Part shown: positions 1 to 64,000 of the stretch, in pieces
Layout of the letters: each line of letters starts with the position of its first letter
Numbering within the stretch: the stretch's first letter is position 1
Source of the DNA: Auanema rhodensis
Lineage: Eukaryota > Animalia > Nematoda
NCBI GenBank assembly: GCA_964057225.1
Contig: OZ059899.1
Span: 6,200,001-6,264,000 of the forward strand
DNA: 64,000 nt
Reading direction: 5' to 3'
Position numbers and translations under genes: made by a program
The notes under the pieces: generated by a model
Told to the model about the DNA's origin: nothing
The model's input: only the letters and a program-made list of their open reading frames with translations
The model's database searches: none

Positions 1-1729
1 TCCCATTGCATAGCATATTGGATTCAATGTCGAATTCACATAACACAATGAATAAGCAAACGACCACAACCATGCTGGTGTGGAACGAGGGTTGAAAATT
101 TCCCACATTACAAGAACTGAAAAAAAGTTGTTTTGTTTATATGTTATATGAGGAAATATGTTACAATCGTATGGCAACCATGTGATGAAAAAGGCCATAG
201 TGATAGCAAACAATGTCCGAGCTGCTTTGAGTTCTGGCCGTCGAACCTTTTTCTTAACTTCTTTTACTTTCTCCTCACCAGGTGTTGTAGCAAATTCTAT
301 AAACATTTTTTTCTTCAACTACCAATGACAACAACATGTATGATAATATGAAAGTTCTATCTTACCTGGACAGATTGATCGAACAGAAATTTTCTAAAAT
401 ACAAGTAAAATATAAGAAATCTAAAAAGTAATATCTGAAATACCTTTGATTCTTTGAAATTATTTCCAAATACTTTCGCACGTTTTTTTGCAACAGCATA
501 AACACGACAATATAAGATTGTCATAATTATTATTGGAATATAAAAAGCACAACATGCAGTTACAAATGTAATATAAGGACTTGTCTCCAAAAATTGTATA
601 TAGCATGAGCCTTCAGGTTCAACAAACTTTCCTGAAACATATTCTGCGAATATTAGTGTGTGTATATGTTGTTAGTAATTATAAAAATAAAGATTACCAT
701 CAATATATGGCCATCCGATAATCCATGGTGGCCATAATAAAGCTGAGATTATATAAGTTGCCGCAATCATTAAAAATGCTTTCTTTCTTGTTCTTCTTTA
801 ATATTTAAAAGTTTGTTAGTATTTGATTTAAACATCTATTTTCCTCACTTTGGACGATATGTTAATGGTCTTGTTACTGACAAGTAACGATCTATTGATA
901 TCAAAACCAAGTTCATTACAGATGAATTACTCATTAAGTAATCCATACAAAGCCAAAATTGGCATAATGTATATCCAATATTCCATGATCCAACAGCTGT
1001 GTAATATGTCATAAAGGGTATTGAAATCATGCCTGAAGTACAATATTGAGTAGTTTAACTCTAAACTATGTTGTTTTTGAATTTCGTCACCCAAAATAAC
1101 CTTCTAATGTTCCGAATGACTTATATAATGCGTCAATAAAAGATGTTAGAAAACAAATTCTGGAACTCAAATTCGCGAAACAGACATAGTAATATGACTG
1201 TTGTTGTACTACTGAGCCTAAGTTAGCCAGAAAAACTGTTTTTGAATCATAGATCTTTAAAAGTTCTAATTGACGAAGTTTGAGTATGAGTACATTCATT
1301 TGTACAAAATTATAAATTTTGTTTTTCAATCTCTCTATGAAAATATCAATGAAACTGGTTATTTTTTCTGTTTTTTTACACTGATAATCATTTCTTGTGG
1401 AAGAAATAAATGAAAAAAACTTTGAATTACCAATAAACATATCGGCAACGGCAAGACTGAAAAGAAAGTAATTGGTGACGGACTGAAGATTTCTATCAAT
1501 TTTGAAGCTGAGCAAAACCTAAAATCCTCATATAGTACTTGATGAAATAAACTATAATTATCAATACCATTAGATTTCCAATTAAGGTTGTTGATGACAA
1601 CAACACTCCGGCAATAATAATAGCATAAAAACCTGGAGTATGGATAGACGGTTCATCTTCCGCATTTTCTGGAGCCGCAATAAAGAAATCAGCTGGATTT
1701 GTCCAATTCTGGGATGTTACATTGGACAT
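1..1729 (-). CDS. gar-3: Muscarinic acetylcholine receptor, GAR-3-like class A GPCR; 3' end runs off the window
   Basis: Manually spliced exons 1729-1568, 1518-1431, 1032-849, 795-698, 631-444, 393-366, 296-165 and 116-1. All introns are GT-AG and the 996 nt keep one frame (332 codons). Motifs: N-glycosylation sequons NVT and NWT; TM1 GNLMV; TM2 NYFLFSLAVAD; TM3 WLCMDYLMSNSSVMNLVLISIDRY (amine-binding Asp and DRY); VTRPLTYRPKRT; TM4 LWPPWI; TM5 AFYIP; TM6 KAARTL..FFITWLPYD; TM7 YSLCYVNSTLNPICYA. These best match nematode GAR-3 as I recall it, but the gene may be a paralogue rather than the orthologue. Confidence 0.93.
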
Positions 1730-3071
1730 CTAAAATGATGTAGGTCGATATTAGTATAATTGAAAAAAAATTAAAACAAGAAGTAAATTCTTGGTATAGA
1801 ATTAACTATAACATATAAATTTCCGATACTATACATTAGTATATAGGTATACTTATGAACGTATGTAGTTGTATCTTGGATAATAATGATTAAAATGACA
1901 ACTTTGAAACGATCCTATATGTTAGAAAACTAGTTAAAAATATAGGTAAGTCTGATTATCAATTTACCATCTACTGTTAAAAATACAATATGCATGTCTA
2001 CCAAAAAGGGGAAGACACCAAAAGTACAGTGACAATACGAAACTGACGACAACCGTCTCCATCCGTGATGTACCCGGTCATCAACTGGATTCTGATGTAT
2101 TTCGTCTAACAAGATTTTTATTCAATTGAAATAAACAATTCTAACACAAAAAGTGAGAATCATTGTAAGTAAAAGTTAAATATAAACTATATATATACTA
2201 TATGTGTGAAGAAACAGATCAGATTAGATAAAATAAGATTGAAATCTTTGTAAGCTAACATCTGAACATTTGAAATGTTGCCATTAAATGCTGAACGACT
2301 TTATTCGAACATCTTTATACCATATCAGAAATAAACCAGAAACTGTTTTATTTGAAAAGAAAAGTAACTCAAAATATTCCAAGACGTTTTATGTTGCAGA
2401 GATAGATAGATAAAGAGAGGAGGGACAGGTGGAGAGTTTGGAACTGTTTGATCAATCATATTTGAGAAATAAAACCAAAAAAACAGAAAAAAAGGTTTTC
2501 AAGAAAAAATAAATTTAACAACTTAATCCTAATGAATTTGTTTTATAACTTGTGTTCAAAACAAAATATAGAAAAAGTGAGCAACTTGAGTTTTTCCTAA
2601 TGCAACAAACAAATTTCTTTTTGACAAAATAAAAATGTAATATGATAATAATTGATGAAAAAACATTAACAACAAACAATTTTAAGTTATGAAAGTTGGT
2701 TTTAGATATATTTGTTGTGAACAATCAAAAAGCAATTAGTAAGTTTTAAAAATTAAAACTTAAAACATATATACAGAGTAGTTAAGAATGAAAGAAATAG
2801 TTACTGTATCATATCTAGAGCTAGCTTTACTATTCAATCATATTATAACTGAATAATTGTTATTTTAGGAATTTATATTTTGTATAAATACTATACATAT
2901 AGTAAAAGTTTCATATACGTTCATATATGTATACAATACTTTTTCTATGAAAATTCCTTTTTTTTTCAAATGAATGAAATTCAAAAGTTATTGTTATAAT
3001 ATTAAACTATGTTTACATATATATGTACATGTATTTGTTACAAAAATAAGTTGAAACAAAAAAAAACTTAC

Positions 3072-3116
3072 AGCGCAACTTCCATCCATGAAAATTGGAC
3101 AACTTCCCAACGGCAT
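3072..3116 (-). CDS. Candidate alternative N-terminal exon of the receptor (MPLGSCPIFMDGSCA)
   Basis: ATG at 3116, 15 codons, then a consensus donor GCT|GTAAGT at 3071 in phase 0. This is in frame with the TTTTAG|ATG acceptor at 1730/1729. An upstream TTCAG acceptor lies near 3159. It could instead be a non-coding 5' exon. Confidence 0.35.
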
Positions 3117-4860
3117 GCTTGTAGGAAAATCTGCAGCACAATATCACAATAGACCTCACTGAAGTGAATCATACAATTCTTGAGCTTATAAATAGTTTTT
3201 CATATGAGAAACAAGCATTAGTTGTTAAATTTTTGTGGAACTCATCAATTATGTTACAAAAAAAAGTCAAAAAAAAGATATTAAAATGATAATAGTGTCA
3301 CTATACATATAATAAATATATATATATATACATATGTTGTGATAATAGATGGAACTTAGCTTAAAGTAGTTTTCAATATGAATGAATTACCTGATATTGT
3401 GATCTAGAATGCTAGATTGACTGATGAAAAAACAAGTAACTAGTTAGATTATCCGTAATAAAATTGTTCAATATGCTATATGAAATAATAAATTTGTTGT
3501 AAAAACATCAAGAAGAATGCTTCATTAACTTTAGATATGTCCACCTTACCATTATCAAATAATCAGTACTTCTTTTGACTTCATTGAATATACATTATTT
3601 TTATCTGAATAAATTCAATTAACTGTATTATACTGTTTAAAATATAAATTATATATAAAACAAGAATTGAAAGAATTGGAAGAATTGAAAGAATTTGAAA
3701 AAGTAAAAGATTAAATTTCAGATTTTTTTTTGCTGAATTTGTCTTAATTGGCATTTTCATATAATAAAATTTCGGTGAAAAATGTGAACATCATTTTCAA
3801 GCATCACACATCATGGAACGGTTGCTTTCTTCAGATAAAATAGAAAATATTCAGATTTTTGTACATCTCAAAATCATTTTATAGTTATCGATGTTATTTA
3901 TAATATTTTGAAATTAATTTTCTTCTTTTAGCATAAATTTGCTTATTCTTCTTAATTATAAATACATAGAAAAACAGAACATATGATTTATATACATTTT
4001 ACGTATAAAGATATTCATAGTAAATGCTTACAAAGCTTAAAAATCTTACTGTTTATTGCAATTAAGAAAATGATTTTTGAGTTCTCGTAACCCTAATATT
4101 ATTTGTTTTTGATATCTTTAGTATATGTATATATACAATTATAAAAATGACAAATAGGAGAAATCTATTATATACATACATACGTATAATGAAGTTTAAT
4201 GAAACTGATAAAAGTTTCATAATATAATATATATATATATACACGCCATTATACACTGTAAATAAGCATACTTTTTGTATAATATTTTTGTAATTTCATT
4301 TATTTAATTTTTTTAATAATCATTTACTTAATGGTGTTTTGCAGAACTAGCTAAACTAAGACTATGAATCATTTCTGCAATATTTTCTTTTTTTTTTTGA
4401 TTAAATGGTTGAGCAAGTTATAAGCAAATCAGAGCTTCATACAACATACAACATAAAACAACAATTTATTTCCTACTATCAACTACCTACCCCCCCCCCT
4501 TTTCCAATATTATGTTTTGTAGAAAAAATACTAAAGTCAGGCTCCCTCACTGTAATAAGATGTATTTTAGCATATTCTATTGAGGACTGCTTCAACTTGT
4601 GTTCTTTGAATTCCCATTAACCATTAGTCTTTTATTCCTTTTCAATACACACGAGGCCAAGATGTGAAAAAGAAAAATATAGAAAATCAGAAGGAAAAGA
4701 TGGAAAGGGGGCAGTAGAAAGAGGAGGCTTCAACTAGTTCTGGTTTCAGCCGACGTCGTCACCCATAATTGGAGTGCCTTCAGACGATGTTGACCTTGGA
4801 CAACACAACTACACATCTAGAACGAAAGATCGAACCAAATCCGGCGTAGTCGTTTTGTCT

Positions 4861-4875
4861 GTCGCTATGGGTAAC
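4861..4875. promoter_or_regulatory. X-box-like (RFX/DAF-19) element GTCGCT-ATG-GGTAAC
   Basis: Matches the RFX GTNRCN-N0-3-RGYAAC layout and lies in a GC-richer island upstream of the receptor gene. Motif match only. Confidence 0.25.
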
Positions 4876-6138
4876 TGTTTTTCCGAATTTTGATTTACAT
4901 CATTGTTAAAAAGATGTTAGATGACCAATCAGTAGAACATATCTTTTGATAATAATCTTCATCAGATTAGTAAAAATGATTTCAAACCAAGTTTATATAA
5001 GATCTTTGTTGAACCGGCAATGAAAAAAATACAAATGATTCAACATAATACACATTTTTCACAATATACTGATTCATGATACCCTAATTTAACAAATAAA
5101 ATAAAAGAAATCCATATCTATGTGATTTGGATAATCAAAAGAAATACTGATATAGACTGTATGAATGCTTTATAACTCTAAATGACTTGATATACAAATA
5201 TAATATCTTATTCATTCCTTATTTTCTTATTTTAAGCTTGTCTGCTGCAGAAATTCAAAAAGTTTTGCAAAATTCGTATAAAAAAAAATTTAAACGACAA
5301 AGTGATAGCTTTTATTCGTTTTTGTACAATCATTGCTCATTCTACTATTGATATACTACATAGTTTGAAGATGTTGTTAAACATCGGAAGCAAACTAATC
5401 AAATAAACGGAAACTCTAGCAATATCAAGATTTTCAAAATGAAATTATCCGGATCACAACTGATAAAATTTTTTTATTTATTATGCCCCTATGACTAGCT
5501 GTTTGGAGAAAAATTAAATTAATCAATTTGATTTTGTATGTATTAATTAAATTGAATGAATACATTTTTATAATCAAATTGTTGAAACAAAAAATTCGAT
5601 TAAAACAAAATACAAATCTGCTAAAAAATCAAAAGCGCAATAGTATAAGCCTACTCCAATTCAAGTTGTTATTACAATAACATTCTTAATGTTTTTTTAT
5701 TTATTTCTTAAATTATAGTCCCTTCAGTATAAATAATTAAATTTTGAATGTTATATACATGTACTACCTGACCTTATTTGATTAAAAAAAAGAAGAAAAC
5801 GAAAAATTTCGCTTGACAAGGAGCCTGATGATTACATGATATGTCAGTTTCGAAGTTTAACTTCAATGCTAACGAATTAAATTACATTTTTTCTTTCATT
5901 ATATTACATATTATTCATACATCAGTCATTGAACGATGAAACTTCGTTCCAAACTGAAATAACACATGTAATTTGGAAAAAAAACCTTTTTGAATGACAA
6001 AACAATTTTAATTTTGAAGTAACTCTCAAAGAATTTCCCTAGAATTATCCAGTATTCTAGAGATTGCTTTCTCTTTCCTTAATCATTTTGCGAAGTAACC
6101 GTTAAGAGGTAATTCGAAAAATAAATGAAAAAAAACTT

Positions 6139-6166
6139 GACGTGTCATTCACGTGTACTTCATGTG
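6139..6166. promoter_or_regulatory. Triple E-box-like array with 5-bp spacers (GACGTG-N5-CACGTG-N5-CATGTG)
   Basis: ttGACGTGtcattCACGTGtacttCATGTGtac, with an 11-bp period. Confidence 0.4.
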
Positions 6167-9100
6167 TACCAAGCTTCTGATTTTGTATAATTCTATGGGA
6201 GCTTAACTAGCGCTTTATAGTTGAGGATAAATTATTATTTATTATTATTATTGTAAATATATAATGTTATATCATATCATCTTTATTTTTTCTGTATTCA
6301 CAGCTGTATGTGTTGAAGTATTTGGTGGGATTTCCCCTCTTTTAATGGTCAATTCAAGCATACAATCATTATCCAAAGTTAATAGATAAAATCTGTAGAT
6401 AATTGATTATTGTATATAAAATTTCTTGCGTATATATATATAATATTATCAAATATAATAGATAATATTAAAAGAAAAAGAAAGATTATATAGAACAATA
6501 GAATAAAATAGAAATTTTGCTCTTATAGTATATTATTTTCCTCATTAAACAATACATGAAAGATTGATGATTATATTAAATCAAATCTCAAAATTAAATG
6601 AAAAACTTTAAAAAGTCTACATAATTTCAAATTTTCATATTAAAGAGTTTTTTTTTAAATTAAGTTTATTCGTTTCTTATTGTCTCTTTCTTTTCCCTTT
6701 TTTTGGTTTCTCCTCTAACTTTCCATCTGAAGCAAACAATGCCCAGGTCGAGGTTTCGCATCTTTTCTTTTCTCTTTTTTTGTTTCTTAATGCATTGTTC
6801 AATCATATATATCTTATATAACCTAGTCTGACACCAAATTCTATTTGTTGTCTTTTGCACAAATATATCTTAACTAACAATAACTATTTTTTTTTATAGA
6901 ATACCACAAAACTTTTTTCTGTTCAGTTTCCAGAATTTGAGATCTTTCATCATATTTTAAGATTTTGATATTAATATCAATAAACGTATTTGTTGTTATA
7001 TTCTTTATGTATTACAACAATTGAAATGTTGGAAAAGGAGGTGAAAACAAAGCATGTTTGTGAAGAATCTGTTTGAAATGTTCAAAGAAAATAATTGAAA
7101 AGATGTTTGGAGTTTAGCTACAAACGGAAGATCATCAAACATTATCCTCAACACGGAGAAATCCAGCTTGATCAGTGTTTTAACATATTTGAAGAAAGAA
7201 ATGGACGTTTCGTGTTTAAGAACATTGAATTGTGTGTGTGTAGGATGTGAATGCTGATTGTCCCCCTGTAGATGTGATGGACAAACGTAACTGAATATAT
7301 GGTAAAGACGAAGATGATGAACAAAGTTCAGACAATTTCTGTATTCTTTCTTTCAATTGAGTACACTTCGAGTCAAGGATCCATATTATACTCTTCATTG
7401 GCATTACTTAGGACGATGTTGAATGTTCAAGTTGGTAAAATTTGTTCCCGAAAATGTCGTGTCTAGAAAAGGTAATAAGAAAAGGAAATGGTCATATAAC
7501 GAAGTGTTGAAGAACTGAGAAGATGTGTTACTATAGTCCAAAAGATCAACCTTAACCAACGTAGTCTAATGTTTGTATAACATTAGCATATGCTGAAGAA
7601 AGATTGTCTGAAGTGGATCAGGACCTACTGACACACCTGTTAATGACATGTCTATTTGTTTTTGTATCTTTACAATTTTAGTCTGTTATATGTATGAATA
7701 TACAAAAATATAATAGTATAAATATATAAATATATCATATTGTATAATAATTTATATTTTCAATAAAATTTTGTAGAAAACTGTTTTCTTAGAATAAAAC
7801 ATTAAACACAATTTAAACCAGACATACATATATTTTTGGTTATGTCATATAGTATTGCCCATCATCCATATAAGGATGTATATTCATTTATACATTACTT
7901 ATACATATATTATCAGATAGATTATGATTATTAAGCTTATAATTGTGTTCAGAGTCCCTTGAAAATTGTTACAAAAATCTACCCTAAATTAGAAATAAAG
8001 GAGTGAACAAGACCGAGATAGAGAGAGTGAGACAGACAGAAAAACCTATGGTTTCTCGGAGTCTCTCTTTTCATCTAGCTATATTTGAGTCTCTAATTCT
8101 CCTAGCATCTAACTCTTCAAACCCTATCTTGCAAGGTTTTGTGTGCTCATCGTGTATAGATCTTTGATCACCCAAAACATTGTTTGTATAAGCTATGCTC
8201 CTTCAACTACATCAGTCTTTCGTGCTCTAACATAGCGCCATCTATGTGAGTTTCATAGAAAGTTGATCGAAAAATCATATTGACTATCCGTTTTTTTATT
8301 TTTCGGATTGAAATGTTCAAATACTAAGAACAATCATGTTTAGGTTTGTCGAATTCTTATGGCTAAACAATTCATCCGAAGAAGAAGAAGATATAGAAGA
8401 TATATATAAACATATCATTTTATAAGAAAATATCTAAATTTACTATATTACAACATATAATTTTGATTAAAACTATTTGATGATATATCATATTTACATA
8501 CAAACATTCATATTGTATGTACATATAATCAAATGTAATGGTACAATAAAAAATTCTTTTTATGTATAGTTAACAATGAAAATGAAAATTATATGTTTAT
8601 GTGTCAACAACTGAAATTTATTCTTAATTTCAGTTTTAACTAGTTAGTTAGTTTGTATATTCTGGTTGATCTCTTTTACTATTTGAAAAAATGAAAATAT
8701 TTTTTTATTTAAAATTTTCAATAATAATGATAATATTTAATTAATTTTTTCTTTATTATTATCTATCTTTTATTATATATATTCTTTATTTAATGTCAAA
8801 TCGATACAGTTAGCATCAGCATTAACATAAACCTGAGAGAAAGTCATAGTGAAGTCGATCAGATATAAAAGCTGGAGCTAAGTATTAGGTTTCCAGATGA
8901 GAAAGCGTCAGACGTTGATGGTATGATTCTGTCTCAAACATGCTCTGGTGTTGTTTTGCTTTCGAATGAACTAAAGAATTGTGAGAAGAATTATAACGAC
9001 AAATGCTATATGTATAGTAATTGAATCATCTCTTCTTGTGAGGCTTTTATTCTTAGCATTATATATAACAATACGATATTTAGCTACGAATAAGACTATA

Positions 9101-9364
9101 GCAACATTCTCAAATGATTTTCCAGTCTTAAATAAATTATTTGGTTAATTGTTTACATGACTTCAAAATGTTCTGTTTAGAATGAATATATCTAAGATGA
9201 GAATATATACTATATGTATATCTTATATGATTACAAAACACTATATGTATATAGTTTATAAATGGATTTAACTATATATGATAGATATGTATATGTAAAT
9301 ATATGGATTATATTATTTTCTTTAATTATGGAAAAATTATATATTTCAAAGCAGAAATCATTAT

Positions 9365-9401
<37 letters not shown>

Positions 9402-12055
9402 TCTGTTCCTTTTTTTCCTTTCATCTTTGCAATACTATATTCAATTTCTTTTAAACAGGAACCTATTTTACTATGAAGAATAAGTTGTAATACCAACAGC
9501 TTATTGAATGGCATAAACCCAGACATTACACAATAGATTTGAAAAGATATTTGAGATCATGTATCATCAAATGACAAGAAGATAAAACGACCTTTCATGA
9601 TTTTCGTAAAATATAGAGTAAACGTACCATAATAATTCATTTATTTAAGTATAGTTTAACTATATAGTTATAGTTATAATAATATATATTTAATTTCGAA
9701 TCAAGGTTTTTTTTGTCATTTCATTTATAATTAATCACTGATAGATGTCCTCACCAGCTGTATTTCTAAAGACTTAAAGCTATTTCAAGTTCATTGTAAT
9801 AAAACTTGTTGAATTGATGATGTTTTGACACTGAATTTCTGAAATTCAAAAATCTAATCAGATTATTTCTTTCCTATGATCCAAAGTTTTCTATAGTATT
9901 ATCAGGTGTATGTGGTATATTAAAAACCTTATCATAAGTGATCATTTCAAACCTCAAAGTTCAAAATCATATAATACATATTTGCTTTTCTTTTATCTAT
10001 ATGTTGGATTTAATATGCTAATTGACTGAAACTTCATATCAGCATTATCGTCATCAGTTTCGGTTTCCGCTTAGTCTCACCAAATTGGTGACAGATCTTA
10101 TCGACGTCCTTCATACAGAAGGCTACAGAACAACGACACCTGGCAATCCCATACCATATACAGAAAACTAAGAGGATTAGAGAAATGATCAGACAAAGAA
10201 AGAAGAGGAAATCTGAATAAGTTATAGAAGGATTGATAGAGAAATAAAGAAATAAAGAGGAAGAGAAACAGAGTTAGAATTGTATAGAAGGACAGTCAGA
10301 AGGATTTCTTTCAAAAATCATATCTCTTGACCCATAGATGAGATCATATATGGACAACCACTCTGATGGCACATCATCGATCTCGTGATGATGTCACTGG
10401 GAAACATAGTTATGATTCACACCTCAGAGTATAAGGAAATGCATAACTTAGTGTGCACTCGGCAACATCTATTTCAGATGCCATAAAGTTCCCGCACCTT
10501 TACTCTTTCATGTATGCCGCTAGGCGGCGTTTAGTAAATATATGTATATGCTGATGTTTATCACTCCGAGAAACACAAGATGAGCAAGTTAAAACACATT
10601 TATTATTTATTTCCTCGTATAAAAATATATTTCTAAACTGGCCTTCAACATCAAAGACAAATCTTACTTGATGAATCCGAAAATTGAACTGAACTTTTTC
10701 ATCACCGTTTTCATAATAAAAGTTTCCTTTTCAACCAAACCAACTCCAATGTTTTAGAATAATTGATGTTCTTTACATTTCACAATGAGACTCTATTTAA
10801 ACGTAGAAAAACATTATTTAATTTGTTAAAACAGTTTACCTGCCGACCCCTCGTTTTAGAAATTTTGCCTTTTTCTTAAATGTTTCTGACAGATAGAGAA
10901 GAAAACGGATGAAACGAGAGAAATAGGGAAGAAAGAAATTAAGAGAGAAAAAGAGACAGATAGAGAATGAAAAAGAAATGAGAGAGCAAACGGCAAAGAG
11001 AGAGAGAAAAAGAAAACGAAGAGCGTTAGATTTTTGAAAGAGGAAGACGCCTTCAATTTAAGAATACAAGTGCAAAGAATGTTTTTGTTCAATTTGAGCC
11101 AATCTGAATATTTCTCTCTTTTCAAATTCCGTTTTTATTTTCGGAAGATACGTCAAAAATATATAAATCACCTGGGCAGACTCAAGGCTCGAGGTTTGTA
11201 GCTACTATGGCGATAGTGGTGGTGTCGGCGTGTAGTGTCCGTCTTCATTCATAAGAAGCCTAGTTTGTCTTCCAATTCTTTCGAAGCCGAAAGATGAAAA
11301 ATTCTCTTCTTCATGTATTCATCTGGATGAAAGTCAAATTGTTCCGTTCTTTCATTTCATTTTCACACCCCGAACAACACTTGGATGAACAAACGAAAGA
11401 GAAAAAAAGAGTCGGTAGTGATGGCACAAACCAACAAAGAGTTGAATATTGAAGTTACAGTAATTATATTTTTTTCTCATTTTTAAAAATTAGTTATTGT
11501 TGTTATTGTTTTCCATATGAAAGAGGTAGTCACTGACACGTTTCACACTTTGATAACAATGGTCATTTCGGATTTAGATCAAAGAAATGATCATAGCTAT
11601 GATGAAGAATAATGATGGGAAAAGTTGTATATGGGTCTTCTCAGTTTTCAAACATCAGCATGAATTCACTATTGTTAGATCTTGATTGTCATTAATTATC
11701 CTCATCATTTAACTTTTTTTTTCATAGTTTCCTATCCTAAGCGATTACTTCCGGTGACCTGCTGTTTCATGCCATATTCAATGCATCTTCACACCAGGCC
11801 GTATTCAACCTAATACAAAGGAATATCAATGCTAGGATTCAAGTTATTTCAGGAAAATTCATTTGAAACCCTTGTAGCAGTAACAATACCTTCTTTCGGC
11901 AATAACATCTGAGTTAGAATGAGATGAACGAGCAATGCTTTGAAAATGTTTGTTACCGACGTGACCTATAACCTGTAACTATAGACTTACCTTACAAGTC
12001 GGTGAGAAAAAGAATGAAGAAAGGGCTTTAAACAACTGTTGGTAACTGCACACAT

Positions 12056-12087
<32 letters not shown>

Positions 12088-12766
12088 TTTATCTTTTTTC
12101 TCTCTCTCTTTCTGTCTGTATAGTTTGCCCCCAACTCTCTTGTATGTGTCTCTCTCGTTCACACTTATTTTATGTTGGTGATTATATTTCAGTTCACGAA
12201 TTAGTTGTCTTGTTCAGAAATCTTGTAAAACATTTAGTTTCAATACAAAGATAAAAGGTGTTTTCCCGGTAAAATTTTTTCTTTAGTCTTTCTTTTTTTC
12301 TTTTTATTCTGAATCTAGAACATTATTCATAAATCAAAAGTAAAAGCATTTGAATAAAAACTAATGTTATATCTTAGATAGATTCGGGTACTGTTATATC
12401 CGAGTTTTAAATATTATAAATAGTATAATTAATGAAAATAAAATCAAATAATTTATTAAATTCAAAATTTTATTGAATATTAATATGAGGAAGGTACTAT
12501 GGAAATAAGATATAAGTCAGCTTCCAGTTATTCAGTGAGGACGACATCATTCAAATGAATATTACAGATCAATAATTCATTCTTCTCTTTAATATAATAT
12601 AAATTTTCTTCATCTACATAGTATATTCAATCGAATGCATAATTAGAATACAGAATTAACTATCTTCAGATGCGTTTCGGCAAACCCTTCAGATATAACC
12701 AATATACAACCGCTCAGTCGTCGATACATAGTGAAAAATGATTTATTCACGTCGATAACAAAAACA

Positions 12767-12784
12767 AACGTGAAATTTCACGTA
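12767..12784. promoter_or_regulatory. Tandem E-box-like pair with 6-bp spacer (AACGTG-aaattt-CACGTA)
   Basis: Contains the perfect 16-bp palindrome ACGTGAAATTTCACGT (12768-12783), which is 15/16 identical to 55680-55695. Confidence 0.45.
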
Positions 12785-15700
12785 AAGCACATATGACATA
12801 CAATCCCTATCAACAGTCGACTAAATATTATAAGGCTGGGTTTGGTATATTTGCAGTAGTGCATAGGGGATTTGATTCTATATATTCTGTTTTATCATGC
12901 GTTAGCGTTTATGTAAGCATATAGCATAGCTGTCATTTCAAGAAATATGACTTCATTGTTTTCTTCTCTTCAAATAATTTGAAAACACAAATACTATATG
13001 TATATAGTAAATGTAAGCCTTTTTCCAATTCACTTTTCAAAAGCGTTTTCCAATCAAGACGAAGTTTATCTATAGCTTATCTAGGAAATCTGTCCTCTAT
13101 CTTAGCAGTTGCTTCATCTTTTCAGTTCAATAGCAATTTAAGCTATTTGAGAAGTACACTTAGTATAGTGGATGAACACAGAAAAAAAGTAGTTATCTAC
13201 ATGAGAGTAAAAGAGCCAAAAACTCAGAAGATCAATTGATGCTGGTGAGCAATGACCATCTGCTGAGATAGTTAGAGTATCATCTTGTTTATATTCTTGT
13301 AACATATTTACATGCCAGAATTGTAAAAGACTTGTAAGATGTTTAAAACAAGAAAATGATAGTGATAACTCAATTATAATATAATTATCCATACTATTAT
13401 TCTCTGATGACACATCATTGATCATAAGTTTTCTTATATGAGTTAAATTTGGGAGAAATTCTCAATTATTATACAAAAAGAAAGGAAAGAAAGAAGAGTA
13501 TTCGTATTCTTTGTCTTCTTCTACTACAACGTTTATCAGATTTTCTTATCCTCCACATCATTCTCGCCATATTCTGTTGGTTCAGTCGTGAATAAAGAAT
13601 ACTTCCCTCAAACATGTTTGAAATAGTGCATCAACAAGTGTTGGTGGTGTTATAACCGTATGTGTAGTATGGTTAGCGATTATATTCAAAAAAAAAAGTT
13701 TTTCAATTGCGCAGAATTACATATCTATACATACAGAATAATGTATAGAAGAATGTGAATTGTATATTAAATCTATATAATATATTGGCAATTCTGATTT
13801 ATATTTTCATATTTGATTGAATATTATCAAAAATAAGTTTCAAATTAGGTTTATATTTTTTTTTGAATTCAAAGTTTTTTTTAATCTTTGCTTCCTTATT
13901 CTCTTTATTATTTTTGTTCTTTCAGCCTCTATAACAATCATTTCTAAAAGATTGAAGACAATTAGTATTTGAAGACAGAAAACAACACAATCTGCAAAGT
14001 GGTCATACGAAAAGAACTGCATTGAAAATAAAATTTATATTCAATTCACTTAGTTAATCCCTTCGTCCCCTGCAATTCTTAAATAATAACATTTTATCAA
14101 GAGTTTTGATAACTTCTCTAATGAATACAAAAGACTTCGATAATTAGCTCCCAATACCACCTGCTGCGTGCTCTTGTTTCATTGACGACCAATTTTAACT
14201 ATAAGTATATAATTTGCTCATCAGCATGGAGACTCAATAGAAAATTAAGAAGAAAAAAATAGTGCTGATTATAAAGAGATATAATAGAGAAGAGATGATG
14301 TAGTAGTCTTTTCGCCTTCTTAAATTGAATCTCTCGGGCCGATTGCGTCATAATATACCAATATTGTAAATCTGATGATGATGACATGAATTGATGTTTC
14401 TTGTTTTATCTCATCTAGACAATCGACAATCGACAATCTCATTATCTTTGTTTTTTTTCGTGTTGAATAGCTTGAAAGTTGAAAAGAGAACTTGAGCTGT
14501 TTGACGGTAAGAATTTGTTGATGCATTGGAAACAGTATTACTGGAGTAGTTTCACGATGTACAAGTGGCTACGTTGAGAAGATTGAATATGTGAAGATGA
14601 CGTAGGCCATTCATGACAAATCTGTTGACCTGCTTGTAACCTTTGATCTTCTAGAGTCTGCAAAAAGAAGCGACAAAAGAAAAGAATTCTTCGAAACTGT
14701 TCTCGAACCTTTTAGTATCTATCGGCCTTTTTCTAAATTTCCTCTTATATAACTAATTTATATGAAGACATAAGTTTTATGATTCAAAAATATTTACGAA
14801 CGGTCCCTCTACGTTTTGGGAGAAAAGAAACATGAATAAAGACATAACAGCAGTAGCAGCCGCAGGCGACAATTCGATTTTGTATAGCTTGAGAGAGAGA
14901 AAGAGAGGGAGAAAGAGAAACCAATAGCGTGCCAATTCGAGAGAGAAAGGGTTTGAGATGAAGCTGGTGCGATCAGTGAAGCAGAAAGTGCAAATGTTTC
15001 GATTCTGAGCTGTCTTTCACTAGACTCATCTAATATCTCAGCATTCTTTATGCTATTTTGCGCAGTAATTTCAATTGAAATACGAAGGCATATCACTAGA
15101 TAGTCAACCATGTGTAAGTAGATTGCTGATGCTGGTGATGAAGTTTCTAATGTACTTATTGGAGAGAGCGACAACAAACGAGAGATGCATTCATCCTTCC
15201 TCATCATCTTCATTATTGCCATCAGCTTCATTATCTTTTTCTTGTTCATTAACAATTTCAAGCTTCATGTAGTCTTCAGAGAGTTTCCTATTTATTTAAT
15301 CAACAACAGCATAATGATAAACTAAGTTTATAACAATCCAATAAATATAATTATTTGATATAATAAAAAATATTTAAATATAAATAAATAAATAGAATTT
15401 GATCTTCTTAGCATGATCAGTTTTGACAAGATTTACAATTGAAATCTTAGTATGCATGCTCGAAGCAAACGACTGAAACAGCATGACCTACAACTTACAA
15501 CGATTAATGTGTTTTCATCTGGTAATTTTGTTTTTCTTTACGAACATAACTTAGTTTATCTGGTTTTCAATGGTCTTACTGTTTTTTGAATATACGAGTA
15601 CGTTTTTTACACAAACAATAGTTGCACCTGCGTAAACGATGAGATCACCACAGGGGGTTGAGCGGTAACGCCCTGATCTCATACAGCTTCATAATCAGCC

Positions 15701-16644
15701 GGCTGTATGATGATGAGATAGATTGTAGACGTATGATAATGATGATGTAGAGAAAGGAGAATATTCTCGTGTAGTACTTGAAAAGGTCGTGGTTTTTGGC
15801 TCATTCATCGTCTTTATACTATGCATACATTTCGAGAACAATTGAATGGTCTTTGACAGTTTCCGACAACTGATTACTTGCAGACAAGCTAAGTTTGCTT
15901 ATATTCTTCAGATAAATTGTATCTGTGTCTGGTTATCTTGCGTTCGAGACAAACAAGAGTCTATATTTAAATAAAAAGGAAAAAGATGATACAACGTTGT
16001 TTGCAAGTTATCTATTGTTTGATAGAGATGGATGACATACTACATACAATGTACAATTTTATATGTATTTATATTTTAAATAACAAATTAATTATAAGAA
16101 AAAAAGATTTCTTTTTATAATTTTTATCATAATTTTCATTATAATATAATATATAAATGCATAAATAGCATTAATTATAATAATATAAATCTGATTTCAT
16201 TATTAGCTAAATTATATTTCTCATCCAAAAAATAATAATTAGAGATTCATTATAATAACTTATAGATCGTATTTCATGGTCACATACACACTTCTTTCAC
16301 ATATACATACAGTCCTAGTTGGAAAGTTGGACACCCACTAGAAATCCTTGTATCTGAAACAGACTACAGTAAAATCGAAAAAATAAATTTTGAGTGTTAA
16401 AAACCGATAATGAGAGTTAGCACCCATCTTGAACACTCCAACAATTTGATATCGATTTGGATAGCTTCAAACTAATTTTAAAATGAGTTCTTTGTTGTAA
16501 GGTTTGGTCTAATTCAATCACATTTTACGCATATTCAATGTTTCGTTGACTGTGATTTTAACTGAAAATGCTTTCTGTCTTACCCACGTGTAGAGATCAC
16601 GTTTTCAAGATTTATCTGCTCTGTTTAAAAATATTTTTTTACTA

Positions 16645-16824
16645 TTACTCTATTATTCCCAACGTATTTATTAATGGATTAATTCCCATTTCTTCATCTT
16701 TTATCATATCTGGTATACCATCACGCATAAAGATACCTCGAATGTATTTAATACCCATTGAATCTGCTAATTCTTGAAGGTTTATATTTGTTAACGATCT
16801 TAGATCATTTTTGAATTTCTTCAT
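16645..16824 (-). mobile_element. Relic of a Maverick/Polinton (adintovirus-type) cysteine protease gene, N-terminal fragment
   Basis: 59-aa ORF MKKFKNDLRSLTNINLQELADSMGIKYIRGIFMRDGIPDMIKDEEMGINPLINTLGIIE*. It follows the remembered Polinton adenain N-terminal pattern LTNxxLxxxAxxxxIxxFRGVFMRDxLPxxxxxxExGIxN. Similarity stops before the catalytic GTHW motif. No terminal inverted repeats or other Maverick genes are visible nearby. Confidence 0.65.
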
Positions 16825-19800
16825 TAAGGTGTGTTAGACTCTCAAGAGGAAAGAACACCTTAAAAACTAGGAAAAATCATGCTTAAACTAAAGAAAATTA
16901 TTATTTTTGGAATGATTTGAAATGATGTGTCTTCGCTAAAATAGAGTGAAAAGGTGTCTTAGCCTATACAGATATAATACTACTGTCGGTGACCGACAAA
17001 GGGCTTCTTTCTTTCTTTCATGATCGGAAGAAAGACGAAGTGGTCATATAGTAGAGTATGGACATTCAAGTGGATTGAATAACGAAAAGAGCCTGAACAA
17101 GTAAGCCACAAGACGTGAAATGTTCTCCTTCACAGTCTGTTGTCCTGTTCATTTGGTTAAGTTGTTTCTATTCTCATATTCTATAATTTTCGTTACTCAA
17201 TAATAATATTAAATGCTTTCACTTCATAACCAACATGAATTTGGTTATTTAGGTTACCAAACAGAGTGATGCGTGGATATATTCTTTATGAATTCGTGTA
17301 ATAAGAAACAGAAATTATTCAAGCAGAAGATGTCAATGACGATACCCATTTCAACGATCGACCATGACCATTATTTTGCTGATGCTGAGCGATGCATCGA
17401 TGTGCTAGGAAGATAGACGTGAGAAGAGATGATTGTATGCACAGATCCATGCTTTTTTCTCTTTCTCTCTACTATATTTTCTCATTGATCTTCTATAGTT
17501 TCATGAGAAGAAGCGAAGAGGCTTATTGACAGACCAAAATGAAATTCTCAGTGTAGGTTGTCATCATCGTATTCATGGTTTCATATGACGAAGATGGTAG
17601 CTAATTGAAATCCTGTGCATATAAATATAGTTATATGAATACATAAACATTGTCATTTTAATAGAAAAATGTATCTTAAGAAATGTTTTCTAATATATTT
17701 AAATTAAAAATAATTATGATAGTTGTAAAAAATATATGTTAATCTATTTAAAACATATAATCGATTATAAATTATATAAATATCCCTTTATTTTTATAAT
17801 AAACTACATAGTTAATGTAAAATAACCTCAAGATCATACATGAATATATGACAATGAGATTCTATTTTTTTTCCAAAGAAACACCAGCATTGTGAGATGT
17901 TAATCTGGCATTTCATAGGTTCTATTGATCCCTTCCTTCTCCTTTTTCTTCTTCTTCATTCTTTTGTTTACCGAAAGATTTATATATTCATAGATATATC
18001 GCATTGTACCTTATAAAGCATCAGCAGCATGTCACTTTAGAATACAGCTTGTGTTATGCTGGCTTCTAGTAGAGCAATAAACGAGTAAACACAGCTATCT
18101 AATCCTTCCATATTATTGCCGGAAGGATTCCATATACATCATGACAATAATCCAAAGGTCGATTGTAATATAGTTGAATATAGAAAAATGTTTGAAAACC
18201 AAAAGTGAGTTGATTATGAATGGCATGAAAACGACGAAGAAACAAAAATATTGAAACATGAAATGAAAAGCTGACCGACGATAAAGTATATTATAAACAT
18301 TATTAATAGAAAATACAATTATTATATTATATATTCTATATATACATATAATATTATAATATATGTAATTAACTATTTTTCTTCTCAAATATCCATTTTA
18401 GCTCATACTTCTTTTCATTTACGTATAATTTATTTTCTATTACTATATGAATAGCCTATATAGTAATATCTTTATGCATCAGCTTTACTAATCCTTTGCT
18501 GACGATCCTTCTACATGTCCACCTGGCAAGTGGGTAATGACGTTATTCAGATTTCTCATCATACGATTATGAGCAACAGTTGGGTGAACTAGGTGATGAA
18601 GATGATTAACGAGAGAGCGCGAAGGAGATCTAGAGCACGGAGCAGAGACCTAGAACGAGGAAGTAGTTTTGAATAAAGATTAGCTATGATAAACAATACT
18701 TTTCATCTTAAAACTACCATTCAAGCTGTTTATATTAAGTTGCTTACCCTTAGTATTCACTCTCCTTCAATTCATGTTATTCTAGAATGATCCCTGATTT
18801 CAATTTCAAAATTTGTTTTTATTTAAACATATAGCTAGCTATACCTGACAGACAATTGCCTAAGCTATTCATCTTCGTTTCCCAACATATCTATCTATCG
18901 TGTCAGTCACAGCTTCATATCCTCATGAGACCAATTTCTGAACTAATGGTGTCGGCAACCATCACCATCTTTGTCGCTTCAAAAGATTTTGCTACACTGA
19001 AGTCGATCCCCGCAACTAATACAACTAATTTTCTCTACTTAATACTGCCCCATGAACATGTGAAAAAATCCTTGATCTCGGGAAAGATGTGTATAGGAGG
19101 ACAGACGAGGCTCGTACGTGAGAATCGAATGATGAGCCGATTCTGTTGCTCATTGACTTAAGATCAGGTTCATTCTGTTCGTTCGAAACTAATTCAGATT
19201 GAGAGTTCCGATTTTTTTCTTGTAAGCTCAAGTTTCCGATCCCTTTGTCGATGACATATCATGTACGTCGTAGCGTTTTGTCGGTTTCTTTAACATGATT
19301 CTGGTTATGATGCACAGCTGAAAGTGTAGAAAAAGACATGAAAATAGATGAGAAAAGCAGAGAGAACAGAGATATTTATATACATATATGAATATAAAAC
19401 CATCTCTTGATATCAAAAGGATCAAATACTATCTCACATATATGCCTATTTGCCTATATTTGTCTGACCCAATGAGTTGACTTTTAATTTCCAGAGTCTA
19501 TTGTTATTTATTTTTCCTGGCACAGACAAGTTGAAAATGAAAAAAAATTATTTAAAATCTTCATCTTTTTCGTCTATATGCCCAACTTTCTCGTCAACTA
19601 TAAGTTTATTTATTTGATATTCAACCGTATGTTTGAAGAATTCTCAATATCGTCAACCAATTCAACTCAAACTGACAGATATCTGGACTAACAAAAAGCG
19701 GAATCTTGTTCGTCGGAGAGCTCGTTATCATCACCATGTCGCCATCGTCTTCGTCGTTGTCATCGTCACTGCCGGGGATATCTAACGTCGTATATGAATT

Positions 19801-22800
19801 ATCTGGCTCTACCCTGAAACCTTTTGATTTCTCAAATAAAGGAAAGACGAATAAAAGAAAAAGAGAAAGAGAGTGAAATATAGAGGAAGGAAGAGAGATT
19901 ATAGAAATAGATACAAAAGAAGAAAAATATTCTTCTAAAGAGTGTAGCGGAAATACACAAATATACACATGTAAGTATATACATAGAAGGAAAAGATACT
20001 GATAGACACACAGGCGAAATATGCATATATGAGCAAGCAGAAGTAGCTTACAAGACTTCCTCATCTCTATCATGTGTGTGCTAATCGGCAAAGCACTGAT
20101 GTGTGTCATCATCAGATGCTCATGAAATTACATTGGATGCTCTTGAGAAACTTCAGAATCCCTCATGGTTAACAACAGTTGCGATTACATTTTCGTATAT
20201 TCCCGCTACTTAATTCTTCACTGTTCTCTCTCTTATATGCTCTATATCTCCCTCTCTGTATCTTTCTCTCTCTTCCATTATTCTATACATCTACTGTCCC
20301 AGTTCAAATCAGGCAATGGCATACATAGTGTAAACGACGACAACAACGACAACGAACATAGCGCGGATAGAAGGCCGCGTTAGAAAGCATTGCGAGGATA
20401 ATTTGTGTACGTAAATGTCCAAATTACCGTATCCAATAAAACGTGTTTTCTTTAAATGGAATTGTTTGCAAGGCACGAACTAAAATATGAGAGGCTGAGT
20501 AAATGTGTCTGGATACTAGAGATAATGAATAAGCAGAGAGTCCGAAAGAGAGAGAGAGGGAAAGAGGGAGAAAGACAGGGGTACGAAGGAAAAGCGAGAG
20601 AGGAACGGGATGGGAAAGATAAAAAGCGAATGAAAAGAGTACTAAGTGTATACATGTATGTTAAAGATAAAGGGTAAAAGAAAAATGACCGTTACTATAC
20701 CATATAATAATATATAAAATGAGCATTTAATAGCACAGAAAACTGGCATATAAAATGAATTTATAATGATCTTACTATATGAGCAGCAAAAACGAATATT
20801 TTTTCGTGAAAATTGTTTTATTTTGGTTACTTAGGTCCCTATTTTCTTTTCTCTGTCGCCTTTCAGTTTTAATGTTTTCATGTTTTATATTTCGTCTTCT
20901 TCTCATAGTCGAATGTTTTCCAGATTTGTCACCAACTCTTTTAATTCTTAAGAAGAAGAACAAGAAAAAAGAAGATTTTTTTATGATGTTCAATACTCCA
21001 AACCTATTCTATCTCAGTACAACGTCATCATTAGCAAAGATATCAGTAACAGCAGTAAAAAGAAGATGAAGAAGTTGTAGTAGTAGCAGCTGTTTCGAGG
21101 TCGGGACTACCAGCTTCACAAAGAGGAAAACACGTAGATAACTTGACAATTCATTTCTATTGTATATAATGAGATAGAAGAAGAAACATTTAATATAATT
21201 ATTAAGAATTTGCTGACATTATGTACATGTGTATGTTTAGTATGAAATAGCAAAAAATAATTCCGAAATTGAAGTATAGAATGACAAATAAGAAGTCCAT
21301 CATGTTTTAGAAACATAAAGCTTAACTCGATCTTTAGATTTCAAAACGCATGTTGTTTTGAGTTTTACGTGAAACGATTTGAGTGTACAAATGATTAATT
21401 TCCTTCATTTATTGGCGTGATTGACAGGTGGTCGGTTGCATATCATACGATTTCGTTCCTTCTCTATCTGTTCTGTTATTTTTCATTCTTTTCTCTTTTT
21501 GTTCTCTGAAATTAAAAAAAAAACTAGCATGTGGACACTAACGTCCTCGTTGTATTTATTCTCTTACTTTCGTATGATTTCCCTTTTTTTTATATTACGG
21601 GTGCATGATCGGTGCAGTCACACTGAAACTAGCACTGAAAACTTATTCGATACGAATATAATCAATGGTGTTGATCCTATTGAAGTTTTTAACCATTTGT
21701 ACCACACCCCTTTCCCCCACCGCGTTCATCCATGACGACGAGGACGTCAACGCACGCTTGAGTGTTCAACGTAACACCATTAATGACTGGCAGGAGCTGA
21801 AGACGTCTATTGATTAGGTGCAGCAGCCTTCGGCAACGGTGTCAACGGGATTTGAAAAATGTTTTATGCTTTTAAAGCATGAAGATATAAGGTTGAAGTG
21901 AGATCTCAGACACGCATCTATGAAAAAACATTAATTGCTTTCTATAAGACTTAGTTACATGGATTCCCTATGAATACTAACATCTATTGAAGATCAATAT
22001 GTGTATACATGTATAACTTAATACATTTACTTCAATTCGTGAATAAAATTTGATTTTATATATGATTATTCAACTATTTTTTTTTTATTTCAAACTTTAT
22101 TTCATCAAATACTATCGTAATCAATTGGTATTATAACGAAATTTGACAAATCTCACATGCACATACATACTCATACCCACACATATACATACACATAGAA
22201 AATGAGAATAAGGAAAAGAATATACGGATGACAATTGCTCGAATAATTTGCAAAATATTTTGAAAAGTACATAGATAAAGAATACTGTACTAGATTATTG
22301 GTGCAGAAAAACTATTACAATAGACAAGAAGGAACTGTTATTCATCAAATTTTAATTCAGTAAAGTACTTCTCACTGATTAGTTGCAGCTGAAATCTGGT
22401 TTTTGGAGGAACAACATGGTATTGATAGTAAAATCAGACAATTTTGTTTCATTTATAGCTTTGATATACAAATATACATCATTTACTTGCTTATTTCAGT
22501 CCCTATTCCCTCGGTTTCTCTGTGAAAATAGGAGAAATTGGAGTGTAGAAGGAGAGAGGGAGAGGGGGGGGGTTGGTGGAAAGAGAGAGAAAAAGGGAGA
22601 CATATCAAGACAAAAAGAGAGAGGGAAAGAGAGAAATGAGAAGAAGAGAGAGATTGAGTGAGGAGCGACGGTGGCAGAAGAAAAGAGGGTAGAATCAGAA
22701 AGCGAGTGTCATATGTTATGACTTTAACGGACCGAAGTAGAGACGTAGGGTAGGAAATGTGGCTGAGCTGGGCTGAGACGCTCCCTATTCTCTTTTTCTC

Positions 22801-25800
22801 CCTCTCCCTCTATTTTTCTCTCTATCTCATTCTCTTCGTTTTCTTTTCACATCTTCTACTACAACGGAAAGCAACACAACAGTCAACACATAGACAGTCA
22901 ATTCTGACGACTTCTGAAATGAAAACTTGTAACAACAAGCTGAATACAGTTCCTAGTTATGAGGTAATTCACCCTCATCAAATTGACATATAAAAAAAGA
23001 AAAAAAATCAAGATGTATTGAATGAAATGAATGTTCAAAAATACAAATAGAAAAATATGTTTTCTATATAATAAATATATAATATTTCAATTATAAGTAA
23101 TTGGCAGTCAGATTGATATGAATAGATGTGAGTTTGGGACATAATAAAGTTATTTCATTGAGTTATATGATGTGTCATCTGTGGATTCGTTGTGTATGGA
23201 TTGGGTCAGCAGCCTATATTTCGTTAATATTCATAATGTATAGGTCATATCTTAAATTGAAGTAATTTACCTAGAACTATATATATGTATACATATAGTT
23301 TAAAACTAAGTTACATCTTCTCGAATATTCTATTTGCCTTATTTTGCATGTTTTCACCCACTATATCAATGCGATTGTTCTTATTTAAGAAAAATATATT
23401 TTTAAAAACAATGGTGAAGACTATTTGCATTCTAACTTGCTCCCTTTCAAAATTGATGAACTTGTTTGGTAACTTTTTGGGGAAAAAAACTTGGATTGAT
23501 ATTGGTGAACCAACTCTTTAACTCTTTTTCATTTTTTCCCTCGTTTCATCCCTCCATCCTCATTTTTCCTTCAATAAAAAAAATTCATAAATTCATACCA
23601 ATGCCACACGGCATATGCAATCCTGTCTCCTCGTCTCTAGTCTTCTATTTTTCTTCCTTTCATTCTCTCTATTCCCTCACAGCTTTTAGGAGAAATTGTT
23701 TATGATATTTTTGTGATTTTGGAAACTGACGTTAGCTAGTCTATTTTACAATAATCATCGTCTCAATTTTATAGTTGTTATCGTTCAAAAATAACTATAA
23801 TTGCTGCTCGAATTGTGACCAAAAGTTGTCGTCTTCCAACAGGGCTGTCGTCATAAAATGCATATGTATGTCTATCTCTATTCTGATGTCAGTCCCGTCG
23901 ACGACATATTAGTCTTCGTGATTCCATGTATGGTTGTTTATGTTGGCCCCAAATTCGAATTGTGAGTGTGGACGATGAAGATGATGAGGCCGACGGTTAC
24001 TTTCATTCCAGGGGTCACAGTTTCAAATAATATATATACGTGAGGATAGAAGAGTATTACGATATAATGTGTGTATGTATGTATTGGGTTGATGAGATGA
24101 AAGTTAAAACGATGTCTGAGATTTGGTCAACTAGACTGTATTGTGAGTGAATATATACATGTGTGCTTCTCATTCTTCCATTCGGCTCTTCTTCGTCGTT
24201 GTCGTCGTCGACGCCGTCATCATCTTTTCACTTTGTATCCCATTCTTTCTTTATCCATCACCATTTACCTCTTTATTTCATATTGAGAAGAAGAGAAGAA
24301 AGAAAAACTGAAACAGATAAATAAACAATGAAAGTAAAACCAATAAGAAATAAAGGAATTGTTCGCACCGCTCACTGAAGGAGATGGACAACACAACATA
24401 CATATCGATGAAGAGACGAGCAAACATGAAACAGAGAGAATGGGTTAATCAGAAAATGTTCGAGAAAGCGAGAGAAAGAAAGAGAGAGCACAAAACGAAA
24501 CTTACGTAGCTTCTAAGTGCTAAGCCTTTTTTTCGTTTTCAATTTTGTCCTTTATCTTCTTTAATATCAAAGTGATATCTGACAAGTAGAAGATGAAGCT
24601 ATATAACGATGAGACATCTTATCTTTGCGCTGCGCTTCATTTATCCAACGTATTTCCATCTGTCAAACTGATATTTCCTCTCTGCTAAACCTCTTTTCTC
24701 TTTCTATCTTTTCAGTTCGCTTGTCGCCCCGTTTACCGCAAAATCCATTGGGTTTCGTTCGTTAAAATTCATAGAAAAATGTTGTAGTAAAAAGAGAAGA
24801 CAACAAATATTCATCTTCTTTCAGATGTTTGCCTTGTCAGATAACAGGAAAAAAAGGATTTTTTCCAAACATTTTACATAAATACATTCATAGTCTCACA
24901 CATTTCAAAAACTTCAGACCTTTTTCTGCTGCAAAATAGAACAAAGCGTTTTTCCTGGCTGACGCAGTAAATACATCTGAACTATCTAGATAACATATAA
25001 CGATGACGACACTGATCGCAACGGTGAACAAATGTTTCCTTCTTCTCCTTCTTCCTCTTCAATGTCGTCGTTTTCAGAAGTTCCAGATGGTTCTCAGTAG
25101 GTTTATATATACGACAAACAATCATTAGCAGAGAAATGTATTATAGGAAGAAAAACGTGATTGTTAGTAATTTTTTCCTCTAGAGCCTCTTCCTTCGTCC
25201 ACTCACTACTAACACCAAATTTTCGACAAATCTTTATGCTCTGTACAGCATAACAGATCGTTCTCGACTCTTTCGCGTAACGCTCCATCTCAGTCATTGA
25301 TATGTCAAAGCCTGTTGCTGTCCAATCATTGAGGTTCTTTCTTCGTTCCTTCTCGTCAGAGTTCAGCAATATCTTACTTTTTTCATCATTGTTATCGTAG
25401 TTGAAGTTAAAAAATATAATGAAATATTGAGCAAAAAGAAATATAATTAGAAAACTAGGGAGATAGCAATTCATTTACTGTACGTCTTGACAGTTCAAGT
25501 ATGATGTAATGAAGAATGTGAACTAAATTTGAAATAAAAAACAAAATTGGAGCCCTTTTTACCGATTTATTTATATTGAAGACATCTTTCTTCTTCGGTT
25601 CCCTTTATAAAAATTTAAAAAAGTTACGCAGGTTTTTCTCGAATCATCATAAACATCTCTAGTTTTCTCTGGGGCGTCGTCTACATTATAATGCTCGTTC
25701 TTCTTCAAATTGGAAAGCAATCCAGATTGTGACTGATGAGGATTTCAAACGTCACAACATATAAATAGCATCACCATATAGCAAAGTATGTGAACTTTGA

Positions 25801-27888
25801 CACCATTTTAATTTTTTTTTTCAATTTTTTAAACAAAAAAATAGGATTTTCTAATGAAAATGATCAATCACTTTTTCGACAGATTCATAATGATAGTTTG
25901 TTCACAAAAAAAACGTTTCGAACCAACAATGCCAGCAGACCATAGGATTCGGCGTGACTTCTAAAACATTTGGCGATAAGTTTTTCTTCCTGACATGGTT
26001 CAACTGACGGACTAAATGGCAGTAAGATCAGTGATCGAAGTACTGATGACTCAATGTTGAAAAGTTGAAACAATTTGGAGCAAAAACAATAGAGAAGCTT
26101 CGAAAATGGAGAAAAACGAGGGCAAACTTCAGATTCTACTTTATCTATTCTCCGTCATGGTCGCTGACTAAAATCGTTCATTTCCGATTCTCTTTCCACA
26201 CACATACGTCGAAGAATGAAGTTGCAGATGAAATGAAAATAGAAGAGAGATCTATAGAAACTAGGGAGCATACGAACAGAAAGATGGATAGAGCAAGTTG
26301 GAGTAAGAGAGTAACAAAGAGAAAGAGGATTGAAAACTGCGTGGGTTGGTAGTCTACCGTGAGGCTATTACTCTCTTGTCCAAAACAAGACCATAGACGA
26401 AGATCACTGAAAGCTTTTACAAACTACTCCATTTATCTGTTTGTTCCGGAACATAATCTTAAAGTATTTTTGAGCTCTGCATTTTCTTATCGCGCCCAGC
26501 GTGACCACATAGACAATTCAGTCGTCAGTTGACAATGAGCTTCATCTTCCTGCTTCAGCTTCTTTGATCCATGCTCTTTGCTAAGAACCTAACTGTGTCT
26601 TGTTTCAATCTTTATATGGTTTAGTATTAGCCGGACAATTTTGACTCCATATTTTCATCCCTCTCATGACACAACCCGCGGGTCGGCTTCGGTTCTGATG
26701 TCGCTTTCCTCTTATCCATTCTTTTCCTCCCTCTATAGCCTTCACGTTTCTCCTATATCGCATGAAAAAAGAGAGAAAAGTAGAGAGAGACAGAGTGAGA
26801 GAGTAAGAATGGAATAAAGAGATGCAAAACTAACCATCTGGATTCGGTTGACGGTTAGCTTTTAAGGATGAACGAATAAATGACAGAGAATGCATTCTCT
26901 CTCAGCATCATTATCTATATATAGTTTGTTTCTTCGAAAAAAAAAGAAAGCAAGTGTACAAGCAAAATGGAAGGAGTGAAGAAGAAACATTGGAAATTCT
27001 CCTTTCTTCTCCCAGAATGACACATACACACATGACAATGTGAATTGACACAAAAGTAACTCCATATGTGCAAAATGTTCGGGAAAAACTGAAAAAAAGA
27101 CTCTGAAATGACAATATAATCTCAACGATTTCTACTAAGCAATTTCTGTGCAATCATCAATCAGTATTGCAAAGCTAGTCTAGACGAATTATAAGCATTT
27201 ATAACTTTCACTTTTGTTTTCTACATATATCATAAACGAAAAGTTTGCATTTTACAATTGATATACAGGTTATAATCCAAACTTGTCAGTGCAAAACATC
27301 CGTGATCAAATGAAACTGAAGGATATAAACAACTTTTTGATCGGCACTTTAAAAATAAAAATATCTTTAGAAATTGAAAAGTGAAACAGAATACTAAATT
27401 GAGAGGGTAAGAGAGAAAAGGTTGACGTGCCAACTCATAAATTGCATTTTGTCGACGTCATTTGCTTATTGTTTGTTGTCAGGTGTTGTCAAATAGACTA
27501 TATATGGCCCGATGGTGCACACTTGAAGATGAAAAAAAAAAGAAAAAATGATTGACAGAAGAACAGAATAGACTGTAGTAGAGAATGAGAGGGAATTCAT
27601 TGCCGATGTGAGCATACAATGATCCAATCCATTGTGTATAACTATGGAGTTGTTTTCTCTCTCTCTCTCTCTCTCTCTGTATATATATATATACGTATGT
27701 ATATAGAATTTGAGTCACTTTGAATGACTTATCTATTATATTTCTAAGATTACAGGAAGAAAAAGAAAATAATCCCCTCTGGAGGAAAAAATAAAAATCG
27801 TTTTATTATTAAACTTAAGGAATATGAAGTATACACATATGATTAACCATTCAGTTAAACTGCAAATGACCTGACATGCCTGTCAATT

Positions 27889-27906
27889 CACGTGATTCGT
27901 CACGTG
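27889..27906. promoter_or_regulatory. Tandem canonical E-boxes with 6-bp spacer (CACGTG-attcgt-CACGTG)
   Basis: Seen directly; the first box is the extended TCACGTGA form. Confidence 0.5.
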
Positions 27907-29780
27907 TATGGGATAGATAAGATAATCTTGATTATATTACAGACACAAGTTAACCAAATTATTGGTTTAGTGCCAAAATCCCACACACTTTCTAACAAGG
28001 TTTTTTTGAATTTCACTGCCATTGTTCCAATATTTGGACCTTTTGACCGATAATTAATTATATGTCGCATGTTGTGAGCTCGTTGTTCTTTTCCTTCCTT
28101 CCTTATTCTCTTTATTTTTCTTTCAATATATCTATTAAAAATTCAGTATTTTCTCTAAAATCTCTTCATCTTGTCATCTATCTGTATGCCCCCTTCCTTC
28201 TCACAGCCAGGGCTCTAATCCTAGGTCCCAGCTCATAATCTCTATTATCTATATTTCTCCTAATAAACTACAATCTATAAGTTTTTCTCTTACTCTCTCA
28301 AAAAAGCAAAGACTATCCGCTTAACACAAATAATATTTACTCTCACAACAAGCAATTGTAATTTCTATGTCGTCTTACCACCTTCATCCTAATCTTGCTA
28401 TCCTCCACCTCACTTACCCTCGTCTATTGTCGTCCTCATCTCTTCGTTAAGAGTATATGATCTATATATAGACATATTTATATGTATATGATGACGTTCA
28501 TATCCTTTTGATTCTTTCATTTCTTGCAAGGCTCTCTCTTACTTTCGGAGCTTCTCCATTGTCACTATCTATCTTCTCTTTTCTCATCATTATAATAATA
28601 CTTTATATTCTTTTATCAAATAAAGGGAATTCAAAATGGTCATGTACTGACAGCGAAAGGTTGTTATTTCAACATTTTCTTTGCAACACTAATGGCAAGA
28701 AAGAGAAAATTGGAACAGATTACGATCAAAGATCAAACAAAACAATCGAAATTATAGTGCGTATCCTATGAGCTATATCCGTCATACGGTTGTCGACTCG
28801 CCTCAATGACTGTCTGTGAATTTCCCTCGCTAACTTACAATTGGCCCGGTCCGAAAACCTATAGCATTACAACATATATTCGACGCCGGTATCCATAAAA
28901 GGCTGTTCAGACGGGCTGAAAATCGACCACCGCTCGAACCCAACGAACAAACATGTAGTCAGACGCCTTATTCGCTCTTGCTCTCCTCCTTCTCTCCTTC
29001 TGTGTCATTTTATCTCTCCTTTTCCCTCTCTTTCCCTCTTTCCTTTTCCTCTTTACTAGATTCATTCAATAAGCGAGAGGGCTCAAAGAAGAAAAAAGAA
29101 TAGACTCAACACTCAACTACTCAACTACTCAACATACTCTCTGTAAAAGAGGACGTACGGAATCAAGCTGCAACCATTATACTGAATCTTCAGTAGCGCT
29201 TCTGGTGGAAGCATCAACACAACAAACTACGATTTTGATTTCTTAGTTCACTTTATGAACAATCCATGGCTGTGCACACTGCTCTTCTTAAACAAAATCA
29301 AAGTGACGACGACAAATAGATTGAAAACGAGTGCGTATGTGTGTCTGTGTGTGTCTGTCTGTCTGTGTGTCCGTGTACCTGTATTCTGTGTTGATGAATA
29401 AATTCAAAAACAGAAATACTGATTCAACTCACGCACACTCTCTCCAAGATATAAGGGTTTTGAATGAAAATTTCTTTTATTTTGTCATGAAAAGTCAATA
29501 TGTGAGCCTATTAAGCAGGATAACTTATTTTCTATAAATAGAACGAATTATCGCTGTCGGTAGCCTAGCATGTACAACTTGAACAGGCAACTTATTAGTT
29601 CTAAGATTTGCAAGCGGATTTGAAAATAATTTCGCATAGGACATTATTTCTAGATTTATGAAGTGTTTTGAAGTTATATGAAATAGTCAATGAATAAAAA
29701 TATGTCTCAGCCCTATAGCTGAGATCAATATATAGCACGACTGCTATAACAACGTCAACAAGCCTCCTCTCTTCCTCTTT

Positions 29781-29897
<117 letters not shown>

Positions 29898-31457
29898 AAT
29901 ATCTTTCTTTTTCCCTTTTCTTCCTTTTCTCATTCCTGCCTGAGTCAAAGCAGACCGCGTCCCTCGCTTTGCAGTCAAATGCTGGACTAGAATTCGTGTT
30001 TCGCTGTTGAGCGTTTTGGGTAGTCGTCCGATAAGTAGTCGAAATCAGGTTGGTTCCAACATGACCAAAACGGCCAAAACGAACTGAGGCCCAGCACGGC
30101 AGACGAGCGTGGGAGCCGAAACGGCCGTCCCTGACGACGTGGACACACGAGAGGCAGGCATATACAGAAACGGAGAATACGGATCGTCTTCTCTATTTTC
30201 ATCTTTTCGTGACATTGCTGCGCTGAATCAATGAGTTCGGCCTATCATTTACTGCAGCACCACTATGTTTATTCGATATCACTTTTATGAACAGAAGACA
30301 CAAATATGATTCTAGAGAAACAATGTGGTCTCTTATTGGTCGACGGTAAACAACTATTTTTAACCGGACTCATCTGACCCTGTCTTTCACGCTTCCATTT
30401 TCTGAACACATCTAGCCTACACACTCCGCTCTTCCCCCTCCACAAAACCCCTAAAAACCCCCTCCATCTCCAATCAACACCCAGCCGTTGACTTATCACG
30501 GGACCCATCCATCAACTTTGAGCCTCGACTGCTGATGATAACGGCCCGAACGGGAAGAGTGCTTTCCAAATTTAAACAATGAAATCGCGTTCGCACAGCT
30601 TCTTTTTCCATCGTACATACACATTTTGATGATGATGATAACAAAGGTACTGATCTGTGGTGACGTTAGCCATCGTGGCCATTTGAAACCAAGAAAGAAC
30701 ATCGTACAGATCGTTTCATGCATCCAGGATATAGAAGACATGAAGCAAACGTTACAGTGCGATAAAAAATAGAAGTATGAATGAAGGATTGATGATGTTG
30801 ATGATTGAACAACACCAGAAGGCAGAAGAAATATACATAGAAATGAGAGTATCTTAGACAACTAGAATGGAAGAGAGGGTGGGCCCAATCTTGTGAAGAT
30901 AGAAGTAGAGACAACTGCGAATGTGACAGAGTAAAAGAAGCAGCAACAGAAGGTTATGTCCCTATGGACACTTGAGCAGATCATTTAATGAGCTTCAGAG
31001 CTCTCCCCCCCCCCTTAGGCTTTCTCTCTCTTCCATACTTTGAACATAGGCTTATGAAGAGGTTCCAGTGGCTTATTTATAGAAACTGTTGTTAGTTTCA
31101 TTTTATAGTTGGATGAGCTAAATATGGCGATTATTCTGAGAGAGCTATTGGCACGATGGCCAATGAGTTACATATCTAGTAGATCTAGAAACTTTAACTA
31201 GTCAGAATCTACACTTTCAATTGACGTACACTTCTCATGCACAAATATACAACGCAAGAAACTCAAATTCAGCAATCTACTTTCATCGAACTATAATTGA
31301 ATAGTCTCTGAACACTGAACTATTCTTACTGTGTATTATAGTTTGTATTTTATTTCTTACTTCTTATTTTATAATATATGTATTTATATGTATAATCTAT
31401 ATATTGTATAATATTTGTATAATATAAACTATAACACAATAATGAATTTTAATAATT

Positions 31458-33011
31458 TTTATTTAATTTTTCTTTTTTTGTCGTGTGTTTTTGGTCTTGA
31501 CGTAAAGACACTATTAAGTGATACAACACATAAAATTCTTTAAAAAACTTGGAAACATTAAAACACATGGAATTACTAAAAATAAGATATTACGTGCCAA
31601 GAGAAGTATCCAGCCCCGAGTGCTACGTAACATACAATGAGGTATATGATTTTGGTTTTTTTGGAGACAGGCAGAGAGAAAATGGTCAGGAGAAATAGAG
31701 GACGTTACAATACACACAAGAAATTCTAAGATTAAAGGATTCTAAAACGGAAATAATCACTTGTTCTAGCATATCAAAGCCAACTCAAACTAACAGCACA
31801 GCGTCATTTAGTTTTTGAGGTTCATAGATAACACAATGGGACACCGGGTCCCTAGAAACAAAATAGATGAGTGGGTGACAAGATAATTTTTCCGAAACAA
31901 AATGCACAAATAGTTGATGACTACAATCGATATACTACCAGGCTTCTTCTAACAGGAGATATAGTACGGGGCATTCAGAAGGAATATTGGGGTACAGGTT
32001 TAAGGAATAGTATATTAACTAGAAGTAAACTGATTTGGGAATTCAGTTGAAATAAAGAAAATTGAATATAAGGCTAACAGGTTACAATACCATAAAGAGG
32101 AATCTAGCGAGAGACAGAGAATATTCTTCAGGATATCGGTCAACGGTATACAAGAACATTGACAATAATCTGGTTAACCACTGTTCTCTGAGAAATCGGT
32201 GGGTAACACAAGATTGCACTTGCAGTATAACCTGGCAGGCTATTCCTTGAGGCATTACAAGCAAGCACTCATTATGTTACAGTCCGAATATCATAGACAG
32301 AAGAATCTCATGAAACTAAGCATGGGGACAGGGGCAACAGAGATGGAAAATTGCCGTACACGGAATACGGTATTATGTACATTGGTACCCAGAAAAAATA
32401 AGTTTTTTTTGTGTTTTAAGATAGATTAAATAGAAAAATGGCAAAAAAAAGAGAAAATGCCTAAGGAAAAGTGCGGGACCAAGGCAGACACGACTGTGTG
32501 GTATAACAGATAACTTCAAATGATAAAAAAAGAAACAGGATTACAGCAAGATGCTCAACAATGGAACTTGTAGAAGTCAGACAATAGTTGGACCGGATCT
32601 ACTGGGCTAAAATATTTCAAAACCGAGCAGAATTGAAAGGTTTGCTTCAAAGGCAATAAGAGTGAAACATTGGAGATAAGAAGAGATTAATGGAATAGGT
32701 GCCGACAATTCTGTATATAGAATTCTCACGTTACTCCAAGATGAAACTTGAGATCGTAACATGCTATCTAATAGAGAATCGTTCCGATGATCCTTTCCAT
32801 TGGACTAAAGCTCAGACGGACTAGGCTGCTGACCGGCGCGGTATTTGCTCTCTTACATGACTTCCAGACCTTGAAAGGTCTAAGAATCATCTCGTAGAGA
32901 CAGTATGTTTAAGGGCAGTTAAAAGCAAAGAAAACAAAGAAAACCAGAAAATAACAGAAATGGAACAAGAATATTGTTTGGAATCTGAATAATGACGGTA
33001 TACACAGAAAA
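31458..33011 (-). other. Putative 3' UTR of the IER-like gene, ending near an AATAAA signal at 31463-31458
   Basis: U-rich on the minus strand with no credible ORF, ending at AATAAA followed by a very AT-rich stretch. The end point is inferred. Confidence 0.4.
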
Positions 33012-34993
33012 TCAAGGAGTTATAATAGGACAAGAGGGAGGGACCAATTCTAAAGGTACGACATGCTTGTCGAACCGGCGAATTTGGCATATACACGTCC
33101 TCAAATCGGCTTCATAGTAGTAATTAGAATGGGATATAACACGTGGTAATGAACGAGATATCATTGATAAATAGGAGAGGAAACTGATGAATATAAAAAA
33201 AACTTTAAAATACTGCCTGGTCGTACACGTACTTGATACACGTCTTACTTCAGATTCTTAATGCTGCTAGTATTCAGCAAGCGCAGTACCGGCACACTTC
33301 TATCAGAGACGCGTTGAGCTTTGTGACGAGGAGCGCTACGCTCTTCTCCTTTGCGTTTGCGTTCACCCAAACGGGCAAGAGCATCGTCCAGATCTTTGCA
33401 CAATGGTTGTGGTACAATGTCTTCATCTTCTTCGGTAGCCATCGAGCCAAATTCTAATGGCTCATCAGTAGCATCATCACAGCAATCGCCACAATCAGTG
33501 ACAGTGAACTCATGCGGTGGCGAAATCAAACTGACTTCTTCATCAAAATTGCGAGCATCAAGCTCTTCTTGAATGGCTTCCTCTAATCTGAAAAAAGAAA
33601 AAATTAATATTCATGTATTTATTAATTAAATAATATTATATTCAAGAAATGGAACAAAAAGTTCTTAACTGTTGGAACTCGTTCATATTTTCAAGAAAGC
33701 AAAAGATAAAGCACACAACAACAGATCATTCAAAATGTTGTCATCGTTTGAGCTCTGATCAGCTACGACGAGACATAGTCTCGACGGAGGTCGTCGCCGT
33801 CGAGTTTTCTACTTTCTCTGCACACAGTGGTAGAAGAGAAGAGACATATCGAAAGAGCTAGACCGATCACTTATAGATGATGATTGTGCATAACGTAGTA
33901 TGTAGTTTTAAGAAAGACAGAAACGCAATTGACACACGAATAGTGGCGGGCTGAAGTTTGAAAGAGAGAGAGAGAGACGGAAATATATACATATAATAGC
34001 GGAGGAGCCTTAATCTATTTTGATAATATAAATATTTGAAGTTATAAAAAGCTGAAAAAAGGAGAACAGAGAGAATAACAAAGACTAAGTGTGCTTTTGA
34101 GATCGAAAAAAAAGCGAAATAGAGAAAGAAGAGCAGTGAAAAGAGTGTCAGGATAGAAGACAAAAGCACACGTAATGGAGCAAAAAGGCAATTGAGAAAA
34201 GGAGGGAATAACGGAAGACAGTTATGTTGAAAAGTGTCGTCTGTTTTTGTTTTGATAGCGACCAACCGTTCAAAGCAAACATTTACTGAGAAATAAAAAA
34301 AATTAGAAGAAAATGCATCAACGTGAAAGAGAGCGGAGGAAACAACCAGCAATGTATTTGAAATTTCTCTTTCGAATGTAAGAATAAGAAAACGTTAACT
34401 ATTTCATATAACAATATGCAGGTTATATTATTATATGCGATTCAACTAGCTTGGTTGGTAGGTGAGTGACAATTTCTAAATTGACATAACAACTATGTTA
34501 AGTCTACAGTATGGTGAGTGAGGTGAAATAAATGAAAAAAAAAAACAATATTTCAGGAATAGAAATTATTTTTAAAATAAAGTTGAAAATTGTAAAAATA
34601 ATTGTTAGGAAGTTGCAGTGTTGAATAAATGGTAGCGCAAAACGGCGATTGATGAGAATTTACTAAGCACAGTAACTGAAGAAATTCAGAAATGTTTTAG
34701 ACGGCAAAAAAAAATAAAAATAAAAGGTCGTTTCGAAGTGATGATGCAGAATGTAGTGGCTTGCGCATAAAGGTCAAGAAGACATAAGTAGATTTGTAAA
34801 AATAAAAAAAAAGTGAAAGGTGAATAACATACCTGAACTTAGCATCCTGAACCCGTTTGATAACTTGAAGAACAAGAAGATTTTTGTGAATATTCACACC
34901 ACCACGTCGATGTCGCGAGTTAACTATCTTGGAGCAGGAAAGGCGAAGCAAGGCAGCGTATTCTTGCTGTAGAAGTTCCGGAGATGAAATCAT
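33012..34993 (-). CDS. IER-family (IER2/IER5-like) immediate early response protein
   Basis: Exon 34993-34833 encodes MISSPELLQQEYAALLRLSCSKIVNSRHRRGGVNIHKNLLVLQVIKRVQDAKF, matching the IER N-terminal signature (ISLxKIYxSRxQRGGxxLHKNLLVSxVL). The AG|GTATGT donor splices in frame to the TTTCAG acceptor at 33588. Exon 33587-33249 is acidic, then carries a basic NLS-like GERKRK..RHKAQR. A 65-nt GT-AG intron leads to exon 33183-33012, giving 223 aa. If that intron is unspliced, the protein stops at 33245 (167 aa). Confidence 0.85.
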
Positions 34994-35262
34994 GACGATG
35001 TGAACTTGGTAGATGAGTAGACGATAGGGATAGATAGATGAATTGCGTTGAAACGATGAGATGAACAAAGGCAGAACAGTGTGATAGTTGTTGTATTTTG
35101 TGGATATCACGAAGACGACGAAATTGTGTTGTTTTGGGGGGGAAAAGGTTTTAACAAGATGATGAGTTACAAATTTGTGCTGCAGTTATATGAATACTGA
35201 GACACAAATCCTTGAGAGCGTGCAGTCAAGAAGCAATACTGCTGCACAGAATGACCTGAAAT
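34994..35262 (-). other. 5' leader of the IER-like gene, starting at a TTTCAG acceptor (cis or SL trans-splice site, AG at 35257-35256)
   Basis: TTTTAATTTCAG|GTCATT. The 262 nt between the acceptor and the start codon contain no ATG. Confidence 0.6.
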
Positions 35263-35839
35263 TAAAAAACAATTAGTTAACTGGTTGAGAAAAATACGAA
35301 AAATATATAATATATATTTAGTTTTTTTTCATTTAGAATGGTACAAAAGATGCGAGAATGCATTGTAAGAAATAGGATAGAATAGAGCTTAAAATGATGA
35401 GAGAATAAGCATTTCTTAATAATAAAATGTATAGAAGAAAAAAAAGAAATATTCTTATACAAATATTTCTAATAAAAATAAAAGCTGTACTAAGCCTTGC
35501 GCATACAATTTTGTTCATATGAATGCACGTATTTCAACTTTGACAGAATGACATTCAAAATAGTATGCGGCTTTCCTTCTCGAAAGATATGAAAAGATAA
35601 AAAGAAGACAAAACTAAGAAAAAAACTAGTAGAACATAGTATGATATACATCGGAAGAAAGAGAATTCGGCAAAAAAATCTTTTGGCTAACGGCTATTCA
35701 GGCCGAGGATATTCGATCATAGATGGCCAAACATCGAGGTCGTTGATGTTAGACATCTGGCATGATTTTAATTCTTATTTTAACTAAAGGGTTTTGTCAC
35801 GAAAACTGTAAAGAAAAATTAAGAAACATCTTGAGCATC

Positions 35840-35897
35840 TGACGTAGTTGACGTCACTCACGTCTAACGTGAAACTGTAAATTATAACGACACGTCA
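35840..35897. promoter_or_regulatory. CRE/ATF site cluster
   Basis: TGACGTA (35840), full TGACGTCA (35849-35856), CACGTC (35859), AACGTG (35866) and CACGTCA (35891): five ACGT cores in 58 bp, 0.6 kb upstream of the IER acceptor. Confidence 0.55.
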
Positions 35898-36539
35898 GCT
35901 GCTCTATGCATGCAAAACACAAGATTCAAGATACACAAAAACTATCAAGTTGGATTTGAAAAAGAAGAAAAAAATCTTTTTCAAATTCTATCATCTAGTG
36001 GGATATCGATCTTTCGCCCAACATGTTAAATATTGTGTTGATGTCCTTTAGAATTCACAATTCAAATACAAGAATGAGATGAAGAAGACATTTTATGATA
36101 TTGAATACCAGGCGCTAAAACACGATTTGACATTCAGATATAAGAGAGATGATGGAATCGAAGCAATTGATTTTTTGAGCCTTCGTTTCTATTCAAATAT
36201 AAAACAAATTAATCCATGTTCATTCTTTTGTTTTCTTTTTATATCTCAATACTATTAAATTATACCAATAAAATAAGGATCGAATTCAATTAATCCTGGA
36301 CACTTGGTTATCTTAAACTACTGTAACTCTAATAACCGATATGGACATAACTAAATTGGAATACGCTGTTGGTAAATTGCATATTTACCAACTTTTCCCC
36401 CATTGTGTTGAAATGTCAGAGTTAATCAACTCGTTTTTATTAAATAATTTCAATTTTCATTATTAATATATGTTAAAAATTGAAGTCAAAAGTCAAAGTG
36501 CTATTATGTCCAGAAAATTGATCGATAAAGCGCTTGACT

Positions 36540-36950
36540 AGTGAAAAAGCTGTCGGCTGAGCACACGGCTTGCCGGCTGCTCGGCCGCGGTTGTCTGTCT
36601 CACAGACGAGGCTCTGCTCAGCAGCATGTATGTAAAGCATACTAATATGGAATCAAGAAAATGAAGGATATTCAAGAATATATTCGGTAGTATGTATAAA
36701 GCTTCAAATATAAGCTTACCTGAGTTTGGTGAATATATATACAGGAGAATAGGGAGAGAGGAGGATAGACCCGTGAGAGATAGTGCCCCGCCACACCGAC
36801 TGGCTAGCCCTGGGGGCGGAGCGATTCAACCCAGAAAGGGGCGTGGCGCGAGGCGAGCAGACCGCAGAGAACGAGAGAAAAGGCGTGTTAGGGACGTAGG
36901 GTAGGTTATGCAGCATTAGGACAAACCGAAGAGCCCCAGAAGAGCGCCGA
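36540..36950 (-). promoter_or_regulatory. GC-rich promoter island of the IER-like gene (GC boxes plus TATA-like element)
   Basis: One of the most GC-rich stretches in the window. Sp/KLF-type boxes GCCCCGCC (36785-36792), GGGGCGGA (36813-36820) and GGGGCGTGGC (36838-36847). A TATATATA at 36741-36734 lies downstream of them in the gene's orientation. Confidence 0.55.
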
Positions 36951-38910
36951 AGTAAGATGAAAGAGACAATGAAGATTTGTTAAGATTAAATTTTATATTG
37001 CTGTATTTTGACTTCACTTGTAAATTAGGTAAATACAGCTTAGTTGTTATCCACAATTCTTCGATTGTTTTCAAAGAGATGGATTTTTCCTAAGGAAAAG
37101 ATGCGAAATCACGGGCAAAAAGGGCAGGCAAATCAATAAGCATGCTTCTCTTTGTCATCGGCTTCGTAATTTTAATCAAAAAATGTTTTATTGCAATCAT
37201 TTTTTCATTTTCTACCATAATGAACAAAAGTTCATTTTAATGACAACTTCATTTTCTTAGAATTGTTTCCTTCTTTCTCAGCAAGAAGAGAAAGCTGGAA
37301 ACTACAAAATCTTCTAGGCCATATACACAGGTTTCTAAGTAGCAGACGATAAGGACAGTTATTCTATGGAATGGCACCCTGCCGTTGAATCTCCTGCTGT
37401 CAGTCAAGCTTTAGCATCATCTTTCTCTCACCTTTTTAAGGTATTTCGAGAGAAAACGAAAAGAAATGATAGAAAAAAAATGCGAAATTACAAAAAAATG
37501 AAAGAACGAAACCAAATATGAGTTACAAATACTTGATGACAACCTACTACATAGACAGACCGGCTATCACTACTGAATAGATCATTTCAACTGATAATAA
37601 AGTGCCTAGATATAGTTTTTTTCAACAGAAATATCTTATTTTCTGTTCAATTTTTCGAAAGAAAAAATAGAAACTATACAAACATAACGATTGCGAAATA
37701 ATTATTTCTTTTGGATGATGGATTCTTGCAGAATTAGAAATTCAGAAAAGCTAGTCTCTATGGAACAGAAGAAGTCGTTTGCAATCCGAGGAAAACATAA
37801 GATGATTGAGCTAGAAGAGAAAGCAAGTAGTATGTTGTGGAAAAATAGACGTTAATGGTATTGTTTTGAAAAATGTAATGGATTTAAAGAAGACCGTTAA
37901 CTTGCACAACGAAGAATGAGCAATTCAGATAAGTTTAGAAGAAAGAATAACAAATGGCAGGCGATGTTCAGCTTGTAAGATGATTTGTTAAGATTTGAAA
38001 AAAAGATGAAAAGAAAACATTTTAGTTATTAAAATCACAAGAATCAAAGAAAGAATACATACAAAGTAAAAGTTAAAGAAATAAATATGTTTTGTGACAT
38101 AATTGAGTAATAATTGAGCAGTAAAATAATTCGCTTTTATAGGTTGATTGAGAGTCATAATCTAAAGCTTACGAGACCTAGGGCTAAATAAAGTTTGCAA
38201 TATGTGTTGAAATCTGGCGCTTACTCTCAAAAACAAAATTATTGAGTCATTTTGGTGTGATGTATAATGATGGTAAAATCTAATAATATAAAGCAAAAAT
38301 TGCTGAAAATGCAACATATAAAGAAGGAACGAAAGAAGCATGTTGAAATGAATCTCGATGAGTGATAACTAAAAAGGGAGGAGAAAAACAAGAGACTGTT
38401 GAACTTGAAACTTGATATGAATTGTGAGTAATATTGATTCTAATAAAAATACAACAATTGATAAGAAGGAGTACGATAACGACGGTTAAAGGAAAAAAAT
38501 GTAAATTGACGGTGAAGCAAACAAGGAAACTTATTAGAAAGTTTCGTAAGACTAGTACGGAAAATGGGAAAAATAGTAAGTTCATAATTACACATGAAAA
38601 TGGCAGATAGGAGTTGCTTTCAATCTACGAAGAACAGAATGAGTCAAGCTGCTACGAGAGCAGATGATTGGTGAATGAAAGAGATAGGTTCCTCCTCTCA
38701 GCCGTAGTTGGTCATCATCATAACAAACAAACAACACGCAAAGTGATGAAACACAGCGAGAATATTCGAGTCCAGAGGTCAGTCATTCTGATGTAATCGC
38801 AGCCTTACGCTGCTAGACAGTGGCGCATGGTGTAAGACGCTAGTGAAGAGAATATAGAGAAAGTGAGAGAATAGATGCGCTTCCTATTATAAACTAGATA
38901 TGCAACTTTG

Positions 38911-38928
38911 CACGTAAATATCGACGTG
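38911..38928. promoter_or_regulatory. Degenerate tandem E-box pair with 6-bp spacer (CACGTA-aatatc-GACGTG)
   Basis: Same 12-bp ACGT-to-ACGT spacing as the pairs at 12767, 27889 and 55679. Confidence 0.35.
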
Positions 38929-40303
38929 AATTATTAAGAAAAGTGAAAATTCAATTTTAAAAAAAGTGTCGTATATGGAAAAGAGGAATAACATCATAGG
39001 TGTTCAACAGTCCTAACCTTCAATGTTTAGTGGTGTTCCATTGATCAAAGCTTTATACTTGGACAGACATAGTGTGGCCTGAGTGATAAGAGAGAGAGAG
39101 AAAGACTAAGAGAATGATTATACATGACCGCAAAAGCACTTGTGTGTATTCAACCCAAAAATTCATAAACTATTATTTTTGATGTATATATTTAGATTTT
39201 TATATTAAATTAGCACATGACCTGCTAAGATTTTTTTTGTTTAAACCTTTATCTATACCATCTGAACAAATAAGGAAAAAACTCATATAGTGTGTAGTAA
39301 GTATATGCATTATTGTCTGTGTATTGAAGAATTCTTTCTCATTTTTTCCATTTCATCTTTATTAAGGAAACAAAGCTAATATATAGATTATCTCTCTCTC
39401 TCTCTCTTTCTCTCTATCCTATATAAAGACAAAGAGAGTTAGACTGATAGAGAGAGAGATAGAGGGAGAGTTGGAGATAGAAACAAACTCAAAATAGTCA
39501 TATCTTTTAATATCAAAAAGAATTAAATGGTATATAAGATGTTATAATACCATATTATTATGTAACATGTTGAAAAGAGAAAACATTATTACAGTTAGAA
39601 GAATATCTGATCAAACCTTACAACCAATGTGTTTTATAGCTGATTTGAAAGATTTAAAAAGTAATTTTATGAATAACTATCTATATTTAGATAGATATTA
39701 CTAAAATGATAATAATTTTACGAATATTACAACAGAAACACATGGTAGCTTATGGCTATTTTATCTTTATACGTGCCTTTCTGATTTTTTTTTTCACATA
39801 AATACAGAAAGAATAGCAATGTGTGTAACATGATGGTAAACAGAATCATTAGATATTAGTATTATCGGCACATGTATGTATCTATACTTTCAGATTTTCA
39901 GAATTTTCAAACAAGGAATAATCAGCACGTAATATGAGGTAGACTTAAATATAATTGATTATTTCATAAACAAATCATATCTACTGAACTTCAGAAGAAG
40001 CCGGCAGACCCACGTGTCTGGGAAAATTAAATGTTTATGTGTGCTTTGTATGGTTCAAATGTCCAGCATTATTCGTTTTTTACCTGCTGTTTTTTATTTT
40101 GAATGACGTGATAGATTAAACAAAAAAAATTCAAAGAACACATGTTATTATTTGGAAATTGATTGTGGAACCAAGATGAACTTTTTAAACTTTCAATTTA
40201 AAAACAAAGATAATATAAAAAAAGAGAGAGAGATCGAGTAAACTGCAAAAGAGAGACAACGACAAAAGAGAGAGAGGTAGAGAAAGAGGAACAAAAAGAG
40301 GTA

Positions 40304-40306
<3 letters not shown>

Positions 40307-40338
<32 letters not shown>
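40307..40338. repeat. (GA)n microsatellite
   Basis: Seen directly. Confidence 0.9.
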
Positions 40339-40342
<4 letters not shown>

Positions 40343-43300
40343 AGAGATGCAGACATGGTATGTAGGTGCAGAGGTATAGATCATAGAATATGCTGAAATG
40401 CACAAGGAATGAGTGCGTGGGAGAGCTTTTATAGTAACGTAGTAGTCCCTTTTGGCGTTCCCATACGGCAATATTCTTTGACAGTATCGAACTGATAAGT
40501 TTTCTAAGCAAATGTACTGATAAAGCTCTGCCTATTGAAATTGAATCATAGGGTTTTTCAATGTTTCAGCGTATTTTGCCGCAGACCGTATATCTGAGAT
40601 TGGAAAAAAAACTTCAATTCTCTCAGTTGTATAATGAAATACAAGAAGATTCTAGGCATCATTAGGAATATTCATTAGAGTATCTGATGATCGATGAACA
40701 CCCAACATGATGAAAGCAAAACATATATATATCGACACCCTTGTTTCATACCTAAAGGATTAGGCTCTAACCAATTATCGGCTGTATGAGCTCTACATGA
40801 AACAAACGGATCTCGAGGCTACATCGTACGAGGTGTGAACAAGCAATTTATGATTGCCCATCAGCTGTGGTCGGATGATCCTTTGATCTTACGGTAGGGG
40901 AATGAAATGAAGCCAGAGTGCTAAGTAACGTAATACAGAAATATTTTAAAAACGTTCATGTGTCCATTCATATTTATATATTTTTCATGTTGGAAATAGT
41001 TATAAAGTACAGAAAATACGACATGTTGTTGAGTTTCAGAAGTTTAAAGGAACCACAGCAGTAGATTGTGTTCACATTTTGCGCTTACTGATATGTAGGT
41101 ATGAATTACAAAGCTATCTTTGTTCATTTTAAAATGTTGATATCCAATTTGACGAATAGAAACTTTAAAAAAAATTTAGAAGGGGAAAAAGAGATTGAAA
41201 GAGAGAGAAATGGGGTATTAAGAGAGAGAATTTTTAAATAAAGTGAAAAAAGAAATTTAAGAAAGGCCTTCGATGGTTAAAATATAAAAATGTTTGGAAG
41301 ATGTATCGTATGTATTTCCATTTTTGATCGACAGGGTATACGACAACCTGTAATCTGTTATACTCGATACTGCACTTTTCGTCTTAAGAGTCCATTAAAT
41401 GATTGAGATATTGGAAGGTTTAAAAACATAAAAAAATAGATGAGAAACGGCTTTGCAGGTTTTAACTAGTTTTATTACCAACTCTAAATACTGCATCAGA
41501 TCGTATAACGAGCTACAGAAGCACATGAGGTAAGGGATGTTGAAGTAGATGAGGTGAAAGAATGAGATTCTTAATTCAAATTGAAATCGAGTTCAATTTT
41601 CTTAAAAAGCCATTTCGTTTTAATCTGCACATCAAAATGTCTAGTCAACTTGACAAGGTTTGTACTGATGTCTTTAACTCATTTCTTAATCAGGTCCTCT
41701 TGAATATCCAATGATTTCATCTTCTTTTGCATTTTCATCTCTTTTTCTAATTTTCAATTTCTCTCTTTCTTCAATTCTTTATTGTTCCTTTACTTTTCTT
41801 TTCACTTTCCTGTTAATTTTTTGTGTAGTAATTATATTTTACTTATATAAAATGACAATTGGTAGTTAAGTGAAGATAGAGAGGAAAAAACCTACTAACT
41901 ATGTAAGTTGAATAGAGGAGGTAGTATAGAAGTTTGTAAAAGGAAAAACTCAAAGAAATAGAGAGGAAAAAAGGAGAGAAGAGAGCCAAATGAAGAACTG
42001 AATGTGATGGTTAAATGATTGGACGGTGAGGAAAAAAAGGGTTGTGGCCCTCAGTCCTATAATTGGACGACAATGAAGGACGACGGTCATTGCTGTCTCC
42101 CTCTTTTTCTCTCTGTATCCTGTGTATGTAAACCTTTAGACAGTTTGCTAGATGTGTGAGTCTCTTCTGTTTTGTGTTATATTGCTTGTGTCGTCGTGAA
42201 AACCCATACAACGGCTAATATTCCGATTCATAACCAGTGACCAAAAAGGGAAAATGAAAAGATAATTCAATGGGAACGGAGCCTTTGCCCCTGTCTTTCA
42301 AAAGTTTCCTAGATGGATGTAATGATGATGATGATGTTGTTGTAGAATAACAAGATGATGAAGACAATCATTCTATATGAACTGATTGACGGAGTGACTA
42401 GAACACCTAACGCTGATGACGACAGAGTGACGACTGTATTATCACAAAATCAGAAATATGTGATATTTCATGTATTATATCAATAAAGATATACATATAT
42501 GAAATAAGAGTGTATATCTAGGTATGTAGAAGAGAATTGAAGAATAGTTGAAGATTGTGAATTGTTTGATCGAACATCATCATCAGGCCGGCTGTTCGAT
42601 TGGAATATCTAACTGTCCACATCACAGATGGGGTAGTGATGAAGAGTAGTATGTATGTATGCATGGTGGATTGCTAAGACGAAAAAGAAGGAGGTTAGAG
42701 AGAATATAGAGAGAGAGCTAGGGAAAGAAGTGTTTTCACTAGTATCGTCCTGACATTCTTCATCAACTAATGAGCATATAAGAGAGACGAGTATGTTGGT
42801 GAAGCTTTGTGTAGATAGATGATGATGATGGAAGGGTAGCAAAGGGGTGAGTGAAAACGGAATCGTAAACCGAGCTGGAGTAAAACAGCTCATCGATACA
42901 TCTGGTTCAAATTGCTACCTTCCGCTCAATCATTGTCTCAGATTTTCTTCAAAATTTATATTTGGTAACACTGCTGCAGACATATCTGATCCTTAACTCC
43001 AGATGTGTGATCGTAGGAAGTATGAAAAAGATGAAAAGCATCTAAGATTTGCTCACAGACGACTCAGATTGTTATAATTTCGAAAGCAAATGGCTAGTCC
43101 ACTGAGAATAGAGAAATCGATGTTTTTTTCCGTATTTTCGAACAATGTTTGGTGATTTTGAGGCGGAAACATCATTTTGATCATTTATAACTTTACTGAG
43201 ATTGTCAATTTATTATGTCAGAGTACATCTCTATCTCGTTAATAAAAAAAACATAAAATAAGAAGAGACAGACTAACAGACTAACAGACAGTCGATTCAT

Positions 43301-46300
43301 AGTTTGGGTTTCCGGGTTGGACAGGTGGGCTGGCAGCAGGTTTGTGTAGAAGAGACAAGTCGGGATGCCCTTTCACGACCTGGGAGCACCTGGCTGGTTT
43401 TTGATGTGCTCCCCCTTAACTTAACTCAAATTGATTGTCTCTATGTATGCGAGTGTGTGCATGTGTCTCTCTCCATTTCACTCACTTTTGCTTTGTTCCT
43501 TGTTACTATATCTCTCGCCATTAAACTGAGATCTCTTTTGCCTAATTTCCCTGCTTGGCTTACTTGATGACAAGGCTAAGAACCATAACAGGAAACTAAT
43601 TTTTCGAGATAGAATGCGAAATAAAGAGACCAAAATCGAGAAAAGGGATGCTGGAAAGAGAGGCAAGATAGAGGGAAAAATAACAAGGGAGAGTAAATGG
43701 GAGATAAAGAGCTAGAAAATGAGAAAGAGACGGTGAAATGGGAGAGATACAGAGATAGAAAGAGCAAAAGGGTAGCGTTAAAATGAAAGCAGAGCTCCTG
43801 TTGAGGGACGTTTCCGATTGCGTCCGGTGTTTGAGCTGAAGACATTTGCTTAATTTTAACCAAAATTATAATATATTATTATAAGAATGATATGCGTATA
43901 TATAATATAAAGATCAAAAGAAATAAACCAGATCATATAAAGGATTTGTAAAAGATTGCTGTTTCTAATACTGAGCGAGTAGGCCGGCACTCTATTTCAT
44001 ATATCGATTGCTCGTTTTTTTTTTTGCAAAATTATTGCACACTAAGATTATATGATATACATAAACTAATTTAGATGAAATATATATGAAATATTATTTT
44101 TCTTCGACAATTTTTTATATTGTTCTTCAGCTCAATGTATAGCTCAAATATACGTTAATGTACATCCGTGGGTGGTTCAAATCAAACCCGAAAATAAGCT
44201 GAATGATCATCATCATCATCCTCATTATCTTCCCAGCAAAGTTGATGACGATGTAGAAAAGCATTAACTGTCGAAGGTTCTTTCCCTAACCTCGTTTTCT
44301 TCACATTTCATCTTCAAAATCTGTTTGCATTCGTTCTTAGACCTTTAAGCTGATATGCGACCGTTGAACAATAACAACGAGCAAAGTGATATGGGAGGAT
44401 GAGACTCTCTAGTTCTCTGTGTATCTTGAGCAATTTGCAGTGCAGTTTCGGTACATATGTATTTCTTGGTAATTTCATCCAAGAAATTGAAATTGGAACA
44501 GAAATAGACGAGAAATATGACAGAAACTTAACAAACGAATCAAGGAGGGGGGAGGGGGCTATGAATGTAAATATCTATAATCTAGTTTTTTTTGTTCACG
44601 AATCTAGTTGTAACTGTTACTTTAATGGTACTCGTTATCTCTTATTCTCTCTCTCTCTCTTTGAGTAATTTTTTTCTCTTTTCTCTACTTGAAATCATGA
44701 TGATGATATTCAATAGCCATATATGGCAAATTTAATAGCAGATGGTCAGACGAAGGAGCGGAACTCGGTCATGTCACGGCCAGCAGGTTGCTCACTTAGG
44801 CAACGGACCATCTGACCGACAGCACAGGTCAGCCGCTCATATTCACATGAAATTGTGGTATACGACTTAATTCTGTACTATTATCATCAGTACATATACT
44901 AGGTTAAGCAAAGCAAAAGTCTATTCTGAGACATTTTTATGTCTGCAAAGCTTGACAAAGTGTATCGCATATTCTGTAAACAGGTATTTTCTATAGTTCC
45001 ATGGTTCAACATTTAATACATTCTCTGATCTTCGACATTACTTCAAAGAGAAAAAGAAGGAGTGCTATTGACATTGTAAAAGAGAAAACCTATGAAATAT
45101 TGCAGAAATTTTGCTATTAAATATAAGATATTATATAATAATATTAAAAATAAAAGTTGATTTGTATTTATTATTATTAAATATATATATTTATATACTA
45201 TATTCTAGGATATTCATTATATATTTCATTATTTGTTCATTGGGATGTTTAATACAAAAATGGCAATTCAATATGAAAATGTTTTGGGTTCAATATTGTA
45301 TTCAATATGCTTTGCCATTCAGGAAGATCTAAATTGAGATTGTGATCAGTTGTTGAAAAAAAGCATAATAAACATCATATATTTTGTGTGTGACGAATTG
45401 AATGTTTCATAATAATAATAACTTTTTTTTGTCGAACACAACCGCTCATCACGCCCATACAACATGAAAGGATGGCTAAACATGGCGTATTGACTGACTG
45501 TTCACGGCATGTTACAAGTACGTGACGTTTTTCAGTCATTTTCAACACGTAATCTGATGACTTTAGCCAAACAATCAAAAAAATCCACAACTAGAATAAT
45601 TATTTTGGATAAAATAAAAATAATATTTTTCATACATCAAACAGAAAATGGGGTATAACCAGATGCTCAAAGAGATTGAATTGGTTCACACAACACAACA
45701 TCTTTCTAAGGGCACCGCGCATTAGCATAAGCACTGTTGAGGAACGTTAAAAATGGAAAGAAGAAATGGTTGAAATAACAAAAACTATTAAAAGAATAAA
45801 GGTTAACATCATTGAAAATGAATATTAGATGTTTATATATCTATATTATATGTACATATGCACATATGTATATACATATATACATTATATTATATAGTAT
45901 ATGAATACTCATATACTATATGCTTTTCTATTTATGTCACATTCTTCTTTCTCATTATTTAATATCAAAATATATTTATATTATATAATTTTCAGTTAAT
46001 AAAAGTTAATTATAACATATTTTATATGTAACAAATTACTTTTTATAAAGATTTACTATTGTATCAGCTGCTTGTTAACATCAAGCCAGTTTATCGTATA
46101 GTTATTATGGTTTCAGAGAAAAATGGGTTCGGCCTTTACCCTCCACACCCAGTGCTGATTTCATATTCTCTTCAATTGCTACCTATCTCATTTATACACT
46201 CAGTATTATCTATCTACACATAATGCTAAAATAAAAAGAACTAACAGATATGATCAACGTTATCTTTTCAACTATATTTTGCGTTTTTGCAAGAAAAATG

Positions 46301-46820
46301 TTTGAGTGGGAGAAGAAACAAGATATATGTATTTGAATGTATACATCATAACTATACATGACTCTTATTCCTATATATAATTAGAAGTTATATATATATA
46401 TATATATATATACGCTCAGTTGCAAAATGAATATATGGACGGAAGAATATGAGACGAGAAGTTGCACATAGGAAAAGAGACAGCAATACTAAAAAAATGC
46501 GAAGAGAACGAAACCTTTGGACTATCGAAAATTATAATAATCCGACCACTTATTCAGTTCCTCACTACTTTTTTATATTGAAAAGATAATCAACTTTGCA
46601 CAACTTACTATGTTATTTGGGATTGACCAAATTATTGGCAGCAATTGTCAGAATGGAACAAACTTTGATGTAATTTTTGGAATATAAAAAAATACAGACT
46701 AGTAACAAGAAAATAATGGATAACTATCATCATCTACAATTTTAAAGAATTGCTCAGTCTAGCTGTTTCAATTGTTTTGTTTTTGTTTTTCTACTTTGAT
46801 ATCTCTCTCTCTTTCCCTAG

Positions 46821-46967
<147 letters not shown>

Positions 46968-48760
46968 GCTGTCCTTGCCAATTTGTCTATCTCTATTTCA
47001 TTCTTTTTTCTCTCTTACAATATTTTTCTCCTTCAACCCATTTCTCTTCTTCCGTTTTTCTTTGTTACTCTCTAGATTGTTCCAGAGTCAATACAGTTAT
47101 TCGTTCTTTCATTCATGTACTATTATTTAACGCATAAGCTGTGAAAAAAATTGCAATTTGTATTAAGAAAACTTGAAATGAAGAACGTTTTTCGATCACA
47201 TTACATACCCACATAAAGGTCCGTCTTGTATTTACCTTTTCAATAACTTGTAATAAACATATAATATTTTTTGAAAATAAACAAGAAAACTAACATGACT
47301 CAGGCTCATCCGATCGCCCATTGTAATGCCCTCAAGGATTTCATTTAATTATCGGAAATACTAGGAAGAGCCAAAGATTGATAGAAGATAAGTAAAGGGC
47401 AATCAACATTCATCAAAGCAGATAGAAAAAAGAAATGTAAACTAGCATAGGATAGCCTGCAGCAAATTTGAAGCCAAAAGGGAGAAGCATGAAAAATAAA
47501 TCGACAGGTCACTTTCTTTGTCTGCCTTCAACATGTATCTTGGTATTCCAATTTCAAAAGTCAGTTTCACAGAATAAGAAACTTTTTGAATTTTTAGCTC
47601 ATTCCAGCAATGCTCATTCAGGCTCGCAAAGCAAATGAGATTTTCATATTGAGATTATAAGCGAATAAGCTCAATATTCTATAATTGAAAAAATAATTTG
47701 TCCAGCAAATTAAACTATTTCTATTATATCCTTGAGATTAATCTGATCTGCCTTCTCCATGGGGTTTATCGGAGATCAAAGCAGCAAGCACTCAACGACG
47801 TTAATTATGCTTCGGATGTGTCCAAGCCAATTATGATTGTTGTCGTCAGGTGTTCATTACTCTTGGTCTTCGAATGTCAAGTATGATATGTTTGGCTCTA
47901 AACGAGCTGCTTATGCAGTTCTACTATTAAACATTTCATTAGTCTCCTTTTTCTGTTCATGTTTTATCTGTGTATATTCATTGAAAATGTTCTGCTTTTA
48001 GTTTGCATTCATTTAAAACTTTAAAAATTCAATCTTGAAAGAATCTAAAAAAAGAAAGGAGGCCAACTTGAAAAAAATAATTTACTCGAGGGATGGAGAG
48101 AAGCATGGCTGAGAGAAGACAAAGCCATGGGGGGGGGGTGAAAAGCTTCGAAAATGAGAATGAAGCTTAGTATACATAGATGTATATGCGTGTGTATGTG
48201 TGAGTCTGGTTGGTAGACTTCAAATGTACTTTTCTAAAACGGGCATTATGACGACCAGACATCCTGAAGGGATCTGTGAAGTATTGAAAAAGAATGAGGG
48301 AAGCAGAGTAAAAGAGAAGGGAGAGAGAATGAGCAGTTTATGGTTTCCCTTCTCATACATTTATGTCTTTCTCAGCCCCTCTTCTACTCTCTCGGTTCAG
48401 ATTTATCTTGCCCTTTCTTCTTTTCTCTTGCTATCTCGGTTTGGAAACTCCCTTTTCTCTCTCCCTCGTTCTCTCTTGAGGTCTCTCGGTGGCTCTCTCT
48501 CGACTCGGTTAACAACAAGCTGCTACGTTGTTTAACGCCCCACAGGATACTCGGATTCATAATCAGGGACTTCCCATATATAACATAAATATTGAAACAT
48601 ATTATAAAGGTAGAAAATGAAGAAGACAAAATTGCGTTTAATCAGAAGATATGATTTCTTAATCTGTTTTCTATTTCTCGTCTCCTTTATCATACTCTTT
48701 CACTCAATTTTTCAATTTAAATTTCCTTTTTTTCAATGTTTCTATAGCTTCCATCTATTC

Positions 48761-48763
<3 letters not shown>

Positions 48764-48807
<44 letters not shown>
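48764..48807. repeat. (TA)n microsatellite
   Basis: Seen directly. Confidence 0.95.
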
Positions 48808-48811
<4 letters not shown>

Positions 48812-51800
48812 CATATAATACATATAATTAAGTAATCCACCAAAAAGCGATATTGAATTAAAATTCGATTGCTGTTGATTTGATGTGGCTAGCTTCCGTT
48901 AACTATATTCTTTTAGTTTGGCTTTGTTAGGTATATATCGAATAAGCTTATTGAATATAAACCTAATCCGTATGATAATCAGAATAACAATTTGAATCAT
49001 TGATGATTTGCTTGACTTTATAAATTAACTGGAAGGATATTATGATTTATATTTGGAATTATTGATATTATGAGTATTCTATGCATGCATAGACGTTACT
49101 TTACTACTTCATACTATCAACCAAAGATGACATTGAGCTGACAAGAAGGCCAACTTGGTGTCAAACAACCTTGTCCAGGCATCATTGCTTCTATGTGTCC
49201 AACTGCTTTTTCGATTTGTTTGTATTTATGGCTGCTGGTGGTAATCCATGTTGTCATATTATATTTCTAACAAAGGTCAAAAAGACATCTGGTAACGACA
49301 AATGGATGAGACATCGAACATCAAACTCATTGTTTCTTTCTCGTTGTCTTTCGTTTTCTCTTTTTTCTCTGTGGTTCATTTAACCCTTTCAGATATTCTC
49401 TCTCTCTCTCTATATGTGACCGTAGACTGGTTCTTCTATTCAATCTCTCTCTATATCTCCTACTCTATCTAGCATACTTCTCCCTTCTCCTTGTAGTTGA
49501 TTATCCAGCTTGCCGACCAATAAAATGGCTCATTAGCAGTAAGCTCGGAGACTACAACCCTACCAACAACCTCTTGGTTTAGAAGAAAGAAACAGAGATT
49601 TCGGCAAGAGAAATAAAAAGGAAAATTGGGAAGTAAAAAGAGTAACACAGAAAAGGAGAGTCAGAGTTAATGAACAAGCGAAAAGGAATGTTCTGATATG
49701 TTTATATGTACTACGTTGTCCGGCTGCTCATTAGGGGAGAGAGCGACAAGCCTCTTCATCAGACTTTCTGGATTAACGGTTTGCAGATGTTCAGAAACTT
49801 AGAAAAAACTGAACGAATCCCTAAAATCAAGATCAAAATGTCTAATATCCAAGCTGACGTTATAACTTTTAAGCTACTATCACATTGATACGAGTTGCAT
49901 TCGAGTTCAATATGCGAATGTTTTTCTTCAGTGTAAATACAAGATAGATATGAAGGACATTTGATCTTGAAACATGATAACAGTACGTTGGCATTCAGAT
50001 TTCCAAAAATCAGACACAGCTGACATCTGATTGACGGCAGTTTGTCTTTGTTCATCTTCATTGTCAGCTATGAAATCCAATGTGCCATGTATAGCAAATG
50101 ATTGTACAACAACAAACAATATTAATCCTCAGCAAAAGTTGACATGTCTTAAGACGATGAAAAAGACGAGCATTCAGTATGAGCGATGGATAGTAATGAA
50201 GAGAGACAATAGAACAGAAAAATATTAGCAGCTGCGAAGGTCAAAGGATCAACTAGGATGATGATAATCCAGCAAGGCCGGCATTTCCTAATAAGCGTTA
50301 GCATTACAATCCGTTTTCATTCCTAATCCGGTCATTGTATTGTCGTACGTAAGTACGTGGTTTTGGTCTTGTCTCCGTCAAGATCAGCTTCGTTGCCGTC
50401 GTCATGTTGTCTAACGTCTAACTTATAAATATATCGTATATAGTTAAAAAGAAGACAAAACATTTTTTATTTCCTCGTCAATCTATGTACTTTGAATTAT
50501 GATCAGTTCAAATAAGCTTCGGTAGCATATATATACATAGTATATGAGCAGAATAATAGTTAGTGCTACCGGAAGAATGCTTTGTTATCGTATATGGTAA
50601 ACAAAACGATACAAATGAATGTATTATGAATATACAATTACACAATTCTCAATTATCTGAGAAAGTGCAGAATTCGCAATCATAGCTTTGTATTCTTCAA
50701 GATCAGAAGATGAGTATATCCTTTGTTTAGCTCCTGTATTATTCAGTTAAGCTCCTCTCTTGCTCATCATAGATTTCTCTTTCACATCTACCATGTATCT
50801 TATCCTTTCCTTTTTCTTCATCAAAATACCCAAAAGAAAATCAATGACCACACCACCATATGTTGCTCTTAGAGTGTCGGCTCTTGGTTAAGCTAGCAGA
50901 ATGAAAACAAGTGCTCTACTTTCCTTTCATTTTGATTCTCCTTTCGCCATCTTGCCATCTTGCCATCTCTCTATCTCCAAGATCTTTCATTCTCTTCTAA
51001 GCAGCTTTCGCCTTTTCTCATTTTTCATTCTGTCTTTTTCCAGTTAAAGTTTCAAGTCCATTCTCGATATATGGTAGAAAGCCAGGACATACAGATGAAT
51101 AAGAGACTAATAACTCTTCGATATTAAACACAAAAAAAAGAAACAACGAAAGTAGGGGAAAAAGCACTTCTAGCAAATGTCACTTAAAGCCAACTTAATC
51201 TGTCTTCATTATTTCCTTCAATGTCTAACCGTCAGTAGCGTTTGTCATGTACTCAGCACGAGTGAAGCAACATGCATTTCTAGCTGTCAGATTGAGTTTT
51301 CTGTACTGCGTTAGCCTTCAGATCATGACAATGTTACTCGTTCGGTTGACAATTTCTCCAATAAGTCTATTTCTCTATATTGACGGTAGTAGGTTGCAAC
51401 TCTCTTTCATTGTGACTGACATTGATCGTCAGGTTGCTGAGAAAATGTACGTATGCCGCGTAGTAGTTGTACGGACATAAAAATCTTCTTTTCCATCAGA
51501 TTCACATCAAAATCTCCCAATGATTGTCATCAACTCATCTATATAACAAGAGTCAGTCTGTCTGTCCGCCTGTGTGTTGTCGGCAAATGCTTAGCTGATG
51601 AGGTCGCCGACAGCCATTAGCCACCTGTAGCACAACATCCTAGATATCGTCGTCCTCGTATGAAGTCATAAAATCCTGATATAAAGTGCAATCTCGGTGT
51701 GTACCATCTAGTTTCTCAATTCATCTTTAGTTTTCCTGTTCAACTGTTTTTATGCTTTATGAAAACTAATTGACGTCAATGACTTCAAACATGCAGACGA

Positions 51801-53946
51801 TTCAGCATTAAATCGATCTGTCCGACTAATTCGGCGTAAGCAGCAAAAGGGCATGTGTCTTTGGAATTAAGAAAATATTGGTTAAGAAGATACGGATATA
51901 ACATGATGTTCACAGCTTGTGAAATTCATTTTTAACTTTTTGTTTATGGCTTTCTAGCAAAGTTCATGTAGAAATATGTGAAAAGATATATATATATATA
52001 TATATATATATATCTTAGCAACCAACATGAAACAGATTTATTGCCTCGTTGTTTAAATTTCGAAAATATTTTAAAACAGGGATGAAATAATTGAAATGAA
52101 TAGTATTGTTAGAGGGAAATACGAAATATGTACTTGTTATGTTGAAAATTACTTTTGAAAAAAATGTGAAAATGACAAATGGATATTCAGATGTCATAAG
52201 AAACACTATTACTAATAGTAATAATAGTATAGATATAGGATAACAAAAATTAAGAAATATATAAAAATTAGAAAGCTAAAAGAATAAAAGAGAGAGAGAG
52301 AAAGATAGAGAGAGGGAGAGATATGATATTGTTCGAAATAGAAATAAAACGTTTTCCAATTACAATCGTCTTTGACGTATTACAAAGAGAAAAAGTTCAA
52401 TTATATTCTTTGATTGTAGTTTTATTTTAGTATTTCAATGTCAGCAAAAAAAAGTTTAAATCAACTTTTTAAAGTTTAGTATAAAGAACTAGGAACCATT
52501 AAAACTTCCTTGTAAAAGAAGATGGTTTTTTTATGTTTCAAAGATTGTTATAGTGGATAGACATATGGGGATTCCCCCAAAGCCATAAATAGGACAGGTC
52601 AGATAGTAAAAAGCCTACAACAGGTTTGATGAATAATGTGTTGCAGTATTTTCATGAGAAAATGAAAAGAGAAAAAGAAAATGAAGAGATCTTTGCCTAA
52701 TAAATGGTAGATGAATTAGCTCAGAAAATGAAAAATTTAATAGAAGGGGCCAAGTTTCTATCAAAAAAAATCAAAAACATTACAATGATATTGTGAGATC
52801 GTTAACAAATATCTTAAAAAAATGGGTTTGTTAGACGCAAGAAAACATAAAAGAAGAATGTTTGAGAATGGAAATTTCTTAGTTGTTGCCCCTCTTCTCA
52901 TCTTTTCATTTTACTCCATATAAGCACTTCAAAATTTGAAGAAAACACGGAAACATTGGCTTTCTCATCCACAAATCAACATACATAAATTTTCTCCAAA
53001 AATAGATACATTTTATTTGAAATTTTATTTCTTCCTTTTTAAAAAAAATTCAAATTTCTTGTTCTCTTCTCTTTTCTTCTGATGTTGTTATTGGAAATCT
53101 ATTCCTTTATTCAATGTTATTCTATAAACAGCTTTAACCATTAGAAATAATATAAATTGATATTGATGGTTTACTAGAAATAATCTTCGTTAAATGATCT
53201 GAAGCTTAAAACAATTTGTTGAATACAATGTGTTGCTTTCCCATATGTGGTATATGACCATGAACTACTTTAACGTTCAAATATTATAAGCAAAAGCTGT
53301 ATTCTTACCAAAGCCTTTGCGGCTCATTCTCAACTATTATAATTGCCTCTTTTAGCTTATTGGACACATCGTCTCTTGAGCACGAAAAGCCAAGCCGCCA
53401 TAGCTTTCTTTCCTTCTAAATCCTTTTGTCATTAAATGGCCAAGGGTTCTAACAAAATTAACAACAGATAACTATCTGTAACATGTTGAAACATGTTTTA
53501 ATTTGTTGTTTTTCTGTTTGGAAGATGAAAAATAAGGTAATGAACTATTGTCTTGATCTCGCAATTGTTATGAAAATCATCTGAATGTCCCAACTTAACC
53601 GGAAAGTGGGTGCGAGTGAACTATACACAGAGAAGTAAAGAGGGTTAGTTGATGTAAAAACCAGTACTAACGACAACATCAGTTTACTCTCATTCTCACT
53701 ACCAATACTGCATCATCAACCATACGCATCTGAGGCATACATCGTCTATACATGTAACAGCTATTGAATGAACCAATACTAATTGATCATGATGAGAATT
53801 GTCATTTTATAATTAGACTAAATGATAATGAGTATCATTAAATAGACAAAAAATAAGCTTTTTTTCTTGTTTAATATTTCTTTTTAATAATAATAGTTGA
53901 ATATATAGGCCAGAGAGACAGTTACTCAACAATGAAGAGAAGAAAT

Positions 53947-53989
<43 letters not shown>
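53947..53989. repeat. (GA)n microsatellite
   Basis: Seen directly. Confidence 0.9.
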
Positions 53990-53992
<3 letters not shown>

Positions 53993-55678
53993 GAGGGAAA
54001 TATGGCAATTCGAATTGGAAAAATGCAAGAAAACAGAAGAAAATTTCAAAATTGACAAGAAGATAATATTACAACGCAGCTTGAAAGTTAACATTGGCTT
54101 TTCTGAGGTGTAAAACTGCAAAGTGCAAATACATTTTCACTCAACACTGCATGAAGTTGATGTAAATGCCAACATGTACGTCGTCTGGCTTCATCTCGAG
54201 AGTGATTGACATCGTGCACGTTAACGAACTTATGTGTTTTGTGAAATGTAGTATAAATCTGACAGAACTTCGTAACATTAAAGAAATAGTATTCAGTTAA
54301 ATGAGTGATAAAAGAAAAATAAATGTCTAGCCAAGCAGGCACATGCTGTGTTAGTCCTGTTCTTCCAAGTGCCTTATGCCTAAGATGGCTTTTTCTTTGA
54401 TTGACAAAAGCAATGTAAGGGGTTGGCAAATAAATAGAATTTTTAAAAAAAATGATAAAATTTATGAATTTTTAAAGAAACGAAAAATCAATATGAAAAT
54501 AATATTAAAAGAGAGAATAATCATGATACTTGATGCATTATAACAACTCTTATTCAAATGTTATTTATACTTTTACCTACAAAACCTGCAAAAAAAATGA
54601 AATGATGAATAGATCTCATTCATACAGAATAATAAGGATTTAGATAATTAAAAAAAACATTTAAAATGTTCTTCATAAGATGAATTTACAAAAGAAAACT
54701 CAATGAATAAAGTATTCTGTGACTGAATGAAATGCTTTCATGATAATGATGTGAATCATTCAAAGATGATATCAACTAAGAAACTAAACCAATGTTCTAT
54801 GTTGAAATCATATATGCATAGTAAAATAAATAGTTAAAGTAACTATATATATATAGTAATATATTCTGGAATCAAAGGATAAAAATCATTTCATATATTG
54901 TATTTACTTGCGGTCACTTTTCATTATATTATGCAAGTAAAATTATTTTAGTCAATTCTAAGTTTTCACAAGAAAATATTTAATTCTGCTGATTTGGGAA
55001 ATATATACAAGATAAGAAGAGAAAGAATTTGAAAAGAAAAAATTAGATATGATTCAATAGAATTTTGAAGAAATAAAATACGGAAACTTCATGTAAACTA
55101 ATAATACTGAGAAGCTTAATTGATATCATGCTGGCTTATAATAAAGCACAACATTCGTGACATCAATGAGATTGATGAAGTCCTAATCTCAAGCAATGCA
55201 ATCTTTTGCTTGTCAATTTGGAAGAAAATTGAAAACGGAATAGGAAAGAAAGGAAAATGATCAAAATATACGATATCTATCCAGCCTTTGAATATATTTT
55301 TTTTCTCAAATGTGGTCGGCAATTTAATGCTGTGTACGTGTTGTTCTGTGCATGATCTTTGAGCTTGTGCACATTTCAGCTAATGAAATTTGCTAGACGA
55401 ACAAGGTCATAAAGCCAAGTGCATAATTAGAAATGTTGGTCTAGCCTTCATACCATATCATGCTCCTGATGAATAAATTTAATAGATGAATGTTAAGACT
55501 AAGTGCAAGACGTTGTTGCAAATATTGCAGAAACTAAGAAGAAGAAGAAGAAGAAATCATTTAAAGAAGTTAGGGAATGGTAAAATGTAAACGTAATAAT
55601 GAAAAAATGAGAATAACCGTTTTGTACTTTCTTTCAATACAAAAGAAATTATTTAAAATGTGCGTTACATGTCAGGTT

Positions 55679-55696
55679 CACGTGAAAGTTCACGTA
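55679..55696. promoter_or_regulatory. Tandem E-box-like pair with 6-bp spacer (CACGTG-aaagtt-CACGTA)
   Basis: Seen directly; the first box is TCACGTGA. Confidence 0.45.
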
Positions 55697-55775
55697 TTCA
55701 CAATAGGTAAATAGCCATATGAAATTTAAAAAAAAGTACAAAATGAATATAACAATAAGACTACTTTTTAAAAGT

Positions 55776-55814
<39 letters not shown>

Positions 55815-58800
55815 TATATATATAGTAATGTATATAAATCGCAATTATTCATACAAATGTTCAAAAATTGAAAATGAAGTAATTTATATACGTATAGAAA
55901 TATACTTTCTATGTATGTATGTATGTACATATATATATATATATAGGTTTATAGTTAATGACAAGCAATATTCATCAATCAATTGTTAAATACTACAATT
56001 ATTATTATTTGCTACAACGAGAAAGCATAAATTTAAGCTATGACTACGAAATAGAAAAGGAATATTTCATAAGTATGAAAGTGGCATTGCTGTACTTTAA
56101 AGATGCATTATAAGAAGGCATTGTTCTATTTTTAATTAGAAGTAGTTAGATATTCATTTGACTAAAAAAAGGAAAAAAAAGGACAGCAGAAACTACAACA
56201 GCTTTTATTTTTTTTTGTGAAACTTTTTAAGTAAATGAATAATTCAATCTGCTTGGAGTTAGCAAACCAGCCAGGAATTCATAGACAGACTCGAAAAAAG
56301 AACTTTCATTTCAATTTCAACCTGAAGGATACTTCAATCTTCCAGAAAATTGTAGTTTCAAGCTTTTTGAACTAATTGGCTTGAAATGCAATCGGTCAGC
56401 TTTAAAAGAGAACTAGAGAAAAACTAATATTCTTTGAAAGATTTTTAGAAAAATGCCTTTACTGCAATCATGAAAACGAAAATAGCTTCTGATTCCTCAA
56501 GTTGGTAAGCAAAAAGATTGTCGATTAGATGAAGACGATAGAGAAAAAGAGAGAAAACGAAGACAAAATGCACATCAATCGTTGTCTGGAAAGAAAACTG
56601 GCAGACTAATCTGGCTATGAGCACAAAGAAAAGTGGTAGCAAAATCAGAGAAAAGATAGATAAGGATGATGGGATAGAAAGATGCCGATGAGAAACAGAC
56701 TACAGATGACTGTGATTTTTAAATGTCTTTTCCCTTAACATATCTTTTTTCAGTCTGCTACTTAACACATCTTTCACGAGATTTGCAAAAACATCACAAC
56801 TATTACTGACTATCAGCTCTGCAACATCTCATCTTTTCCATAGCTGATATCAGTTTCTTTTATTTAAGAATACATACGAATATAGCAAGACAGAGATTTC
56901 AATTCCTGGTTAAGTTGAAAATCACGTTTACCTTTCAAAAGAATACATAATAGTAAATATTGTGTATAAAAGTTGTTTTACAGTGTTTAGAGATTACTCT
57001 TCACCTCATTCATCATAATGGCAGTAATTCCAGTGTTTTTTCTTTCAAACATTTTACTCAAAGAAAGAAAAAGAATGAAATACAACTAGTAAACATTATG
57101 ATAACTATATCACTGTTTGAACTTTTATATTTTTGATTCAAGTTGATCCGTATAATCTAATAAACTAGATAAATGTATTGGATTTTAAAATATAGTTAGT
57201 TATCAATATAATTTCAGTAGATAGAATTGTATTTGATTAACGAAAAAAGAAATATGTAGAAGACAAATTAGAAAAGATTAAAACGGTAAAGTTTCTTTTC
57301 TATAAATAGTTAAATACATATTGATGTATATAAATCGCAGATGCAATTGCAAAAAAACGTTTATCATAAGAATTTTTTGTGTTACTGGCTTGGGGTCAAA
57401 AGCAAATCATAGGACAATCAGAGTTTAAACATATTTTTTTCTCTATTTTTCTATTCAAACGGTTATAGCTGTGTTTAAACATAAAAATGATATCAATTCA
57501 AAGGCTTGTTATCAAAGATTTATGAATTACCATTAAGATTCATTTTCAAAAAAGAATTCTATATGTTCTTATGATTTAAGTAGCTAGTCAAAGAGTCCTA
57601 GAATCAAAAAAAAATGAAACAAGAATGATGGGGTGAGAGAAACATCTCAGCCATAAATGGTAATAACTATTATATCAAAGCATTATAGTTAAGTTGTATG
57701 ATGAAGTAATGAAAAGAAAAAAAAACTTTTTTTGCTATTTAAGAAGATCATTGATGAACTTGATGAATCAAATGTGTTTATTAGAAATTAATGATGTCTA
57801 CATTGCAGAATTTTTGAGATTTAATCATTATCCAAGTAGGTTAATAGTACAAACTATTATATCAAAACAAATAATAGTTCATCTATTTTTAATACAAGAA
57901 ATACAAAAATTTATTCTTTTATATATTTAAAAATATAAAAATTCACGTACCCAATTCGAATGCTGAAATCCTAAACCAAATCTGCGAAGGTCCTCTAGGT
58001 ATGATGGGGGTGAGTAGGGAGGGAAGGGGGCAAGATAAGGACTGGACCTGTAAATATATTTAATATAGTTAATTCGGAATAATCTGTAAAGAATACATAA
58101 AACAAGGAAGAAAGAAATATAAACATGTAAAAGAATTGAAATGCAATATATGATATAGTTAGTAACATAGTTATATTCAGGAAATATAATGAATATGAAA
58201 GGTTATTGAGCAATATTATTCTATTGCAATATCATATAAAGAATATGTTTACTAGTTTCTGTGACGTTGAATTCAATACACAAACCTATATTGTGTTGTA
58301 CTTTAATAATGAATAAAACTGTTCAAACTACATACTTCTATTAAGAATATTTTATTCTTTTTGATGATATTTGAAAGAATATTGGATGATTGAATTCCTT
58401 TTTCAATCAAAGTCATTTTTTTTCACATGAAAAGAATTGAAAGAAGGGTAAAAAAATGAGAAAGTGCATGAGAATTTCAGAAAAAAAGAATAAAAGATAA
58501 AGTGGACTTGAAGTCGAGTTTTTAATGTGCTCTCATGGCGATTCATAATGATGTTGAAGATGGGAGTTAGTTGCTAAACGATTACGGTCAATTTTCTTTT
58601 TAAATTCTAGAGTTAGTACAAATAAGAATTAAATATAGAAATACATTATACATAATATAGCTATATCATATATTTTCAATAAAAAAAGATTATGGTCTCA
58701 TTTTTTTTTTCGACAAAGTTGATGGTTGATCAATTATAATCAGTGTCCAGCACATTGTTGACAAACAAAACTAGCCGTCTAGAGCAGAAGAACAAAAACC

Positions 58801-61800
58801 AGATGATAGAGAACATTGAGCAAGAACCTTGGCTCATATATTTGCGGAATCAGTATCTCCTTTGTGCATTATTTTTTATGATCCCGAGAGAATATTCAGT
58901 CTGTTGAGCTTGTTCATCTTCTCTATCCTGACATCCAAACTGTTGCATCAGAAACTAAGGCTAAGAAACCACTACATCACTTAACAAAAAGTCCAGTTTC
59001 TAATCAACATTGATAGTATAATGTTGATTTTTTTTGTTTGACAATGGCAATAACAGGATGAACAAGATGATCATTAGATTGAACTCTTGTTTTTGTTGTT
59101 TTTCTCTTCAAAATTGTAATCAGTAAAGTAGTTTACTTAAGACTAACTATATTTTGACCAATATGAGCTAATGATCAAAGAAAAAACAAGAAAAACTCCG
59201 AGAAAATAGAGAAATAATCAGTAATTTCTGAATTAAAATGAAATTGAACACTATAATTCAAGTCTATTTCAAATATATTGTTCGAGGCTTTTGTCGTCGG
59301 TCACTATGATATTGCAAGATTACAATGCTGGAAGTTGATTGACCGCCATGCGATGATGTCAAAGAGGAATCGAAAGCTATCTTGCCTTTTACACATTGGA
59401 ACTTATTCGAGTGGAAAGACAAAAGCTGACAAATATAAAAAATGTATTGAATTGTCTTTGAATTTAGCTTGCGTTGCAGTAAAAGAAATTTGGATAAAAA
59501 AATGAGTAGAAGCTTTGCGACTTCTTGCAGCATGACCACCAGATGAAACTGAATGATTGTGTCAGCTGGTCGTCGTCTTATTGCTTTTTTTTCTGAATTG
59601 CCCTAGAGCACTTTTGAGCAAAAGTATAAACTGTGTTGGCATATTGAATAGTTTTCCTATACGATCAGAATCATTAAATGCAGTTATTAGGTATATATCT
59701 ATATATTTACGATGGCGATATAATGGATATGAAAAAGTATTTTAATAATCTCTGTTTCTAAGGCCAATACAATGTGAAATTTAATGTGAATTTCTTTAGA
59801 AATAATACAAAGGAGAAATATTAATGTAAGAAGAGATGAAGAAAATCATGTCATTATATATGTTTTTGATAACTTTTAATAGAAAATTTTGATTGCTTCA
59901 AATATGCTATTATAGATGAGATGTTATTCAGAAGTTTTTTGATGTTGTTGGCAGGAAAGTAATTTTAGTTAGAATTGAGGAAAAAAATGCTTTTAATAGG
60001 GGCAACCGCTGAATGATACCTCCTATAGCAGTTTTTTGATGATCATTATATTGCGCTGATGGTGATGAGAGACAGAATGTTCTCATTATTGTCGTATACT
60101 TCAGAAGACGTTGATCAATTATGGCCATATTCTTCAATTTGCCGTTATTGTCAACGCCGTCATCACTATGTCATCTTTCCTTTTTTTTTTGTGCTTCTGC
60201 CATTTAGCCATTGCTTCAACCGGTTTCATCAACTTTTTCACAGACACTGTCTGAGAACGAACGTCGTCACGCGATGCCGAAGACGACCACGACGACAATG
60301 AAATCAGAATATAGCGATATATGTTTGTTCGTTCCATTAAAAGTTTTGATCAGATCGAGGACGACCGGATGAATAAAATGAAAAAAATTGAAAAGTAAAC
60401 AAGGAATAGTGATTAGAGATTAGACTAAGAATGTAAAACCATAGCTATACCACAAAACGAACTTTAGAAAACCTATATCTTAACTTTCAATTTCTGCTTT
60501 ACAACAAACTCAACAACGAAAATAACACCAATCTAAACGATTTCAAGAGTTTTCATAATAGACTAGCTGTTGGTTCAAGATTCCAAAAAAAAAGAAGAAA
60601 AGAACTGCTCGATAGAAACTGAATAATACAAACTTACAGTTGAGGACAAATATGAAAGAGTTGAAATTGTAGAATTCTTTTATTATAAAGAAGAAAAACA
60701 GGAAAAGTTTATTAAATTAAATTTTAAAAAAATCAGAAATTTGAAAGACGTAATCGACGTTTTGTAGTTTTTATTCATCGTTTCATTCTTCAATTATCTT
60801 ACTCATTCATTCATATTCTTCAATTTTTTTTTATCTTAAAGTAAATTAAATTTTGTTTTCTTCGTTATATATATAATATTTGAACTATCCGAAAAAAATT
60901 ATCAATATTTGAACAAATTCAATGAAGAAAAAAAAACATTTCATACGTGTATGCGTGAAAGAAGGTTTACTATTGCTCTGTAAATGTTATAAGAGGTTGA
61001 ATTTTTATCATTTTCTTTTCCTGTATTAAAGTTTAAACTATAATTTTAGTTAAATATTTTATGGATTTCTTTCAGAATTAGTTAAATTCAAAAAGAAAAT
61101 ATTTTTAAAGTGAATGTAGAAGAAAGGTTTTCAAAACGAATAAACTACTAATGTTTCCTATAGATCATTTCAATTTGACCATTATGATTGAATATTTAGA
61201 AAAAGAAGTACGAATGGAAATGAAAGAAATGCCATAAAAGCAAAGAAATAAAAAAAAAGATAAAAAAACGAAAAGAAGCACAACGTTTGTAAGTTTATAC
61301 ATGAAAGAGAAAGAGAGAGAGAAAGGGAATGAGAGAGGAATGATGGAGAGAGAGAGAGAGAGAAAGAGAAAGAAGAGAGTGAGTAAAGTAGAGAAAAGGG
61401 AAAAGAGTGAAAGAACAGACGAGGATACGCGCGATGTTGCACTTTTGGACTTCTTTTGCACAAAACCAAAAATTTTATGTGGAACATGTCAGTTTATACA
61501 CAATTTGAATAACATTTTCCTATCTAGAAAATCGTTAAGCATGTTTTACATGCACCTATAAATTCAAAGAAGCTTCTACAAGTAATGTTAAACTTTGCTA
61601 TACAAAAGCTTCGAAATGTCAAAGTACTGAGACTGTCCTTTCAATCTTTTGCACGAAGCTTTCTCCGGTTTCAAAGAAACATTTCGTAAACATCCTATAG
61701 TAAAGATGGAATAAAATTTTCTTTTCTTATCTGTTCTTTTCCTTCTATTTCTTCTATTTATTTCTCTGCCAATCTAAAGAATTAAATGGCTTTTTCCTAT

Positions 61801-63621
61801 ATTTCACTTTAACCCGGAAAGTTTTTTTTTTGTTTTAAATTTCTCGCTATTTTAACCGTTGTTGTAATGGATTGAAGATTTGATACATCAACTCTCATCA
61901 ATAACTTTTGAATTTTGACAAATTTTCTAGCGAAAGACAAACTACCGAGGGGCAAGAGCTGGCCGCAAGACACATAACAAACTATGAAGACTTGAGGAAG
62001 GCTGTTTCAGTAAGACATCGACTTCCCTCAGCTGTGAACTAATAGCATTAGACCAATGTCCGCGTTTTGCCCTGGGCAGTTGCTTTGTGTTCAGTCAGCC
62101 ATTTTATATGATGATGAAGCCATGGTGAATAGTGTGGCAGCTTTCAATAAGGTAGAATTGCGAATTATGTTATTCTTGGTCCTCTTCTTGGTTCTTAACC
62201 TGACGGAAGAACAGAAAGATGAATGAATTAAGTCCAGAAGCCATCATCAGTTATTTTATGAAATTAAATGTCATTGTTCTGCCATCCAATATACATTTCT
62301 TAGATAATCAGTAGTAAAAATAAAGAAAATAAGACTAATATCTAAAGAAATAACATGAATATACTATATGATATGAGGTTGGATGATTACAATAAGAAGC
62401 AAAGAAACGTGTATTAGTCACTTTTCAACAAGGAAGATAAGATATTGGTAAGGATCAGTTTACAAGAATGATCAGTACTAGGCCATAGCAAAGTAATGTG
62501 TCCAAGGAAAAGAGAAGGGGGCAAATCTGATAAACTAGAGACTCAGCTTCTTGTTCATTGACTTTACTTTAGAATTTGCACGTTAGGAGTTTAATATGTT
62601 ATTCAAGCTGGAATCGTACTACTATTAAGCTTAAGAACCAAGTCCTTTTTATCTGTTCAACTAAAAGTTCATAACAACAACTGAGGGAGAAAGATATTAG
62701 CAAAATTATTTCTTATCTCTATGTATATAATATTTAAAAAAAAATAAGAATATAAGGCTAAATTATAATATCAGCTTATACAGTTATATCTTTTTTTATT
62801 TATAAATTATTAATATTATATTTTATAACTTATAAATATAAAAATATTCAAACTATTTCATCATTTTTCTACTTTTAATATTCATTTTCACAAATTCCCT
62901 TTGATATTGTTGCAATAGATTTTCTTTATGTGTGAATAATTTTTTATGATTTTCATGCTCAAATTTTCAATTTGATTATATTCTGATGAAAACATTGTGA
63001 AAAATAATATTATATTAACCATATAAATAATAATTAACTTATCTTTGAAAATAATTGAAATAGTTAAATGAATTTCACGTGAAAAGTTCATTTTGTTGTA
63101 ATGGATAGTATTTGTGTTCAAGTTAAAGTAAGATGAAGTTTTTTAGAATTCTTGAAAACAGAGTGATAAATTTTCTTTTTTTTTCTTATAAATATATGTA
63201 TGATGAATAGATAAAGGTTAGTTAAGTATCAATAGCATAATATAAATAAAAGTTATTCTAAGATTTCCGGTATTCTGTATGTCCATTGTCCATAACTGCT
63301 TGACTCGTATCAAATGGACTTGTTTGCCAGATATCCAATTTCTTTCATTAGGTTTAAGCATTCAATATAAATAGTAAAAACAGTTCATTTACACATAGAT
63401 CATGAATAATGATCTTTGCCTTTACGAATGGGTCCGTTTACAAATATAAATTGTATGTATTATAAGCATGTGGATCAAGCTTTTTAATAAATTATAATAT
63501 CTATTTCTAATTAAATTTAATCTGTTGAGAGCTACTAAGTAAGAAAGAACAATAAAGATAATTAAGAGTAGAAAATGAGAGGAAGATAAGTAAGAGGGAA
63601 AGAATATAAGAAGACAAAGAA

Positions 63622-63629
63622 AGAGAGAA

Positions 63630-63697
<68 letters not shown>

Positions 63698-63706
63698 GAG
63701 AGAGAG
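63622..63706. repeat. (AG)n microsatellite
   Basis: Seen directly. Confidence 0.95.
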
Positions 63707-64000
63707 AAGAAAGATATTATTAAGTATTAATAGTTTAAGATACGGTAAGAAGAGCAAACGAGAATAACAGAAGGTGTGAAATACAATAAAAGAAAAGAAG
63801 AAAGGAAGAAGAATAGGATGTATAAAAGAGATAGTTGATAAACTAGATAAGTTATAAGCTTAACTAAAAAAAACTAAAGTTATATTCTTTATATGAAATA
63901 AGAAATAATTTCTAAAATATAGAATATGTATATATAAAGAAATGAATGATTAATATGGTTTTGAAAATGGTGGTAACAATATTCAGATTACTAATATTAT

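Follow-up and report, generated by a model that had tools for sequence, protein, structure and literature searches.

IER and SERTA proteins as regulators of PP2A–B55

Nearly all work on IER proteins has been done in vertebrate cells, and whether they inhibit PP2A–B55 or redirect it is still argued. The vertebrate IER2, IER5 and IER5L genes are intronless, human IER5 is 327 aa long, and Drosophila Taranis is a SERTA-domain protein. The helical hairpin of IER5 blocks the substrate groove of B55 and inhibits PP2A/B55α in vitro, with both IER5-N50 and full-length IER5 inhibiting pTau dephosphorylation, and in human cells the N50 hairpin plus a bipartite NLS is sufficient for function (PMC10491241). 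The IER5 residues that contact B55α have been defined together with their mutations: S14A, K17E and L30E abolish co-IP, K29E, which affects a salt bridge to B55 D116, greatly reduces it, and mutation of L15 has no effect on B55 binding (PMC10491241). The SERTA proteins (SERTAD1–4 and CDCA4) have a related helical hairpin that uses the same B55 pocket (PMC10491241, PMC11446282), and grafting a SERTA hairpin onto FOXO3 made FOXO3 a B55 substrate (PMC11446282). FAM122A and ARPP19/ENSA also regulate PP2A–B55 through helices in the B55 substrate groove; they are unrelated in sequence and touch the catalytic subunit as well, whereas the IER5 hairpin touches B55 only (PMC10491241). A C. elegans orthologue of FAM122A already figures in a published study (PMC10943098).

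Here, we describe a locus in a 64,000-nt stretch of the Auanema rhodensis genome (contig OZ059899.1, positions 6,200,001 to 6,264,000; hereafter the window), which is a real, expressed, single-copy, three-exon IER-family gene. As the family, its fold and its B55 mechanism are already known, this is an expected IER member, and the added interest lies in its minimal architecture and in the apparent absence of the family from Caenorhabditis.

The A. rhodensis gene has three exons and is transcribed

The gene lies on the minus strand and encodes a product of ~167 aa from two coding exons (34993–34833 and 33587–33245), with an mRNA that extends over ~36,791–31,450 according to transcript contigs. 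Its parts are as follows:

36720..36791, minus strand: 5′ UTR exon 1, non-coding, pyrimidine-rich, 72 nt (36791 is the minimum 5′ end)
35256..36719, minus strand: 5′ UTR intron, 1464 nt, GT..AG, containing an ACGT/CRE cluster and a conserved block
34833..35255, minus strand: exon 2, 423 nt (5′ UTR 35255–34994, CDS 34993–34833)
33588..34832, minus strand: coding intron, 1245 nt, phase 2, splitting an Arg codon just past the hairpin
33245..33587, minus strand: coding part of exon 3, stop at 33247–33245 (translation 33586–33245, 113 residues plus stop)
31450..33244, minus strand: 3′ UTR, ~1.8 kb, 3′ end approximate, conserved AATAAA at 31463–31458

The preliminary description placed an intron-containing gene at 33012–34993, an interval that contains the complete CDS and 233 nt of the 3′ UTR; the intron was confirmed, and the gene itself proved to be larger. 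Four runs of one study supplied four transcript contigs of ~2.6 kb, in which 33587 is joined exactly to 34833 across the coding intron; the borders of this intron read CT..AC on the plus strand and hence GT..AG on the minus strand. The same contigs skip a second intron (35253 to 36718), which becomes canonical after a 2-nt shift (36720 to 35255). They start between 36748 and 36791 and end at ~31456–31513, i.e. ~290–345 nt below 31800, so that exon 3 measures ~2.1 kb in total (33587 to ~31450). The run type was guessed as RNA rather than recorded as such, and we accepted the contigs as RNA because both GT..AG introns are missing from them and a second, intronless copy is absent from the genome. 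Inspection of the splice borders by eye places the end of exon 2 at 34833, before GTATG, and shows TTTTTTCAG preceding the start of exon 3 at 33587. The presence of two introns distinguishes the worm gene from the intronless vertebrate IER genes.

Exon 1 is ATG-free and 96% identical to its counterpart in Auanema sp. JU1783. The ATG at 34993 is the first of the mRNA, which has a 334-nt 5′ UTR lacking an upstream ATG. The coding part of exon 2 comprises 53 codons plus 2 nt and encodes the IER helical hairpin, and the N-terminal peptide originally quoted, SCSKIVNSRHRRGGVNIHKNLLVLQVI, is indeed present in the minus-strand translation of 34993–34835. Exon 3 encodes, in order, a helix extension, the acidic block PPHEFTVTD...DEPLEFGSMATEE, the basic cluster RKRK...RHKAQR and the tail VPVLRLLNTSSIKNLK; of the features noticed before, both the acidic region and the NLS-like cluster RKRKGEERSAPRHKAQR are found in the translation of 33586–33248.

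The product belongs to the IER family

The exon 2 peptide alone matches the Pfam IER family (PF05760) with 32.4 bits (E 1.5e-7, cut-off 22.6), and the same profile in a six-frame scan finds one locus, at 29 bits, in the 181-Mb genome. The sole PDB match of the hairpin peptide is chain D of 8UO5, human IER5-N50 with PP2A/B55α (E 8e-6). Together with the introns, these matches bear out the proposed IER2/IER5-like identity in a nematode. Profile checks against both IER and SERTA had been suggested, and only the former gave a match: SERTA (PF06031) has none at E ≤ 10 for either coding exon and none above the cut-off of 25 genome-wide, where the best score is 15.3 bits at a different locus. The worm protein therefore differs from the SERTA proteins in carrying an IER-type signature with no PF06031 match. 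The exon 3 peptide, acidic block included, has no Pfam family.

AlphaFold2 predicts the 53-residue hairpin as a helix (5–26), a basic loop (27–32) and a second helix (33–52), with a pLDDT of 72. For full-length analyses we used P0001 of Auanema sp. JU1783 as a stand-in; with a 21-sequence alignment its model has helices at 5–28 and 32–70, pLDDT reaching 94, and beyond the hairpin a short helix (115–125) and a disordered tail, the remainder being mostly disordered. With a fold as small as this, structure searches were uninformative. The 53-aa model gave no Foldseek match in the PDB at E ≤ 0.001, and VIA-align against 48,161 chains returned 133 at Z ≥ 5, all of them generic helical hairpins among which IER5 was not singled out.

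The hairpin was compared with the published family consensus. The helix-1 pattern [I/L]-aliphatic-x-aliphatic-S-aliphatic-x-K-aliphatic (PMC10491241) is matched by L15-L-R-L-S19-C-S-K22-I, in which worm C20 takes the position of the mutation-tolerant human L15. For helix 2, the consensus [H/K/R]-x-x-L-[L/I]-x-[S/N] (PMC10491241) is fitted at six of seven positions by H36-K-N-L39-L40-V-L42; the last position is L and not S/N, as it is in most nematode members. Human IER5 (8UO5; PMC10491241) likewise has the N-terminal helix–loop–helix, the S/K/L(I) triad and the HKNLLV motif of helix 2, and its R25 is retained in the basic RGG loop of the worm. In both proteins the middle is acidic and disordered, and a C-terminal basic cluster is of RKR type. 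The worm protein differs in being half the size, at 167 aa, and in missing the LISIFGSSFSGLL-type C-terminal motif.

Nematode relatives and an old intron

With the hairpin alone as the query, a word-indexed search gave one relative, P0001 of Auanema sp. JU1783, a protein of 164 aa named 'unnamed protein product' that carries PF05760. It is 96% identical to the hairpin exon product and 75% identical to the exon 3 product, and stays colinear with the A. rhodensis product over the exon junction. The single match reflects a limit of the tool rather than rarity of the family, since exhaustive and profile searches gave about 40: when 1.84 billion representatives were searched exhaustively by HMMER with P0001 as the query, 26 proteins passed E ≤ 1e-3, and a profile search found 42, of which all the named ones are nematode. 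The survey across Nematoda called for at the outset thus yields both short and long forms in at least 15 genera. Short forms (135–170 aa) occur in Auanema, Mesorhabditis spiculigera, Dictyocaulus viviparus and Angiostrongylus costaricensis. Long forms (300–360 aa) occur in filariae (Dirofilaria, Loa, Wuchereria, Onchocerca, Acanthocheilonema, Cercopithifilaria, Elaeophora and Setaria) and in the non-filarial Ascaris lumbricoides, Parascaris, Toxocara, Anisakis, Gnathostoma, Dracunculus and Thelazia. A few unnamed proteins of 300–320 aa, whose hairpin is vertebrate-like and which end in LVATM, probably come from other invertebrates.

Four blocks are common to the members, namely the hairpin, PPxEF[TS]V[TR]D followed by DEPLxFGxEAxEE, RKRK and a hydrophobic tail. 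With the clade III proteins in particular, the A. rhodensis product shares the hairpin pattern RLSCxKxVNS..RGG..LHxNLL, the PxEFxVxD...PLxF..A.E block and RKRK, as well as the place of the intron after the hairpin. The clade III proteins, at ~300–360 aa, keep LTGLISVFNSGLSVV and a CNPLIC end, whereas the A. rhodensis gene is a short form; LTGLISVFNSGLSVV is kept in long forms only. The C-terminal IER motif (LTGLISVFNSGL in the clade III long forms) is absent from the A. rhodensis protein and from the other short forms. The vertebrate version of this motif is of the LISIFxSxFSGL type, which LTGLISVFNSGLSVV resembles.

The post-hairpin intron falls in the same codon in Auanema sp. JU1783, Mesorhabditis and Dictyocaulus, and probably in Dirofilaria, and several fragmentary clade III gene predictions turn to junk exactly at this point. 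The shared position and the broken predictions indicate that the intron is old in nematodes. Between the two Auanema species, dN is 0.017 and dS 0.54 for the hairpin exon (ω ~0.03), and dN is 0.138 and dS 1.46 for the coding part of exon 3 (ω ~0.09). On these substitution rates the gene is under strong purifying selection, greatest on the hairpin. Apart from its small size, nothing suggests that the locus is a chance ORF, a pseudogene or an annotation artefact, and the spliced transcripts, the strong purifying selection, the orthologues in at least 15 nematode genera and the conserved intron position exclude this with near certainty.

Neither the exhaustive HMMER search nor the profile search returned a protein from Caenorhabditis or Pristionchus. 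This suggests loss or strong divergence, short of proof, and an absence from Caenorhabditis would explain the neglect of the family in nematodes. By the same token, PP2A–B55 in parasitic species (Ascaris, filariae, Toxocara and lungworms) may be controlled in part through a component that is possibly missing from the model worm.

The novelty attributed to the gene at first is overstated. Automatic annotation already assigns orthologues from Ascaris, filariae, Toxocara, Dictyocaulus, Mesorhabditis and Auanema to IER or SERTA, with labels such as 'Immediate early response 2' (Ascaris lumbricoides A0A0M3IM06), 'IER family protein' (Acanthocheilonema viteae) and, in UniProt, 'SERTA domain-containing protein' (Toxocara, Loa, Parascaris and Dracunculus), and a Wuchereria re-annotation table lists one nematode member (PMC11678661). 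Our literature searches found no functional study of a nematode IER/SERTA member, in agreement with the preliminary description on this point.

Both faces of the B55 interface are conserved in sequence

The 8UO5 alignment gives a constant offset, in which worm residue n corresponds to human residue n-5. At 12 of the 14 IER5 interface residues the worm residue is identical or conservative:

Human I10/I13/S14/K17/R25/L30: worm L15/L18/S19/K22/R30/I35
Human H31/K32/L34/L35/V36/V39: worm H36/K37/L39/L40/V41/V44

The two exceptions are K29, which is N34 (also N in Auanema sp. JU1783), and R9, which is A14. The three essential sites S14, K17 and L30 are S, K and I in the worm, and among 18 nematode hairpins the first two are S and K in 17 each and the third is L or I in 17. 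Taking only the contacts validated by mutation (I10, S14, K17, R25, K29, L30, H31, K32, L35 and V39), nine of ten are identical or conservative, and K29 is the one that is not.

On the other side of the interface, the A. rhodensis B55 gene was located with a 19-residue PROSITE-type signature, which gave one match at 89% identity. The gene is split into short exons, which were confirmed by alignment to human B55α chains. All 16 residues checked (14 IER5 contacts and two patch residues) are identical to human B55α:

E91, I92, E93, D116, H179, M222, L225, V228
F281, I284, S287, Y337, E338, D340, F343, K345

These alignments indicate that both faces of the hairpin/B55 interface are conserved, and that the hairpin binds PP2A–B55 is well supported in silico and quite probable. 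Alternatively, the hairpin could have been kept while B55 binding was lost, serving another partner, as has been proposed for some SERTA proteins in transcription or cell-cycle complexes. The change of K29 to N in a loop contact, the loss of R9 and the missing C-terminal IER motif would fit such a switch, which is nevertheless improbable, as the three essential residues are among the contacts kept, none of the checked B55 residues has changed and the hairpin is very strongly constrained; moreover, within the superfamily conservation is lowest in the loop (PMC10491241).

Possible inhibition or redirection of PP2A–B55

We consider it probable that this single-copy IER gene encodes a protein whose hairpin docks on B55, whose basic cluster makes it nuclear and which alters the substrate choice of PP2A–B55. 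The hairpin would dock on the top face of the worm's B55, its SUR-6 orthologue, in the groove that recruits substrates. The NLS-like cluster, in which RKRK is nearly invariant among the members, is predicted to give the protein a nuclear location, and its presence there would alter substrate choice either by competitive inhibition or by redirection. The worm protein retains both the hairpin and the NLS-like cluster, the two parts that suffice for IER5.

The term adaptor was used for this gene in the preliminary description. The B55 link stands up in sequence on both faces of the interface, but the IER5 hairpin occludes the groove and inhibits (PMC10491241), so that adaptor names one of two mechanisms. 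A true substrate adaptor would anchor PP2A–B55 through the hairpin and recruit a phosphoprotein such as HSF-1 through the acidic block. Published work on such hairpins speaks for adaptor behaviour, with the FOXO3 graft (PMC11446282) as a precedent, and the acidic block must do something, since it is conserved from clade III to clade V with an ω of ~0.09. Against this, the hairpin sits on the substrate-recruitment surface itself and both the N50 fragment and full-length IER5 inhibit pTau dephosphorylation, other regions were dispensable beside the hairpin and NLS in human cells (PMC10491241), and the acidic block has neither a Pfam match nor a known partner. We regard recruitment of this kind as possible, though doubtful, and lean towards occupancy of the groove with inhibition as the direction of the effect; the acidic block may then be a candidate second contact, possibly a second docking site. 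With a 167-aa IER form reduced to the hairpin, one conserved acidic block and the basic cluster, one IER gene and one recognisable B55 gene, the worm would be a simple genetic system for the question of inhibition versus redirection.

Promoter, introns and 3′ UTR

Four regulatory features were compared with Auanema sp. JU1783:

36785..36870, minus strand: core promoter, with GC boxes CCACGCCCC (36846–36838), CTCCGCCCCC (36821–36812) and GGCGGGGC (36792–36785)
35870–35842, minus strand: ACGT/CRE cluster, four ACGT cores, with a perfect TGACGTCA at 35849–35856
35811–35690, minus strand: conserved intronic block, ~80% identity
38714..38751, minus strand: distal upstream element, 38 nt, 95% identity

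The sequence upstream of the contig 5′ ends is 84% identical in Auanema sp. JU1783 and unique in the genome, and a 69-nt run (36811–36743) that covers the second GC box together with the greater part of the pyrimidine-rich exon 1 is 100% identical, with one genomic copy. The true promoter is at ~36,785–36,870 and does not adjoin the ATG. Part of the GC/TATA promoter first proposed holds in the form of the three GC boxes between 36846 and 36785. Its TATA-like run TATATATA (36740–36733), although conserved in Auanema sp. JU1783, was rejected as a promoter element: it lies 13 nt from the donor of exon 1 and cannot set the transcript start, since it sits inside a transcribed 5′ UTR exon.

The CRE cluster does contain its four ACGT cores, but these sit within the 5′ UTR intron, ~0.9 kb past the transcript start, and the cluster, at 40% identity, is not conserved in Auanema sp. 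JU1783, whose intron carries three ACGT cores at the corresponding place. The distal 38-nt element contains TGTTTGTTTGTT and an RCGTG core, and its position suggests that it may belong to the IER gene. The 3′ UTR holds 19 islands of 12–31 nt identical to Auanema sp. JU1783, one of which is a Pumilio-type UGUACAUA site at 32382–32363; the coding intron has no such islands against the same species (45% identity, longest identical run 7 nt). AU-rich elements were considered as a sign of an unstable message and rejected, as ATTTA occurs at 1.1 per kb in the 3′ UTR versus 2.8 in the window background, which also sets the worm 3′ UTR apart from that of human IER5. Rfam gave no credible match over 28.5–39 kb.

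As judged by conservation, regulatory constraint on the locus is clearly dense, and nothing marks the gene as immediate-early. The stimulus-response control attributed to it earlier finds no support in an ATTTA-poor 3′ UTR, intronic CREs that are not conserved and a TATA-like run that is exonic. The chances are about even that the gene is instead a constitutive regulator tuned post-transcriptionally. This reading draws on the same three features and on the GC-box promoter, on the conserved 3′ UTR islands with their Pumilio-type site, which point to post-transcriptional control, and on the two introns, which would make induction slower than in the intronless vertebrate genes. However, rapid induction is possible without AU-rich elements, ACGT cores do occur at the equivalent place in Auanema sp. 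JU1783, and the conserved promoter and intronic blocks could be stimulus-responsive. A broader proposal would make the rhabditid short form a natural minimal IER (hairpin and NLS) with a nematode-specific acidic docking block, acting as a nuclear PP2A–B55/SUR-6 switch that is lost or unrecognisable in Caenorhabditis, its dense cis-constraint reflecting tight stimulus and post-transcriptional control; we offer this combination tentatively and think it rather unlikely to hold as a whole.

Surroundings of the gene

In a crude open-frame scan the surroundings of the gene are poor in genes, and ~25–30 kb on either side has no protein-like frames, although small exons could escape such a scan. In the 14-kb locus of Auanema sp. 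JU1783, the IER gene is the only one called. The exception in the open-frame scan is a receptor gene at the left edge of the window.

Conserved non-coding elements in and around the IER gene

Comparison with Auanema sp. JU1783 showed the following conserved features in and around the minus-strand IER-family gene:

36743-36811, minus strand: identical run of 69 nt (100% identity)
35690-35811: conserved block in the 5′ UTR intron (~80% identity)
38714-38751: distal element of 38 nt (95% identity)
31450-33244: 3′ UTR with 19 identical islands of 12-31 nt
29930-30040: conserved non-coding block of ~110 nt (~93% identity)

The 69-nt run, which occurs only once in the genome, takes in a GC box as well as most of the 5′ UTR exon, which is rich in pyrimidines. 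The run is unchanged between the two species, whereas synonymous sites elsewhere in this gene have reached half to full saturation. This run could be a core-promoter element or a 5′ UTR translational control element. The intronic block, which had no match in Rfam, includes identical runs (e.g. TTTTCGTGACAAAA); around CAGATG/CATCT it forms an imperfect palindrome. In the distal element, which lies ~1.9 kb upstream of where the transcript begins, the forkhead-like motif TGTTTGT is repeated in tandem, and there is also an RCGTG core.

Among the 3′ UTR islands, UGUACAUA at 32363-32382 is by sequence a Pumilio/PUF-type site, and a UACCUCA heptamer (31638-31660) resembles a let-7-family seed match. 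A further island is a conserved palindrome, AGGGACCCGGTGTCCCA, at 31837-31853. The block at 29930-30040 lies 1.4 kb past the poly(A) site within a GC-rich patch, and neither a protein-like frame nor an Rfam match was found for it; judged from its sequence, this conserved stretch is non-coding.

Divergent members and misannotated entries of the IER family

Three database proteins from Logan and JGI contigs (P0018, P0028, and P0029) form a divergent subgroup in which the RGG loop is gone from the hairpin (KNQKVASGLQRNFF). Because these proteins nevertheless retain the PPLEFTVTD...EPLAFGCEA block and RKRK, their sequences suggest that conservation of the acidic block need not depend on the loop contact. 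Several clade III nematode entries (among P0010-P0012, P0017, P0019, and P0024) are truncated mis-predictions that run from the hairpin exon directly into the intron, and two family entries (P0010 and P0036) have been named automatically as 'Dimer_Tnp_hAT domain-containing protein', an unrelated label.

B55/SUR-6 orthologue

The gene for this PP2A regulatory subunit was located in the genome of this worm:

G000:C3:5946000-5948000 (L004 8713-9949), minus strand: B55/SUR-6 orthologue, with exons similar to human B55alpha

Its structure consists of short exons of ~40-50 codons separated by small introns, and the similarity to the human protein is high in the aligned exon stretches.
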